Assembly (NCBI GenBank): GCA_002269645.1
Contig: NIVC01003740.1
Coordinates: 1 to 64,000, forward strand
Source of the DNA: Macrostomum lignano
Lineage: Eukaryota
Direction of reading: 5' to 3'
DNA: 64,000 nt
The translations under genes and the position numbers were made by a program. Under the pieces are notes generated by a model that was given only the letters and a program-made list of their open reading frames with translations, was not told the DNA's origin and ran no database searches. Below, piece after piece: positions 1 to 64,000 of this stretch (its first letter is position 1; every line of letters starts with the position of its first letter).

Positions 1-1090
1 CTGACCTTCAGGTCACAATATCCTCTTAGATATTCTCAAATCTCGCAAATCTGACCTTCAGGTCACAATATCCTCTTAGATATTCCCAAATCTCGCAAAT
101 CTGACTTTCAGGTCACAATCTTCTCTTAGATATTCTCAAATCTCGCAAATCTGACCTTCAGGTCACAATATCCTCTTAGATATTACCAAATCTCGCAAAT
201 CTGACTTTCAGGTCACAATATCCTCTTAGATATCCCAAATTTCGCAAATCGACTTTCAGGCCACAATATCCTCTTAGATATTCCCAAATCTCGCAAATCC
301 GACTTCAGGCCACAATATCCTCTTAGATATTCCCAAATCTCGCAAATCTGACTTTCAGGTCACAATCTTCTCTTAGATATTCCCAAATTTCGCAAATCCG
401 ACTTTCAGGCCACAATATCCTCTTAGATATTACCAAATCTCGCAAATCTGACTTTCAGGTCACAATCTTCTCTTAGATATCCCCAAATTTCGCAAATCCG
501 ACTTTCAGGCCACAATATCCTCTTAGATATTCCCAAAATCTCGCAAATCTGACTTTCAGGTCACAATATCCTCTTAGATATCCCAAATTTCGCAAATCGA
601 CTTTCAGGCCACAATATCCTCTTAGATATTCCAAATTTCGCAAATCGACTTTCAGGCCACAATATCCTCTTAGATATTACCAAATCTCGCAAATCTGACT
701 TTCAGGTCACAATCTTCTCTTAGATACCCAAATTTCGCAAATCGACTTTCAGGCCACAATATCCTCTTAGATATTCCCAAATCTCGCAAATCTGACTTTC
801 AGGTCACAATATCCTCTTAGATATCCCCAAATTTCGCAAATCCGACTTTCAGGCCACAATATCCTCTTAGATATTCCCAAAATCTCGCAAATCTGACTTT
901 CAGGTCACAATCTTCTCTTAGATATTCCCAAATTTCGCAAATCCGACTTTCAGGCCACAATATCCTCTTAGATATTCCCAAATCTCGCAAATCTGACCTT
1001 CAGGTCACAATCTTCTCTTAGATATTCTCAAATCTCGCTAATCTGACCTTTAGGTCACAATATTTTCTTAGATATTCTCAAATCTCGCAG
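1..1090. repeat. Minisatellite, ~50-bp unit CTGACCTTCAGGTCACAATATCCTCTTAGATATTCTCAAATCTCGCAAAT (truncated by window start)
   Basis: Direct tandem periodicity of ~50 nt; last copy ends in ...TCTCGCAG. Confidence 0.95.
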
Positions 1091-1168
1091 CACAATAACG
1101 TAAGCCAGTGGGTGCCCCGACTGACACTGGGTCTGCAGAGAAGTGACAAAGACACGAAAAGTCCATGA
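1091..1168 (+). CDS. Possible terminal coding exon of an upstream gene (HNNVSQWVPRLTLGLQRSDKDTKSP*)
   Basis: Follows TCTCGCAG acceptor at the end of the array; only phase 0 is open; no recognisable homology. Confidence 0.2.
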   Translation, partial: HNNVSQWVPRLTLGLQRSDKDTKSP

Positions 1169-1807
1169 TGGGCTGAGCGATTCAACTGGTACAACAAAGC
1201 CTGAAGACTGCGTCTATTCTAAGCAATTGGATTCAAGTCGCCAGGTTCAGTGAGAGGGGTGCTCAGGAAGAGCAGTCTGGCGGGCCTGTTATGATTAATG
1301 AGACGGCACGCAGCTGAAGGAAAAAGCGGGAGAAAACAACAGATAAAATTGCATTGATTGACAGGCGACTCAGCTTAGGGAAGCAGCAAAAAAGACAAGC
1401 TAGAAACAGGAAACACAGCTGGAACAACACCTGGAGCGGTAAAACTGGAATGCCGATAAACGTTGCTGCAGCGCGGTTAGAGCGGATTAGCTAAAGCCGG
1501 AATTCGTAAAGCGGAAGATAAACGAGACAAATAAGATGCGATGCAGCGCAGAGGCTGCATTAGACTAGAAAAAGTAACAGATTGCAAATTAACAAATAAA
1601 TTGTTCCTAACAGCAAAATCCATAGGTTCTATTCGTCATAAATCTATGACAAAATTGGGGATGTATTTTTATATTGCTATTACTTCAATATCGCTTTGTG
1701 TTGTCCTATATAATAAGAGGTGAAAATCCTCCCTGACAATGTCCTTCATTTATCTACGAGCATTTTGGCTTCTCAGTAACAATAAGCTATCTATGTATTA
1801 AGGAGCG

Positions 1808-2504
1808 GAATTCCCCCTGACAATAAGTTATCTGTATAATAGGGACAGAATTCCCCCTGACAATAAGTTATCTGTATAATAGGGACAGAATTCCCCCTGA
1901 CAATAAGTTATCTGTATAATAGGGACAGAATTCCCCCTGACAATAAGTTATCTGTATAATAGGGACAGAATTCCCCCTGACAATAAGTTATCTGTATAAT
2001 AGGGACAGAATTCCCCCTGACAATAAGTTATCTGTATAATAGGGACAGAATTCCCCCTGACAATAAGTTATCTGTATAATAGGGACAGAATTCCCCCTGA
2101 CAATAAGTTATCTGTATATTAGGGACAGAATTCCCCCTGACAATAAGTTATCTGTACAATAGGGACAGAATTCCCCCTGACAATAAGTTATCTGTATAAT
2201 AGGGACAGAATTCCCCCTGACAATAAGTTATCTGTATAATAGGGACAGAATTCCCCCTGACAATAAGTTATCTGTATAATAGGGACAGAATTCCCCTGAC
2301 AATAAGTTATCTGTATAATAGGGACAGAATTCCCCCTGACAATAAGTTATCTGTATAATAGGGACAGAATTCCCCCTGACAATAAGTTATCTGTATAATA
2401 GGGACAGAATTCCCCCTGACAATAAGTTATCTGTATAATAGGGACGGAATTCCCCCTGACAATAAGTTATCTGTATAATAGGGACGGAATTCCCCCTGAC
2501 AATA
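1808..2504. repeat. Minisatellite, 40-bp unit CAATAAGTTATCTGTATAATAGGGACAGAATTCCCCCTGA
   Basis: Near-perfect tandem copies. Confidence 0.95.
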
Positions 2505-2846
2505 TGCTTCCGCACCATAATGGATGATAGCAGGAACTCCAAATTCCACACTAATGATTCTTCAACGCTCCTATCACTCAGTGCTTAGTCAGGAGCGAGA
2601 GTTCATCGACTGTATCCACATACCGGACGATTCAAAAATAGTTGAACTGCTTTAACCAAATGAACGCACATTCAATACTGCAGTCAAAGAGGACGCACAA
2701 AAACGCGAAAAAATTCGGCCACAACGGAGGCAATGGTGAGTGATAGATTGGCAGACAATTGTCGGGTGTGGGCTCGAAACGGGAGCAAGTGAAGCGGCAG
2801 TGCGGTGCAGGGGGGGTCTCCACTCAGCTGACTCAGCCTCTGCTGT

Positions 2847-3161
2847 GGATCACATGATTTGAGTCACATGATTTGGATCACATAATTTGAATCACATGAT
2901 TTGGATCACATGATTTGGATCACATGATTTGAATCACATGATTTGGATCACATGATTTGGATCACATGATTTGAATCACACGATTTGGATCACATGATTT
3001 GGATCACATGACTTGGATCACATGATTTGGATCACATGATTTGAATCACACGATTTGGATCACATGATTTGGATCACATGACTTGGATCACATGATTTGG
3101 ATCACATGACTTGGATCACACGATTTGAATCACACGACTTGGATCACATGATTTGAATCAC
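2847..3161. repeat. Minisatellite, 14-bp unit GGATCACATGATTT
   Basis: Tandem copies with point variants. Confidence 0.95.
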
Positions 3162-3790
3162 GGGTTCTGATAGCACATGGATAAAACTCGTTCTTCCAGG
3201 CTACATTCTCCCGCTAGAATCTTGAGGTTTTACAGATCCTATTCACAGGACATTGGCATTAACCAGCTAAAGGTGGGTTTATCTTCAGGTTGCAAATGTC
3301 TTCAGGCTTCAAACCTCCGCACACCTCAGGCAGTGAAACACAAAGTTAGCCCACTGATTTACAAAAATGTCAAGCAAAATGCAGAGCAGGAGGCCGCCAG
3401 AGGAGAGACGCGGATACAGTGAGAAGGTGCAGCAAATCTTCACTTATGCCGAAAGGGAAGCCATGTGCTCACTCAGCACTGGAGCGATGCAAAATGACAA
3501 GATTCGAAAGCGAAATGGCAAAATCAGCAACCGATTAACAGGCGAGTTAAAAATGGTTTTATAATATAAGATTGTCAAATGCTCGCGCAGCTCAACTGAT
3601 TGAAGCAATAAAGCAATATGCAACTGACTAGAACAACAACCGTGAGGCGGCGGCTTCAAAGTGCCAATAAAAATTAAAGGAAACAACTGTCTGCTTTGGG
3701 AGTGAGGATTCAGAACGAACATCAGCAGATCTTTTTATATAGCAATAAACAAAATTGCGTAAACAAAGTCTTTAAAAAGATATTTGTAGT

Positions 3791-4514
3791 CCAATCTACA
3801 GCAAGATTATTCCAATCTACAGCAAGATTATTCCAATCTACAGCAAGATTATTCCAACCTACAGCAAGATTATTCCAATCTACAGCAAGATTATTCCAAT
3901 CTATAGCAAGATTATTCCAACCTACAGCAAGATTATTCCAATCTACAGCAAGATTATTCCAATCTACAGCAAGATTATTCCAATCTATAGCAAGATTATT
4001 CCAACCTACAGCAAGATTATTCCAATCTACAGCAAGATTATTCCAATCTACAGCAAGATTATTCCAATCTACAGCAAGATTATTCCAACCTACGGCAAGA
4101 TTATTCCAATCTACAGCAAGATTATTCCAATCTACAGCAAGATTATTCCAACCTACAGCAAGATTATTCCAATCTATAGCAAGATTATTCCAACCTACAG
4201 CAAGATTATTCCAATCTACAGCAAGATTATTCCAATCTATAGCAAGATTATTCCAACCTACAGCAAGATTATTCCAATCTACAGCAAGATTATTCCAATC
4301 TACAGCAAGATTATTCCAATCTACAGCAAGATTATTCCAATCTACAGCAAGATTATTCCAATCTACAGCAAGATTATTCCAATCTACAGCAAGATTATTC
4401 CAACCTACAGCAAGATTATTCCAATCTACAGCAAGATTATTCCAATCTATAGCAAGATTATTCCAACCTACAGCAAGATTATTCCAATCTACAGCAAGAT
4501 TATTCCAATCTACA
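3791..4514. repeat. Minisatellite, 21-bp unit CAATCTACAGCAAGATTATTC, immediately 3' of the DLGAP stop
   Basis: Tandem copies; produces the QSTARLF and NNLAVDW repeat ORFs. Confidence 0.95.
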
Positions 4515-4521
4515 GGCAGAT

Positions 4522-7500
4522 TCATGCAAAGATTTGGACGCCCTCGGCCCCTTTAGCCTCAGCTGCATGGCTGGGTGCCGCGGAATCTTCCGCGTGCTGC
4601 AGCCGCTGCCTGCCTCGCCGCTTCAGCTCAGCGAGACGCTCTCGACGCTGACGCTCCGCCAAGGCTGGCTGCTTCGCCGGCTGCTGCTGTCGCTGCTGCT
4701 GTCTGGGTGGAGCTCTGGACGGCTTTCGCTTCTGCAGCGGCTCCCGTGGCTGCTGCGGTGCCGGAGGCGAAGGCGGCGCTGGCGGCACCCGCCGGAACTG
4801 GCAGTCGCGGATCTGCCTGCACGTGGCCAGCATCCGCCCGATGTCCTGCAGCTGCAGGCAGCAGATGGCCCAGAAGCCGTTCAGGTCGCAGTACTGGGTG
4901 ACCCCGTTGGCCATGTTGTCCTCGCAGAGGCCGCGGAACTGCGCGAGCTTCTCGGTGAGCAGCAGGCGGGCCTTGCCGGCCGACACCCGGAGAATCCCCG
5001 ACACTGCAGTGACACAGGATCAGTGACTCACCTCCTCAGACAGGGAATCAGTGACTCACCTCCTCAGACAGGGCATCAGTGACTCACCTCCTCAGACAGG
5101 GAATCAGTGACTCACCTCCTCAGACAGGGGATCAGTGACTCACCTCCTCAGACAGGGGATCAGTGACTCACCTCCTCAGACAGGGAATCAGTGACTCACC
5201 TCCTCAGACAGGGAATCAGTGACTCACCTCCTCAGACAGGGAATCAGTGACTCACCTCCTCAGACAGGGAATCGGTGACTCACCTCCTCAGACAGGGAAT
5301 CAGTGACTCACCTCCTCAGACAGGGAATCAGTGACTCACCTCCTCAGACAGGGAATTAGTGACTCACCCTCCTCAGACAGGCCCAGGGACTCACCCTCCT
5401 CAGACAGGCCCAGGGACTCACCCTCCTCAGACAGGCCCAAGGACTCACCCTCCTCAGACAGGCCCAGGGACTCACCCTCCTCAGACAGGCCCAGGGACTC
5501 ACCCTCCTCAGACAGGCCCAGGGACTCACCCTCCTCAGACAGGCCCAGGGACTCACCCTCCTCAGACAGGCCCAGGGACTCACCCTCCTCAGACAGGCCC
5601 AGGGACTCACCCTCCTCAGACAGGCCCAAGGACTCACCCTCCTCAGACAGGCCCAGGGACTCACCCTCCTCAGACAGGCCCAGGGACTCACCCTCCTCAG
5701 ACAGGCCCAAGGACTCATCATCCAGGCAGGCCTCAATCCAGTCGGTGTCGGCGCGGATCCGCTGCTCCTCCCGCTCGGCCAGCAGCAGGAAGTAGCGCCC
5801 GGCGCTGGACGCTCCGCCATCGGCGGCGGTGTCGTCGGAGGCGGCCCGGCGGCGGCCACTGACGATGAGGCCTCCAGGCAGAGGGAGCGGGTCATGCCGG
5901 CCGCCAGCACCTGGGCGCTGCGCAGGGCGGCGCTGATCATGATGAGCGAGGACCGCTCCGTCGGCGATGTGGCTGCCGCGGTCGCCCCAGTGGAGTCTCG
6001 GCTGGCCGCCGCGCCGGCCACCGACGCCTTTGCCGCCGCAGCAGCCTTTAATGAACGGACAGCCTCGGCACTGGCGTCAGAGCGGCTTCTGGCCTGAGAG
6101 ACGGCAGTGGAGGTGGAGAAGAAGATTGCCTTCAGATTGCACACCATCAGGTTGCACACCATCAGGTTGCACACCATCAGGTTGCACATCATCAGGTTGC
6201 ACACCATCAGGTTGCACACCATCAGGTTGCACATCATCAGGGTGCACATCATCAGGTTGCACACCATCAGGTTGCACACCATCAGGTTGCACACCATCAG
6301 GTTGCACACCATCAGGTTGCACATCATCAGGTTGCACACCATCAGGTTGCACATCATCAGGTTGCACACCATCAGGTTGCACATCATCAGGTTGCACACC
6401 ATCAGGTTGCACATCATCAGGTTGCACACCATCAGGTTGCACATCATCAGGGTGCACACCATCAGGTTGCACACCATCAGGTTGCACACCATCAGGAATT
6501 TTCTTCAATATAATTATTTTTATGATACTTCGCTCCTATGTATCATACCATATCTGCATGGTAACTATTCGAGTTTGAGTAGCCCTAGCCCATAGCCGCT
6601 CGAATCCGCACACCAACCTTCCTAGCGGCCAGCGATCGCTTCTGGCCGTTGAGTTTCCTGGCGGCGTTGGCGCCGCCGCTCCTGAGCGCAACCGGGGCGC
6701 CGGCCTCTTCGGCGTCGGCAGTCGCGCTGGGGCTGGCGATGCCGTCGGAGTCTTCGGCGGGACCCGTTGGCTGGGCGGCAACTGGGGAGCTGGCGGCTGC
6801 TGCGGAGTTTGGGGCATGGAAGGGTGCTCTGGATTGGCTGCGGCGGCATAAACTACTGTGAGTAGCCACCGAATTTCACACTGTAAAAAGCATTGAAAGT
6901 CGAATTATCCTCTTTACAGACAATGCGTACCAGATCTGATACACATACAAGGGTCCAAAATCTCACCCCATGAGATAGGGGATTCTAAACTCTCACCCTG
7001 TGAGATAGGGGATTCTAAACTCTCACCCCGTAGGATAGGAGATTCTAAAATCTCTCTCCAGGAGATATGAGATTCTAAACTCTCACCCCACGAGATAGGA
7101 GATTCTAAACTCTCACCCCGTGAGATAGGAGATTCTAAACTCTCACCCCACGAGATAGGAGATTCTAAACTCTTACCCCACGAGATAGGAGATTCTAAAC
7201 TCTCACCCCATGAGATAGGAGATTCTTAACTCTCACCCCACGAGATAGGAGATTCTAAACTCTCACCCCACGAGATAGGAGATTCTAAACTCTCACCCCG
7301 TGAGATAGGAGATTCTAAACTCCCACCCCGCGAGATAGGAGATTCTAAACTCTCACCCGTGAGATAGGAGATTCTAAACTCTCACCCCGTGGGATAGGAG
7401 ATTCTAAACTCTCACCCGTGAAATAGGAGATTCTAAACCCTCACCCCTCACATAGGATAGACCAGAATTCTCGAACTACGGAACCCCAAAACCCAGCTTC

Positions 7501-10500
7501 ATTCTCCACCTGGCTCAGCCGCTGGGAGCAGCTCTGGCGCTGGCGCAGCTGCGGACGTCGAGACGGCGCTGGCGCTCGAGTTGGGCGCCGCGGCCGTGAC
7601 AGAGGCGCCAGAAAAACCGGCCAGGCGTTTCGGCAAGCTGCTCTCGGCGAAGGTCACCACTTGAGAGCTCGGCGGTGGCGCACGAGTGCCAAGGCGGTTG
7701 CCGGCTTCGCCTCCAGCGCCGAGGTCGGGATGGTCAGGCCTGGCTGCTGGGATCTCTGCTGCAGCTGGAGGGTTGAAGATTGGCGGCAAAGACTCCGTGT
7801 GATGATGGGACTTCCAGACTGAAATTTTCAAATTCACTGACAACAGCAGTACCAACACAGACTGAAATTTTCAAATTCACTGACAACAGCAGTAGCAACA
7901 CAGACTGAAATTTCAAATTCACTGACAACAGCAGTAGCAACACAGACTGAAATTTCAAATTCACTGACAACAGCAGTACCAACACAGACTGAAAATTTCA
8001 AATTCACTGACAACAGCAGTACCAACACAGACTGAAATTTTCAAATTCACTGACAACAGCAGTAGCAACACAGACTGAAATTTCAAATTCACTGACAACA
8101 GCAGTACCAACACAGACTGAAAATTTCAAATTCACTGACAACAGCAGTACCAACACAGACTGAAATTTTCAAATTCACTGACAACAGCAGTACCAACACA
8201 GACTGAAATTTCAAATTCACTGACAACAGCAGTACCAACACAGACTGAAATTTTCAAATTCACTGACAACAGCAGTACCAACACAGACTGAAATTTTCAA
8301 ATTCACTGACAACAGCAGTAGCAACACAGACTGAAAAGTGCTCTGACACTGCCCGCCTACTCAATACAAATCTCAGGTCCCAGATGGAGCAAACAAGCAG
8401 GATTCCCTCACCGGGCTGCTGCGCCTCCAGCAGCTGAGGCTCGCCAATGTCGAACCGCCGCCGGCGCTTCGTCCGCCGCGGCAGCCGATTGAGAAACTTG
8501 CGAATGGCGGCCAGCGGTGCGGCTGCCGACGAGCTCGGAGCCGCCGGGGCTTCTACCGGGGCTTCCGCCGCCGTTGCCGCCGGGGTCTCTTCGGCACCGT
8601 CGAAGTCGGCCTTAGCCGGCGGCTGCTGCGAGCCGGCGGCGGCGGAGCGGGTCTTCATGCGGGCCAGCCGGCCCAGCAGGGACCGCGGCTTCTTGGCGGC
8701 GGTGGCAGCGGCTGGCGGTGGGACGGCGGCCGCCGGCTCGGCGGGGCAGTTGGCAGGGTTGGGGCGGACACCGTCGGGACTGCCCCGTCAAAGTCCTGCA
8801 GCTTCACTTTGAAGGCCTTGGGCGTGGCCAGGCTGTCGATGGTCCGCTTGGCCGTGCCGGTGGACAGGTCCGAGTGCAGCGACGTAGTCATGAGGGTGGA
8901 GGTTTCCATGGTAACGGGATGTGGCGGATTGAAAATCGCTTCGATGGACAGCGGCGGGTGCGGCGGCGAGCGAACCGACTCGTTGGACACCTATTTCAAG
9001 GTCGGTGTAGAAAAGTAAAAATACACTAACCAATTCAATATTTTGGTCTACTATTAGTAGTTTACGATTTCTGACAGCAAAATCTAGCGCATCGATTAGC
9101 AATAATAGCAGCGCTAGACCTGCAGCGTACGCGCAGATTAACCTAGAATAGGGAGCAACTGTTCCACTGCAATCAGGCCGCACCTGACACACCTGAAACT
9201 TGGCGTGCCGAGGAGTGTCAGGTGTCTCAGCAGCAGCGTGCGAGGCCAAGGCGGGCGGCGCACAATCGATTAGGGGAGCGCGTGGGGGAGCCTTCTTGGA
9301 AAGGGGATTTTTCACCCACTTTCTCTTTCCCAACTGATCACGGCAAGACACAGAAGCGGAAATCAACACACCTTAAATTGACCCCTGAGTCGCCCACTAA
9401 GCAGAACCGCGAGGGAACAGAATTCGCCTTTCTAAGTTGAAGTAATACAGCGTTTGGAGTAGTTCAAGCCCTATTTTACGAGCAGCGAATGATAGGAGCG
9501 ATGCTTGAGAATGGTTCAGGGGTGACTCTTGAGAAAGGTTTAGGGGTGAATCTTGAGAAAGGTTCAGGGGTGACTCTTGAGAATGGTTCAGGGGTGACTC
9601 TTGAGAATGGTTCAGGGGTGACTCTTGAGAATGGTTCAGGGGTGACTCTTGAGAATGGTTTAGGGGTGACTCTTGAGAATGGGCGATGCTTGAGAATGGT
9701 TTAGGGGTGACTCTTGAGAATGGTTCAGGGGTGACTCTTGAGAATGGTTCAGGGGTGACTCTTGAGAATGGTTCAGGGGTGACTCTTGAGAATGGTTCAG
9801 GGGCGACTCTTGAGAATGGTTTAGGGGTGACTCTTGAGAATGGTTCAGGGGCGACTCTTGAGAATGGTTCAGGGGTGACTCTTGAGAATGGTTTAGGGGT
9901 GACTCTTGAGAATGGTTCAGGGGTGACTCTTGAGAATGGTTCAGGGGTGACTCTTGAGAATGGTTTAGGGGCGACTCTTGAGAATGGTTTAGGGGTGACT
10001 CTTGAGAATGGTTCAGGGGTGACTCTTGAGAATGGTTTAGGGGTGACTCTTGAGAATGGTTTAGGGGTGACTCTTGAGAATGGGCGATGCTTGAGAATGG
10101 TTCAGTGGTGACTCTTGAGAATGGTTTAGGGGTGACTCTTGAGAATGGTTCAGGGGTGACTCTTGAGAATGGTTCAGGGGTGACTCTTGAGAATGTTTCA
10201 GGGGTGACTCTTGAGAATGGGCGATGCTTGAGAATGGTTTAGGGGTGACTCTTGAGAATGGGCGATGCTTGAGAATGGTTTAGGGGTGACTCTTGAGAAT
10301 GGGCGATGCTTGAGAATGGTTTAGGGGTGACTCTTGAGAATGGTTTAGGGGTGACTCTTGAGAATGGTTCAGGGGTGACTCTTGAGAATGGTTCAGGGGT
10401 GACTCTTGAGAATGGTTCAGGGGTGACTCTTGAGAATGGTTTAGGGGTGACTCTTGAGAATGGTTCAGGGGTGACTCTTGAGAATGGTTCAGGGGTGACT

Positions 10501-12977
10501 CTTGAGAATGGTTTAGGGGTGACTCTTGAGAATGGTTTAGGGGTGACTCTTGAGAATGGTTCAGGGGTGACTCTTGAGAATGGTTTAGGGGTGACTCTTG
10601 AGAATGGTTCAGGGGTGACTCTTGAGAATGGTTCAGGGGCGACTCTTGAGAATGGTTTAGGGGTGACTCTTGAGAATGGTTTAGGGGTGACTCTTGAGAA
10701 TGGTTTAGGGGTGACTCTTGAGAATGGGCGATGCTTGAGAATGGTTTAGGGGCGACTCTTGAGAATGGTTTAGGGGCGACTCTTGAGAATGGTTCAGGGG
10801 TGACTCTTGAGAATGGTTTAGGGGTGACTCTTGAGAATGGGCGATGCTTGAGAATGGTTTAGGGGCGACTCTTGAGAATGGTTTAGGGGTGACTCTTGAG
10901 AATGGTTCAGGGGCGACTCTTGAGAATGGTTCAGGGGTGACTCTTGAGAATGGTTTAGGGGTGACTCTTGAGAATGGGCGATGCTTGAGAATGGTTTAGG
11001 GGTGACTCTTGAGAATGGGCGATGCTTGAGAATGGTTTAGGGGTGACTCTTGAGAATGGTTTAGGGGCGACTCTTGAGAATGGTTTAGGGGTGACTCTTG
11101 AGAATGGTTCAGGGGTGACTCTTGAGAATGGTTCAGGGGTGACTCTTGAGAATGGTTCAGGGGTGACTCTTGAGAATGGTTCAGGGGTGACTCTTGAGAA
11201 TGGTTCAGGGGTGACTCTTGAGAAAGGTTTAGGGGTGACTTTGAGAATGTTTCAGGGGTGACTCTTGAGAATGGGCGATGCTTGAGAATGGTTTAGGGGC
11301 GACTCTTGAGAATGGTTCAGGGGTGACTCTTGAGAATGGTTTAGGGGTGACTCTTGAGAATGGGCGATGCTTGAGAATGGTTTAGGGGCGACTCTTGAGA
11401 ATGGTTTAGGGGCGACTCTTGAGAATGGTTCAGGGGCGACTCTAGAGAATGGTTTAGGGGTGACTCTTGAGAATGGTTTAGGGGTGACTCTTGAGAATGG
11501 GCGATGCTTGAGAATGGTTTAGGGGCGACTCTTGAGAATGGTTCAGGGGTGACTCTTGAGAATGGTTCAGGGGCGACTCTTGAGAATGGTTCAGGGGTGA
11601 CTCTTGAGAATGGTTTAGGGGTGACTCTTGAGAATGGGCGATGCTTGAGAATGGTTTAGGGGCGACTCTTGAGAATGGTTTAGGGGTGACTCTTGAGAAT
11701 GGTTCAGGGGCGACTCTTGAGAATGGTTCAGGGGTGACTCTTGAGAATGGTTCAGGGGTGACTCTTGAGAATGGTTTAGGGGTGACTCTTGAGAATGGTT
11801 CAGGGGTGACTCTTGAGAATGGTTCAGGGGTGACTCTTGAGAATGGGCGATGCTTGAGAATGATTTAGGGGCGACTCTTGAGAATGGTTTAGGGGCGACT
11901 CTTGAGAATGGTTCAGGGGCGACTCTTGAGAATGGTTTAGGGGTGACTCTTGAGAATGGTTCAGGGGCGACTCTTGAGAATGGTTCAGGGGTGACTCTTG
12001 AGAATGGGCGATGCTTGAGAATGGTTTAGGGGTGACTCTTGAGAATGGTTTAGGGGTGACTCTTGAGAATGGTTTAGGGGTGACTCTTGAGAATGGGCGA
12101 TGCTTGAGAATGGTTTAGGGGTGACTCTTGAGAATGGGCGATGCTTGAGAATGGTTTAGGGGTGACTCTTGAGAATGGTTTAGGGGCGACTCTTGAGAAT
12201 GGTTCAGGGGTGACTCTTGAGAATGGTTTAGGGGTGACTCTTGAGAAAGGTTTAGGGAAAGGTTTTAGAGGCGATGCTTGAGAATGGTTTAGAGGCGATG
12301 CTTGAGAATAATCAAATAGTCGAAGCAATTTTTGCGAATGCTTTGAGGTGGCTTGTGAGTGGTTAGCTTGCTGCTCAAGCAAAGGTGAGCCTTGCAAACT
12401 ATACTGCCAATTAGGGCTTATGGAATTGAAGGACTTATTGAGTCACCTGGCACTTGAGCAGGTAGGCCCGGTCCCTCTCAAGCTCCGCCTGTCTGGCAGC
12501 CATGAGGCTCCGCAGCCGGGAGTTCAGGCTCTCAAAGTGGGCCAGGCGGGAGGCGGTCTGTCCAGAAAAAGCTACATCACCCAGCGTAGTTGCCATGGCA
12601 ACTGCTGAGGGAGGTGGCAGCGACCGAGTCATGATGGAGTCGGCGCAAGTCGGGCTGCTGAACGCAAAGCCCTGAGGCTGTTGCTTCTGCTGCTGGCGCC
12701 TGAGGCTGCCCCGGCTGTCGAGAAAGGAGACTGGCGCCTCGGTTGGCACGAAGCGCGTGGGGCGGGGCTGCGCGTAGCGGGTGATTCGGTCCAGCGACCG
12801 GCTCTGCATTCTCGGCTGGGGCTGCGGCGGCTGGTGGTTGGTGTGCAGAAATTCGTCCAGGCGGGAGGCTCGGCCGTTCACAGCGGGGGATCGCAGCAGC
12901 GACTGGAGAGTCTCAGCTGCGGCAGCTCCGCCGCTTGAGCCTGCCGGATGCTGAGGTGGCGTTGATGACGAGAAGGT
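4522..12977 (-). CDS. DLGAP: DLGAP/SAPAP (GKAP-domain) scaffold protein; start exon not identified; three 1-nt frameshifts as assembled
   Basis: Exons (minus): 12977-12447, 9333-9193, 8990-8412, 7818-7510, 6855-6618, 6093-5692, 5003-4522, all GT-AG. The C-terminal translation GRYFLLLAEREEQRI...LSEEVSGILRVSAGKARLLLTEKLAQFRGLCEDN...DLNGFW matches the GKAP homology domain. Splice phases agree only if +1 nt is added to each of three exons. Confidence 0.8.
5020..5360 (-). repeat. Intronic minisatellite, 28-bp unit GTGAGTCACTGATTCCCTGTCTGAGGAG (sense strand)
   Basis: About 12 tandem copies in the last DLGAP intron, ending just before the acceptor. Confidence 0.95.
5361..5718 (-). repeat. Intronic minisatellite, 27-bp unit GTGAGTCCCTGGGCCTGTCTGAGGAGG (sense strand); first copy is the coding exon end
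   Basis: About 13 copies; translates as (GESLGLSEE)n in frame with the exon. Confidence 0.95.
6136..6496. repeat. Intronic minisatellite, 15-bp unit CAGGTTGCACACCAT
   Basis: Tandem copies inside DLGAP intron 6094-6617. Confidence 0.95.
6960..7445. repeat. Intronic minisatellite, ~30-bp unit CTCTCACCCCACGAGATAGGAGATTCTAAA
   Basis: Tandem copies inside DLGAP intron 6856-7509. Confidence 0.9.
7815..8337 (-). repeat. Intronic minisatellite, 43-44-bp unit TCTGTGTTGGTACTGCTGTTGTCAGTGAATTTGAAAATTTCAG (sense strand), overlapping the acceptor
   Basis: About 12 copies; the last copy supplies the TTTCAG|TCTG junction. Confidence 0.95.
9502..12310. repeat. Intronic minisatellite, 24-bp unit GACTCTTGAGAATGGTTCAGGGGT with interspersed shorter variant
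   Basis: ~2.8 kb of tandem copies; source of the LENGSGVT ORFs. Confidence 0.95.
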
Positions 12978-14954
12978 CTAATGACAGTTTTATTATATAC
13001 AGAACAAACTTCTGAATTAATGTAGGCTTTATCGTAGATAATTCCGCACTTGTAAATCTTAGAGTTTAGCTTTATATGGGTAGCATATGGTTAAAATGTG
13101 CCCAAATATTAATAAGTCAAAAAGCATTTACTGATATAATTAAGCATTACACATGATGATATAGCTTTTGCTATTGGGTTAGCCAAGCTCTAGTCTGCAA
13201 TCTAGATATGGCACACTAAAACATTTTGCCTAGCCCCCTAATAACAGAAAAAACTTATTAGGGCCGGAGTATCAACTTGGAAGTATGTTGAAACTTATAA
13301 TATTTGTTTGCATTAGTATATTATTTTTTATGCTGTGAACAGTTGTTAATTCAAAAATCAAAACTGAAATCTTAATTTCTTTTCCCACGTCGAATCATAA
13401 TTTAGCCATGACATATGCAAACAAACTTTTTACCCTCAATGAAAAAACTTTTTCAATGATTTGAATGATTTGAAAATTCCTGACATAAAAAACTTTTGTA
13501 CTATCAGCAATACATGAAGAAAATTTTGCAACATGGCTATAATAGCAACAAAATATCAATAATTAAAATGTGCTAGGCTTTAAAACAAGTAGAAAGTGGA
13601 TTATTTTTTGTCACATTGCTTCACAAAACACTTATGCCAAGTTTAAATTATTTCAGTTATCAAAATGCCAATGTAAAAGTACTAAGGTTGCTAAGAAATT
13701 TTTAATCAACTTTTATTCTTTCAATTATTTATTAGGAAAATCAATACTATGCAAATCATTTCTTTGCAAATTCAGTAAAAAATAATAATAACATATTAAC
13801 ATTAAGATTAACATTCTTAATAAATGTATGATAATATAAATTTATTAAGAATACTGAGATTTTATGGAAATTTTTACATTTTTGAAATGAATACATTAAA
13901 AGCAAGATGCTCAATACTTTCGAAAAAAACTTGGATAAGATCTTTGATTTAGTAAAACCAAATAGCCTAAGTTAATAAACATATATTAAACCCTTAATAG
14001 AAATAAGCTAAAACTTCCTTCTCGTATTTTTCATCACATAATATTGAGCTTATACTCAGCATAAAACAATTTCATTGATAACTAATACAGTGATACTTCT
14101 TCCTTGAGCTAATACTAATAGGATGCATCATTTCTTGTAATTTCAAGTCAATGCAAATTTCCGCAATTTCTAATGTTTTCGTGTCAAGCATAAAAACAAA
14201 TACAGTCATGCTAAATCAGTAGTTTTTTGCCACCAATAGTTACTTTTCCTGAAAAAAATGAATGCGTTTCTTTAAGTAGTCGAAACTGTTTAATTAAGTT
14301 ATCCGAAAAAAGTGTTATTGTCGTCGTCAAATTTCACCATATAGTAAAAAATTATATTATATTTTAACAACAAGCTGTAAGACGCGCGCATTAACTCGTG
14401 TTGTGCGCTCCTTTTCTGTAGACCTAATCGGTTCCTAACGTTGTAGGCTGCGGAAAAAGTTATAGCTTGTTTTTATGTTTTTAGTCATAGTTTAGCTTTT
14501 CGGCAGACTTTGAACTAACTATTGCTAGGCTAGGCCTATCAACTGATATTACGGTATTTACTATATTTTATATTTATTGTAATTATAATCTGTTAAGAAG
14601 CACTTGCGTTTTACTGTTAGGCCTAGGCCCTAGCCCTAGCCTAGTTCCAGTTAAACAGCTTAATTCCTCAATATGCTTTAAATTTTGATAGCTCTTTCAC
14701 AATTCATTATACAAACTTGTACAACTAAGGGCGTAAGGCCTAGCTAATCTACCTTTACTGTAACTGTGACTATGTTAACAATTAGGCCTATATTATAATA
14801 GTGGACTTAGTGCAATACATTATTAGGCTTCGCTTTGGCATTATATTTACATTTCATTTGAAATCAAACTACAGATTCTATACAAGGATACAAGTTTCAA
14901 ATTTAATATAGTGACAAAAAATTGTATACAGTAAACTTAAAACAAAAATCAAAT

Positions 14955-17900
14955 ATGATACATAGCATCTTTCTTATCAACAATTCTGGGTAAGTTTAAA
15001 ATTGTTTGTTTTTATATATTGCTTTTATTTAATGGTTTACAAAAGCTAAAGAAAAAAGTTAATGAATAATATTCTTTTAGCAGGTCTATAAGTCAACATA
15101 AAGTATATACAGTGTTGGGCAAGTTACTCAAAAAAAGTAACTTGCGTTACTGTAACTTAAGTTACCACTTTTTAAAAAGTAACTTACGTTAGCCTAGTAA
15201 CTTTGAACAAAAACCCGGTAACTTTTAAGTTACTTCCGTTACTTACTTCCGTTACCTATGTTATTAACAAAATTTTCTGCTTTTTTTAACATTGCAAATG
15301 TGATGGAACAGCACAAATGATCGCGAAAGCCAGGAGGAAGAGTACAACAACATTAATTTCAGTAACTGTATTAAATTTTAATCACTTTAGGCCCTTTCCG
15401 TAAAAAGAAGAGAAGCTGAAGGTCAGAAACGTTAAAGGCAAAACGCAATTTAATTTTTAATAACATTATAAGTTATAATACACAAGGACAACTTAACGTA
15501 ACTTCAGTTGTCCTTGATAATACATCACTCGTAATAAGTACCTGGCTTTATACTCCACTCTACAGTCTGCTTTACTAGTCTTTTTATTTATTTTCAATTA
15601 TTATCATTAATATTAAATTATTGTGCAGTGCAGTGCAGTGCCAGTGGACTTTAGTGGTGTAGCCAGGGAGGCCGCCTTAACAATCGTTGGGGCGGCAACT
15701 TCACCCCACCTGCAAGACACCCCACCTGGGGGGGTGGGGTTGGGCGTGGCGGGTACCAAAAACCATGAGGCGATTGAGTGCCTGCGGCGCTTAAATGAGT
15801 GCCTGCGGCGCTTAAATGAGTGCCTGCGGCGCTTAAATGAGTGCTTGCGGCGCTAAAATGAGTGCCTGCGGCGCTAAAAGTGGCAATGGCATGAGGCATG
15901 GCCAGCCAGGCCAACCCGCCCCCCCCCCAATTAAAATTCCTGCATGGCTACGTCGATCACTGAGTGGATTTGTGGAGACTACAGATGAATTTCTTTCTTT
16001 GGTTGTTTGTTTCTAAGAACTAAACAAAATATTTTTATTAACTTAAAAACGAAAAGCAAAAATATTTTACCGAAAATAACAAAGTAAAAACATGTTTCAA
16101 GTATTTCTTTATTAATTACAGCGTAATACCGTATGATATTATTCACTTAGTTTTGAATTTAGGAATGAAAAATGCTAAAAATGTGACAACTGGCGTAATA
16201 GCTAAGCATATCAGTTTTAAATTTAAATATTGCGATTGTTGCAAAGTAACTGTAACGGACTTCCGAAATTTGAGTAACTTACCGTTACTCCGTTACCAAA
16301 ATAGGAAAGTAACTTGCGTAAGGAACGCTTTACGAAAAAGTAACTTGCGTTACCATTTACAAGTTACTCGGTAACGGAAGTGCCCAACACTGAGTATATA
16401 TATAAAAATAGTATAGCTTTAATTGATTTAGTAATAGAGTAAATATTCTTATTAGTTATGCCTAGTATTAGTAGCAATTAATTATCAGTCCCTTAAGTCC
16501 ACATTATACTACTATAGTCTATAAAACTTGTCTATAAATTATAATATAATAGTATAATCTTACTATATCAGCTTAAGCTAGAAGTAGTTATTTTAAATAT
16601 TAATTTTTTAAGCTTCTTTTCTGTCAAATTGATTTTACACTTAAGCATAGGCCTTTTAAAATCAAAATTTAGGTTGTTAGGTTGTTTTTGTAATATCTTT
16701 GTAATAGCTTTGTATCTGCTTCCAATAAAAAGCTATCACTACATAAAAGTGAAAAAGTGATGAAAAGTTTCTATCTCACTAGTGCATTTCTCCATGAAAA
16801 TCAGCCTTAAATAAATTTTCCAAGATATGAAGTATCTCATCTTTCTTCTTCTAGTGGTCCTTGAATATAACACAGATGAAACTAGCCTTCTTGGACCTCA
16901 TCACTTAATGAGCCATAACTCAGCAATGGAATGACCTAGAGAAGCTATTCAACACTCAGCTGAAGTATTGAATGCTGCTCTTTAAGCTGAATTTTAATTT
17001 GATCCATTTCAATGTGGTGGAAAGAAGTTATGCACAAACAATCACTATGCCAGCAAACAGCCCTTTTATTATAAAATGAACCCTAATTATTCCTGATAAT
17101 TTGTTGTTTCTTAACTTTTAGAGACATTTTCCTTGAGAAGCACTACAAAAGTGTCATCCCAAAGACTGTCTGCGACTATTTCTTTGATGAAGTTGCCAAG
17201 GTAAATTATTTTTGCTTGATTGTTTAATGCTATCAATATAATGTCCCACATACTGCTGCTAATGACTGCCACACCTGCAGGCATCATCGCCAGAGAATGT
17301 GCAGCCAGTTATCCAGACTCCCAACCACATCATCATCAGTGTCTACCGCGCCCAGATTCACTTTGTTGCCGTGTGCCGCAGTGAGGTGCCACCCCTGTTT
17401 GTCATCGAATTCCTGCACCGCGTCGCCGACATTGTCAAGGATTACTTTGAGGACGTCACGGAGACCATCATCAAGGATAATGTGGTGCTTGTGTACGAGG
17501 TGAGTTTGAGGAAATCGAAATGGAACTTGTTACTGCTTACTCTGGTGACTGCTACTGGTCATTTTTATGCTGCTCAATGCCATTGACTAAGCTACACTGG
17601 GTCGGCCCGGTCATTAATTATAATGATTGTCGTTATTGTTCTGCTGTCTCTGGTCATTGTGTATTTTTGTGTCCGGTAATTATGGATGTTGTCTGTTCAT
17701 TACGTATATTCTGTGTGGTCATTATGGATGCTGTGTCTGGTAACTATGTATGATGGTCTGGTCATTATGAATGCTGCGTCAGTGCGTCTGGTCATTGTGT
17801 ATGATGTGTTTGGTCATTATGGATGTTGTGTCTGGTAATTATGGATGCTGTGTGGTAATTATGTATGCTGTGTCTGGTAACTATGTATGATGTGTCTGGT

Positions 17901-20760
17901 CATTATGGATGCTGTGTCTGGTAACTATGTATGATGTGTCTGGTCATTATGGATGCTGCGTCTGGTCATTATGTATGCTGTGTCTGGTCATTATGGATGC
18001 TGTGTCTGGTCATTACGGATGCTGTGTCTGGTCATTGTCCCTGGTATGCTGCAGACTCACTGCAGCTCGCGCCACATTTCACTCTCGACAATTGATTCCG
18101 GCACCACCCCCAGCTGCTAGACGAGATGCTGGACAACGGGTTCCCCCTGGCCACGGAGCCCAACATCCTCAAGGAGCTGATCCGGCCGCCCACCCTGTTC
18201 CGCACGATCACGGACGCCATGAGCGGCAAGAACACGAACGTGTCCGCCAGCCTGCCCACCGGCCAGCTGTCCAACATCCCCTGGCGCCGCATCGGGGTCC
18301 GCTACGCCAACAACGAGGCCTACTTTGACGTGATCGAGGAGCTGGACGCCATCGTGGACCGGTCTGGCAACGTGGTCATGTCCGACGTGGCCGGCCGCAT
18401 CGACTGCCTCATCAAGCTGTCCGGCATGCCCGACCTCACCCTGACCTTCGTCAACTCCCGCCTGCTGGAGGACGTCAGCCTGCATCCATGCATTCGATTT
18501 CGCAGATTTGACAACGACCGGGCGCTGAGCTTCATCCCGCCTGATGGCAGCTTCCGGCTGATGTCCTACCGGGCTGGGGGCGGCGGCGGCGGCCACGGAC
18601 AGATGATCCCGCTGACCCTGCGGCACACCATCCAGTTCAGGGAGGCGGCCAGCCGCTTGGAGATCAGCCTATCACCGAGGCCCGTCTCTGGCAAGGTGGG
18701 TCTTTGTCCAAGTGTCTTCAACCAGCTTGTACTGGTATTTGTAATCGTATAACTTAACGAGCAATAACCGTCTCCAGCTTGTTTCTAAGTTTCTATTTTG
18801 GGCTCGGTCCTCACGAAACACTGTATAGAAAAAACTGCCAGCTCGATAACTTTATATACGACTACAACTACTATTTACAGCACTTTCGGGATACTCTACT
18901 TGTAGTAACAATAGCAAACTATTATAAATAGAAGTATATAAGGAAAATATGTTAACAGTAACGAAAAAGAAAATATATTGAACACTTTTGATAAAAAAAC
19001 TATTAATTAATTATTAACGCAGGTAGTAGACGAAGTTGCGGTTCAGGTGACCTTTCCCCGGTCTGTCACCAACGTGAGCTTGACGCCCAGCGTCGGCAAG
19101 TACACCTTTGACTCGGCCAGCCGCACTCTCACCTGGAATGTGGGCAAACTGGAGCCCCAGAAATTCCCCAGCATTAAGGGACCGGTGAGCACAGGGAGAA
19201 GTTCGTATTTGGATTTTTCCTCGTAGTTATGTTTCGCAGCCCCATAACTCACCAGAGTCTGTATTTCAACAGATCATTCTGCAAACCGGAGCCCCTGTGC
19301 CGGACTGTAATCCCACCATCCTGGTGAACTTCTCCATCTCAGGCTGGACAGTGTCCGGCCTCAGAGTCAACCGGCTGGATCTCATGGGAGAGGTGAGACG
19401 CGTTTGCTCATCCTCAGTTTCCGTCTGCGATTGTTAGTTCACCCTAAACCATAGCGTGTTCATTGTGTACCTCACCTCACTCACCTCATTGGTCAGCCTA
19501 TTGTGTGCACTGCCTGTCTGACCCCAAGCTCTTATTTGATTGGCTGACAAGCTGTAACCACACGTGGCCTCTTATTGATTAGCCGTTGCCTCCGACTAAC
19601 CTCCACTTGCCTCCGATATGTGCCCCGTGTTCTCTCATTGGCTGGTTTTTTCTGTTTTAGAAAAAAAGGCACTACTTCAGAAAAATATCATGGCAATCTG
19701 AAAATCTTTTTCTTCCTTGTTTTTTCCCCTCATTGGTGTTGGTTTTTTACGCAGTAAAATTGAGATTTGTTGAGTCGAATCGAATCGAATGTACTCGTAC
19801 TTTTGACTTTTAATCGCCTAGACATTTCTCGGACTTCTTGAACTTTAGGTCAATATAAAATAGTTGCAGTTTCGATATAGGACCGGTGGGGGGTCCTAGG
19901 GCGAAGTTGCAATGAAGCGAAGCTTAAATTGAAAATTCAGCAAGTTATCAAATACCTATAGAATTATAATCCCATCAAAACTAGTTGATATCAGCAGCTG
20001 TAGTTACCTTCAAAATGGAGACAACGCAGATTAGTAGAAATGAGTATAGGTAAACAAGTTAAAGTACAAGTAAAGAATGTGTACGTCTAGTAGTCACAAC
20101 GATAAAAGAACGACAGCGAATCAAAAAGTGGTAGGTGAGGGGCAGGTGGCGAACCGTAGGTCAACATTTTTAAAAAACACTAAACTGACGTGACACTGTC
20201 GCTGCGCTATAACAAATTATGTCAATAAAGCTTAGAATAGACACTCTATCGGAAGTAATATTCGAATCCTCTAGATTATGTTTTAGAATAAATTCATCAA
20301 AATTTGGAAAATATATACGTTTGAAAGTTGATTCTAAAAAAAGTTCAATACTAAAACATACAATTCTCTAAAACTGTTTGTATCAAATTGTAACACACCG
20401 GAAAATCGGAAGTATTTTACGTACCTAAAGTTCAAGAAGTCCCATTTTCGAGGCCTTCCTATAAATCGTTTTAAACACTTAGAATTAATCTTTATATTGC
20501 CGCTATCCTCCCTGGTCCTTCCCTCCGCTCGTCCTGCTCTCTGCTGCTGGCGGTGTTTGGGCGCAGCATTTTTCAGCGCATGCTTCTGGCATTTCTGCTT
20601 TTAAATTGCTGCAGACTGCGGTTTTGTTAGGCAATTGAGCGACATCCAGAGGTTTCTCATCTCACCGTCTGCCTGCTCCACCGCCTCATTGCAGAAGTAC
20701 AAGCCATTCAAAGGCGTCAAATACGTGACCAGGGCTGGAAAACTCGAGTTCAGGACCTGA
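14955..20760 (+). CDS. AP3M: AP-3 complex subunit mu (adaptin medium chain), 420 aa
   Basis: join(14955-14989,17122-17200,17281-17499,18114-18695,19023-19184,19273-19392,20695-20760); all GT-AG, phases consistent, 1263 nt. Motifs MIHSIFLIN, VPPLFVIEFLHRVAD, EMLDNGFPLATE, NNEAYFDV, FIPPDG, KYKPFKGVKYVT are typical of AP3M1/2. Confidence 0.96.
15110..16392. mobile_element. Non-autonomous hAT-type DNA transposon in AP3M intron 1 (1283 bp)
   Basis: TIR CAGTGTTGGGCA...TGCCCAACACTG; 8-bp TSD AGTATATA at 15102-15109 and 16393-16400; many subterminal GTAAC/GTTAC motifs. Confidence 0.88.
15642..15962. mobile_element. Small MITE-like insert nested in the hAT element, with 21-bp subrepeats TGAGTGCCTGCGGCGCTTAAA
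   Basis: GC-rich island in AT-rich element; imperfect ends CAGTG..GTAGCCA / TGGCTAC..CACTG; related sequence at 22850-23130 and 40360-40555. Confidence 0.5.
17620..18035. repeat. Degenerate intronic minisatellite (~22-25-bp, TCTGGTCATTATGGATGCTGTG-like)
   Basis: Recurrent core in AP3M intron 3. Confidence 0.8.
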
Positions 20761-21671
20761 GCCAGCGGTATTCGGGCCAGCCTGATTTCTCTGAACTGCA
20801 TGCGGTAGATGGAGATCATCAGATACTTTCACAATTTATCAGATACTCGTATCTTCTAGTGCTATATTTATCATGTAGCGATTCGCCAATCAAAGGTTAA
20901 TCATTTCGCTTTGTAAATCTGTGCGTACAGGCATTAAGGTTTTAACTTTACTGCATCGGCATTCCATGAGCAAAGATATCCTTTGTGTCATCAAGCCTGT
21001 TTCCTTTTGCGAGTTTCGATCATTATGCTAATGCTGTGTTCTGAAAGTAAGAAAATGGAACCATTTCCTGGAAATTGCAGGTCATGTCAAGAAGCAATTA
21101 TGACGTATCTAATAATTCTAATTGTTTGTGCTATGATTTGCCAACTATCTAAAGCTTCCATGTTGTCCCTAATCGGCAGTTTATGTCTGATTTCAGTATC
21201 ATGAGATTTTTCATTACTAACTTTTATTTCAATTTGATTTCAAAGGTTTCCTGAGTTTAAAATAGCTCGTATGCTACGCTCGTATGGTACATTTTCGCAA
21301 TTAGGCATGCAAATCATACTGAATAATAACTAAATACACAAACACGACGCAGTTTTTGATTATGCGAAATCACACGAATTCTCTATTGTTATGCGGTGAG
21401 TTGATTAAAATAATTTAAGTTTTTGTTGCTTTATTGGTTGGCTAACGGGTTTATATTTTTGCGATAGTTAGCTCGTATGCCGTTTGGCATAATAATTTCA
21501 GGTGTTTGTTGTTTATCTTTATGTTCATAGCCTTTTTTCAAAATGTCGAAGATTCGCTTCTCTACCCAACCGGAAAAAATTGTGCAAAACAAAGCAAAAC
21601 ATTTACATGTAACTGCAAAGCTTCAGTTCACGGCCAGCTGTAAAATGGGTACTATAGCTTAGCTGGGGTAT

Positions 21672-21712
21672 TGTGTGTGTGTGTGTGTGTGAGTGTGTGT
21701 GTGTGTGTGTGT
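21672..21712. repeat. (TG)n microsatellite
   Basis: Direct. Confidence 0.95.
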
Positions 21713-22849
21713 GGCAAAATCCTCTTTCAGTCCTTGAACTTTATAGCCGTATGCAGCCTTCAGCTAGATGCACCGCGTAATATCTGTGGCTGTTGGTTGT
21801 ATTCAACAAAACATGTACATCTGCTCATATAGTGCAGGTGTAATCTAATTATTACGATCTTGAGTACTGTCGATTTATGAAATTTGTCATATTTACGCAC
21901 AATGAATAAACCCAGTCAAGTAAGGAAAGCCCGCAGCCTTCTACATGTAGGACTTCCTAGTTCTGGTCTAAAGTTTAGTGAACCGGAGCGGTTATCATGC
22001 ATGTATAGCGCAACTCATTAAAGCTCAGGGCTGGTTATTACGAAAAAAAGTTTTATTCTAACTGAAAAGTTCGAGTAGTCGCATCTCCATCTCCATCTAT
22101 GACTATACTTATATAGGCTCGTTCACCGCGTCAACAAACCAATAAACAAACGACTGACAAAGCAAACCTGTGGTCCCCTCACACAGAAATTGATATTTGT
22201 TCGCTCTGTAAATAGTCTGTAATATCAGTATTTAATAACAATAAATTTATTAAAATATAATCAGCATTCAATAAACTGCAATACAGATATCAGCCATGAG
22301 TTAAACTAACTACTCATTAATTAAAAATTTTACTGAATCAACAACTTACTACAAAATTAAACGCTATTATATAGTTAAAACTAAAGAGAAAACGAAAAAA
22401 AGTAGACGCGTTTGCTAAAAAAATACTTTTATTCAGATAAATTCTGAATGAAAAAAATTACCATAAAATAGCTTCCATTGCTAGAACTTTTACTTTATCA
22501 ATATTTACTTTGCACAAATTTAGGTTAGTTTATTGTGTGAATTTGCGTGCTCAGAATTTGCATTTTGCTTTAATATTGACAATGTATAGGTTGTCAGCTT
22601 ACTCAGCTATCTGTGTATATAATAGTTGGCCTATAATGTGCTAAATTAGTAAGCCTTTCCAATTACAGCTACATTTTTAAGCTACATATATAAATTTATA
22701 TACATAATACATGTACTAGTAACAAGGCCTATAGTATGTATTAGAGACTTACTTTGTGGGTAAATTGAGTGTCACAATACCATACCTTCTACCTTGTAAG
22801 TGAGTTCTAGGGCCTACTTCTAAATCAAAGTATTTTTACATTAGTATAT

Positions 22850-23130
22850 AGGCAGGCACCAGACATGTTGCCACTGGGGGGACTGGGACAGGGGGGGGGG
22901 ACATTGGACATGCCAATTCTTTTTTTAAGTGTTTGCAGTACTAAAATGAGTGCCTGTGGTGCTAAAATGAGCGCCTGTGATGTTAAAAAGAATGCCTGTG
23001 GCACAGTGGCACCAGGAGTGCCTATGGTGCCAAAATAAATGCTTGCAGCACTAAAATAAGTGCCTACAGTGCTAAAAGGAATGTTTGCTATGCTAAAAAA
23101 TGCCTGTGGTACCAAAATGAGCACTGACAG
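22850..23130 (+). mobile_element. Degenerate copy of the small repeat family with AAAATGAGTGCCTG subunits
   Basis: Similar to 15770-15900 and to the reverse complement of 40360-40555 (G-run, GGACATG, GCTAAAATGAGTGCCTG). Confidence 0.45.
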
Positions 23131-25838
23131 CATGATTAACAAAATAATAGGATCTTAGTCATTCAGTCATGTATATGTTGAATTCTTAGTTTTATCCCTA
23201 GTGATATAGGGCTAGGGCTAGGCCCTAATTTCTATCTCTTGGAATAATTCTATCAATGCCACTAACATTTTAACAGTGCTAATTGCTCTCACTAATAACT
23301 GCCCTAGAAATGTCACCTATGTTCTCCTATTGATAGGTAATAATGTACTTTTGCATGTACTTTTACTTATTTTTACTGGTAGCATATCTACTTGTCTATT
23401 TTCTTTTGTACTGATAGCATATATGTATCAATTGGTAGCATTTGTATATGTATATGTATTGTAGGCCCTACTCTTGGCCTGAGCAGTCTTCTGGCACTTT
23501 ATGTTCCAACTATTTACTTCTATAAAAATTTTCTCCTAGTCCTAGATTAGAAGGTCACAGCCTTTATGCAATTTTCTGCTCTGAAGCAATTCTTTTACCC
23601 TAAGGCAATTTCCTTGCCCTAAGGTAATTCTTGCTTCCAATGGATTTTTGATACTCTAAAGGAAATGACTAAGTCTTTCAAACACTGCAAATAGCAATTT
23701 AATAAGACTAAACTTATTGTATTTGCAAGACTTGTGAAAGAAAATGTAATAGACAAAATTGTCTAAGCTCCAAGTTGCTTGGGTTGCTCAAGAGTTGCTC
23801 TTCTTGGCCCCTCATTGGCCCTCTATTTATATTATTTGAACAATATATTTAAAACAAAATTATATTTCGTAAACTGTTATTTGCTTTCAAAACATTTAGT
23901 ATCATTTAGCATAAATTCAAATACCATATTTTTTAAGAATTTTTTGTAAACATAGTTAATATCTATTATGGCAGGCATTCTATATCATAAAATGAGGCCA
24001 CACTACATTATTAATCTCACTATAAAATCCATGGCAATGCCCCTATATAAAGGACAAGTCTAATTATTATCTAAGGCCTATTTATTCAATTTCATATTAA
24101 TATTCAATTTCTATAACCATATAATTAAATCCATTTAGTGTATTTATATGCTAAAAAATTATAAATTTGGTTTTTTGGTCAACTTTAGTAATATCCACTT
24201 TAATAATAGTAATAATATCAACCACTCTAGTAATAAATGATGACCTTTTAGAGCCTATTTTGGTATATTTAGATATGTTGCTAAAAGAAATAGTAGTGTT
24301 TATCCTTATCCCCAAGGTACTATAGGAATAATTTGTCTTAGGCCTATTCTTATAGTACTGTAGGAATAATTTTCTGCTTATCTTGATAGCACATGAGTAG
24401 CCTTTTGAGATTGCTCTAAGATTCGCAAAACACACACATACATATATATATATATATAAAATGAATATAATATAATAGTGAATTATTACCATATTTATAA
24501 ATAGCTAAATACTAACCAGGAAACAAAATTTATATAATGTGACTGAATATTGTATTTTTTTAAAACTCTGAGTTTACAACTTGAAATTATAACAATTTTC
24601 AATTTCATTCTATGATTATACATTTTTAGTTTATTTATTTTAAATTATTTTTGTTTTAAAAGTTATTTGTTATTGCAAAGGGGTTTTTGCCAAAGTAGTT
24701 CTTACCAAAATGGTTATCACTTTTTTCAAGGGGCTATTACTAATATAAATGGTATACAAATATGAGAGGTATAGATTAGGCATAAAGTAATATTGTTATT
24801 TTTTTCAAGTGTATACTTATCATGATCTTTATCAATGGATTTTAATAGTAATAGTAATATCATATTAATTAACTATACCTTTTCTAACAAGTAAAGATGT
24901 TATCAACAGCTTAGCAATAGCTATTTTGTGGCAAATGTGAAGGTTACACAAGGCTATATAGTCCAAGTCTAAGAGTTGACACATACCTTCAGTTATCCTA
25001 GCTATTTTATTGCTAGGTGCACCAAGTAATGCAGAATTAGACCAGACTAGACTAATAAAATCCTTATATAGGCTTTATAAAAGATCTTTTTGTCATATTT
25101 CCAATCCTAAATTCTAATCATTAGCATTATTGTTGATTCTTTGTTAGCTTGTACTTGTATTAGAAATTGATTAATATAGTACAAATTGAATTTTGCTATA
25201 CTGTATTTAAATCCCATATATACTATATTATAAAACTTTTTCCTAAGTCTAGATCCTGTTGAGTTTATCCAAGAAAAAATTTGCATTTCTTAGATTAAGT
25301 GAATAAATAAATGCCTATAGTTAATACCAACTATACTCTATAGTGAACTAGTAAATTGACTAGAGTTTCATTCTGATCTATATAGCTACAGATAGGCTAT
25401 AGGAATTTACAGATGTGAAGGTTTTAAGCAGAACATACAGATACAGATTTAGTTCTCAGGTGTTAGTATATAGGATCTAGTAATATTGGCCACTCAATGA
25501 CTGAGCTCTGAACTTTAAAGACTTTAAGACCATTTCATGGGTTGGGACAAAGCCGTAGAAACGAATGAATTTTGCCAGTTTTAAAGCTTCTGTAAGAGGA
25601 AGTCTCAAGTCCCTAGGATTTAGGAACTCAAGCAACAGGGATTTTTGATGCTATGTGCACATTGTGTGATTAGGGTGATAGGTGGGGACTCAAGTTGAGA
25701 TCAATGCAGTCCTAGCCATTCTTCTATGTAGCTCTTAACTTGCATTCATGCCATACGAGACTGCAGTGCAGCGCAGACTCCTGAAGTGCACTGTACACTT
25801 TGATGCAGTCGGACTGCCATTTGCACTAGCCAGCTAGC

Positions 25839-28399
25839 ATGCCCGGTGGAAACAAGAGGTCTTCCAAGGTGAGCTAATAGCTGTCTGGGCTCCCTGACCT
25901 AATCTCAGTAGTCCAAATCTTAAATCTCATCAGTCCTCAACTTGTCAAATCTCATCAGTTCTCACTTTGTCAAATCTCATCAGTCCTCACTTTGTCAATT
26001 CTCATCAGTCCTCACTTTGTCAAATCTCATCAGTCCTCACTTTGTCAATTCTCATCAGTTCTCACTTTGTCAAATCTCATCAGTCCTCACTTTGTCAAAT
26101 CTCATCAGTCCTTACTTTGTCAAATCTCATCAGTTCTCACTTTGTCAAATCTCATCAGTCCTCACTTTGTCAATTCTCATCAGTCCTCACTTTGTCAAAT
26201 CTCATCAGTCCTCACTTTGTCAAATCTCATCAGTCCTCACTTTGTTAAATCTCATCAGTCCTCATCTTGTCAAATCTCATCAGTCCTTACTTTGTCAAAT
26301 CTCATCAGTCCTCATCTTGTCAAATCTCATCAGTCCTCATCTTGTCAAATCTCATCAGTCCTCATCTTGTCAAATCTCATCAGTCCTTACTTTGTCAAAT
26401 CTCATCAGTCCTTACTTTGTCAAATCTCATCAGTCCTTACTTTGTCAAATCTCATCAGTCCTTACTTTGTCAAATCTCATCAGTCCTCATCTTGTCAAAT
26501 CTCATCAGTCCTCATCTTGTCAAATCTCATCAGTCCTCATCTTGTCAAATCTCATCAGTCCTCATCTTGTCAAATCTCATCAGTCCTCATCTTGTCAAAT
26601 CTCACACTATTCCTCACTTTGTCAAACGGCCGCACCCGCAGCCGCCCTTCGGCAAGCCGGAGCCCGGCAGGTCCGCCACCTCGGCAGCAGCTGCAGGCGG
26701 CGGCGACTCGCGGCCCTACCAGTGCGACACCTGCGGCCGGCAGTTCGCCACCTCCGCCTATCTCAGCCAGCACCGCCGGATCCACAGCGGCCAGCGGCCC
26801 TACGGCTGCAGGTTTTGCGACAAGCGCTTCACCCAGCTGTCCCACGTGCAGCAGCACGAGCGAATCCATACGGGTGACAAGCCGTACCGCTGCTGGCACT
26901 GCGCCAAGAGTTTCACCCAGATGAGCAACCTGCAGAGCCACCAGCGCCAGCACATGAAGGACAAGCCGCACCGCTGCGAGGCCTGCTACATGTGCTTCGA
27001 CTCCAGCGATGACCTGGACAGCCACACTCAGGTGAGCTTTGGGGCTGACATTGGCACCCTCCAATACCCCAGTGTTTTTATGCCACACCCTCCAATACCC
27101 CAGTGTTTTCATGCCACACCCTCCAATACCCCAGTGTTTCCCTGCCACACCCTCCAATACCCCAGTGTTTCCCTTCCACACCTCCAATACCCCAGTGTTT
27201 CCCTTCCACACCCTCCAATACCCAGTGTTTTCATGCCACACCCTCCAATACCCCAGTGTTTTCATGCCACACCCTCCAATACCCCAGTGTTTCCATGCCA
27301 CACCCTCCAATACCCCATTGTTTCCCTGCCACACCCTCCAATACCCCATCGTTTTCATGCCACACCCTCCAATACCCCAGTGCTTCCCCTCCACACCCTC
27401 TAATACCCCAGTGTTTCCCTTCCACACCTCCAATACCCCAGTGTTTCCCTTCCACACCTCCAATACCCCAGTGCTTCCCCTCCACACCCTCCAATACCCC
27501 AGTGTTTCCCTGCCACACCCTCCAATACCCCAGTGTTTCCATGCCACACCCTCCAATACCCCAGTGTTTCCATGCCACACCCTCCAATACCCCAGTGTTT
27601 CCCTGCCACACCCTCCAATACCCCAGTGTTTCCATGCCACACCCTCCAATACCCCAGTGTTTCCATGCCACACCCCCCAATACCCCAGTTTTTTTCTGCC
27701 ACACCCTCAAATTCTCCAGTTTTTGTATTCCCACCTCAGGTTTTATTTTTCCTATCCTCAGGTTACTCATAATTACATTCCCCATCAAATTAGCCAAATT
27801 TCTCAATAAATTTTCCGAATTCCCCATCACATTCCCCATCACATTCCCAGGCCAAGCACGCGAACAGCCGCTACAGCAAGCTGCTGGTGTGCCGGGTGTG
27901 CGGCAAGAACTACAACTCGGAGACCTACCTCAACAAGCACCTGGCCAAGCACGGCAAAGACGCTGCCGCCGCGGCAGCCGCAGGTCCGGGCTCGGAGCCG
28001 GCCAAACTCGATGGCCAGGACGAGGACGAAGACTCGCAGCAGCAGCCGCCGCAGCCGCTGCCTCAGCAGCAACCGCAGCTGCAGCAAGTTTCGCTGCACC
28101 AGCCGACAATATCCCTGGGTCAGCAACAGCAGCACCTGCTGCCTCCCCAGCTGCCGCCGCACTCCGTGGCCATGCTTGCGCACCCGCCGCCGCCCCTTCA
28201 GCAGCAACAGCAGCAGCAGCAGCCGCAGCAACCGCAGCAGCAACAACACGGTCTGCCCCCCTACGGTCACCCACCAGACGGTCTGATGATGCCGGCAGCT
28301 GCTGCCGCCGCCGCGGCCGCCGCAGCCGCTGCCGGCTTCCCCGGAGCCGGGAGCTGCTTCACGGCTGGCGGCCCGGCGGCCTTCAAGTTCCCCTTCTGA
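25839..28399 (+). CDS. C2H2 zinc-finger transcription factor, Lin-29/Rotund/Squeeze/ZNF362-384 family (5 fingers, Gln/Ala-rich tail), ~322 aa
   Basis: join(25839-25868,26642-27031,27851-28399); first exon and the 26642 acceptor are tentative. Fingers contain FATSAYLSQHRRIH, FTQLSHVQQHERIHTGDKPY, FTQMSNLQSHQRQH and CGKNYNSETYLNKH, matching the family pattern. Confidence 0.85.
25915..26625. repeat. Intronic minisatellite, 25-bp unit TCCTCACTTTGTCAAATCTCATCAG
   Basis: Tandem copies filling ZnF intron 1. Confidence 0.95.
27056..27705. repeat. Intronic minisatellite, ~31-bp unit CACCCTCCAATACCCCAGTGTTTCCATGCCA
   Basis: Tandem copies filling ZnF intron 2. Confidence 0.92.
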
Positions 28400-29251
28400 C
28401 GAGCCGGGGGACCTCGGCTGCCCGCATGGTACTACTTGCCCGAGCCTTGACTAGTAGTGCTGCCGGTTTTCAGCGTGAAAAGCGATGAGTTGGAGAATTG
28501 GTATCAAATCTCTCAGATCTGCCGTGAACTCGCTAGTCCTCCTGTATTCTAATACCTGTATTTGCACCTGTGTGTCATCAGTTACCTGCTGCATCAGCAT
28601 ACTGTCTCGTATTTATGCCACTATCAAATATTTGTTTTCTATATTATATTGCATGCCTGACCCAAACAGATCTGACCTTTGTTATCTTAACTGTGTTTAC
28701 TTTTGTTTGTTTGTTCGCCTTTTTGTTATTAGTTAGCTGGCGTATCTGTCTGAAGGCACAGCACAGCCTTGGTCATTGTCCCGTGCTGGTTGCTGCGAGG
28801 CAGGCTGCCCAGTGCATTGAATTTGAGCTGGTGCCACCGTATCTGCTGCTTAGACTGGGCTCCCCTTCCCGAGTCTTCAGCTCCTGACTTTGCTGGTTTG
28901 TCTTCATTTTCATAGGTGCCTCCGCCCTCCGCTCGCAAACCCTTTAAAGCCACTTTTTATCCTTAGCGCGAGTGTTTTTAAGTTTGCTGACTGAATACAC
29001 ACTTTTAGCTTATATATCTGAACTCTTTTACTACTTAGCTGATTTTCTCAGTAATCATGTCTGATCAACTTTATTGAATCTCAGTGGAAATTGTTTCCTT
29101 CATCGGCTTTTTCTCTCACTTATTTTTCCCGACCATAGTCTCGCACTGAGTCTTTGTAGAAAACTTTGTAGAAAACTGCAGAGGGAATTGCTGAAATTTA
29201 TTGTCTTTGTATGGAATTATGAGCATTTGTAGGAATTATGAGCTGTCTAGA

Positions 29252-29446
29252 CTACAATGAGTCTTTGTAGGGAATGGCATTGGGCTATCTACTAGGCTAC
29301 AATGAGTCTTTGTAGGGAATGGCATTGGGCTATCTACTAGGCTACAATGAGTCTATGTAGGGAATGGTATTGGGCTATCTACTAGGCTACAATGAGTCTT
29401 TGTAGGGAATGGTATTGGGCTATCTAGGCTACGATGGGTCTTTGAA
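29252..29446. repeat. 45-bp tandem repeat (about 4 copies) upstream of AMT
   Basis: CTACAATGAGTCTTTGTAGGGAATGGCATTGGGCTATCTACTAGG repeated. Confidence 0.9.
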
Positions 29447-29541
29447 GAGTGGGGTTATCTAAGCTACTGAGTCTAGGAGCGAACTCAAAAGCGGTTCCCC
29501 ATCACTCCAGCAGTTGCCAGGCGGCCGGTCCAGTTTTTGCA

Positions 29542-32500
29542 ATGCTTAGCCGAGCCCTGAGATGCGCGCCCTGGCGCAGCTCGCCACGCCGCTTGCTGTC
29601 AGCCAAGGCCGCGGCGGCGAGGCGAACCCCGCTGTTCGACCTGCACACCGAGTTCGGCGGCCGGATGGTCGAGTTCGCCGGCCACCAGCTGCCGGTGCAG
29701 TACGCGGCAGGTGGCATCGTGGCGGAGCACAAGCACGCTAGGGAGAGCGCCGGCCTGTTCGACGTGAGCCACATGCAGCAGCTGCGCGTCTGCGGCGTCA
29801 ACAGGGACAGCCTGGTGTCCTTCCTCACCGTGGCCGACGTCGCCGCCTTGGCGCCTGGACAGGTGGGTCGATTTTCGGGCCTGCGAATCCTTGAAATCAA
29901 ACTGCCCACCGACTGCAACGCATAATCAGCTTTCAGCTATGTACAACAGCAGACACCCACACCCCTATGTGTACACTACTTTGACCCCATCTACCATGTA
30001 CACTCGCTGCCCCAACCCCATCCCAATGTACACTCACTGCCCCAGCCCCACCCTAATGTACACTCACTGCCCCAACCCCACCCCAATGTACACTCACTGC
30101 CCCAACCCCACCCCAATGTACACTCACTGCCCCGAATTCCGCAGGCCTGTCTGTCGCTGTTTCTGAACGGCCAGGGCCGCATCATGGACGACCTGATTGT
30201 CAGCCGGTGCCGCGAGCCGCACTTCTACCTGGTCACCAATGCCGGGTGCGCAGAGAAAATCCGAGCCCACCTGGACCACTGGGCTGGCGTGTTTCAGGTG
30301 GGCAAACCATCTCACTACGATCCTGTTTATTGAGTGTCTTCCATATTTTGTTTTGCATGCTTCAATCTGCAAATTTTGGGTGCATCTGCAGACCACAAAG
30401 TCCCTAATAAGGGTGGTGGGCAGAGCAGCTCAGCGCCAAACGCTGCTGACTCTCGCGCCAGACCCCTGGTTCGATTCCGCGCACTGCCAGATTCACTTGA
30501 GGCTCGGGCAATTCGCAGACATAAGGGCCAACCCCGTTGTCAGGGCCGCTCTGTCTCCATTCTAAAGTAGTAATCGGGAGATACCCTAAATTTATTGCAG
30601 TATTGTATTCAATCAAGCCTTCAGCCTCAACCCCTACTCATCCAATCGGTCAGGCCAGGGCTCTCGACGTCCGCCTGGAGTACATGGACGCTGCACTGAT
30701 GGCCCTGCAGGGCCCCCGCGCGGCCGAAGTGCTGGCCAAAGGCGTCACCGACTTCAAGCTGGCCGACCTCGCCTTCATGCACGGCCGCTACGCCACCGTG
30801 TTCGGCGTGCAGGACTGCCGCATCACCAGGTGTGCGGGGCTGCGAGTATCCCCTTGGGGATTTGGTTGACTGTGATGAATATCCCCTTGGGGATTTGGTT
30901 GACTGTGATGAATATCCCCTTGGGGATTTGGTTGACTGTGATGAATATCCCTTGGGGATTTGGTTGACTGTGATGAATATCCCCTTGGGATTTGGTTGAC
31001 TGTGATGAATATCCCATTGGGATTTGGTTGACTGTGATGAATATCCCATTGGAGATTTGGTTGACTGTGATGAATATCCCATTGGAGATTTGGTTGACTG
31101 TGATGAATATCCCATTGGAGATTTGGTTGACTGTGATGAATATCCCATTGGAGATTTGGTTGACTGTGATGAATATCCCATTGGAGATTTGGTTGACTGT
31201 GATGAATATCCCATTGGAGATTTGGTTGACTGTGATGAATATCCCATTGGAGATTTGGTTGACTGTGATGAATATCCCATTGGAGATTTGGTTGACTGTG
31301 ATGAATATACCATTGGAGATTTGGTTGACTGTGATGAATATCCCATTGGAGATTTGGTTGACTGTGATGAATATACCATTGGAGATTTGGTTGACTGTGA
31401 TGAATATCCCATTGGAGATTTGGTTGACTGTGATGAATATCCCATTGGAGATTTGGTTGACTGTGATGAATATACCATTGGAGATTTGGTTGACTGTGAT
31501 GAATATACCATTGGAGATTTGGTTGACTGTGATGAATATCCCATTGGAGATTTGGTTGACTGTGATGAATATCCCATTGGAGATTTGGTTGACTGTGAAT
31601 ATCCCATTGGAGATTTGGTTGACTTTGAATATCCCCTTGGAGATTTAGTTGACTGCTTTTATCCCCTTGAGTATTTCGTAGCAGCAAATATTCATTTTTA
31701 TTAGCTGAATATTCCCAACAATGTCACGTGACCCGGCCGGCAGATGCGGCTACACAGGCATGGACGGCTTCGAGATCTCGGTGCCTCCGCAGGGTGCCAT
31801 GACGGTGGCCCGTGCCCTTCTAGATGGCCCCCTGGTGAAGCCCATTGGCCTTGGGGCCAGGGACTCCCTGCGGCTGGAGGCCGGACTCTGTCTCTATGGC
31901 AACGATATTGACGAGACGCGAACTCCGGTGCGTTTAGTAACTCTTTTTCAGTTAAAGCTTGGGCAGTTTTATCCGCGATTGGATAATATTCGCCATATAA
32001 TAATAGAGTGCCAGTAAGAATCGCCCTGGAGTGCCAGTAAGAATCGCCCTGGAGTGCCAGTAAAAATCGCCCTGGAGTGCCAGTAAAAATCGCCCTGGAG
32101 TGCCAGTAAGAATCGCCCTGGAGTGCCAGTAAAAATCGCCCTGGAGTGCCAGTAAGAATCGCCCTGGAGTGCCAGTAAGAATCGCCCTGAAGTGCCAGTA
32201 AGAATCGCCCTGGAGTGCCAGTAAGAATCGCCCTGAAGTGCCAGTAAGAATCGCCCTGGAGTGCCAGTAAGAATCGCCCTGAAGTGCCAGTAAGAACCGC
32301 CCTGAAGTGCCAGTAAGAATCGCCCTGAAGTGCCAGTAAGAATCGCCCTGGAGTGCCAGTAAGAATCACCCTGGAGTGCCAGTAAGAATCGCCCTGGAGT
32401 GCCAGTAAGAATCGCCCTGAAGTGCCAGTAAGAATCGCCCTGAAGTGCCAGTAAGAATCGCCCATCCCTAACCATCGAGCAAGTTCAACCTCTGCGCAAC

Positions 32501-33479
32501 CCGCAGGTGGAGGCCGGCCTCATGTGGACCGTGTCAAAGCGCCGTCGTCAGGAGGCCCAACAGCGTGGCTCCGAGGCGTTCCTCGGCGGCGAACAGCTGG
32601 CGGTGGCCTCCGCCACGAAGCCGGAGGTCCGCCGGGTTGGCCTTCTGGGCCTGGAGGGGCCGCCTGCCCGGCACGGGGCTGCCGTGTTCGCTGAGAACGA
32701 CGGAGATGAGCGTGAGCTGGGATCTCATGGGATCTTGGAGTAGCTGGGATCTCAGTGGGATCTTGGAGTAGCTGGGATCACAGTGGGTTCATGGAGTAGC
32801 TGGGATCTCAGTGGCATCATGGAGGAGCTGGGATCTCAGTGGGATCTTGGAGTAGCAGGGATCTCAGTGGGATCTTGGAGTAGCTGGGATCACAGTGGGA
32901 TCTTGTAGTAGCTGGAATCTCAGTGGTCTTGGAGTAGCTGGGATCTCGGTGGGATTATCGACTAGCTAGTTGGGATCACAGTGGGATCATGAAGTAGCTG
33001 GGATCTCAGTGGGATCTTGGAGTAGCAGGGATCACAGTGGGATCTTGGAGTAGCAGGGATCACAGTGGGATCTTGGAGTAGCAGGGATCACAGTGGGATC
33101 TTGGAGTAGCAGGGATCCTAGAATAGCCTGGGATCTCAGTGGGATCTCGGTAGGATAAAGTATTTTTTAAATCTGGAGATTTTACTTCGATTACATTTTT
33201 GAGATGTGAAACTGGAGCAAGGCTTGCTTGACCAGTTGAGGACGAAATACATGTATAGAAAATTAGCTTTCAAATCTCCCCATTGCAGCCATCGGCGTGG
33301 TGACCAGCGGCTGCATGAGCCCCAGCCTCAACCAGCCCGTTGCCATGGGCTACCTGCGGCGCGCGAATTCCGCCGTGGGCACCCCGGTTCGGTTTGAGAT
33401 TCGCGGCAAGCGGTACCGGGGCGTGGTGGCCAAGATGCCATTCCTGCCCGCCACCTACTACACTGGCGGGCTGCGGTGA
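29542..33479 (+). CDS. AMT: Aminomethyltransferase (glycine cleavage system T protein), mitochondrial, 409 aa
   Basis: join(29542-29862,30145-30297,30654-30829,31744-31927,32507-32711,33289-33479); phases consistent, 1230 nt. Arg-rich transit peptide; motifs [56 protein letters not shown]. Confidence 0.96.
29996..30132. repeat. Intronic 30-bp tandem repeat CACTCACTGCCCCAACCCCACCCCAATGTA
   Basis: 4-5 copies in AMT intron 1, next to the acceptor. Confidence 0.9.
30419..30600 (+). mobile_element. tRNA-derived SINE-like element in AMT intron 2
   Basis: GGCAG...CTGCCA acceptor-stem-like ends, A-box-like AGCTCAG and B-box GGTTCGATTCC; D and anticodon arms do not pair properly; 3' boundary approximate. 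Confidence 0.5.
30846..31645. repeat. Intronic minisatellite, 33-bp unit GATTTGGTTGACTGTGATGAATATCCCATTGGA
   Basis: Tandem copies in AMT intron 3. Confidence 0.95.
32007..32463. repeat. Intronic minisatellite, 23-bp unit GTGCCAGTAAGAATCGCCCTGGA
   Basis: Tandem copies in AMT intron 4. Confidence 0.95.
32712..33150. repeat. Intronic minisatellite, ~28-bp unit GAGTAGCTGGGATCTCAGTGGGATCTTG, starting at the donor
   Basis: Tandem copies in AMT intron 5. Confidence 0.9.
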
Positions 33480-34188
33480 TCGCCTGCAGCCCTGAGCTGC
33501 GTCACGAGAGCTCGCTGGACCTTCTGGGCGCTAATTAGGGCTGGAGCAGTATTTTTCATCGATCCAATTGCTATTTTAGAAGTTAAAAAAAACTTGTCTA
33601 TGAAGTGCACTAGTCCCAGAGAGAATCAAATTTAATTGATCTTTCAATAATACTAGAAACTAACTTGTATTTTCTCCTGCTCTGTTTAGTGATTTGACTA
33701 CTTTTATATAATCAAGCACTTCAGTAGTAATTTAGCACATTTTGTCATTCTCAGCCAAAAGCCATTGCTCAAATCAATGCCAGTTAGCTTGACAGTGAAG
33801 AATCGAGCGCCTTCCAGAGGCCGAAATAAACAGCAAACTCTTGTCGAAGGCCAAGTTAAGGTTTGGCTAAATCAAATGTGCAGATTTGTCTCGGACGGCT
33901 CCAAACCTGGCCTTTGTTCTTTTATATTTTACGGTTTTACGATTGGCATACCGCCAGCTGTGCCAGACCTTTTCACAGATTTTCAAATGTCCACTCATAC
34001 TACTTACTGCAATCCAGTCAGTCAGTAGCTTCAACGAAAAAAGAAATGAAGCCGAAATTTGTATTTTTAATCACACTGTCAGCTTATAAATAAAGGTTAC
34101 ATTGAGAAAAAGTTAAATAGAAAACTTGTCCGGGTCATACGATACAATCAAACTTGAACAAGTTCACGTGCACTCCAAGTGCGAGCCA

Positions 34189-37100
34189 CTACTTGTCTAG
34201 GATCTCAAAGAAGTACTGCACCTCGAGCTGCGTGTCCTCGGGCAGGTCAGTGCAGTGCACGGCGTTCTGCACCTTGTCCTTGCCGAACCGGGCCCGCAGG
34301 GTGCGCGGCCGCAGGTGGCGGCCGATCTCCTGTCAATTTTGAGGGGTATTCGGGTGGCTAGTGTCCTGGGACCGGCAGGGGCATTCGGGTGGCTAGTGTC
34401 CTGGGACCGGCAGGGGCATTCGGGTGGCTAGTGTCCTGGGACCGGCAGGGGCATTCGGGTGGCTAGTGTCCTGGGACCGGCAGGGGCATTCGGGTGGCTA
34501 GTGTCCTGGGACCGGCAGGGGCATTCGGGTGGCTAGTGTCCTGGGACCGGCAGGGGCATTCGGGTGGCTAGTGTCCTGGGACCGGCAGGGGCATTCGGGT
34601 GGCTAGTGTCCTGGGACCGGCAGGGGCATTCGGGTGGCTAGTGTCCTGGGACCGGCAGGGGCATTCGGGTGGCTAGTGTCCTGGGACCGGCAGTCACATT
34701 CGGGTGGCTAGTGTCCTGGGACCGGCAGGGGCATTCGGGTGGCTAGTGTCCTGGGACCGGCAGTCACATTCGGGTGGCTAGTGTCCTGGGACCGGCAGGG
34801 GCATTCGGGTGGCTAGTGTCCTGGGACCGGCAGGGGCATTCGGGTGGCTAGTGTCCTGGGACCGGCAGGGGCATTCGGGTGGCTAGTGTCCTGGGACCGG
34901 CAGGGGCATTCGGGTGGCTAGTGTCCTGGGACCGGCAGGGGCATTCGGGTGGCTAGTGTCCTGGGACCGGCAGGGGCATTCGGGTGGCTAGTGTCCTGGG
35001 ACCGGCAGGGGCATTCGGGTGGCTAGTGTCCTGGGACCGGCAGGGGCATTCGGGTGGCTAGTGTCCTGACACCGGCAGGGACATTCGGGTGGCTAGTGTC
35101 CTGACACCGGCAGGGACATTCGGGTGGCTAGTGTCCTGACACCGGCAGGGGCATTCGGGTGGCTAGTGTCCTGGGACCGGCAGGGACATTCGGGTGGCTA
35201 GTGTCCTGGGACCGGCAGGGACATTCGGGTGGCTAGTGTCCTGGGACCGGCAGGGGCATTCGGGTGGCTAGTGTCCTGGGACCGGCAGGGACATTCGGGT
35301 GGCTAGTGTCCTGGGACCGGCAGGGGCATTCGGGTGGCTAGTGTCCTGGGACCGGCAGGGGCATTCGGGTGGCTAGTGTCCTGGGACCGGCAGGGGCATT
35401 CGGGTGGCTAGTGTCCTGGGACCGGCAGGGGCATTCGGGTGGCTAGTGTCCTGGGACCGGCAGGGGCATTCGGGTGGCTAGTGTCCTGGGACCGGCAGGG
35501 GCATTCGGGTGGCTAGTGTCCTGGGACCGGCAGGGGCATTCGGGTGGCTAGTGTCCTGGGACCGGCAGGGGCATTCGGGTGGCTAGTGTCCTGGGACCGG
35601 CAGGGGCATTCGGGTGGCTAGTGTCCTGGGACCGGCAGGGGCATTCGGGTGGCTAGTGTCCTGACACCGGCAGGGACATTCGGGTGGCTAGTGTCCTGAC
35701 ACCGGCAGGGACATTCGGGTGGCTAGTGTCCTGACACCGGCAGGGGCATTCGGGTGGCTAGTGTCCTGGGACCGGCAGGGACATTCGGGTGGCTAGTGTC
35801 CTGGGACCGGCGCAGTCACATTCGGGTGGCTAATGCCTGGGACCGGCGCAGTCACATTCGGGTGGCTAATGCCTGGGACCGGCTTGTTTGGCCAGGGACA
35901 TGGGTTCGCCTACTGCCTGCCTCGTCCTAAGAACCGCATCAGAATTAGCAGAAACTTGGTCGCCCACAAACCACACTAGGATTCGCCCATAAAACACACT
36001 GGGATTCGCCCATAAAACAGACTGGGATTCGCCCATAAAACAGACTGGGATTCGCCCATAAAACACACTGGGATTCGCTCATAAAACACACTGGGATTCG
36101 CCCATAAAACACACTGGGATTCGCCCATAAAACACACTAGGATTCGCCCATAAAACACACTGGGATTCGCTCATAAAACACACTGGGATTCGCTCATAAA
36201 ACACACTGGGATTCGCCCATAAAACACACTGGGATTCGCCCATAAAACACACTAGGATTCGCCCATAAAACACACTGGGATTCGCCCATAAAACACACTG
36301 GGATTCGCCCATAAAACACACTAGGATTCGCCCATAAAACACACTGGGATTCGCTCATAAAACACACTGGGATTTGCCCTAAGCCAAAGCGAGTCTGTAG
36401 AGAAGCCCCAGTGCCGCCGGTGCTCACCGGGTCGGCGGGGCCGCAGAACTCGCGGAACTCCTTGTACACGTCGCCAGGTCCACCGATCTCCAAGACGACG
36501 CAGGGGCCGGAGGTGAGCTCGGCCACCATGGAGCTGTATTCGGCCACCACGCCTTTGTAGACCTCCAGGAACTCCTCAGCGTTCGCCTTGTCCAGGCGGA
36601 ACATCGCCATGGCGTTGATGGAGAAGCCAGCCTCCGCGATGGCGGACAGGATCTGGCCGAGGCACCCGGAGGCCACGGCGTGCGGCTTCACCAGGCCGCA
36701 GGTGCAGCCTTCGCCGCCGCCGGAGGTGTTGGCGACTCGGGCGGGCCCGCTGGCTGGGAAGAAGAAGCCGAGCTCGCGGGCGGCGCTCGCCTCGCTGTCG
36801 GAGCCGTGGACGGCGTTGTTGGTGGCGTCCTGGCCGAAGCGGGCCCTCAGGCTGGTCGGCGCCTCCTGTCGGGCTCTGGCCGGGTCGGTCGGCCCGATGA
36901 GACTCCGCCAGGCCTGCGGCAAAGATGGCGGATTGAAATTTGCCATTGGAATCTGAGTGGGATTCTCCATTGGAATCTAAATGGGATTCTCCATTGGAAT
37001 CTGAGTGGGATTCTCTATTGGAATCTGAGTGGGATTCTCCATTGGAATCTGAGTGGGATTCTCCATTGGAATCTAAATGGGATTCTCCATTGGAATCTAA

Positions 37101-38035
37101 ATGGGATTCTCCATTGGAATCTAAATGGGATTCTCCATTGGAATCTAAATGGGATTCTCCATTGGAATCTAAATGGGATTCTCCATTGGAATCTAAATGG
37201 GATTCTCCATTGGAATCTGAATGGGATTCTCCATTGGAATCTAAATGGGATTCTCCATTGGAATCTAAATGGGATTCTCCATTGGAATCTGAATGGGATT
37301 CTCCATTGGAATCTAAATGGGATTCTCCATTGGAATCTGAGTGGGATTCTCCATTGGAATCTGAGTGGGAATTTCCATTGGAATCTAAATGGGATTCTCC
37401 ATTGACGTCAAAGCGAATCTTCAGAATTCACCTGTACAGCGTCAGGACCCATTAGCTCGATGGCCAGGATGGGGCCGGATGTGATGGAGCCGAGCAGCTG
37501 GGGCAGGAAGGATTTGCCCTCATGCTCGCGGTAAAACTCCAAAGCTTCCGACCTGCGAAGGGGATTGGAAAGGTTTGCTAATAAATCATTACTTCAAAGT
37601 GGATCGAGGGCATCGAGTGATGAAGGCGGGCCGCTGCACCACCACCCACCTGTCCAAACGGCCCATGCGCAGGTTGGCCACGGAGAGGCCGGCGGCCTGC
37701 GCGGCTTCCAAGATGGCGCCGGCCTTGGCGAAGGCGGCCGGCTTCACCAGCGCGCAGGTCCGCTCGGTGCGCTGGCCGAGGCGCCGCTTCGTGAAGTCGT
37801 CGCCGTAGTCAATGAAGGTGAGCTGGCGGGACAGCACGTTGACGGTGTTGCCGATGAACAGGTCGGCGAGCTTCAGGTTGTCCACGGTGGTCCGGCGAAG
37901 GAAGGAGCGCCGGTTTTTGAGGTCGAACATCTCGACAGTGTTGTCGGCGGTATGGTAAAGCAGCTGGTAGCGGCGCACGATGGCGGCCTGTGGATCGAAC
38001 CACTCGGCGATGAGGGCGAACCGTTCGTCAGCCAT
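34189..38035 (-). CDS. NME7: Nucleoside diphosphate kinase 7 (DM10 domain plus two NDK domains), 377 aa
   Basis: Exons (minus): 38035-37650, 37552-37432, 36913-36428, 34329-34189; phases consistent, 1134 nt. Motifs [15 protein letters not shown] (DM10), [28 protein letters not shown]. Confidence 0.96.
34347..35880. repeat. Intronic minisatellite, 35-bp unit GCATTCGGGTGGCTAGTGTCCTGGGACCGGCAGGG
   Basis: Highly homogeneous tandem copies in NME7 intron 3. Confidence 0.95.
35972..36375. repeat. Intronic minisatellite, 23-bp unit CTGGGATTCGCCCATAAAACACA
   Basis: Second array in NME7 intron 3. Confidence 0.95.
36943..37403. repeat. Intronic minisatellite, 24-bp unit CCATTGGAATCTAAATGGGATTCT
   Basis: Tandem copies filling NME7 intron 2. 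Confidence 0.95.
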
Positions 38036-40359
38036 AAAGTGGGGCAGTAGCAAGCGCTTGCTATTGGAGCTTCCATTTCAGAGAAGAAAATATAACAAAA
38101 TAAATTAATATATTGTTAATGGCAGAAGTAAAACTGAATTACCAAGGAAAAACAAGCTGTAAAATTATAAGTCAAGGTTCAAAAAAAATTCATAAACTTT
38201 TAAAAAAGTTATAATATCAAGATATTAAATAAAGAGCATCTGTGAATATAGAATTCTATATAGCCTCCAATTGCCAGACATAATGAACTAAATACCAATA
38301 CCATAGGGCCAAGAGTTGCCAGTTTGGCAATAGCAAAATAGAAAATAAAAACATCTATTTGAATTGATGATAACCCAATCTAGAGGCTTCAAATAACTGA
38401 GATATTATTCTTCAATCAAATGCCTATTTAGCAATTCTAATAAAATTTTATATAAAAAACTTGTATGAAACTTAATTCAACTTAAATACTACTACTTAAA
38501 CAATATTATCTATAATTTTCAATAAACTCTGCAGAATTATTATGTTGTTTTGAATTTAGGTTCATTTTTATTAAAAGTCTTGTAAAAGTTAGTAGATAAA
38601 GAGGCAATTAATTCCCTTAGTTACTTTAAACTATGTATGGCTAGTGAAATACAACAATTCATTGTCAAATCAAATGCTAACTTATGTTGGGACATAAAAA
38701 TCGATTGAATATTTATCAGATTTAAATTGTTTCTTAAGTTGTCCGTCAACAGCTTTTTTATACGTTGTTGACCGATGGACGGCTAAAATCAAATAGAAAA
38801 TTTGAAAAGGAATTGAACGCAAGCTTTGACGCGGACTATACGATGTAAAGTAAGCCGATTAAACGATTGATAATTTTGTCTCTCTTTGGTTAACGCTAGC
38901 ACCTCTGGCTCTGAGAGACTTGAAAAAAACAAAAAAATTAATAGTACAAGACTTCGAAGTACAAAATATGCTATAGTTAATAACAACTTGGCTTTGAATT
39001 GAAGTAGCGAAATTGTATTTTTCGAGGTCGAATGCCTGACGCTTAAAATACCATCGATACGAAAATATTCCTCTATATACATCAAAAAAGTGAAATAAGA
39101 AATAAACTAAAAAAATATTATTCCTGCATCAAACATTTTACGCTTTTTAACAAGAGAAAAATATTTATGTTTACTTTTTGTTATACACGTTAATCGTTTT
39201 ATTATTTCAACTTCATTGTCAGGAACGATTTGTACCGATTAAAAAAATGGGTCCCAATAATTTGAAATCGTCATTTATTCAAATAATCCACCTGTATTTT
39301 GAAAATCTTTGGGACTTTATTGCATTGTTTCGGTTCTGTCGGATTTACTCGTCTAGAATTGTATAACGCTCATATATCGATCGTTTTTTCAACGGGAACA
39401 AGTTTTATATTTACCTTTTAAGTCAGATGTGATCGGGGATTTGTAGGGGAAATGTCCATTGTACCGTTCCCAGCTTTGCTCAAAACCGAGGGATCCATTC
39501 AAAAGTTCTTATGGTGGAAGCCTGTTGCAACTTACATGTACCTACCTGCTGGCCACTCCGATAAGCTGCTGTATCAACAGAGAGCTGTTCTGTCCCATTG
39601 GCGTGTTTCTCTTCACAGTGCACATTCCAGCGGCTACAATTGCAGTGTCTACCTTCCAGACAATCTGGGTAAGTACGTGCTGCATTGCCCAGGATCTCTG
39701 CAACACAAAGTACAAAGCTCCATCGTAGCTCGTACATTGAATTACACCGAACGAAGAATACAAATTCTGTAGCACACCCTACATGTATACGTGACCGTTC
39801 CCCCCCCCAACTCACGCTGTTACGCAGCAAAAAAATTAAGCAATGACTCTGAATGGCAGAGTGGCAAAAGGCAAAAGTGAATGGCAATGGCAAGTGTCAT
39901 CACTCTCGTCATCATGGCATCCAATCACCTATGCAGCCGCGGTTGATGAACTCTTGGTGCAGCTGCTGCCAGACATTCAAAACCGCCTGTCGCAACGGTT
40001 CAGCATTCTGCGCGGCTGCTAAACTCTGAATGCTCGGTGGAGCTAGGTTTATGTCGATTTGAGGAGACTTTGACGGCCTGTTTAAATGTGCGTATTGCTT
40101 TGCACAACACTACCCCTCACGGCCGTTCCTTTTACTTGGTATACCCCACTTTGCGTTGGCGTCTGGCGACGGCAGCCATTTCTAAATCGCCGATGGCATG
40201 CAAAACTTTTGGGCCGTGTGGCAGCGCGACAAGGACTACCATGGGCGTTGCCATGGATTTTAAGGTGGGGAGGTCGCCAAGAATTCAGCATGCACATCAT
40301 GACTAATGACATGACATGACTAAATTCCTACAATTCCATTATTTTGATAATCGTGTTGT

Positions 40360-40555
40360 CAGCGCTCATTTTGGCGCCACAGGTACTCACTTTAGCGCCA
40401 CAGGCACTCATTTTGGCGCCGCAGGCATTCCTTTTGGCGCCCTGAAGAAACATTATTTATTACCACAACGAGTCGCAAGGTGGGGGGGGCACAAAGCATT
40501 GGCATGTCCCCATCATAGCATGTCCCCCTGTCCCCCCTTTGGCGACGTGCCTGAT
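40360..40555 (-). mobile_element. Copy of the small repeat family with GGCACTCATTTTGGCGCC subunits
   Basis: Reverse-complement similarity to 15770-15900 and 22850-23130; ends in GGCGACGTGCCTG. Confidence 0.45.
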
Positions 40556-40891
40556 CGGACTATTCAAGTAGATCAGGACGGGAAGCTACGTTTCTTAGAA
40601 AGTTAAGGAGGCCGGCTGGTTTTCGCCGAAAAATACACTATGGAGATAGAGAGTTTCATTCTTTCAGCACAAAAATTGTTGTTGCTTTCAATAGGAGGCG
40701 GAACCAGAGTTCATCTTTTGGTATTTTTTACCTCTCTTTATATAATAACATAATTTTGAATTAATTACACAAAACATGTTTTTCATTTTTCTGTTTGGTG
40801 TTTATATTTTCTTCTAATTACTAACAATAACTATAAGTTGCGCTATGAGTTGTTGAACAAGCTCAGCTTGCAGTAATTGTCTCCACAGTCA

Positions 40892-41632
40892 GCTGTCACC
40901 GCAGGCAGTTGTCTGTGCAGGGAGTTTGCAGGCAGTTGTCTGTGCAGGCAGTTTGCAGGCAGTTGTCTGTGCAGGCAGTTTGCAGGCAGTTGTCTGTGCA
41001 GGCAGTTGTCTGTGCAGGCAGTTGTCTGTGCAGGCAGTTTGCAGGCAGTTGTCTGTGCAGGCAGTTGTCTGTGCAGGCAGTTTGCAGGCAGTTGTCTGTG
41101 CAGGCAGTTGTCTGTGCAGGCAGTTGTCTGTGCAGGCAGTTGTCTGTGCAGGCAGTTGTCTGTGCAGGCAGTTGTCTGTGCAGGCAGTTGTCTGTGCAGG
41201 CAGTTGTCTGTGCAGGCAGTTTGCAGGCAGTTGTCTGTGCAGGCAGTTGTCTGTGCAGGCAGTTTGCAGGCAGTTGTCTGTGCAGGCAGTTGTCTGTGCA
41301 GGCAGTTGTCTGTGCAGGCAGTTGTCTGTGCAGGCAGTTGTCTGTGCAGGCAGTTGTCTGTGCAGGCAGTTTGCAGGCAGTTGTCTGTGCAGGCAGTTTG
41401 CAGGCAGTTGTCTGTGCAGGCAGTTTGCAGGCAGTTGTCTGTGCAGGCAGTTTGCAGGCAGTTGTCTGTGCAGGCAGTTTGCAGGCAGTTGTCTGTGCAG
41501 GCAGTTTGCAGGCAGTTGTCTGTGCAGGCAGTTTGCAGGCAGTTGTCTGTGCAGGCAGTTTGCAGGCAGTTGTCTGTGCAGGCAGTTTGCAGGCAGTTGT
41601 CTGTGCAGGCAGTTTGCAGGCAGTTGTCTGTG
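40892..41632. repeat. Compound minisatellite of 16-bp GCAGGCAGTTGTCTGT and 11-bp GCAGGCAGTTT units
   Basis: Direct. Confidence 0.95.
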
Positions 41633-42134
41633 CTAGCATTTTATCATCTCTGCTACACATTTTGTTTCACAGTCAGCTATAAGAATGATAAAATAGATTC
41701 CTAAAACCAAATAGCCGAGCCGTGCCATTTTAATGGTTTGTATAGGCACAGGACACATATAATTGTAGGCAGTCGTTATTTGCACGGTAACTGAAATAAA
41801 TACCCTATAAATAGTTATTTTATCAGGGACTACTCAATATTTGTCCCTGTATCTTTTATTTTGAGTTTAAACTAAACTCAAGCCGGTAGATGGAGTGTAG
41901 GCGTGTTTTATATGCATATAGCTTAGCGTTTTCTATTAGTTCGTACTTTCTATAATTCAAAGTACGAATTAACGCTGGATTATTATGTCCCACTTTGCCA
42001 AGGACACAAACGTCTATTGCACAATAATAGTAATACCCAGGGACTACTAAAACTACAGGGATGCGAAACAAGCCAAATAATGGTGAAAAAAGTTGGGGGC
42101 TCGTTTGAAAGCAGCGCTCTATGGCCGTTCCAAC

Positions 42135-43807
42135 TACACCATTTTACCCTCGATTTTGAACAAGGAGAACTTCGAAACTGACAAACTCCTCTTCAATATT
42201 GACACTCTATGGTCGGGCACTCAAAATCTACAATCAATATTGACAGATCAAGCTTCAATTTTGACAAACTCTGGTTCAATTTTGACAATGCACGTTTAGT
42301 CAACTTCTGGGAGAATTCGGTAACAAAGTAATCCAATGAAAGCCTGAACGGGGCTGAAGTGAGCTGTGCAAAATCAGCTTATTCTGACTTTGCTTTTTGG
42401 ATCTACAAGTATTGATAAAATTTATTTTTCTCTATCCTTTACACACAGACTAAAATAGCCTGACTGGTTGGGCTGCAAAGTCCGATTCTATTTTGACAGA
42501 GTTGCTTCAAAACTGACACTCTATGGTTTGTGTACCCAAAAAGTCCGCTTCATTTTTGACAACTCCGAATCAATATTGAACAGTTAACAATCGATTTTGA
42601 CTAAGACATTTTTTGAAATAGATTTTGACAATTTTTACTAAGATTTTTCTCTTGAGGGGGGTACTTGCTATTTGGGAGAAGGGGTACTGGCTGCATGTAT
42701 CTACGAGTACATGTATGGGAATCTTTCTATCCAGGGATGCTTGCTATCTGGGTGGATGTTTGCTATCTGCAGGATGCTTGCTATCTGGGTGGATGCTTGC
42801 TATCTGGGTGTATGCTTGCTATCTGGGTAGATGATTGCTATCTGGGTAGATGCTTCTATCTGAGGGATGCTTGCTATCTGCAGGATGCTTGCTATCTGGG
42901 TGTATGCTTGCTATCTGCAGGATGCTTGCTATCTGGGTGTATGCTTGCTATCTGGGTGGATGCTTGCTATCTGGGTGGATGCTTGCTATCTGGGTGTATG
43001 CTTGCTATCTGGGTGTATGCTTGCTATCTGGGTGTATGCTTGCTATCTGGGTGTATGCTTGCTATCTGGGTGGATGCTTGCTATCTGGGTGTATGCTTGC
43101 TATCTGGGTGTATGCTTGCTATCTGGGTGGATGCTTGCTATCTGGGTGGATGCTTGCTGTCTTGGGATGTTAAATGAGCGGCCTTTTGCTAGAGTCCCTT
43201 GAGAGAGCAGGGACTCTAGCAAGCATCCCTGGATAGAAATATTCCCATACATGTACTCGTAGATACATGCAGCCAGTACCCCTTCTCCCAAATAGCAAGT
43301 ACCCCCCCCTCAAGAGAGAAATCTTAGTAAAAATTGTCAAATCTATTTCAAAAAATGTCTTAGTCAAAATCGATTGTTAACTGTTCAATATTGATTCGGA
43401 GTTGTCAAAAATGAAGCGGACTTTTGGGTACACAAACCATAGAGTGTCAGTTTTGAAGCAACTCTGTCAAAATAGAATCAGACTTTGCAGCCCAACCAGT
43501 CAGGCTATTTTAGTCTGTGTGTAAAGGATAGAGAAAAATAAATTTTATCAATACTTGTAGATCCAAAAAGCAAAGTCAGAATAAGCTGATTTTGCACAGC
43601 TCACTTCAGCCCCGTTCAGGCTTTCATTGGATTACTTTGTTACCGAATTCTCCCAGAAGTTGACTAAACGTGCATTGTCAAAATTGAAGCTTGATCTGTC
43701 AATATTGATTGTAGATTTTGAGTGCCCGACCATAGAGTGTCAATATTGAAGAGGAGTTTGTCAGTTTCGAAGTTCTCCTCGTTCAAAATCGAGGGTAAAA
43801 TGGTGTA
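42135..43807. mobile_element. Foldback-type non-autonomous DNA element, ~600-bp inverted arms around a 19-bp minisatellite core (1673 bp)
   Basis: Arms 42135-~42746 and ~43218-43807 are near-perfect reverse complements (TACACCATTTTACCCTCG...CGAGGGTAAAATGGTGTA); flanked by CAAC on both sides. Confidence 0.92.
42735..43165. repeat. 19-bp minisatellite GATGCTTGCTATCTGGGTG inside the foldback element
   Basis: Direct. Confidence 0.93.
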
Positions 43808-43874
43808 CAACTCTTCAGTCTAAAGAGGTGTGAGGGCAAATAAAAAGCCCTCAACTCTTGTGCGACTGTGAAAA

Positions 43875-44590
43875 ATGTCGAGAAAGTGTAGCGTCTTTAA
43901 CTGCAAATCAAACTATAACTCAGAAGAAAGCCGAACAACGATATTTTCTCTTCTTTGAGATGCACGAGAATGGGAGCGTTGGAGACAAACCCTACCAAAT
44001 ATTTTTGAGGTGAGAAGGATGTTAATTCTAAGCGATCATACGCTGGTATGCGTGGATGAATTTATTATAAACTAATTGTTAAAAATAACCACTGCGATAA
44101 AATTTACCATTCTAGAAAGTGACTGAACACATGGACATATGCCAAAAGCACTGGCCAAGTGACACCCCATGTTAAAGAATATGAAAGACCGAAAGATCCG
44201 CCTTCTGTCTTCTCTGGCTTTCCCTCTTCGTGCTTGATACAGACGGACAGACAGACAGTTTTTATTGCCCCAAACTTCTCCGTTCGCGCACTCATTATGC
44301 ATACGCCAGTTTTGATTCGAGACTTGCAACAATTGGCAAACTGAATCCAATGGAACCTTAAATATTCAACCGTCAGGTGCAGACAGTTATATCGGCCAAA
44401 TGGATGGACGCAATCCGACTGTACAAATCAGAAGAATATCACGTTGTCAAACGAACGGAATTAACCCATGAAGCTTGCTATCCTTCAGTTCAAGCATACA
44501 GAAAAACGAAGGTAACACTCGCTCTCCAAGTCTTCAATGAAAAGGCTGTTGCAGCACTGAAGTGCGACAGCTCCATAGACACGGCAGTAT
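43875..44590 (+). pseudogene. Decayed THAP-domain P-element-type transposase
   Basis: MSRKCSVFNCKSNY...FSLL*D..EWERWRQTLP...VC resembles a THAP zinc finger; ERPKDPPSVF follows it; ELTHEACYP...KTKVTLALQVFNEKAVAAL resembles the P/THAP9 transposase core; stops and large deletions. Confidence 0.7.
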
Positions 44591-46569
44591 GAGTCGTCGG
44601 CTTACGAATGTTTATTTTAAAGGCCTGGTAAAGCACTCATTGAAGGTTGCACCTGCGCCGACTACATCGCACGACAGAAAGCTACGCAAACTGGGAGGCC
44701 AGTGAATTCGAGGTATAGTTTTTAGTATTCTGTCTTTGGAGTTTTAAATCTTCCAATCCGAAATCTTTCATATCTAGCTGCTCCTCATCTGGGTTCCTCC
44801 TAAAATTCTTTCTGTTTAGTCCTGATTTTCTGTGTTCTATTCTACGAGTACGAGTTGCCGTGTACTTTTGTTAACACACCATTTCATGCTTTTAAACTTT
44901 TTTCTCTTTTGCTTATCTCACATGCTTAAATATATGTAATTTTCGCTTAGTACCCCAGTTTTTCCTATACAGTATACAGGTCCCCGTATAAGTTCCTCCT
45001 CAAATAAGTTATTTAGTTCCGTTCCACGATATACACACCATGCTAAGTTTAAACCTTTTCTTCGTGAATATCTCGCGTGTCTAATTGTATGTCATTGTGC
45101 TCTGTACGGCCGTTTTTTGTACTCAAAAAAATTTAAAACTGAATAAAAAACCTTTTAGACAACTGACTGAACCTTTTAAAGCAAAAATAATATTGTGGCC
45201 TTAGTCTTTTCAGCAGCTAAGCTTAGCATCTGGCGCCCATAGACTCAAACGAGCCCGCAACTTTTTCGCCATGATTTGGTTTGTTTCGCGTCCCGGTAGT
45301 TTAAGTTGTCCCTGAGTAATATTCTTTCCTCCATGACTATACCTTTTTGCGATCTAGTTTGCCAAAACTGCAATCAATTTTGCATGCGGAAAAATATCAC
45401 TTATAATTTTGCTGTCTAGGCCAAGTCTGCTCAGTCATGACCAGAGTTTCAGCCACAGACAACTCTTTGAAAACTGAAATCAATTTTGCCAAAAAGCAAT
45501 TGTTTTTTACTCTTTTTACTCTCCCATGAAAGCTGACTGCACAAGAATCCATAAGAGCCTGTTGATTTCAACACAAGTTTTGGCCATAGACTAATGTTAG
45601 CCAGGCTGAACACTGCGCGCAAACCGATTCCTTCCCATGTGTGCTTGCTCCATAGACTCAGCAACCATAGACAATAGCTTGTTTGTCTTTTCCTCACTTT
45701 TTTTTCTCTAACCTTTATGTACATAACACTGGCCTGTTCACACGCGCTTCTTCGAATAAACTTTTTCTTGACCACATCATGGAGCTGAGATTCGCAGCTT
45801 TCATTTGAATCAAGTTACAATTAAAACGGACTGAAATTATGTCCGCTAGAAGACATCGTAGCAAGGGTTCCGGAACTTTTGACGGACAGTATAGCATTAA
45901 AGTTTGACTTACGATTATTGTGTAGACAACGTCAATAATCTATGTTTTAGCCCAATTATTCGCAGCTACATGCAGTTGAATGAAAAAATATAGCTTTATA
46001 CGATCATACTACCGAACAGAGAGTAGTTTTGCTAAATAAAGTCGAGTAAACCATGTGGTATTTAGTATCTGTGGTCATGACTGAGCAGACTTGGCATAGA
46101 CAGCAAAATTATAAGTGATATTTTTTCCGCGGGCAAAATTGATTGCAGTTTTGGCAAACTAGATCGCAAAAAGGTATATTGATGTATGTTGTCTTTCTGT
46201 TGGAGTTTTTTATTCATTGAAGTCGGCCATAGACAATTGCAGCGGGCGAGATTCACTTCGAGAAGGCAAATTGAGCCGCAGAGAGAGAGAGAGAGCGACG
46301 AGGTTTAAAAACACCCGCCACCCCGGGGGTGGGTGGCGATGGACATATCAACGCGCTGGACAAACCAGTTTATTTCACCCCGTTTCAACACACTTAGACT
46401 AACTATAACTGACTCGAAGTCGTTGGCTTCTGGCTGCAGCCATAGACAAAAAACAAAATGTTTTCTAATATTGACTAGCTCACAAGTTTATCTACATCAC
46501 CCCAGTAGAGGAAAAGAGAAAAAGATCTTCAAACAAATTTGAAGCGAAAATTCTGCCCAAACGACAGCA

Positions 46570-47759
46570 ATGGAAACAAAACGCATATTTCTTCTCGCCT
46601 GTGCCTTAATGGCGCTAATCATTGTTACTAATCACTATTCCCGGAAACAAACTGCATCACCTCGGAGTCGTATCCCTTCCGGGCCCAACAATTTGACCGC
46701 TTCAAAAGTACATCTCATTCGAAACAAAGGCCTGACCGCTGAAGAGTCGCTGCCAACGCTGAGCGATGTCGAAATGATCAAGAACTGTCCTCCGTACAAC
46801 GAGCTTCGAAACGTCGACTTCACGAACCCCAGCCTGCGACACCGGCTGTGTCAGGAGACGCCGGCCTACCAGTTAGTCAGGGGCAAGTTCCCCTGTGCAA
46901 GCTGAACAGGAACTTACCGCAGCAGATGTACACCATTGTCAGACAAGGGTCTCCTGTGGCCAATGTGACCCGAGCGATGGGCGGCCCTCTAATGCCGATG
47001 TTCACCTTCGGCAAGGAGGACATGATTTCCGCGCATATGCTAAAACACAACGACTGGGAAAGCAGCTCTATTCGGACGATGCTCAACCTGTTACAGAAGC
47101 TTCCGAAAAACTCTGCGACGTTCCTCGATATCGGCAGCAACCTTGGCATCTACAGCCTGCAGGCCAGAGAGCTCGGGTATCCCGTGGTGGCCATCGATGC
47201 AAACATTCGCACACTGGTCAGGCTGCAGATGTCAGCGAAGCAGCTGAACTTGCTTGACGACAAGCTGAGGCTCTTCTGGGGCTTCATCAGTGACGACGTG
47301 GCGGTCAAGCGGATCAGCTGGGACGCTGACGGCATGAATTGCAATGTTGGAGGCGGCTCAGGCGGATTGGCTGACTGGAAACGGCAGGTCAAGAAGTCAA
47401 TCGAGGACACGATTCCCGTGACCACTGTCAAAGCGGACGAGCTTCGAGCGCACATCGGCACCAAGAATGTGGTCATCAAGATGGACATCGAGTCCGGTGA
47501 GCACCTGTTCATGAAGACTGGCGAGAAGCTGTTTAGAGAGTTCAACATCATGGCGCTGCAGATGGAGTTCTGGCGGAAAAAACTCAGTAACGGACCGCAA
47601 TTGTCCAAACATTACGAGTTTGTGACGCACTTCATGACCTCGAGGAACTTCTCTCTGCTGTCCATGAGCTTCCAAGTGCAGAACATCGCTACATTCAACG
47701 AGTGGGACGGACTGTGGGTCAGAAACGACTTTGTGGCTCAAGTTGCAAAGAAAGTTTGA
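46570..47759 (+). CDS. FkbM-family (Methyltransf_21) SAM-dependent methyltransferase with N-terminal membrane anchor; frameshift near 46880 as assembled (~396 aa if corrected)
   Basis: ORF 46570-46905 gives the hydrophobic segment IFLLACALMALIIV; ORF 46848-47759 gives TFLDIGSNLGIYS, VVAIDAN and VVIKMDIESGE; one extra G in the GGGG run at 46880-46883 joins them. Confidence 0.8.
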
Positions 47760-49879
47760 ACATATTTTAAAGGCGGACGTTACCTAATTAGAAATTAACA
47801 TGTCAAATAATTTCGATATTCTTCTAATTTTTGTCGAATTGTCAAAATGTCGATAATAGCTGGATGTGTCATGCAGTTGGGAGTTTAGTTGCTTATTATA
47901 TTTCTTGCCTTGCGCAATTAAGGGAAACAATTGCAAAAGCCACCTACAGCTGGTACGTGGTTCCTAACCTCAGTAACAGCAAATGTCTGCACTCAGTTTA
48001 TCAGACATTGCCAGATAGCTCTGAGGCGCAGCTCGCTGCTGTCAACGGCAAGATGCGCTGATTTTGCCGTTAATTGAGCAAATTTTGCAACGACCAATTG
48101 TGCAAAGTCTCTAATGCGATTTTATAACAATACCTAATATCTGCCTGGAGCCAGGGCTGGCGGAGCGATCATAATTAATTGGCGCAACATTTCTCTCGTT
48201 GTTTACGCTAGCACAATGGTACCTTCACCACTAGTGCATGTTTTGACGATGTTGATGGAAAACTTTTTTGTGCCAGCTGCCTGCATCAAATTCGCGACTA
48301 GTTAATCTGCGATACAAATTGTTGCTTCGTGGCTAATTTTAAATCTTAACTGTTCATAGTTCAATTTTTACATTTGACTAAAAATTATAATCATTTCACT
48401 TGATTGGCTATCGATTATATTGCTTTAAGCTTTTAATACTGGCTATATTCTTACGTTCTTAAAACACCTATCATAGCTTTCTGCTCAAGCCACAGATACT
48501 ATCTGTATTGTAGTATCTATCTATCTGTAAGCAGTATCTGTGGCTCAAGCAAATACCGAATGCTTTCTCAGCGATAGTTCCTCGTGCCTACCGCAATTTT
48601 AGTAGCTTGCTTCTGCTATTGAAATGTTGTCTTATAATTTCTTATTAAACATCACTACTGGTAATTCTTGGCGCTTGAGATCGCAGATAGATAATCGTAA
48701 ATTCTGGCACGTGCTACTGTCAGTGTGAATTTTTCGGTCACATTTTACTTTTCTAAATCTCCGTCATGGGACCGCCTTAGAAAGAACCTGGCATTGGAGT
48801 GCACCTGGGGTAACGGCCGTTGCCTAGTCGTGTCCGTTACAGAACAGGTAAGCTTGTCCTTGATGCATAAGTCTTGAAGTTCCGGTGCCAGTTGCTTGGA
48901 TGCCATGCAGCTATAGTTCCAGGCTGAGTTCTGTGCTCACTGCACCACACCTGCACGACCTTCTGCTCCTCAGCTTTTCTTTCTCGCTTCTTCGTGAGGT
49001 AAGTTTTCGTGATGCGTGACGAAGCGCAGTCCACACAAACTGTACTGGTGGTTCGCTCCCTTGGACCGCATGCTGCCGAACTCTCTGGAAGTAGTCGGGA
49101 AGACTGATCATCAAAAACCGAGAGCCAAGCACTTCCCGGTGTAAAATTCAGCAACGGTGCATTTAATCATGTGGGCAGCAGTCGGATCCAAGTTGTTGAT
49201 TTTCAGAATACATATACCGGGTCCTCGCTTTCTGCTTTCTGTGTTACCGTGGGCCAATTTTTTCTGTTTTTGGCATGGCCGATGCTCGATCCTGTTAGAT
49301 ATGTGTTGATCCTTGTACTCTGGAACGAAATCTAAAACCGTGATACACAAGCAACTTGGCTTTGCCGTCGTTCATTGTGGTTAATGCGTCTCAATTTACA
49401 TGCGTATGTAAATGTAACATGTAAAGTTCATGTACATTTAAAGGTCAACAATTATATTGGACGTTAGTGCAGTGCAATTTAAAATTACAATAATGACCCT
49501 TGTACCTTAAATTGAACATGCATCCGTCATACGAACGTTCCTTAACTCTCATGTCATTTATACCTCCAACAAGCTGTTGAAACCCGTGGATTTTGAACCC
49601 GGGGAATTCCGATTCCCGGAAATATTTGTGCATGTGCTCTGAGATCTGAGGCCATACTCAAACAAAAACTTGTTAATAGTTAGTAGGATAGAGTAAACAT
49701 TAAAATGGAGTACATTCGTGTAAAATTAGGATTTGAGGCAAACATTTGATATTGTTGGCTGGGGTACGTGCTGCGCAGAATGTCGGGCAATGTCTGTCTG
49801 ACTCTAAAACATGTATTGGCAGACTCTGGCCTCTGCCTCTGACTCTCCCTACGTACCTTGGATCGATTGCAACTTGTAT

Positions 49880-50829
<950 letters not shown>

Positions 50830-50830
<1 letters not shown>

Positions 50831-50940
50831 AAATTTGCAGTTTTCCCATATAAGTTTCGACGCTGACTTGGCAGAATTGTAGGAGTTCACTTGCAACATA
50901 CAGACAGACAGACAAACATCGCGTCAGTTTTAGTATATTG
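50830..50940 (+). mobile_element. Helitron/HINE-like 3' terminal block
   Basis: AAAATTTGCAG...CATACAGACAGACAGACAAAC...TTTTAGTATAT; similar block at 56830-56925; recognised by pattern only. Confidence 0.35.
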
Positions 50941-53828
50941 AGAGATAATACATAAATGATGGGTTTCGGCCTTTTCAGCGTTAAAACGCCTCCGGGTCTC
51001 AGGTCTCAGAAATAAATCAATTAGAGTCCTGGCCCCCATTCCTGTCAGATGGTCAGCCCCATTGTAGCTTGATCGTGTGGCGAGCAGTCTAGGTCATATA
51101 GCTAAGAGAGGGACAGCGAGAGACAAGCAGGGAGAATTTTGAAGGTAGAAATTAGTTAACCCGCAGGTTAGCTAACTCGCTGCCACCAGCCCGTGCGTTC
51201 CGGCTCACCAAACCGGAACTTTCGAAATCGGGCTTCCGACTAGAAGGGGCTTTGCACTTACCTGCCAACTAGTGTCTTTTTGCTGTCAATCTCGAAGTCA
51301 TAGCCGATGATAAGGGACATTGCTGGGACTAGATCGCATTGGCCATGCAGGTACAGAGGGGACTTGTGCAGAGGATTCTTGCAGTGGCGAGTCTATGGGG
51401 TAGCTACATGTACTATTACATTGCTAAATTCGAGAGATTGTACTTCTGAACTTCAACGTGCTAACCAGCCTCTCGTAGCGCTGATGATAGACTAACTCGA
51501 ACTTTAGAGATCGCATGATTACCCGAGCCGCTTGGCGAATCTAGAGTGCCCGGAAGTACATTTCTAGCGCCGATTTTGCACTATTGGCAATTTCGCTAAC
51601 TGATTTGATAGATTGATCGACTGAGAACTGCCTTGCCATTGGTCCACTGTGACCGGCGCCTACTAGCTTAGCTATTCATTTTAACCATCAGCGAAAAAGA
51701 AATAAAACCGATAAAAATAACTGTCAGATTTAACCTTCTCGCTGAATCACTTAACACTTCAGATTGAATCGGAGTAAATAGACTACTAACAATATTATTA
51801 AATGATTTCCGCCTCAATAACAGCAATACTGAATAAAATGAGCAAAAGCGTGCGCCTAATCCGGCTACTGAAATAGGGGACAGATAGGGAATCACCCAAT
51901 CAAGCAAGTCAAGGTAGCCTCTCACCCAACCAATCAGAACTCAGCAGTCGACCGGGGGAGACGTCCTTGATGATGAGGGGGATGTCGCAATCCGGAGATC
52001 AAGAGACGACGGCCGTGAGTCCGGAGTAGGTCGTGCCCCGGGAGCCAGAAGGTGCAGAACAGTTTGAGTCCGAGCGGGCCAAAACATTGGCTTAAATAGC
52101 CGCTAACTGGACCGTAGTTTGTTAAAATGGAACACCTCGACGCTGATTGGCTGAGCCGATTTGTTACCCAAACTCACGTGACTCAAAGATCCTATCAGTT
52201 CCCTTGGGGCCATAAGAATACGCTAGATGTCATTAGAAATCACTCAAAATAACTACATTATGATGTATGGATTTTCGCGTAAGAATTACAAAAATCAATG
52301 AACAAATATGCACTAGAAAGGTCTCATTAAGTAGAAAGGGAAGATGGTGAAGAGAAATCGATAATTTCTAATCCCAAAGTACTTCTAGGGGTAAGACGCA
52401 TATAAGCTGTCAGAGCTGTCAAACGCCTGAGTGAACAAGAACAAAAGGCCCTGGCCTCATAAATCTGATGGCCTGTCGAAAATGATGAGAAAAAAGCGAA
52501 CCGCCCGCATCCTCTCAGACCAACTGGCGCCAGCTTCGTTGAGTGAGGCGCAGTTGGCTGTCAGAAACACCTACGAGCTATGATTTATGACCCCAAAAAT
52601 AGCAAAAACCGCGCCTATGTTATAATGACTACAATATAAGTATGACAAAATCATATAGCTACAAAAATCCTATACTATGAATTCTAGGAAAATTACAGAA
52701 AAGAAAGAAAATGCCCATAGCCTGCTATCAGTAGACTAACAAGTTTAAAACCCAAGTGCGTGAGATTTGGAAAAAATTGCGTTCTCATCAAATATATTGT
52801 ACATGCATTGTGCAAATCAGCATCCATTGATGCTGATATAAAAAGGGACAATTTACAATGTAGAACAAAAGGAACAAAAAAGCAAAAAATACTTCGCTCT
52901 ATAGCACGGACGCGTTCGCAGAACAGATGAGAGGGGAAGGTCATGTTCAAGTGAGTCCGGAACGTTTCAGTGTAGTGACAGTACTCCATTGGCCACGCCG
53001 CGTAGATACCAATAAATACTCCAATGAAGTGAAAGCCTAGATAGAGGTAGAAGACATACATTTTTTTTCTATTTAGGTCTGAATAATTTTCAATAGTTTT
53101 CTTTTATACTAGTCTATCTCTTTGTGTGCAGTGTCAGTCAGGAAGCTCATGGAGTTTTCACTCGTAGGTTAGAATAAATTAAGCAAATAACTATTTTTTG
53201 CAGCTGTAAAATTTTCCGCGTTATGTGTGTCTTAACAAAAAGTGCTATCTAGAGTACTGTTTCTGAAATAAATTCGTATTTTATTAAACATATATTAAGA
53301 TAGTATATGAAACCAAGCAGAAAATATAGAATATTGACAATAATAACACTCATTGTGGTATATTTCTTGGGATAAAAGCACACTTTTGATGAGTCACTGG
53401 CGACTGGCCTATCCTGGAATTTTCGCTAAGTTCACTCTACAATTTAAGCCTATATCGATAGGAATATTATACTTATACTGGTCATTTACTGGCTGTATAC
53501 ACATTGGTCGCATTGATTTAGAAAATCGTTAGATTTGCTTTTTGTTATTTACCCTGTATTTCGGCCATTTTTAGGCTATTGGCAAATATTCAGTTAACCT
53601 TTTTGACTTGAATTAATCAGTTATTAATAAAATTTTCTCCGTGCTGTCTGTGCTGGCTTAGCCTAGACAGTAGAGACTACTTACTGTCTTGATTGTGTAC
53701 TGTCAGAAAACTATTAATTTAAGTCAGTTTCCTTTGAATTTGTAGGCCTGACTCTAATCATTACATAGGCGTAGGCCCTATTTATTAGTTTGTCACATTA
53801 TTTAGAGACAAATTAAATTAACTTGAAA

Positions 53829-56800
53829 ATGGCTGGACAGGGACAGGCTGGTAACTCTGGAATGGAACAGCTTATTTTGATAATGAATAAGCTGCAAGAT
53901 GCTTGTTCTTCATCTGGAACTGCCCACAAATTTGATTTGCCACAAATAGCTGTTGTTGGAAGTCAAAGTGCTGGAAAAAGCAGTGTTTTGGAAAACTTTG
54001 TTGGAAAGTAAGTATATTATAATGAGTTAATTATGATTTTATGAGCTATGGTAATTATTAATGGTTTTTATAACTAAATCAAATCAAATAAAAGAATACT
54101 CATTTTAGAAACAACCATTTTAAATAGTGATGAACTGAATGTAGATTTTTGCAAGTTTTTAAAACCAAATCCAAATGTGTTTCCAAATGTAAAAAAAGTG
54201 AAAAGTAAATGGTGGGAGTAACTATGACACCTTTCATTGACAAAAACCTTATCATCTAATTAGTAATCATATTAGTATTGTACATTAGTTTACTAGCAAG
54301 ATTCAATCTATCTTGGGCTTATACTATATCTATCTAGTATCTGAATTGAAGTGAACTTAGAATTGAACTTCATTCTTATATATCTAATCTAACTACTAAT
54401 TCCAATTACTAATACTAACTGACATTGCATTTGTGCAATTTGATGACTTTACCATGTACAGTTAATTGTTATTACTTATGTTTAATCAATTATATTTATA
54501 AATACTGATGCAATAATAGATTTGAAACTAATTACCTATAATACAAAACTTTAATCTTTTTCAATGTATATGCCAATTTATTCACAATCATTACATCTAT
54601 CAAATCTATCCCTATCTGTTTATTAAAAAAACCATTGCTACTAGTAATGCTATGCAAAAATTAAGATAAATATGCAACAAGGCAAGGTATTTATTTTGTG
54701 TTAGGCTACTTGCTTGATATAGTAAATAAATATCTATAGGTCAAGCTATAATAAAAGCTAAAGCCAAAGGAATGATTATAATATAATACAATTCCAATAT
54801 AGCATCTTTTAGCATCTATTTCTCTAATTATTACCAATAGGAAATAAGTGAAATATATAGACCTAGGCTAGCCTAGTATCTATTATTATCTATTTAGACA
54901 CTTAGAGCTATGACCATTTTAGTATATAGCTATCTTGGTCATGCGCCATATAATTTAAGTTTGTTTAAAATGAAAATATTTGTAATACTTTAAAGACTTT
55001 TTGTTCAAAAACCTTTCTTAGAAAACTCAACTTCTGAAAAATGAATGGCCTTTTTAGAAAATTTTTTAGCATTTTAGGGATTTTTTGTTTTCGGCCTACA
55101 GTGGCATACATTTAGCAAAGATAAAATTCTTGTTCCAGCATATATTACTACATGATCTAGACCTTGGTATATTACCACACTATTGTCAAAAAGGTATCTA
55201 GTACATACCAGAGCTTTTTGGACAAAATTTTAGCTAGGTGAGGACCAAATATACCAAAAAATGAAAATGTGACCTTGTCAAAAATGCCAAAATTTCAAAA
55301 TTATTCAACCTTACTTTTAGGCTGCAGTAATAAAAGAACTTTTTTATATTATAACAATTTTTAAATAGCCAATTTAGCAATAGACAATCTGGCAATAGTC
55401 AATCCAGCAACAAGGTATAAACCTATTAAATAGGCTATTTGACATTTAAATAGATTTGAGAGCTTTCATATGTAATATTATAATTATTACAATTAGCAGA
55501 CTCAAAATCCATGGGTTTCAATAGCTTGTTTTCTTAATGATGACATTACTTTAAAAAAAGGGAAACTGTATTAAATTAATACATTATTTATTTTCAGTAA
55601 GAGATGCACACTAGTTTTATAATTAAATGCCAAACCACCTAGCAGTTATTTTCCACTTCATAGCTTAATAGAGATGTCAACTGGGAAGTTCCAACACAAC
55701 CATCATGCATGTAAAAAATTCACAACACATTATTTAACATTTGACATAATACCCTAAATTATATCAGAAATAAAAATAGCCATAAATGTTTAATTTTCAT
55801 TTGAAAAGATCCAATACTATCCTACTAAAATGAATTCTCTATATGTAAAATTCAAACCTACATGTAAAAAGTTTTGTTTGTATTTAAAATCCATATAAAA
55901 TCTACAATACAAAATCTGTTGCCAGATTGTCTATTGCTGCTTTGACTATTACCAGATTGTCTATTGCTAGATTGTCTTGTCCCTATATTGACTAGAAGCC
56001 CAACCATTAAGGATCTTTTTCCATTGTTACATTTGACATTTATATGTACATTTTAACAAAATAGGTGGCATGTCTATTACTCCTTTATAACAACTTATAA
56101 TCATGAAGGTACAGTACCTAAATTCTTTAGAATAGCACTATCACTTTCCATTATTCTATATATATTACTCAGACTCACACTATCAAAGTCACCTTTTAAT
56201 TAAGCACTACCTTTTGTTATAGAAACTAAAGCTACTTAACAAGTACAAGTACCTATTTTCAAATAGCTTTGTAAACCACTTTTTGTAAACCAAATACAAC
56301 TTTTTAAGATTCAAACATACTAAATATGCATATTAATGAACTATGAAGGGAAGGGCTAATGCATGCCAGAAAATTCTGGCATATAGGACACCTTTGTAAT
56401 TATAGCTGCCAAATTAGCTAGATATAGTTGTAAAAGTGTCTAAGCCTTAGTCAATTTGCCTGCATCCAATTCAGCTGCTTCTAGTTTGTCTATAAAATAG
56501 TTTAATGAGCATTTTGTTTATATGCTACCTTTTTGTCTATGTTTATAGACAGTATAAAATATACGAGACAACATTAAACAACTTTTCCTAATTGCACTAG
56601 CAATCTATAGTCTAGATCATGGTAGGTATTTGCTAGAAAGAAAACTAGTTTTTTGATTATATGCCAATATAAATAAAAAATTATACAAAAGGTAAAGTTG
56701 CTTATACACAAACTTTTTTAGAAAAATATTTGCAAATAGCATGTTTTTTGAATATTTAATCCCTTTAGCATCAAGCAATTTCTTAGTCACATTGCATGTA

Positions 56801-59800
56801 CTGTCACGGAAAAATTTCTGATTGAACAGTGCAAGTTTAAAGAAAATTGGTTGAGTCATTTTTGCTAAAATCGATCACACACATACCTACCTACCTACCT
56901 ACTGACAGACCATTTTTAGTATATGGAAGTTTTCATTTTTAGTATATCTGAACTATTTCAACAAAAAATAGTTTAACTAAACTTTAAAGCATTTGTTTTT
57001 AACTAGAAACTATTAATATTTGCTTCCATTTATTTTTAAAAGAGCTTTCTCTAATTGATATTTAATTACACAATATATGCTAAGCTTAAACTTTGGTTTT
57101 TTGTATGTCAACTGTCATACATGCGCAACCTCCAAAATTCAGTCGGCCGTGCAACTAAGTTTTAACAAAAATGCGACGTAGTTTTTGGCCAAAAATGCGA
57201 CTTACATGTGAAAAAACCCTAAAGCAAAATTAACGCAACTTTGGGTAAACGGCAGGAGTAACTATAACTGTCTTATTAAGTCAAAATGCCTCGTCAGCTA
57301 CTTAGTACTACTATTAGGGTTTTTTGGGTGGCCATTTTTGCGACTTCCTTGGTTGGCCGCCAAATCGGTCGGCCGGATCGGCCGACTGTTGCGCATGTAT
57401 GTCAACTGTATATACTAGTGTTACCTGAAAATTCTATATGCTAAATGTTCACCAAGATTCTCAACAAGGGCAAAAATATATTGAATTTTTTGGCATAAAG
57501 GCTACCTTCTGGACTATGGTAGACAATTAGTATTTTAATTAGTACAAGCATATATCTTTACATACAACATAGGCATTGTGTTTAGCATTTACATGCATAT
57601 GAAAAAGATTAGAAATAAACTATGCATTATTTAAGAGCAATAAAATTCAATAATTCAGAATATATGTATTTTAAAATATGGCCTATTTGTCATTATTATA
57701 TCAAAAATAGTAATCTTTTTGTTTTATTTGGAAAACAAACTATATATCTATACAATTAAGTATAGTTATATAGCCAATAAAGGAGAAAAAATTTTTATTA
57801 TTACATACCATGTGATTAATAGTGTATATATATACATAGAGTATGATCTAGACAAATTGCCTATTATTATTTTGTCCATTGGTCATTTCATTTGCCTGTA
57901 GCTGAATTGGTAAGTAGATAGATTGATTAGGATCCATTATGGATAGTTTATATAAATCGTATATCACACAGATGAGAAAATCAATCCGGGTGTCTATATA
58001 CTTAAACATGTTTTAAATCTTCAATTCCAAGTTTAGTGTTTCTAAGTTTCTTAAGTTTAAGTTGCATAAAAGCTCAATTATACTATTTAGCCTTAAGTCA
58101 ATTAGTCAAAGAATATCAAATAATCAAAATAATGTTTAGCTAACTATGAAAAACATTTTTAAATATTAGTATGATACCTGCATCTAGAATCAAAATTTTC
58201 CTGCATACTTTCATGCTCAACAGAGTATTGTATCTATTTTTTAGATTTTTTCCAATAGAGACCAAAAGCACTTATTATGTTTAGTTCATAGTAGAGGTTA
58301 GACATGATTGCAGTTGTGATCACAATTTTGTGAATTCATGACCATTTTTTACAATTGTGGTTGTGGTTTGCTTTAGCAGGTTTATGAGATAGTGATTTAT
58401 TTACTTGCTTTTTTATCTTTTTAACTCATTTTATAAGTTTTGTTATTGATTTTATACATTCAAGTTTCATTAACAATATAATTGCCATTACTTGTTTTAG
58501 ATACCTTAGGCTTAGTAGTTGTAGTTAATGACTCAAACAATAATAAAAAGTATACTAAATGATATCACAGTCACAATCAACATCATGCCTAGATGCAAAA
58601 TTCATGAAATTTCACTTCCAACTAAATATTTCATGCTTGTCTAACCTCTAGTTCCAAGTCAATTTGTCTGCTGCCAATTTGGTTCTTTTTGGTTTTAACT
58701 TTGTTAGTATAATATTAATGGCCAAATTTGTAAAATTGGTCTGCATCTAGTCTTTCTTGTCTAAGATGTTTTTTTCCTAACTTTAGTAAAATTTGGGCAC
58801 TTAGTCACAATCTACCATATAATCTATACATGTCTTGTGTAAATTATTTTGGTATGCATTTACATTTTAGTTTTGTCATGGTTTCTATAAGGCATTTATT
58901 TCTATGGATGCTGAGATAGTAAAGATGTAGTTTTGGTCTGCATATTCTTTTGCCCATAGACAAAATTCCTACCAAGATTTGCCCACAGTGCATTTTGCCT
59001 TATTAGGCATACCCCACCATGCTTCTAAAAGAGCCAGGCAACCTAGTTTATGGGATCCAAAGCTTTTTAGAAATCTATGAGGAGCATGGACAATTTACAT
59101 AGCTCTTTGTGAGACTCTGGTGTCAATGATAGCTCATATACCAGATTACAGAAACTTGTTTTGCCATTGACCATCTGGGTTGGAAGCCACTCTGGGTTTT
59201 GAGAAGCCGCTCGTTGATAATGGGCTAAATGCAGTTGCAAAGAATGGTGTTAGGGACTCTAGCCAGAGTGCACTCTAGGGCAGGGGTTTGCAAACTTCTT
59301 ACCTTAAAGGGCAAGATAAAAAATCTAGCTTTTAGCTCATGGATATAGGCCAGATGAGAGTGGAAAGGAGAGGAAATGGGGAGAGAGATGAGAAATGACG
59401 AAAGAGAGAGGAGGTGAGAGGCAATATGAGAGAGGCCATGAGAGAAGAGATGAGTGAGAAGAAAGGAGAGAAGATGAGAGGAGAGGTTGAGAGGAGTAGA
59501 GAGAAGAATAGAGATGAGAGGAGAGCAGGAGAGATAACTGAGAAGAGACTAACCTTGAGCTGGCTAGATTGCCATTCTTAAGTGTCCAAGGACCCAAGGG
59601 CCAGATAGAGGGGCTTTGCAGGGCACATGAACTCGTATGGCCCATGGGCTAAGTTTGCCCATCCCTGCTCTAGGGCAATGCACACAGGTTGTCAAGGCCA
59701 CAAGAGTTGCTCTTTTTGGGAATGTCCATGAACTTAGGAGTTTTCCATTGCTCTGAGGCACCAAAATTCTATAGTATTTCAACTTTAAATAAATTATCTC

Positions 59801-62405
59801 TTGACCAATTTTTGTAGCCTCTATAGTATTGAGCTTATAGTATTATATTAACTTATTCTAGTTGTTTTCAAAAGTGACACTCACACTGTATAGCTTGATT
59901 TATAATTTGTTTGACCAATAATATTTTCAAACAAAAATATTGATAGAGCCAAATGCTCCTACCATTATATTAAAGTACCTAAAAATAAGTAATAAATATA
60001 ATATGCTCGTAAAGATTTTTAGCTATCCTCTCCACAAAAATTTTACCTAAAACAATCAATACAAATTTTAGAGACTTTCTGCCTCGTGGTTCCGGCATTG
60101 TCACCAGGCGCCCGCTGATACTCCAGTTGTTGTACAATCCATCGGGTAGGAAGGCCTTTTTGACACAATAATTCAATAGTTAGTTACTGCTACTGTTCCT
60201 TGACCTCTTACTGTTAGCAATCTAAGAGTTGCCCACATATTCCAAACCTCCCCTGACCCCATTGCCCTATTCAAGACCTTCCCTGACCCCACCACCATCT
60301 TCAAGACATTCCCTGACCCCACCACCATCTTCAAGACATTCCCTGACCCCACCACCATCTTCAAGACATTCCCTGACTCCACCACCATCTTCAAGACCTT
60401 CCCTGACTCCACCACCATCTTCAAGACCTTCACTGGCTCCACCACCATCTTCAAGACCTTCCCTGACTCCACCACCATCTTCAAGACCTTCACTGACCCC
60501 ACCACCATCTTCAAGACCTTCACTGACCCCACTGCCATCTCGAACACCCGCCCTGACCCCACTGCCATCTCCAACACCCGCCCTGACCCCACTGCCGTCT
60601 CCAACACCCGCCCTGACCCCACTGCCGTCTCCAACACCCGCCCTGACCCCACTGCCGTCTCCAACACCCGCCCTGACCCCACTGCCATCTCCAACACCCG
60701 CCCTGACCCCACTGCCATCTCCAACACCCGCCCTGACCCCACTGCCATCTCCAACACCCGCCCTGACCCCACTGCCATCTCCAACACCCGCCCTGACCCC
60801 ACTGCCATCTCCAACACCCGCCCTGACCCCACTGCCATCTCCAACACCCGCCCTGACCCCACTGCCATCTCCAACACCCGCCCTGACCCCACTGCCATCT
60901 CCAACACCCGCCCTGACCCCACTGCCATCTCCAACACCCGCCCTGACCCCCCAACACCCGCCCTGACCCCACTGCCATCTCCAACACCCGCCCTGACTCC
61001 GCTGCGTTGGCAGCCGAGTACGCCGAGTTCGGGCACCAGCGCGGCCGGAAGTACACCAACTTCGAGGAGGTCCGCCAGGAGATCGAAGCGGAGACGGACC
61101 GGCTCACGGGCCGCAACAAGGGCATCTCCAATGTGCCAATCATGCTGCGCGTGTTCAGCCCGCACGTGCTCAATTTGACCTTAGTTGACCTGCCCGGCAT
61201 GACCAAAGTGGCTGTTGGCGACCAGCCGCCCGATATCGAGGTGCAAATCCGCAACATGCTTCTGGAGTTCATCACCAAGGAGAACTGCCTGATTCTGGCC
61301 GTCAGCCCGGCCAACTCGGACCTAGCCAACTCCGATGCGCTCAAACTTGCCAAAGAGGTTGCCGATTGTTTTTGCGTGCAAATATCGGCGCCATATTCAT
61401 TTTGCAGGTGCGGAGTTATATTAATCTGCTACTGTTCGCTCCCGCCAGGTGGACCCCGCCGGCACCCGCACCATCGGCGTCATCACCAAGCTGGACCTCA
61501 TGGACCAGGGCACCGACGCCAGGGAGGTTCTGGAGAACAAGCTGCTGCCGCTTCGCCGCGGCTACATCGGCGTGGTCAACCGATCCCAGAAGGACATCGA
61601 AGGTGAGACTGCTCACTGCTCAGACTCTACTCCACTGACTGCTCAGACTCTACTCCACTGACTGCTCAGACTCTACTCCACTGACTGCTCAGACTCTACT
61701 CCACTGACTGCTCAGACTCTACTCCACTGACTGCTCAGACTCTAATTCACCCTATAATGCCCATAGACCTCATCTACACAGCTCCCTGCTCCCCTCTGAA
61801 ACGTCACCCCAGGCCGCAAAGACATCAAGGCAGCCATGGCGGCGGAGCGGAAGTTCTTCCTGTCGCACCCGTCCTACAGGCACATGGCGGAGCGCATGGG
61901 CACCCCGTACCTGCAGCGCTGCCTTAACCAGCAGCTCACCAACCACATCCGGGAGACGCTGCCCTCCCTGCGCAGCGAGCTGCAGACCAAACTGCTAGCC
62001 ATGGAGAAGGACTACCAGGCCTACGCCAATTTTAGTCCCGACGATCCCAGCATCAAGACCAAGGCGATGATGACGTAAGCCGCCGTTTGCCAGCTGTCTG
62101 GGGTTTTTCCGCTGGGCTGCCCGCGATCATCTTTCATCCATTCCTATAGGAGGTTGTGGGGGGTTTCCATCGAGCTGATGCACTCATTCCAAGGGGGGTT
62201 AAATGTGGGGGGTTTCCATTGAGGAAATGCTTAGGCGATCGCATGAAGCAAGCCAAAGTGGCCATCTTGCAGGATGATCAACCAGTTCACTGACGAGTTC
62301 ACCCAGTCCATCGAAGGCTCCGGCGAAGTCAGCACCAAGGAGCTGTCCGGCGGAGCCAGAATCAATCGCATCTTTCACGAGAGATTCATGTACATGCTGC
62401 ATCAG
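53829..62405 (+). CDS. DNM: Dynamin (classical, shibire-like), N-terminal GTPase and start of middle domain; continues beyond the window
   Basis: join(53829-54007,60072-60145,61014-61357,61449-61602,61813-62074,62273-62405,...); phases consistent. G1 [23 protein letters not shown]3 DLPG, G4 [20 protein letters not shown]. Confidence 0.96.
56830..56925 (+). mobile_element. Helitron/HINE-like 3' terminal block in dynamin intron 1
   Basis: AAGTTTAAAGAAAATTGGTTGAG...(CTAC)n..ACAGACC-ATTTTTAGTATAT. Confidence 0.35.
57116..57401. mobile_element. MITE (286 bp), hAT or P superfamily
   Basis: Perfect 14-bp TIR CATACATGCGCAAC/GTTGCGCATGTATG; 8-bp TSD TCAACTGT at 57108-57115 and 57402-57409. Confidence 0.9.
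59281..59667. mobile_element. hAT (Charlie-like) MITE (387 bp) with internal GA-rich tract
   Basis: Imperfect TIR CAGGGGTTTGCAAACTT / AAGTTTGCCCATCCCTG; 8-bp TSD CTCTAGGG at 59273-59280 and 59668-59675. Confidence 0.85.
60250..61000. repeat. Intronic minisatellite, 30-bp unit CCCTGACCCCACTGCCATCTCCAACACCCG
   Basis: Tandem copies in dynamin intron 2, ending just before the acceptor. Confidence 0.95.
61606..61745. repeat. Intronic 23-bp tandem repeat CTGACTGCTCAGACTCTACTCCA
   Basis: Starts within a few bases of the donor of dynamin intron 4. Confidence 0.9.
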
Positions 62406-62519
62406 GTAAGATAATTAGCAGTGCGTGCATACTGAGCTGTCACCTTGTCAAGTGCTTTATTCAATTTTATAACTTGAGCCCGTCTTAAGCTGAGCCTAAG
62501 CTGTCCGATATTTAATTTA

Positions 62520-62972
62520 CCAGTGCTAGAGTACAAAGATTTTATCGCTACATATCGGATTCTTCCAGTGCTAGAGTACAAAGATTTTATCGCTACATAT
62601 CGGATTCTTCCAGTGCTGGAGTACAAAGATTTTATCGCTACATATCGGATTCTTCCAGTGCTGGAGTACAAAGATTTTATCGCTACATATCGGATTCTTC
62701 CAGTGCTAGAGTACAAAGATTTTATCGCTACATATCGGATTCTTCCAGTGCTGGAGTACAAAGATTTTATCGCTACATATCGGATTCTTCCAGTGCTGGA
62801 GTACAAAGATTTTATCGCTACATGTCGGATTCTTCCAGTGCTGGAGTACAAAGATTTTATCGCTACATGTCGGATTCTTCCAGTGCTGGAGTACAAAGAT
62901 TTTATCGCTACATGTCGGATTCTTCCAGTGCTGGAGTACAAAGATTTTATCGCTACATATCGGATTCTTCCT
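62520..62972. repeat. Intronic minisatellite, 45-bp unit CCAGTGCTGGAGTACAAAGATTTTATCGCTACATATCGGATTCTT
   Basis: Tandem copies in dynamin intron 6. Confidence 0.95.
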
Positions 62973-63055
62973 AAAATGTGTTTAGTAAACTGACAAAGTA
63001 AATATTTTTATAGCCAGAATAGTATAAGAAGAATTTATTAGAGATTTTATCAAAG

Positions 63056-63530
63056 GGCACTGGGCCAGAATAGAAGCAGAGGTCACTGAGCCAGAATAGA
63101 AGCAGAGGGCACTGAGCCAGAATAGAAGCAGAGGGCACTGAGCCAGAATAGAAGCAGAGGGCACTGAGCCAGAATAGAAGCAGAGGACACCGAGCCAGAA
63201 TAGAAGCAGAGGGCACTGAGCCAGAATAGAAGCAGAGGGCACTGAGCCAGAATAGAAGCAGAGGGCACTGAGCCAGAATAGAAGCAGAGGGCACTGAGCC
63301 AGAATAGAAGCAGAGGGCACTGAGCCAGAATAGAAGCAGAGGGCACTGAGCCAGAATAGAAGCAGAGGGCACTGAGCCAGAATAGAAGCAGAGGGCACTG
63401 AGCCAGAATAGAAGCAGAGGGCACTGAGCCAGAATAGAAGCAGAGGGCACTGAGCCAGAATAGAAGCAGAGGACACTGAGCCAGAATAGAAGCAGAGGGC
63501 ACTGAGCCAGAATAGAAGCAGACGGCACTG
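63056..63530. repeat. Intronic minisatellite, 26-bp unit GCACTGAGCCAGAATAGAAGCAGAGG
   Basis: Tandem copies in dynamin intron 6. Confidence 0.95.
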
Positions 63531-64000
63531 AACACTTAACCGCTGCGGGAAAGCTCACAAATAAGTAATTTAATCCGCACAGCATGCCACTAACTCATTC
63601 TATTGTCACTTTAAAGCGTTTCGAAACTCATTTCTAGGCATCCCTGTTTGTAGGACTTCATGCTAAGCAGAGAGTGCGTTTTTATACAGTGCACTGATCC
63701 AAAAGAACTCTGCTTTTAATGCTTTGCATTGCCACCCATTCCAATGTAGCGTGTAAACAAATATTTCTAATACAGAAACTAACAGATTGTGTTTCAATTG
63801 TTCTTGAATTTTAATCATTAGCCGTATCTAACTGCCCGTAGTTCACTGCAATTTACGGTGCGGCACTATTGGATAAAAAATGTAGCAGTGCTGTTGGATT
63901 GCTTATCCCCTGCTCTTTTCCTAGCTTTGTTCTGACACCATCTCAGCCACATAGGGTGATGTACAGCATCGAGACATTGCCTGGGTAGTCAGACAATTGG

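What the first reader, a model, noticed from the sequence alone, without database searches (positions are those of the whole stretch)
5004..5718. An intron built almost entirely from tandem copies of its own splice donor
Seen (sense strand): the exon ends ATGAGTCCTTGGGCCTGTCTGAGGAGG|GTGAGT. The intron is ~13 copies of GTGAGTCCCTGGGCCTGTCTGAGGAGG, then ~12 copies of a derived 28-mer GTGAGTCACTGATTCCCTGTCTGAGGAG, then the acceptor. The spliced junction GAGGAG-GTG-TCG is itself an AG|GT proto-splice site. Consequences: (i) each 27-mer offers an in-frame alternative donor adding GESLGLSEE inside the GKAP domain; (ii) each 28-mer is a pyrimidine..AG|GTGAGT unit resembling a recursive (ratchet) splice site; (iii) the layout fits the established tandem-duplication model of intron gain, possibly caught in progress (inference).
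Basis: partly seen in the sequence, partly recalled or inferred. Interest (0 to 1): 0.82.

Follow-up and report, generated by a model that had tools for sequence, protein, structure and literature searches.

The report
Splice-donor minisatellite filling an ancient intron
The last intron of a flatworm (Macrostomum lignano) GKAP/DLGAP-family gene is filled by a variable tandem repeat born from the exon-intron junction, so the splice donor is repeated 25 times; the intron position itself is ancient, and junction-spanning repeats like this are already known in human genes such as F7 and IFI6.

Summary
On the minus strand, intron 5 (window 5691..5004, 688 nt) of a Macrostomum lignano GKAP-domain gene has three parts. 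These are 12 copies of a 27-mer, 12 copies of a related 28-mer, and a diverged 28-nt terminal unit that carries the acceptor. The last 27 nt of the exon are copy 0 of the 27-mer. All 25 units start with GTGAGT. Thirteen of these donors are in frame, each extra unit adding GESLGLSEE; the other 12 would give a premature stop.

A phase-1 intron sits at the homologous codon in fish DLGAP1, rhinoceros DLGAP5-like and two unnamed eukaryotic contigs.

The array is a local minisatellite. It was probably seeded by slippage between TGAGTC in the exon (GATGAGTCC) and in the intron head (GGTGAGTCA), 27 nt apart. It varies between gene copies (12+12, 9+14 and 22+2 units). The genome around it is rich in arrays: 27 arrays cover 26% of this window.

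RNA-derived annotation of three gene copies uses only the first donor.

The architecture matches known human cases (F7 IVS7, IFI6, CBS), where the most upstream donor is used. Alternative or recursive use is untested.

The parts
5692..6102 (-). Exon 5 of the GKAP-domain gene (N-terminal half of the GH1/GKAP domain). It ends ...DWIEACLDDESLGLSEE plus the first base (G) of a split Val codon.
   Evidence: tblastn of annotated M. lignano protein P0003. The acceptor tctctcag|GCC was read. Pfam PF03359, E=2.9e-16.
5692..5718 (-). Exonic 'copy 0' of the repeat, ATGAGTCCTTGGGCCTGTCTGAGGAGG, encoding (D)ESLGLSEE. It is the ancestral coding sequence and the source of the 27-mer.
   Evidence: The motif L-S-E-E aligns with L-P-E-D, I-P-D-E, L-T-E-E and T-S-E of homologues, and the exon length is normal.
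5686..5691 (-). Annotated (most upstream) 5' splice site, AGG|GTGAGT, phase 1.
   Evidence: The RNA-derived protein models P0001-P0003 read ...LSEE-VSGILR. The annotation method is described in PMC5730564.
5368..5691 (-). Twelve intronic 27-mers, GTGAGTCC(C/T)TGGGCCTGTCTGAGGAGG. The reading frame stays open as (GESLGLSEE)12. Each unit starts with a donor identical in context to the authentic one.
5032..5367 (-). Twelve 28-mers, GTGAGTCACTGAT(T/C/G)CCCTGTCTGAGGAG. The head matches the terminal unit and the tail matches the exon tail. The donors are GAG|GTGAGT. Using the 2nd to 12th of them gives a frameshift or premature stop. Each unit also contains TGAGTCA.
5004..5031 (-). Terminal diverged unit, GTGAGTCACTGATCCTGTGTCACTGCAG. 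It holds a candidate branch site (CTGAT), a pyrimidine-rich stretch, and the only acceptor used (CAG|TG).
   Evidence: The acceptor is the same in L001-L003.
4522..5003 (-). Exon 6: the rest of the GKAP domain (VSGILRVSAGKARLLL...FWAICCLQL...) and the C-terminus. The stop codon TGA is at 4524-4522.
   Evidence: 100% identity to P0003 residues 536-695.

Best explanation
This is an ancient phase-1 intron of a GKAP/DLGAP-family gene. In the Macrostomum lignano lineage its interior has been replaced by a locally born minisatellite whose first unit is the last 27 nt of the exon.

Likely origin (inferred): the exon tail begins G-ATGAGTC-C and the intron head begins G-GTGAGTC-A, so TGAGTC recurs at a 27-nt spacing. 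Replication slippage or unequal exchange between these two copies duplicated the exon tail together with the donor. Further slippage, exchange and conversion expanded the array. A 28-nt subfamily arose that combines the intron head (GTGAGTCACTGAT) with the exon tail (CCTGTCTGAGGAG).

The array behaves as a VNTR (variable number tandem repeat). Different gene copies carry 12+12, 9+14 or 22+2 units.

Splicing (shown only through RNA-derived annotation) joins the most upstream donor to the single CAG acceptor in the 28-nt terminal unit. The other 24 GTGAGT sites are removed as silent pseudo-donors. By analogy with human F7 IVS7, the first donor probably wins by position, not by sequence: 5'-to-3', first-come or exon-definition selection.

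The array most likely has no function of its own. One by-product is that loss of donor 1 could be rescued in frame by donor 2, adding 9 residues.
For: Anatomy: (TRF score 822).

Host gene and organism: 99% identity to M. lignano PAA75649 and a GKAP Pfam hit.

Ancient position: the exon junctions were mapped in fish DLGAP1 (GAAGACA|gtatgt...accag|TCCTG) and in rhino DLGAP5-like (GATGAAG|gtgagg...tttag|CCAGA). They were also mapped in two unnamed ENA eukaryote loci (GAAGAGG|gtttgt...ttttcag|TGTCAGG and TCAGAAG|gtatgg...ttttcag|TGGAAGG). All are phase 1 and fall in the same alignment column as the M. lignano intron. Many genomic ORF fragments of DLGAP1-5 start their homology exactly at (V/I)LGKIR or AKDLIR, preceded by translated pyrimidine tracts.

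Direction exon to repeat: the exon tail aligns with the conserved L-x-E-E/D motif, and the distance from the YF/WF motif to the intron is 33 residues against 30-33 in homologues.

VNTR behaviour.

Genome context: 27 arrays cover 26.5% of the window, and every intron of this gene holds its own array. Only this array includes the donor. Tandem repeats make up 15% of the genome (PMC5730564).

First-donor use: three RNA-derived gene models read LSEE-VSGILR with no insert.

Precedent and mechanism of donor choice: PMC1557585.
Against: No RNA reads were examined directly. The 28-mer donors match the U1 consensus better than the authentic donor (7/9 against 6/9 positions). Transcripts that use them would carry premature stops and could be removed by nonsense-mediated decay (NMD), which would hide their use.

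The slippage origin is inferred from microhomology alone.

The 28-mer is not an exact product of any single simple duplication. Relative to the exon-tail plus intron-head junction it has one G fewer and two bases more.

The near-constant number of units (25, 24, 25) despite very different 27-mer to 28-mer ratios is not explained by neutral expansion and contraction alone.

No named protostome or flatworm orthologue could be retrieved. The claim of antiquity therefore rests on two vertebrate paralogue families plus two unidentified eukaryotes.
Confidence: 0.8

Rival explanations
1. Recent intron gain by tandem duplication of an AGGT-containing exon segment (Rogers model), caught in progress.
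For: The 27-mers are copies of the adjacent exon tail. The spliced junction GAG|GTG is a proto-splice site. Real cases of this mechanism exist (PMC3265369, PMC4974935, PMC2891723).
Against: A phase-1 intron occupies the same alignment column in DLGAP1, in DLGAP5-like and in two other eukaryote loci. The acceptor is a unique CAG in a non-repeat tail, not the AG of the last repeat. The units contain no sequence from the downstream exon. A plain duplication of the 27-nt tail would yield a 26-nt GT..AG interval and shift the frame (direct reading).
Confidence: 0.04
2. The repeated donors are used functionally. Either a ladder of in-frame alternative 5' splice sites inserts 1-12 GESLGLSEE units into the GH1 domain, as in human IFI6 and CBS where the first two pseudo-sites are used, or the 28-mers act as recursive AG|GTGAGT ratchet sites.
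For: Thirteen donors have identical context and all are in frame. In IFI6 and CBS the two pseudo-sites nearest the authentic donor are used constitutively (PMC1557585). The 28-mers carry a CTGAT branch-like motif, a TTCCCTGTCT tract and AG|GTGAGT.
Against: Three RNA-derived gene models carry no insert, and no insert-bearing isoform lies in the 90% protein cluster. The number of 27-mers differs between gene copies (9, 12, 22), which argues against a conserved coding role. The putative recursive 3' site is GAG with another AG 3 nt upstream, and the units are only 28 nt apart. Known recursive sites serve very long introns (own knowledge: Burnette 2005; Duff 2015; Sibley 2015), whereas this intron is 688 nt.
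Confidence: 0.12
3. The exon tail is itself an exonised repeat unit. On this view the original donor lay 27 nt upstream, was inactivated (GTGAGT to ATGAGT), and the next donor took over, adding 9 residues.
For: The exon copy differs from the repeat mainly by A instead of G at the donor position. A takeover of exactly this kind is documented for an F7 patient mutation (PMC1557585).
Against: The exon tail LGLSEE aligns with the conserved (D/N)L(P/T)E(E/D) motif directly before the intron in all homologues. Removing 9 residues would leave this segment shorter (24 residues) than in any homologue (30-33).
Confidence: 0.04

Closest known systems
Human F7 intron 7 VNTR (37-bp minisatellite whose first monomer spans the exon 7/IVS7 boundary; Borensztajn et al. 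2006, PMC1557585)
   Same: A tandem array starts in the exon, so the authentic donor is followed by identical pseudo-donors. Copy number is polymorphic. Only the most upstream donor is used; here that rests on annotation.
   Different: F7 has 5-9 units with only 4 exonic nt per unit. Here there are 25 units, and the whole 27-nt unit is a copy of coding sequence that keeps the frame open. There are two unit subfamilies, and the array fills essentially the entire intron. Donor choice was tested experimentally in F7 and not here.
Human IFI6 (6-16) intron 2 minisatellite (25 pseudo-donors) and the CBS intron 13 VNTR (as summarised in PMC1557585)
   Same: A junction-spanning minisatellite with many reiterated donors. 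In IFI6 the number of pseudo-sites is comparable (25).
   Different: In IFI6 and CBS the first two pseudo-sites are used constitutively and give in-frame variants. No such isoforms are annotated for the M. lignano gene.
Intron creation by tandem genomic duplication of an AGGT-containing segment (Rogers model; Hellsten et al. 2011, PMC3265369; potato RdRp, PMC4974935)
   Same: Exon sequence that includes a splice signal is tandemly duplicated, and the duplicate is spliced out so that the mRNA is restored.
   Different: In those cases the intron is new and both splice sites come from the duplicated AGGT. Here the intron position is old, the acceptor is not repeat-derived, and the duplication only refilled an existing intron.
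Recursive (ratchet-point) splice sites of long Drosophila and vertebrate introns (own knowledge)
   Same: The 28-mers juxtapose a pyrimidine tract, an AG and GTGAGT.
   Different: The -3 position is G and a competing AG lies upstream. The spacing is 28 nt and the intron is only 688 nt. There is no RNA evidence.

Membership tests
Junction-spanning minisatellite reiterating the 5' splice site (F7 IVS7 / IFI6 / CBS type) | Tandem array whose first monomer spans the exon-intron boundary | tested here: met
   The exon tail 5718-5692 is copy 0, and the array is continuous to 5004.
Junction-spanning minisatellite reiterating the 5' splice site (F7 IVS7 / IFI6 / CBS type) | [quoted passage not shown] | tested here: met
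   Donors 1-13 are all AGG|GTGAGTC in an identical 27-nt context. Donors 14-25 are GAG|GTGAGTCA.
Junction-spanning minisatellite reiterating the 5' splice site (F7 IVS7 / IFI6 / CBS type) | Variable copy number between alleles or copies (VNTR) | tested here: met
   Window and L003 have 12+12 units, L001 has 9+14 and L002 has 22+2. Whether these loci are alleles or paralogues was not resolved.
Junction-spanning minisatellite reiterating the 5' splice site (F7 IVS7 / IFI6 / CBS type) | Most upstream donor(s) used, the rest silent | tested here: inconclusive
   Three RNA-seq-derived GenBank models use donor 1. No reads were inspected, and NMD could hide other products.
Intron gained by tandem duplication (Rogers model) | Intron absent at the homologous position in related genes | tested here: not met
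   A phase-1 intron lies in the same column in DLGAP1, DLGAP5-like and two other loci.
Intron gained by tandem duplication (Rogers model) | Both splice sites derive from the duplicated AG|GT, and intron length equals a whole number of duplication units | tested here: not met
   The acceptor CACTGCAG lies in the unique 15-nt tail of the terminal unit. The repeat's own AG is not the acceptor used.
Recursive splice site (ratchet point) | Juxtaposed strong 3' splice site (Yn-YAG) and 5' splice site (GTRAGT) | tested here: inconclusive
   The sequence is TTCCCTGTCTGAGGAG|GTGAGT. The donor is good, but the acceptor has G at -3 and an AG 3 nt upstream.
Recursive splice site (ratchet point) | Located in a very long intron, with stepwise lariat intermediates | tested here: not met
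   The intron is 688 nt. Intermediates cannot be tested with these tools.
GKAP/DLGAP protein family (host gene) | GKAP (GH1) domain above the Pfam gathering score | tested here: met
   PF03359 at 60.4 bits against a cutoff of 27. PDB hits to DLGAP1 4r0y and DLGAP5 8x9p.

The most novel reading that the evidence does not exclude
The array may not be inert. The first few pseudo-donors could be used, as in IFI6, giving GKAP isoforms with one or more GESLGLSEE inserts between two conserved stretches of the GH1 domain. Alternatively the stronger 28-mer donors could be used and the products destroyed by NMD, so that array composition sets gene output. The near-constant total of 24-25 units across copies with very different 27-mer to 28-mer ratios would then reflect selection on the array.
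Probability: 0.1. Interest if true: 0.5.

Novelty: new member of a known kind. Interest (0 to 1): 0.27.

Why it matters
It is a clean, extreme invertebrate example of a known oddity: a minisatellite that reiterates a splice donor. It has 25 donors, 13 of them in frame and sequence-identical, in an intron with almost no other content. Such loci are natural test beds for how the spliceosome picks one of many identical 5' splice sites, and M. lignano is transgenic-tractable. It also shows that exon-derived tandem duplication can completely turn over the content of an old intron. That is a caution for anyone who infers intron gain from intron sequence alone. It does not change current understanding of intron origin.

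Tried and rejected
- **Coding array:** rejected. Every 28-mer has TGA in the two frames it can be entered in, and the RNA-derived models skip the array.
- **Assembly artefact:** rejected. The structure is the same in an independent assembly of the locus, and related structures occur in two other copies.
- **Exonised repeat (direction repeat to exon):** rejected from the homologue alignment.
- **Donor-containing arrays as a general feature of this genome's arrays:** of 27 arrays in the window, only this one carries GTRAGT on the gene strand in every unit. The intron-3 array does carry a GTGAGA-type motif.
- **Named flatworm or protostome orthologues:** all three protein searches returned only the M. 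lignano proteins themselves, vertebrate DLGAP fragments, or unnamed metagenome or Logan fragments. The two non-vertebrate-looking loci, L007 and L008, therefore remain taxonomically unidentified.
- **RNA-level data for M. lignano:** none could be reached with these tools.
- **Frameshifts in the window's exons** (about 5845 and about 8780): these are homopolymer differences from the GenBank assembly, most likely assembly errors rather than biology.

Full report
**1. What is there**

The window is from the flatworm Macrostomum lignano. The spliced C-terminal protein is 99% identical to GenBank PAA75649 (BOX15_Mlig009524g4). It carries a GKAP/GH1 domain (Pfam PF03359, E=2.9e-16; PDB relatives DLGAP1 4r0y and DLGAP5 8x9p).

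The gene lies on the minus strand. Mapping the 695-aa annotated protein P0003 gives these approximate exons: 12632-12444, 8990-8413, 7768-7511, ~6800-6606, 6102-5692 and 5003-4525.

The finding covers the last intron, 5691..5004 (688 nt), plus the last 27 nt of exon 5. Unit-by-unit parsing shows:

| Element | Sequence | Window coordinates |
|---|---|---|
| Exon tail (copy 0) | ATGAGTCCTTGGGCCTGTCTGAGGAGG | 5718-5692 |
| 12 intronic 27-mers | GTGAGTCC(C/T)TGGGCCTGTCTGAGGAGG | 5691-5368 |
| 12 28-mers | GTGAGTCACTGAT(T/C/G)CCCTGTCTGAGGAG | 5367-5032 |
| Terminal 28-nt unit | GTGAGTCACTGATCCTGTGTCACTGCAG | 5031-5004 |
| Exon 6 start | TGTCGGGG... | from 5003 |

TRF reports 25 copies, 96% matches and score 822.

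**2. Consequences that can be read from the sequence**

All 25 units begin with GTGAGT.

- Donors 1-13 have the context AGG|GTGAGT. All are in frame with exon 6, and each additional unit adds GESLGLSEE.
- Donors 14-25 have the context GAG|GTGAGT, one position closer to the U1 consensus. They would produce frameshifts or premature stops.
- The array cannot be read through as coding sequence, because the 28-mers contain TGA.

**3. Is the intron new? No.**

I mapped exon junctions in homologues.

| Locus | Donor side | Acceptor side | Split codon |
|---|---|---|---|
| Fish DLGAP1 (Ilyodon, L004) | ...CCAGAAGACA\|gtatgt | accag\|TCCTGGAA | Ile after P-E-D |
| Rhinoceros DLGAP5-like (L005) | GATGAAG\|gtgagg | tttag\|CCAGAGG | Ala after P-D-E |
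| Unnamed ENA eukaryote (L007) | GAAGAGG\|gtttgt | ttttcag\|TGTCAGG (E-E^V-S-G, almost the same junction as M. lignano) | Val |
| Unnamed ENA eukaryote (L008) | TCAGAAG\|gtatgg | ttttcag\|TGGAAGG | Val |

In a MAFFT alignment all five introns fall in the same column, and all are phase 1.

Dozens of genomic ORF fragments of vertebrate DLGAP1-5 also begin their homology exactly at (V/I)LGKIR or AKDLIR, preceded by translated pyrimidine tracts.

DLGAP1-4 and DLGAP5 are old paralogue families. From my own knowledge, both have Drosophila counterparts, vulcan and mars. A shared position and phase therefore means that the intron predates their split and is ancestral for the flatworm gene too.

The anatomy also does not fit the duplication model of intron birth. 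The acceptor that is used lies in the unique tail CCTGTGTCACTGCAG, not at a repeat AG. The units contain no downstream-exon sequence.

**4. What the array is**

The exon tail is ancestral coding sequence. LGLSEE aligns with the conserved (D/N)L(P/T)E(E/D) motif before the intron, and the exon has normal length (33 residues from the YF motif, against 30-33 in homologues). The 27-mer is therefore a copy of the exon tail, not the reverse.

The exon tail starts G-ATGAGTC-C and the intron head reads G-GTGAGTC-A. The hexamer TGAGTC recurs at exactly 27 nt. This is the kind of short flanking direct repeat from which minisatellites are thought to arise by slippage or unequal exchange. That step is an inference.

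The 28-mer is a chimera. Its head, GTGAGTCACTGAT, equals the head of the terminal unit (13/13). Its tail, CCTGTCTGAGGAG, equals the exon tail. A hybrid unit, GTGAGTCACTGGGCCTGTCTGAGGAGG, in L002 links the two types.

The array is unstable over evolutionary time. Other copies of the gene in GenBank assembly GCA_002269645.1 carry 9x27+14x28 (L001) and 22x27+2x28 (L002). L003 is the same locus as the window, at 99.7% identity, and has the identical 12+12 pattern.

**5. Genome context**

Twenty-seven large arrays cover 26.5% of the window. Each of the five introns of this gene contains its own unrelated array. Arrays in a dynamin-like gene start about 6 nt after a donor and end about 15 nt before an acceptor.

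The published genome paper reports that simple and tandem repeats make up 15% of the genome (PMC5730564).

Intron 5 is thus one outcome of a genome-wide tendency. It is the single case among 27 arrays in which the array boundary fell inside the exon and took the donor with it.

**6. Which donor is used**

The GenBank gene models are derived from RNA-seq and a de novo transcriptome (PMC5730564). All three copies read ...LSEE-VSGILR..., which means donor 1 and no insert. No insert-bearing isoform is present in the protein cluster.

This is indirect evidence. I could not inspect reads, and products from the 28-mer donors would be NMD targets.

**7. Comparison with the known**

This architecture has been described before. 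[quoted passage not shown] The examples given there are:

- F7 IVS7, with 37-bp units and 5-9 sites;
- IFI6/6-16, with 25 pseudo-sites, of which the first two are used;
- CBS IVS13;
- LMNB2;
- PDGF.

For F7, mutagenesis showed that the pseudo-sites are functional. The most upstream site is nevertheless always chosen, even against downstream sites with higher U1 complementarity. I adopt that positional mechanism here by analogy.

The M. lignano case differs in four respects. The unit is entirely coding-derived and frame-preserving. The array has two subfamilies. It fills about 96-100% of the intron. It occurs in a flatworm.

**8. Verdict**

| Question | Answer |
|---|---|
| Observation | Confirmed |
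| Intron gain | Refuted |
| Alternative or recursive use | Untested; the available annotation argues against it |
| Classification | New member of a known kind, of modest interest mainly as a natural model for 5' splice-site choice |

One observation remains unexplained: the near-constant total of 24-25 units across copies that have very different unit mixes.

Noticed in passing
window 1-64000 (arrays listed): Twenty-seven large minisatellite arrays, each with a different 14-50 nt unit and mostly 300-800 bp long, cover 26.5% of the window. Most lie in introns or next to exons of GC3-rich genes.
   Followed up: partly
window 6132-6496, 6957-7447, 7815-8336, 9504-12257: Each of the other four introns of the same GKAP gene holds its own unrelated array (15-, 30-, 43- and 24-mers; the last has about 120 copies). 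These arrays are internal to the introns and do not include the splice sites.
   Followed up: yes
window 6957-7447 (minus strand): The 30-mer of intron 3 carries a donor-like GGTGAGAG in every unit, about 16 copies, although it is unrelated to the exon. This is a second array of pseudo-donors in the same gene.
   Followed up: no
window 3790-4524: The 21-mer array (35 copies) of the 3' UTR starts immediately after the TGA stop codon of the GKAP gene.
   Followed up: no
window 5004-5367: Every 28-mer and the terminal unit contain TGAGTCA, the AP-1/TRE heptamer: 13 perfect copies at 28-bp spacing. This is probably just a by-product of GTGAGT followed by CA. Whether it has enhancer activity is untested.
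   Followed up: no
window 5004-5691; L001, L002, L003: The total number of units is nearly constant (25, 24, 25; introns of 688, 663 and 678 nt), although the 27-mer to 28-mer ratio is 12:12, 9:14 and 22:2. This suggests conversion between unit types or a length constraint, and it is unexplained.
   Followed up: partly
window ~5845 and ~8780: Relative to the GenBank assembly (L003) the window has homopolymer-length differences, for example GGG against GGGG at 5845, that break the reading frame of exons 5 and 2. There are 41 gap positions in 13.9 kb. These are most likely assembly errors in the window's source.
   Followed up: partly
window 60251-61005 and 61615-61744 (+ strand, dynamin-like gene): The arrays reach almost to the splice signals. 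A 23-mer array starts about 6 nt after the donor GAAG|GTGAGA, and a 30-mer array ends about 15 nt before the acceptor TTGGCAG|CC. Branch site and pyrimidine tract therefore lie in or next to repeat sequence.
   Followed up: partly
L002 (terminal unit of the intron): In this gene copy the terminal unit starts CTGAGT instead of GTGAGT, so the last pseudo-donor is absent. A hybrid 27-mer, GTGAGTCACTGGGCC..., links the two unit types.
   Followed up: no
L007 and L008 (ENA metagenome assemblies ERZ26273219 and ERZ26222911): Large eukaryotic contigs (up to 9.9 Mb) in these metagenome assemblies encode DLGAP5-like genes. The exon junction in L007 (GAAGAGG|...|TGTCAGG, E-E^V-S-G) nearly matches that of M. 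lignano. The organism was not identified.
   Followed up: partly
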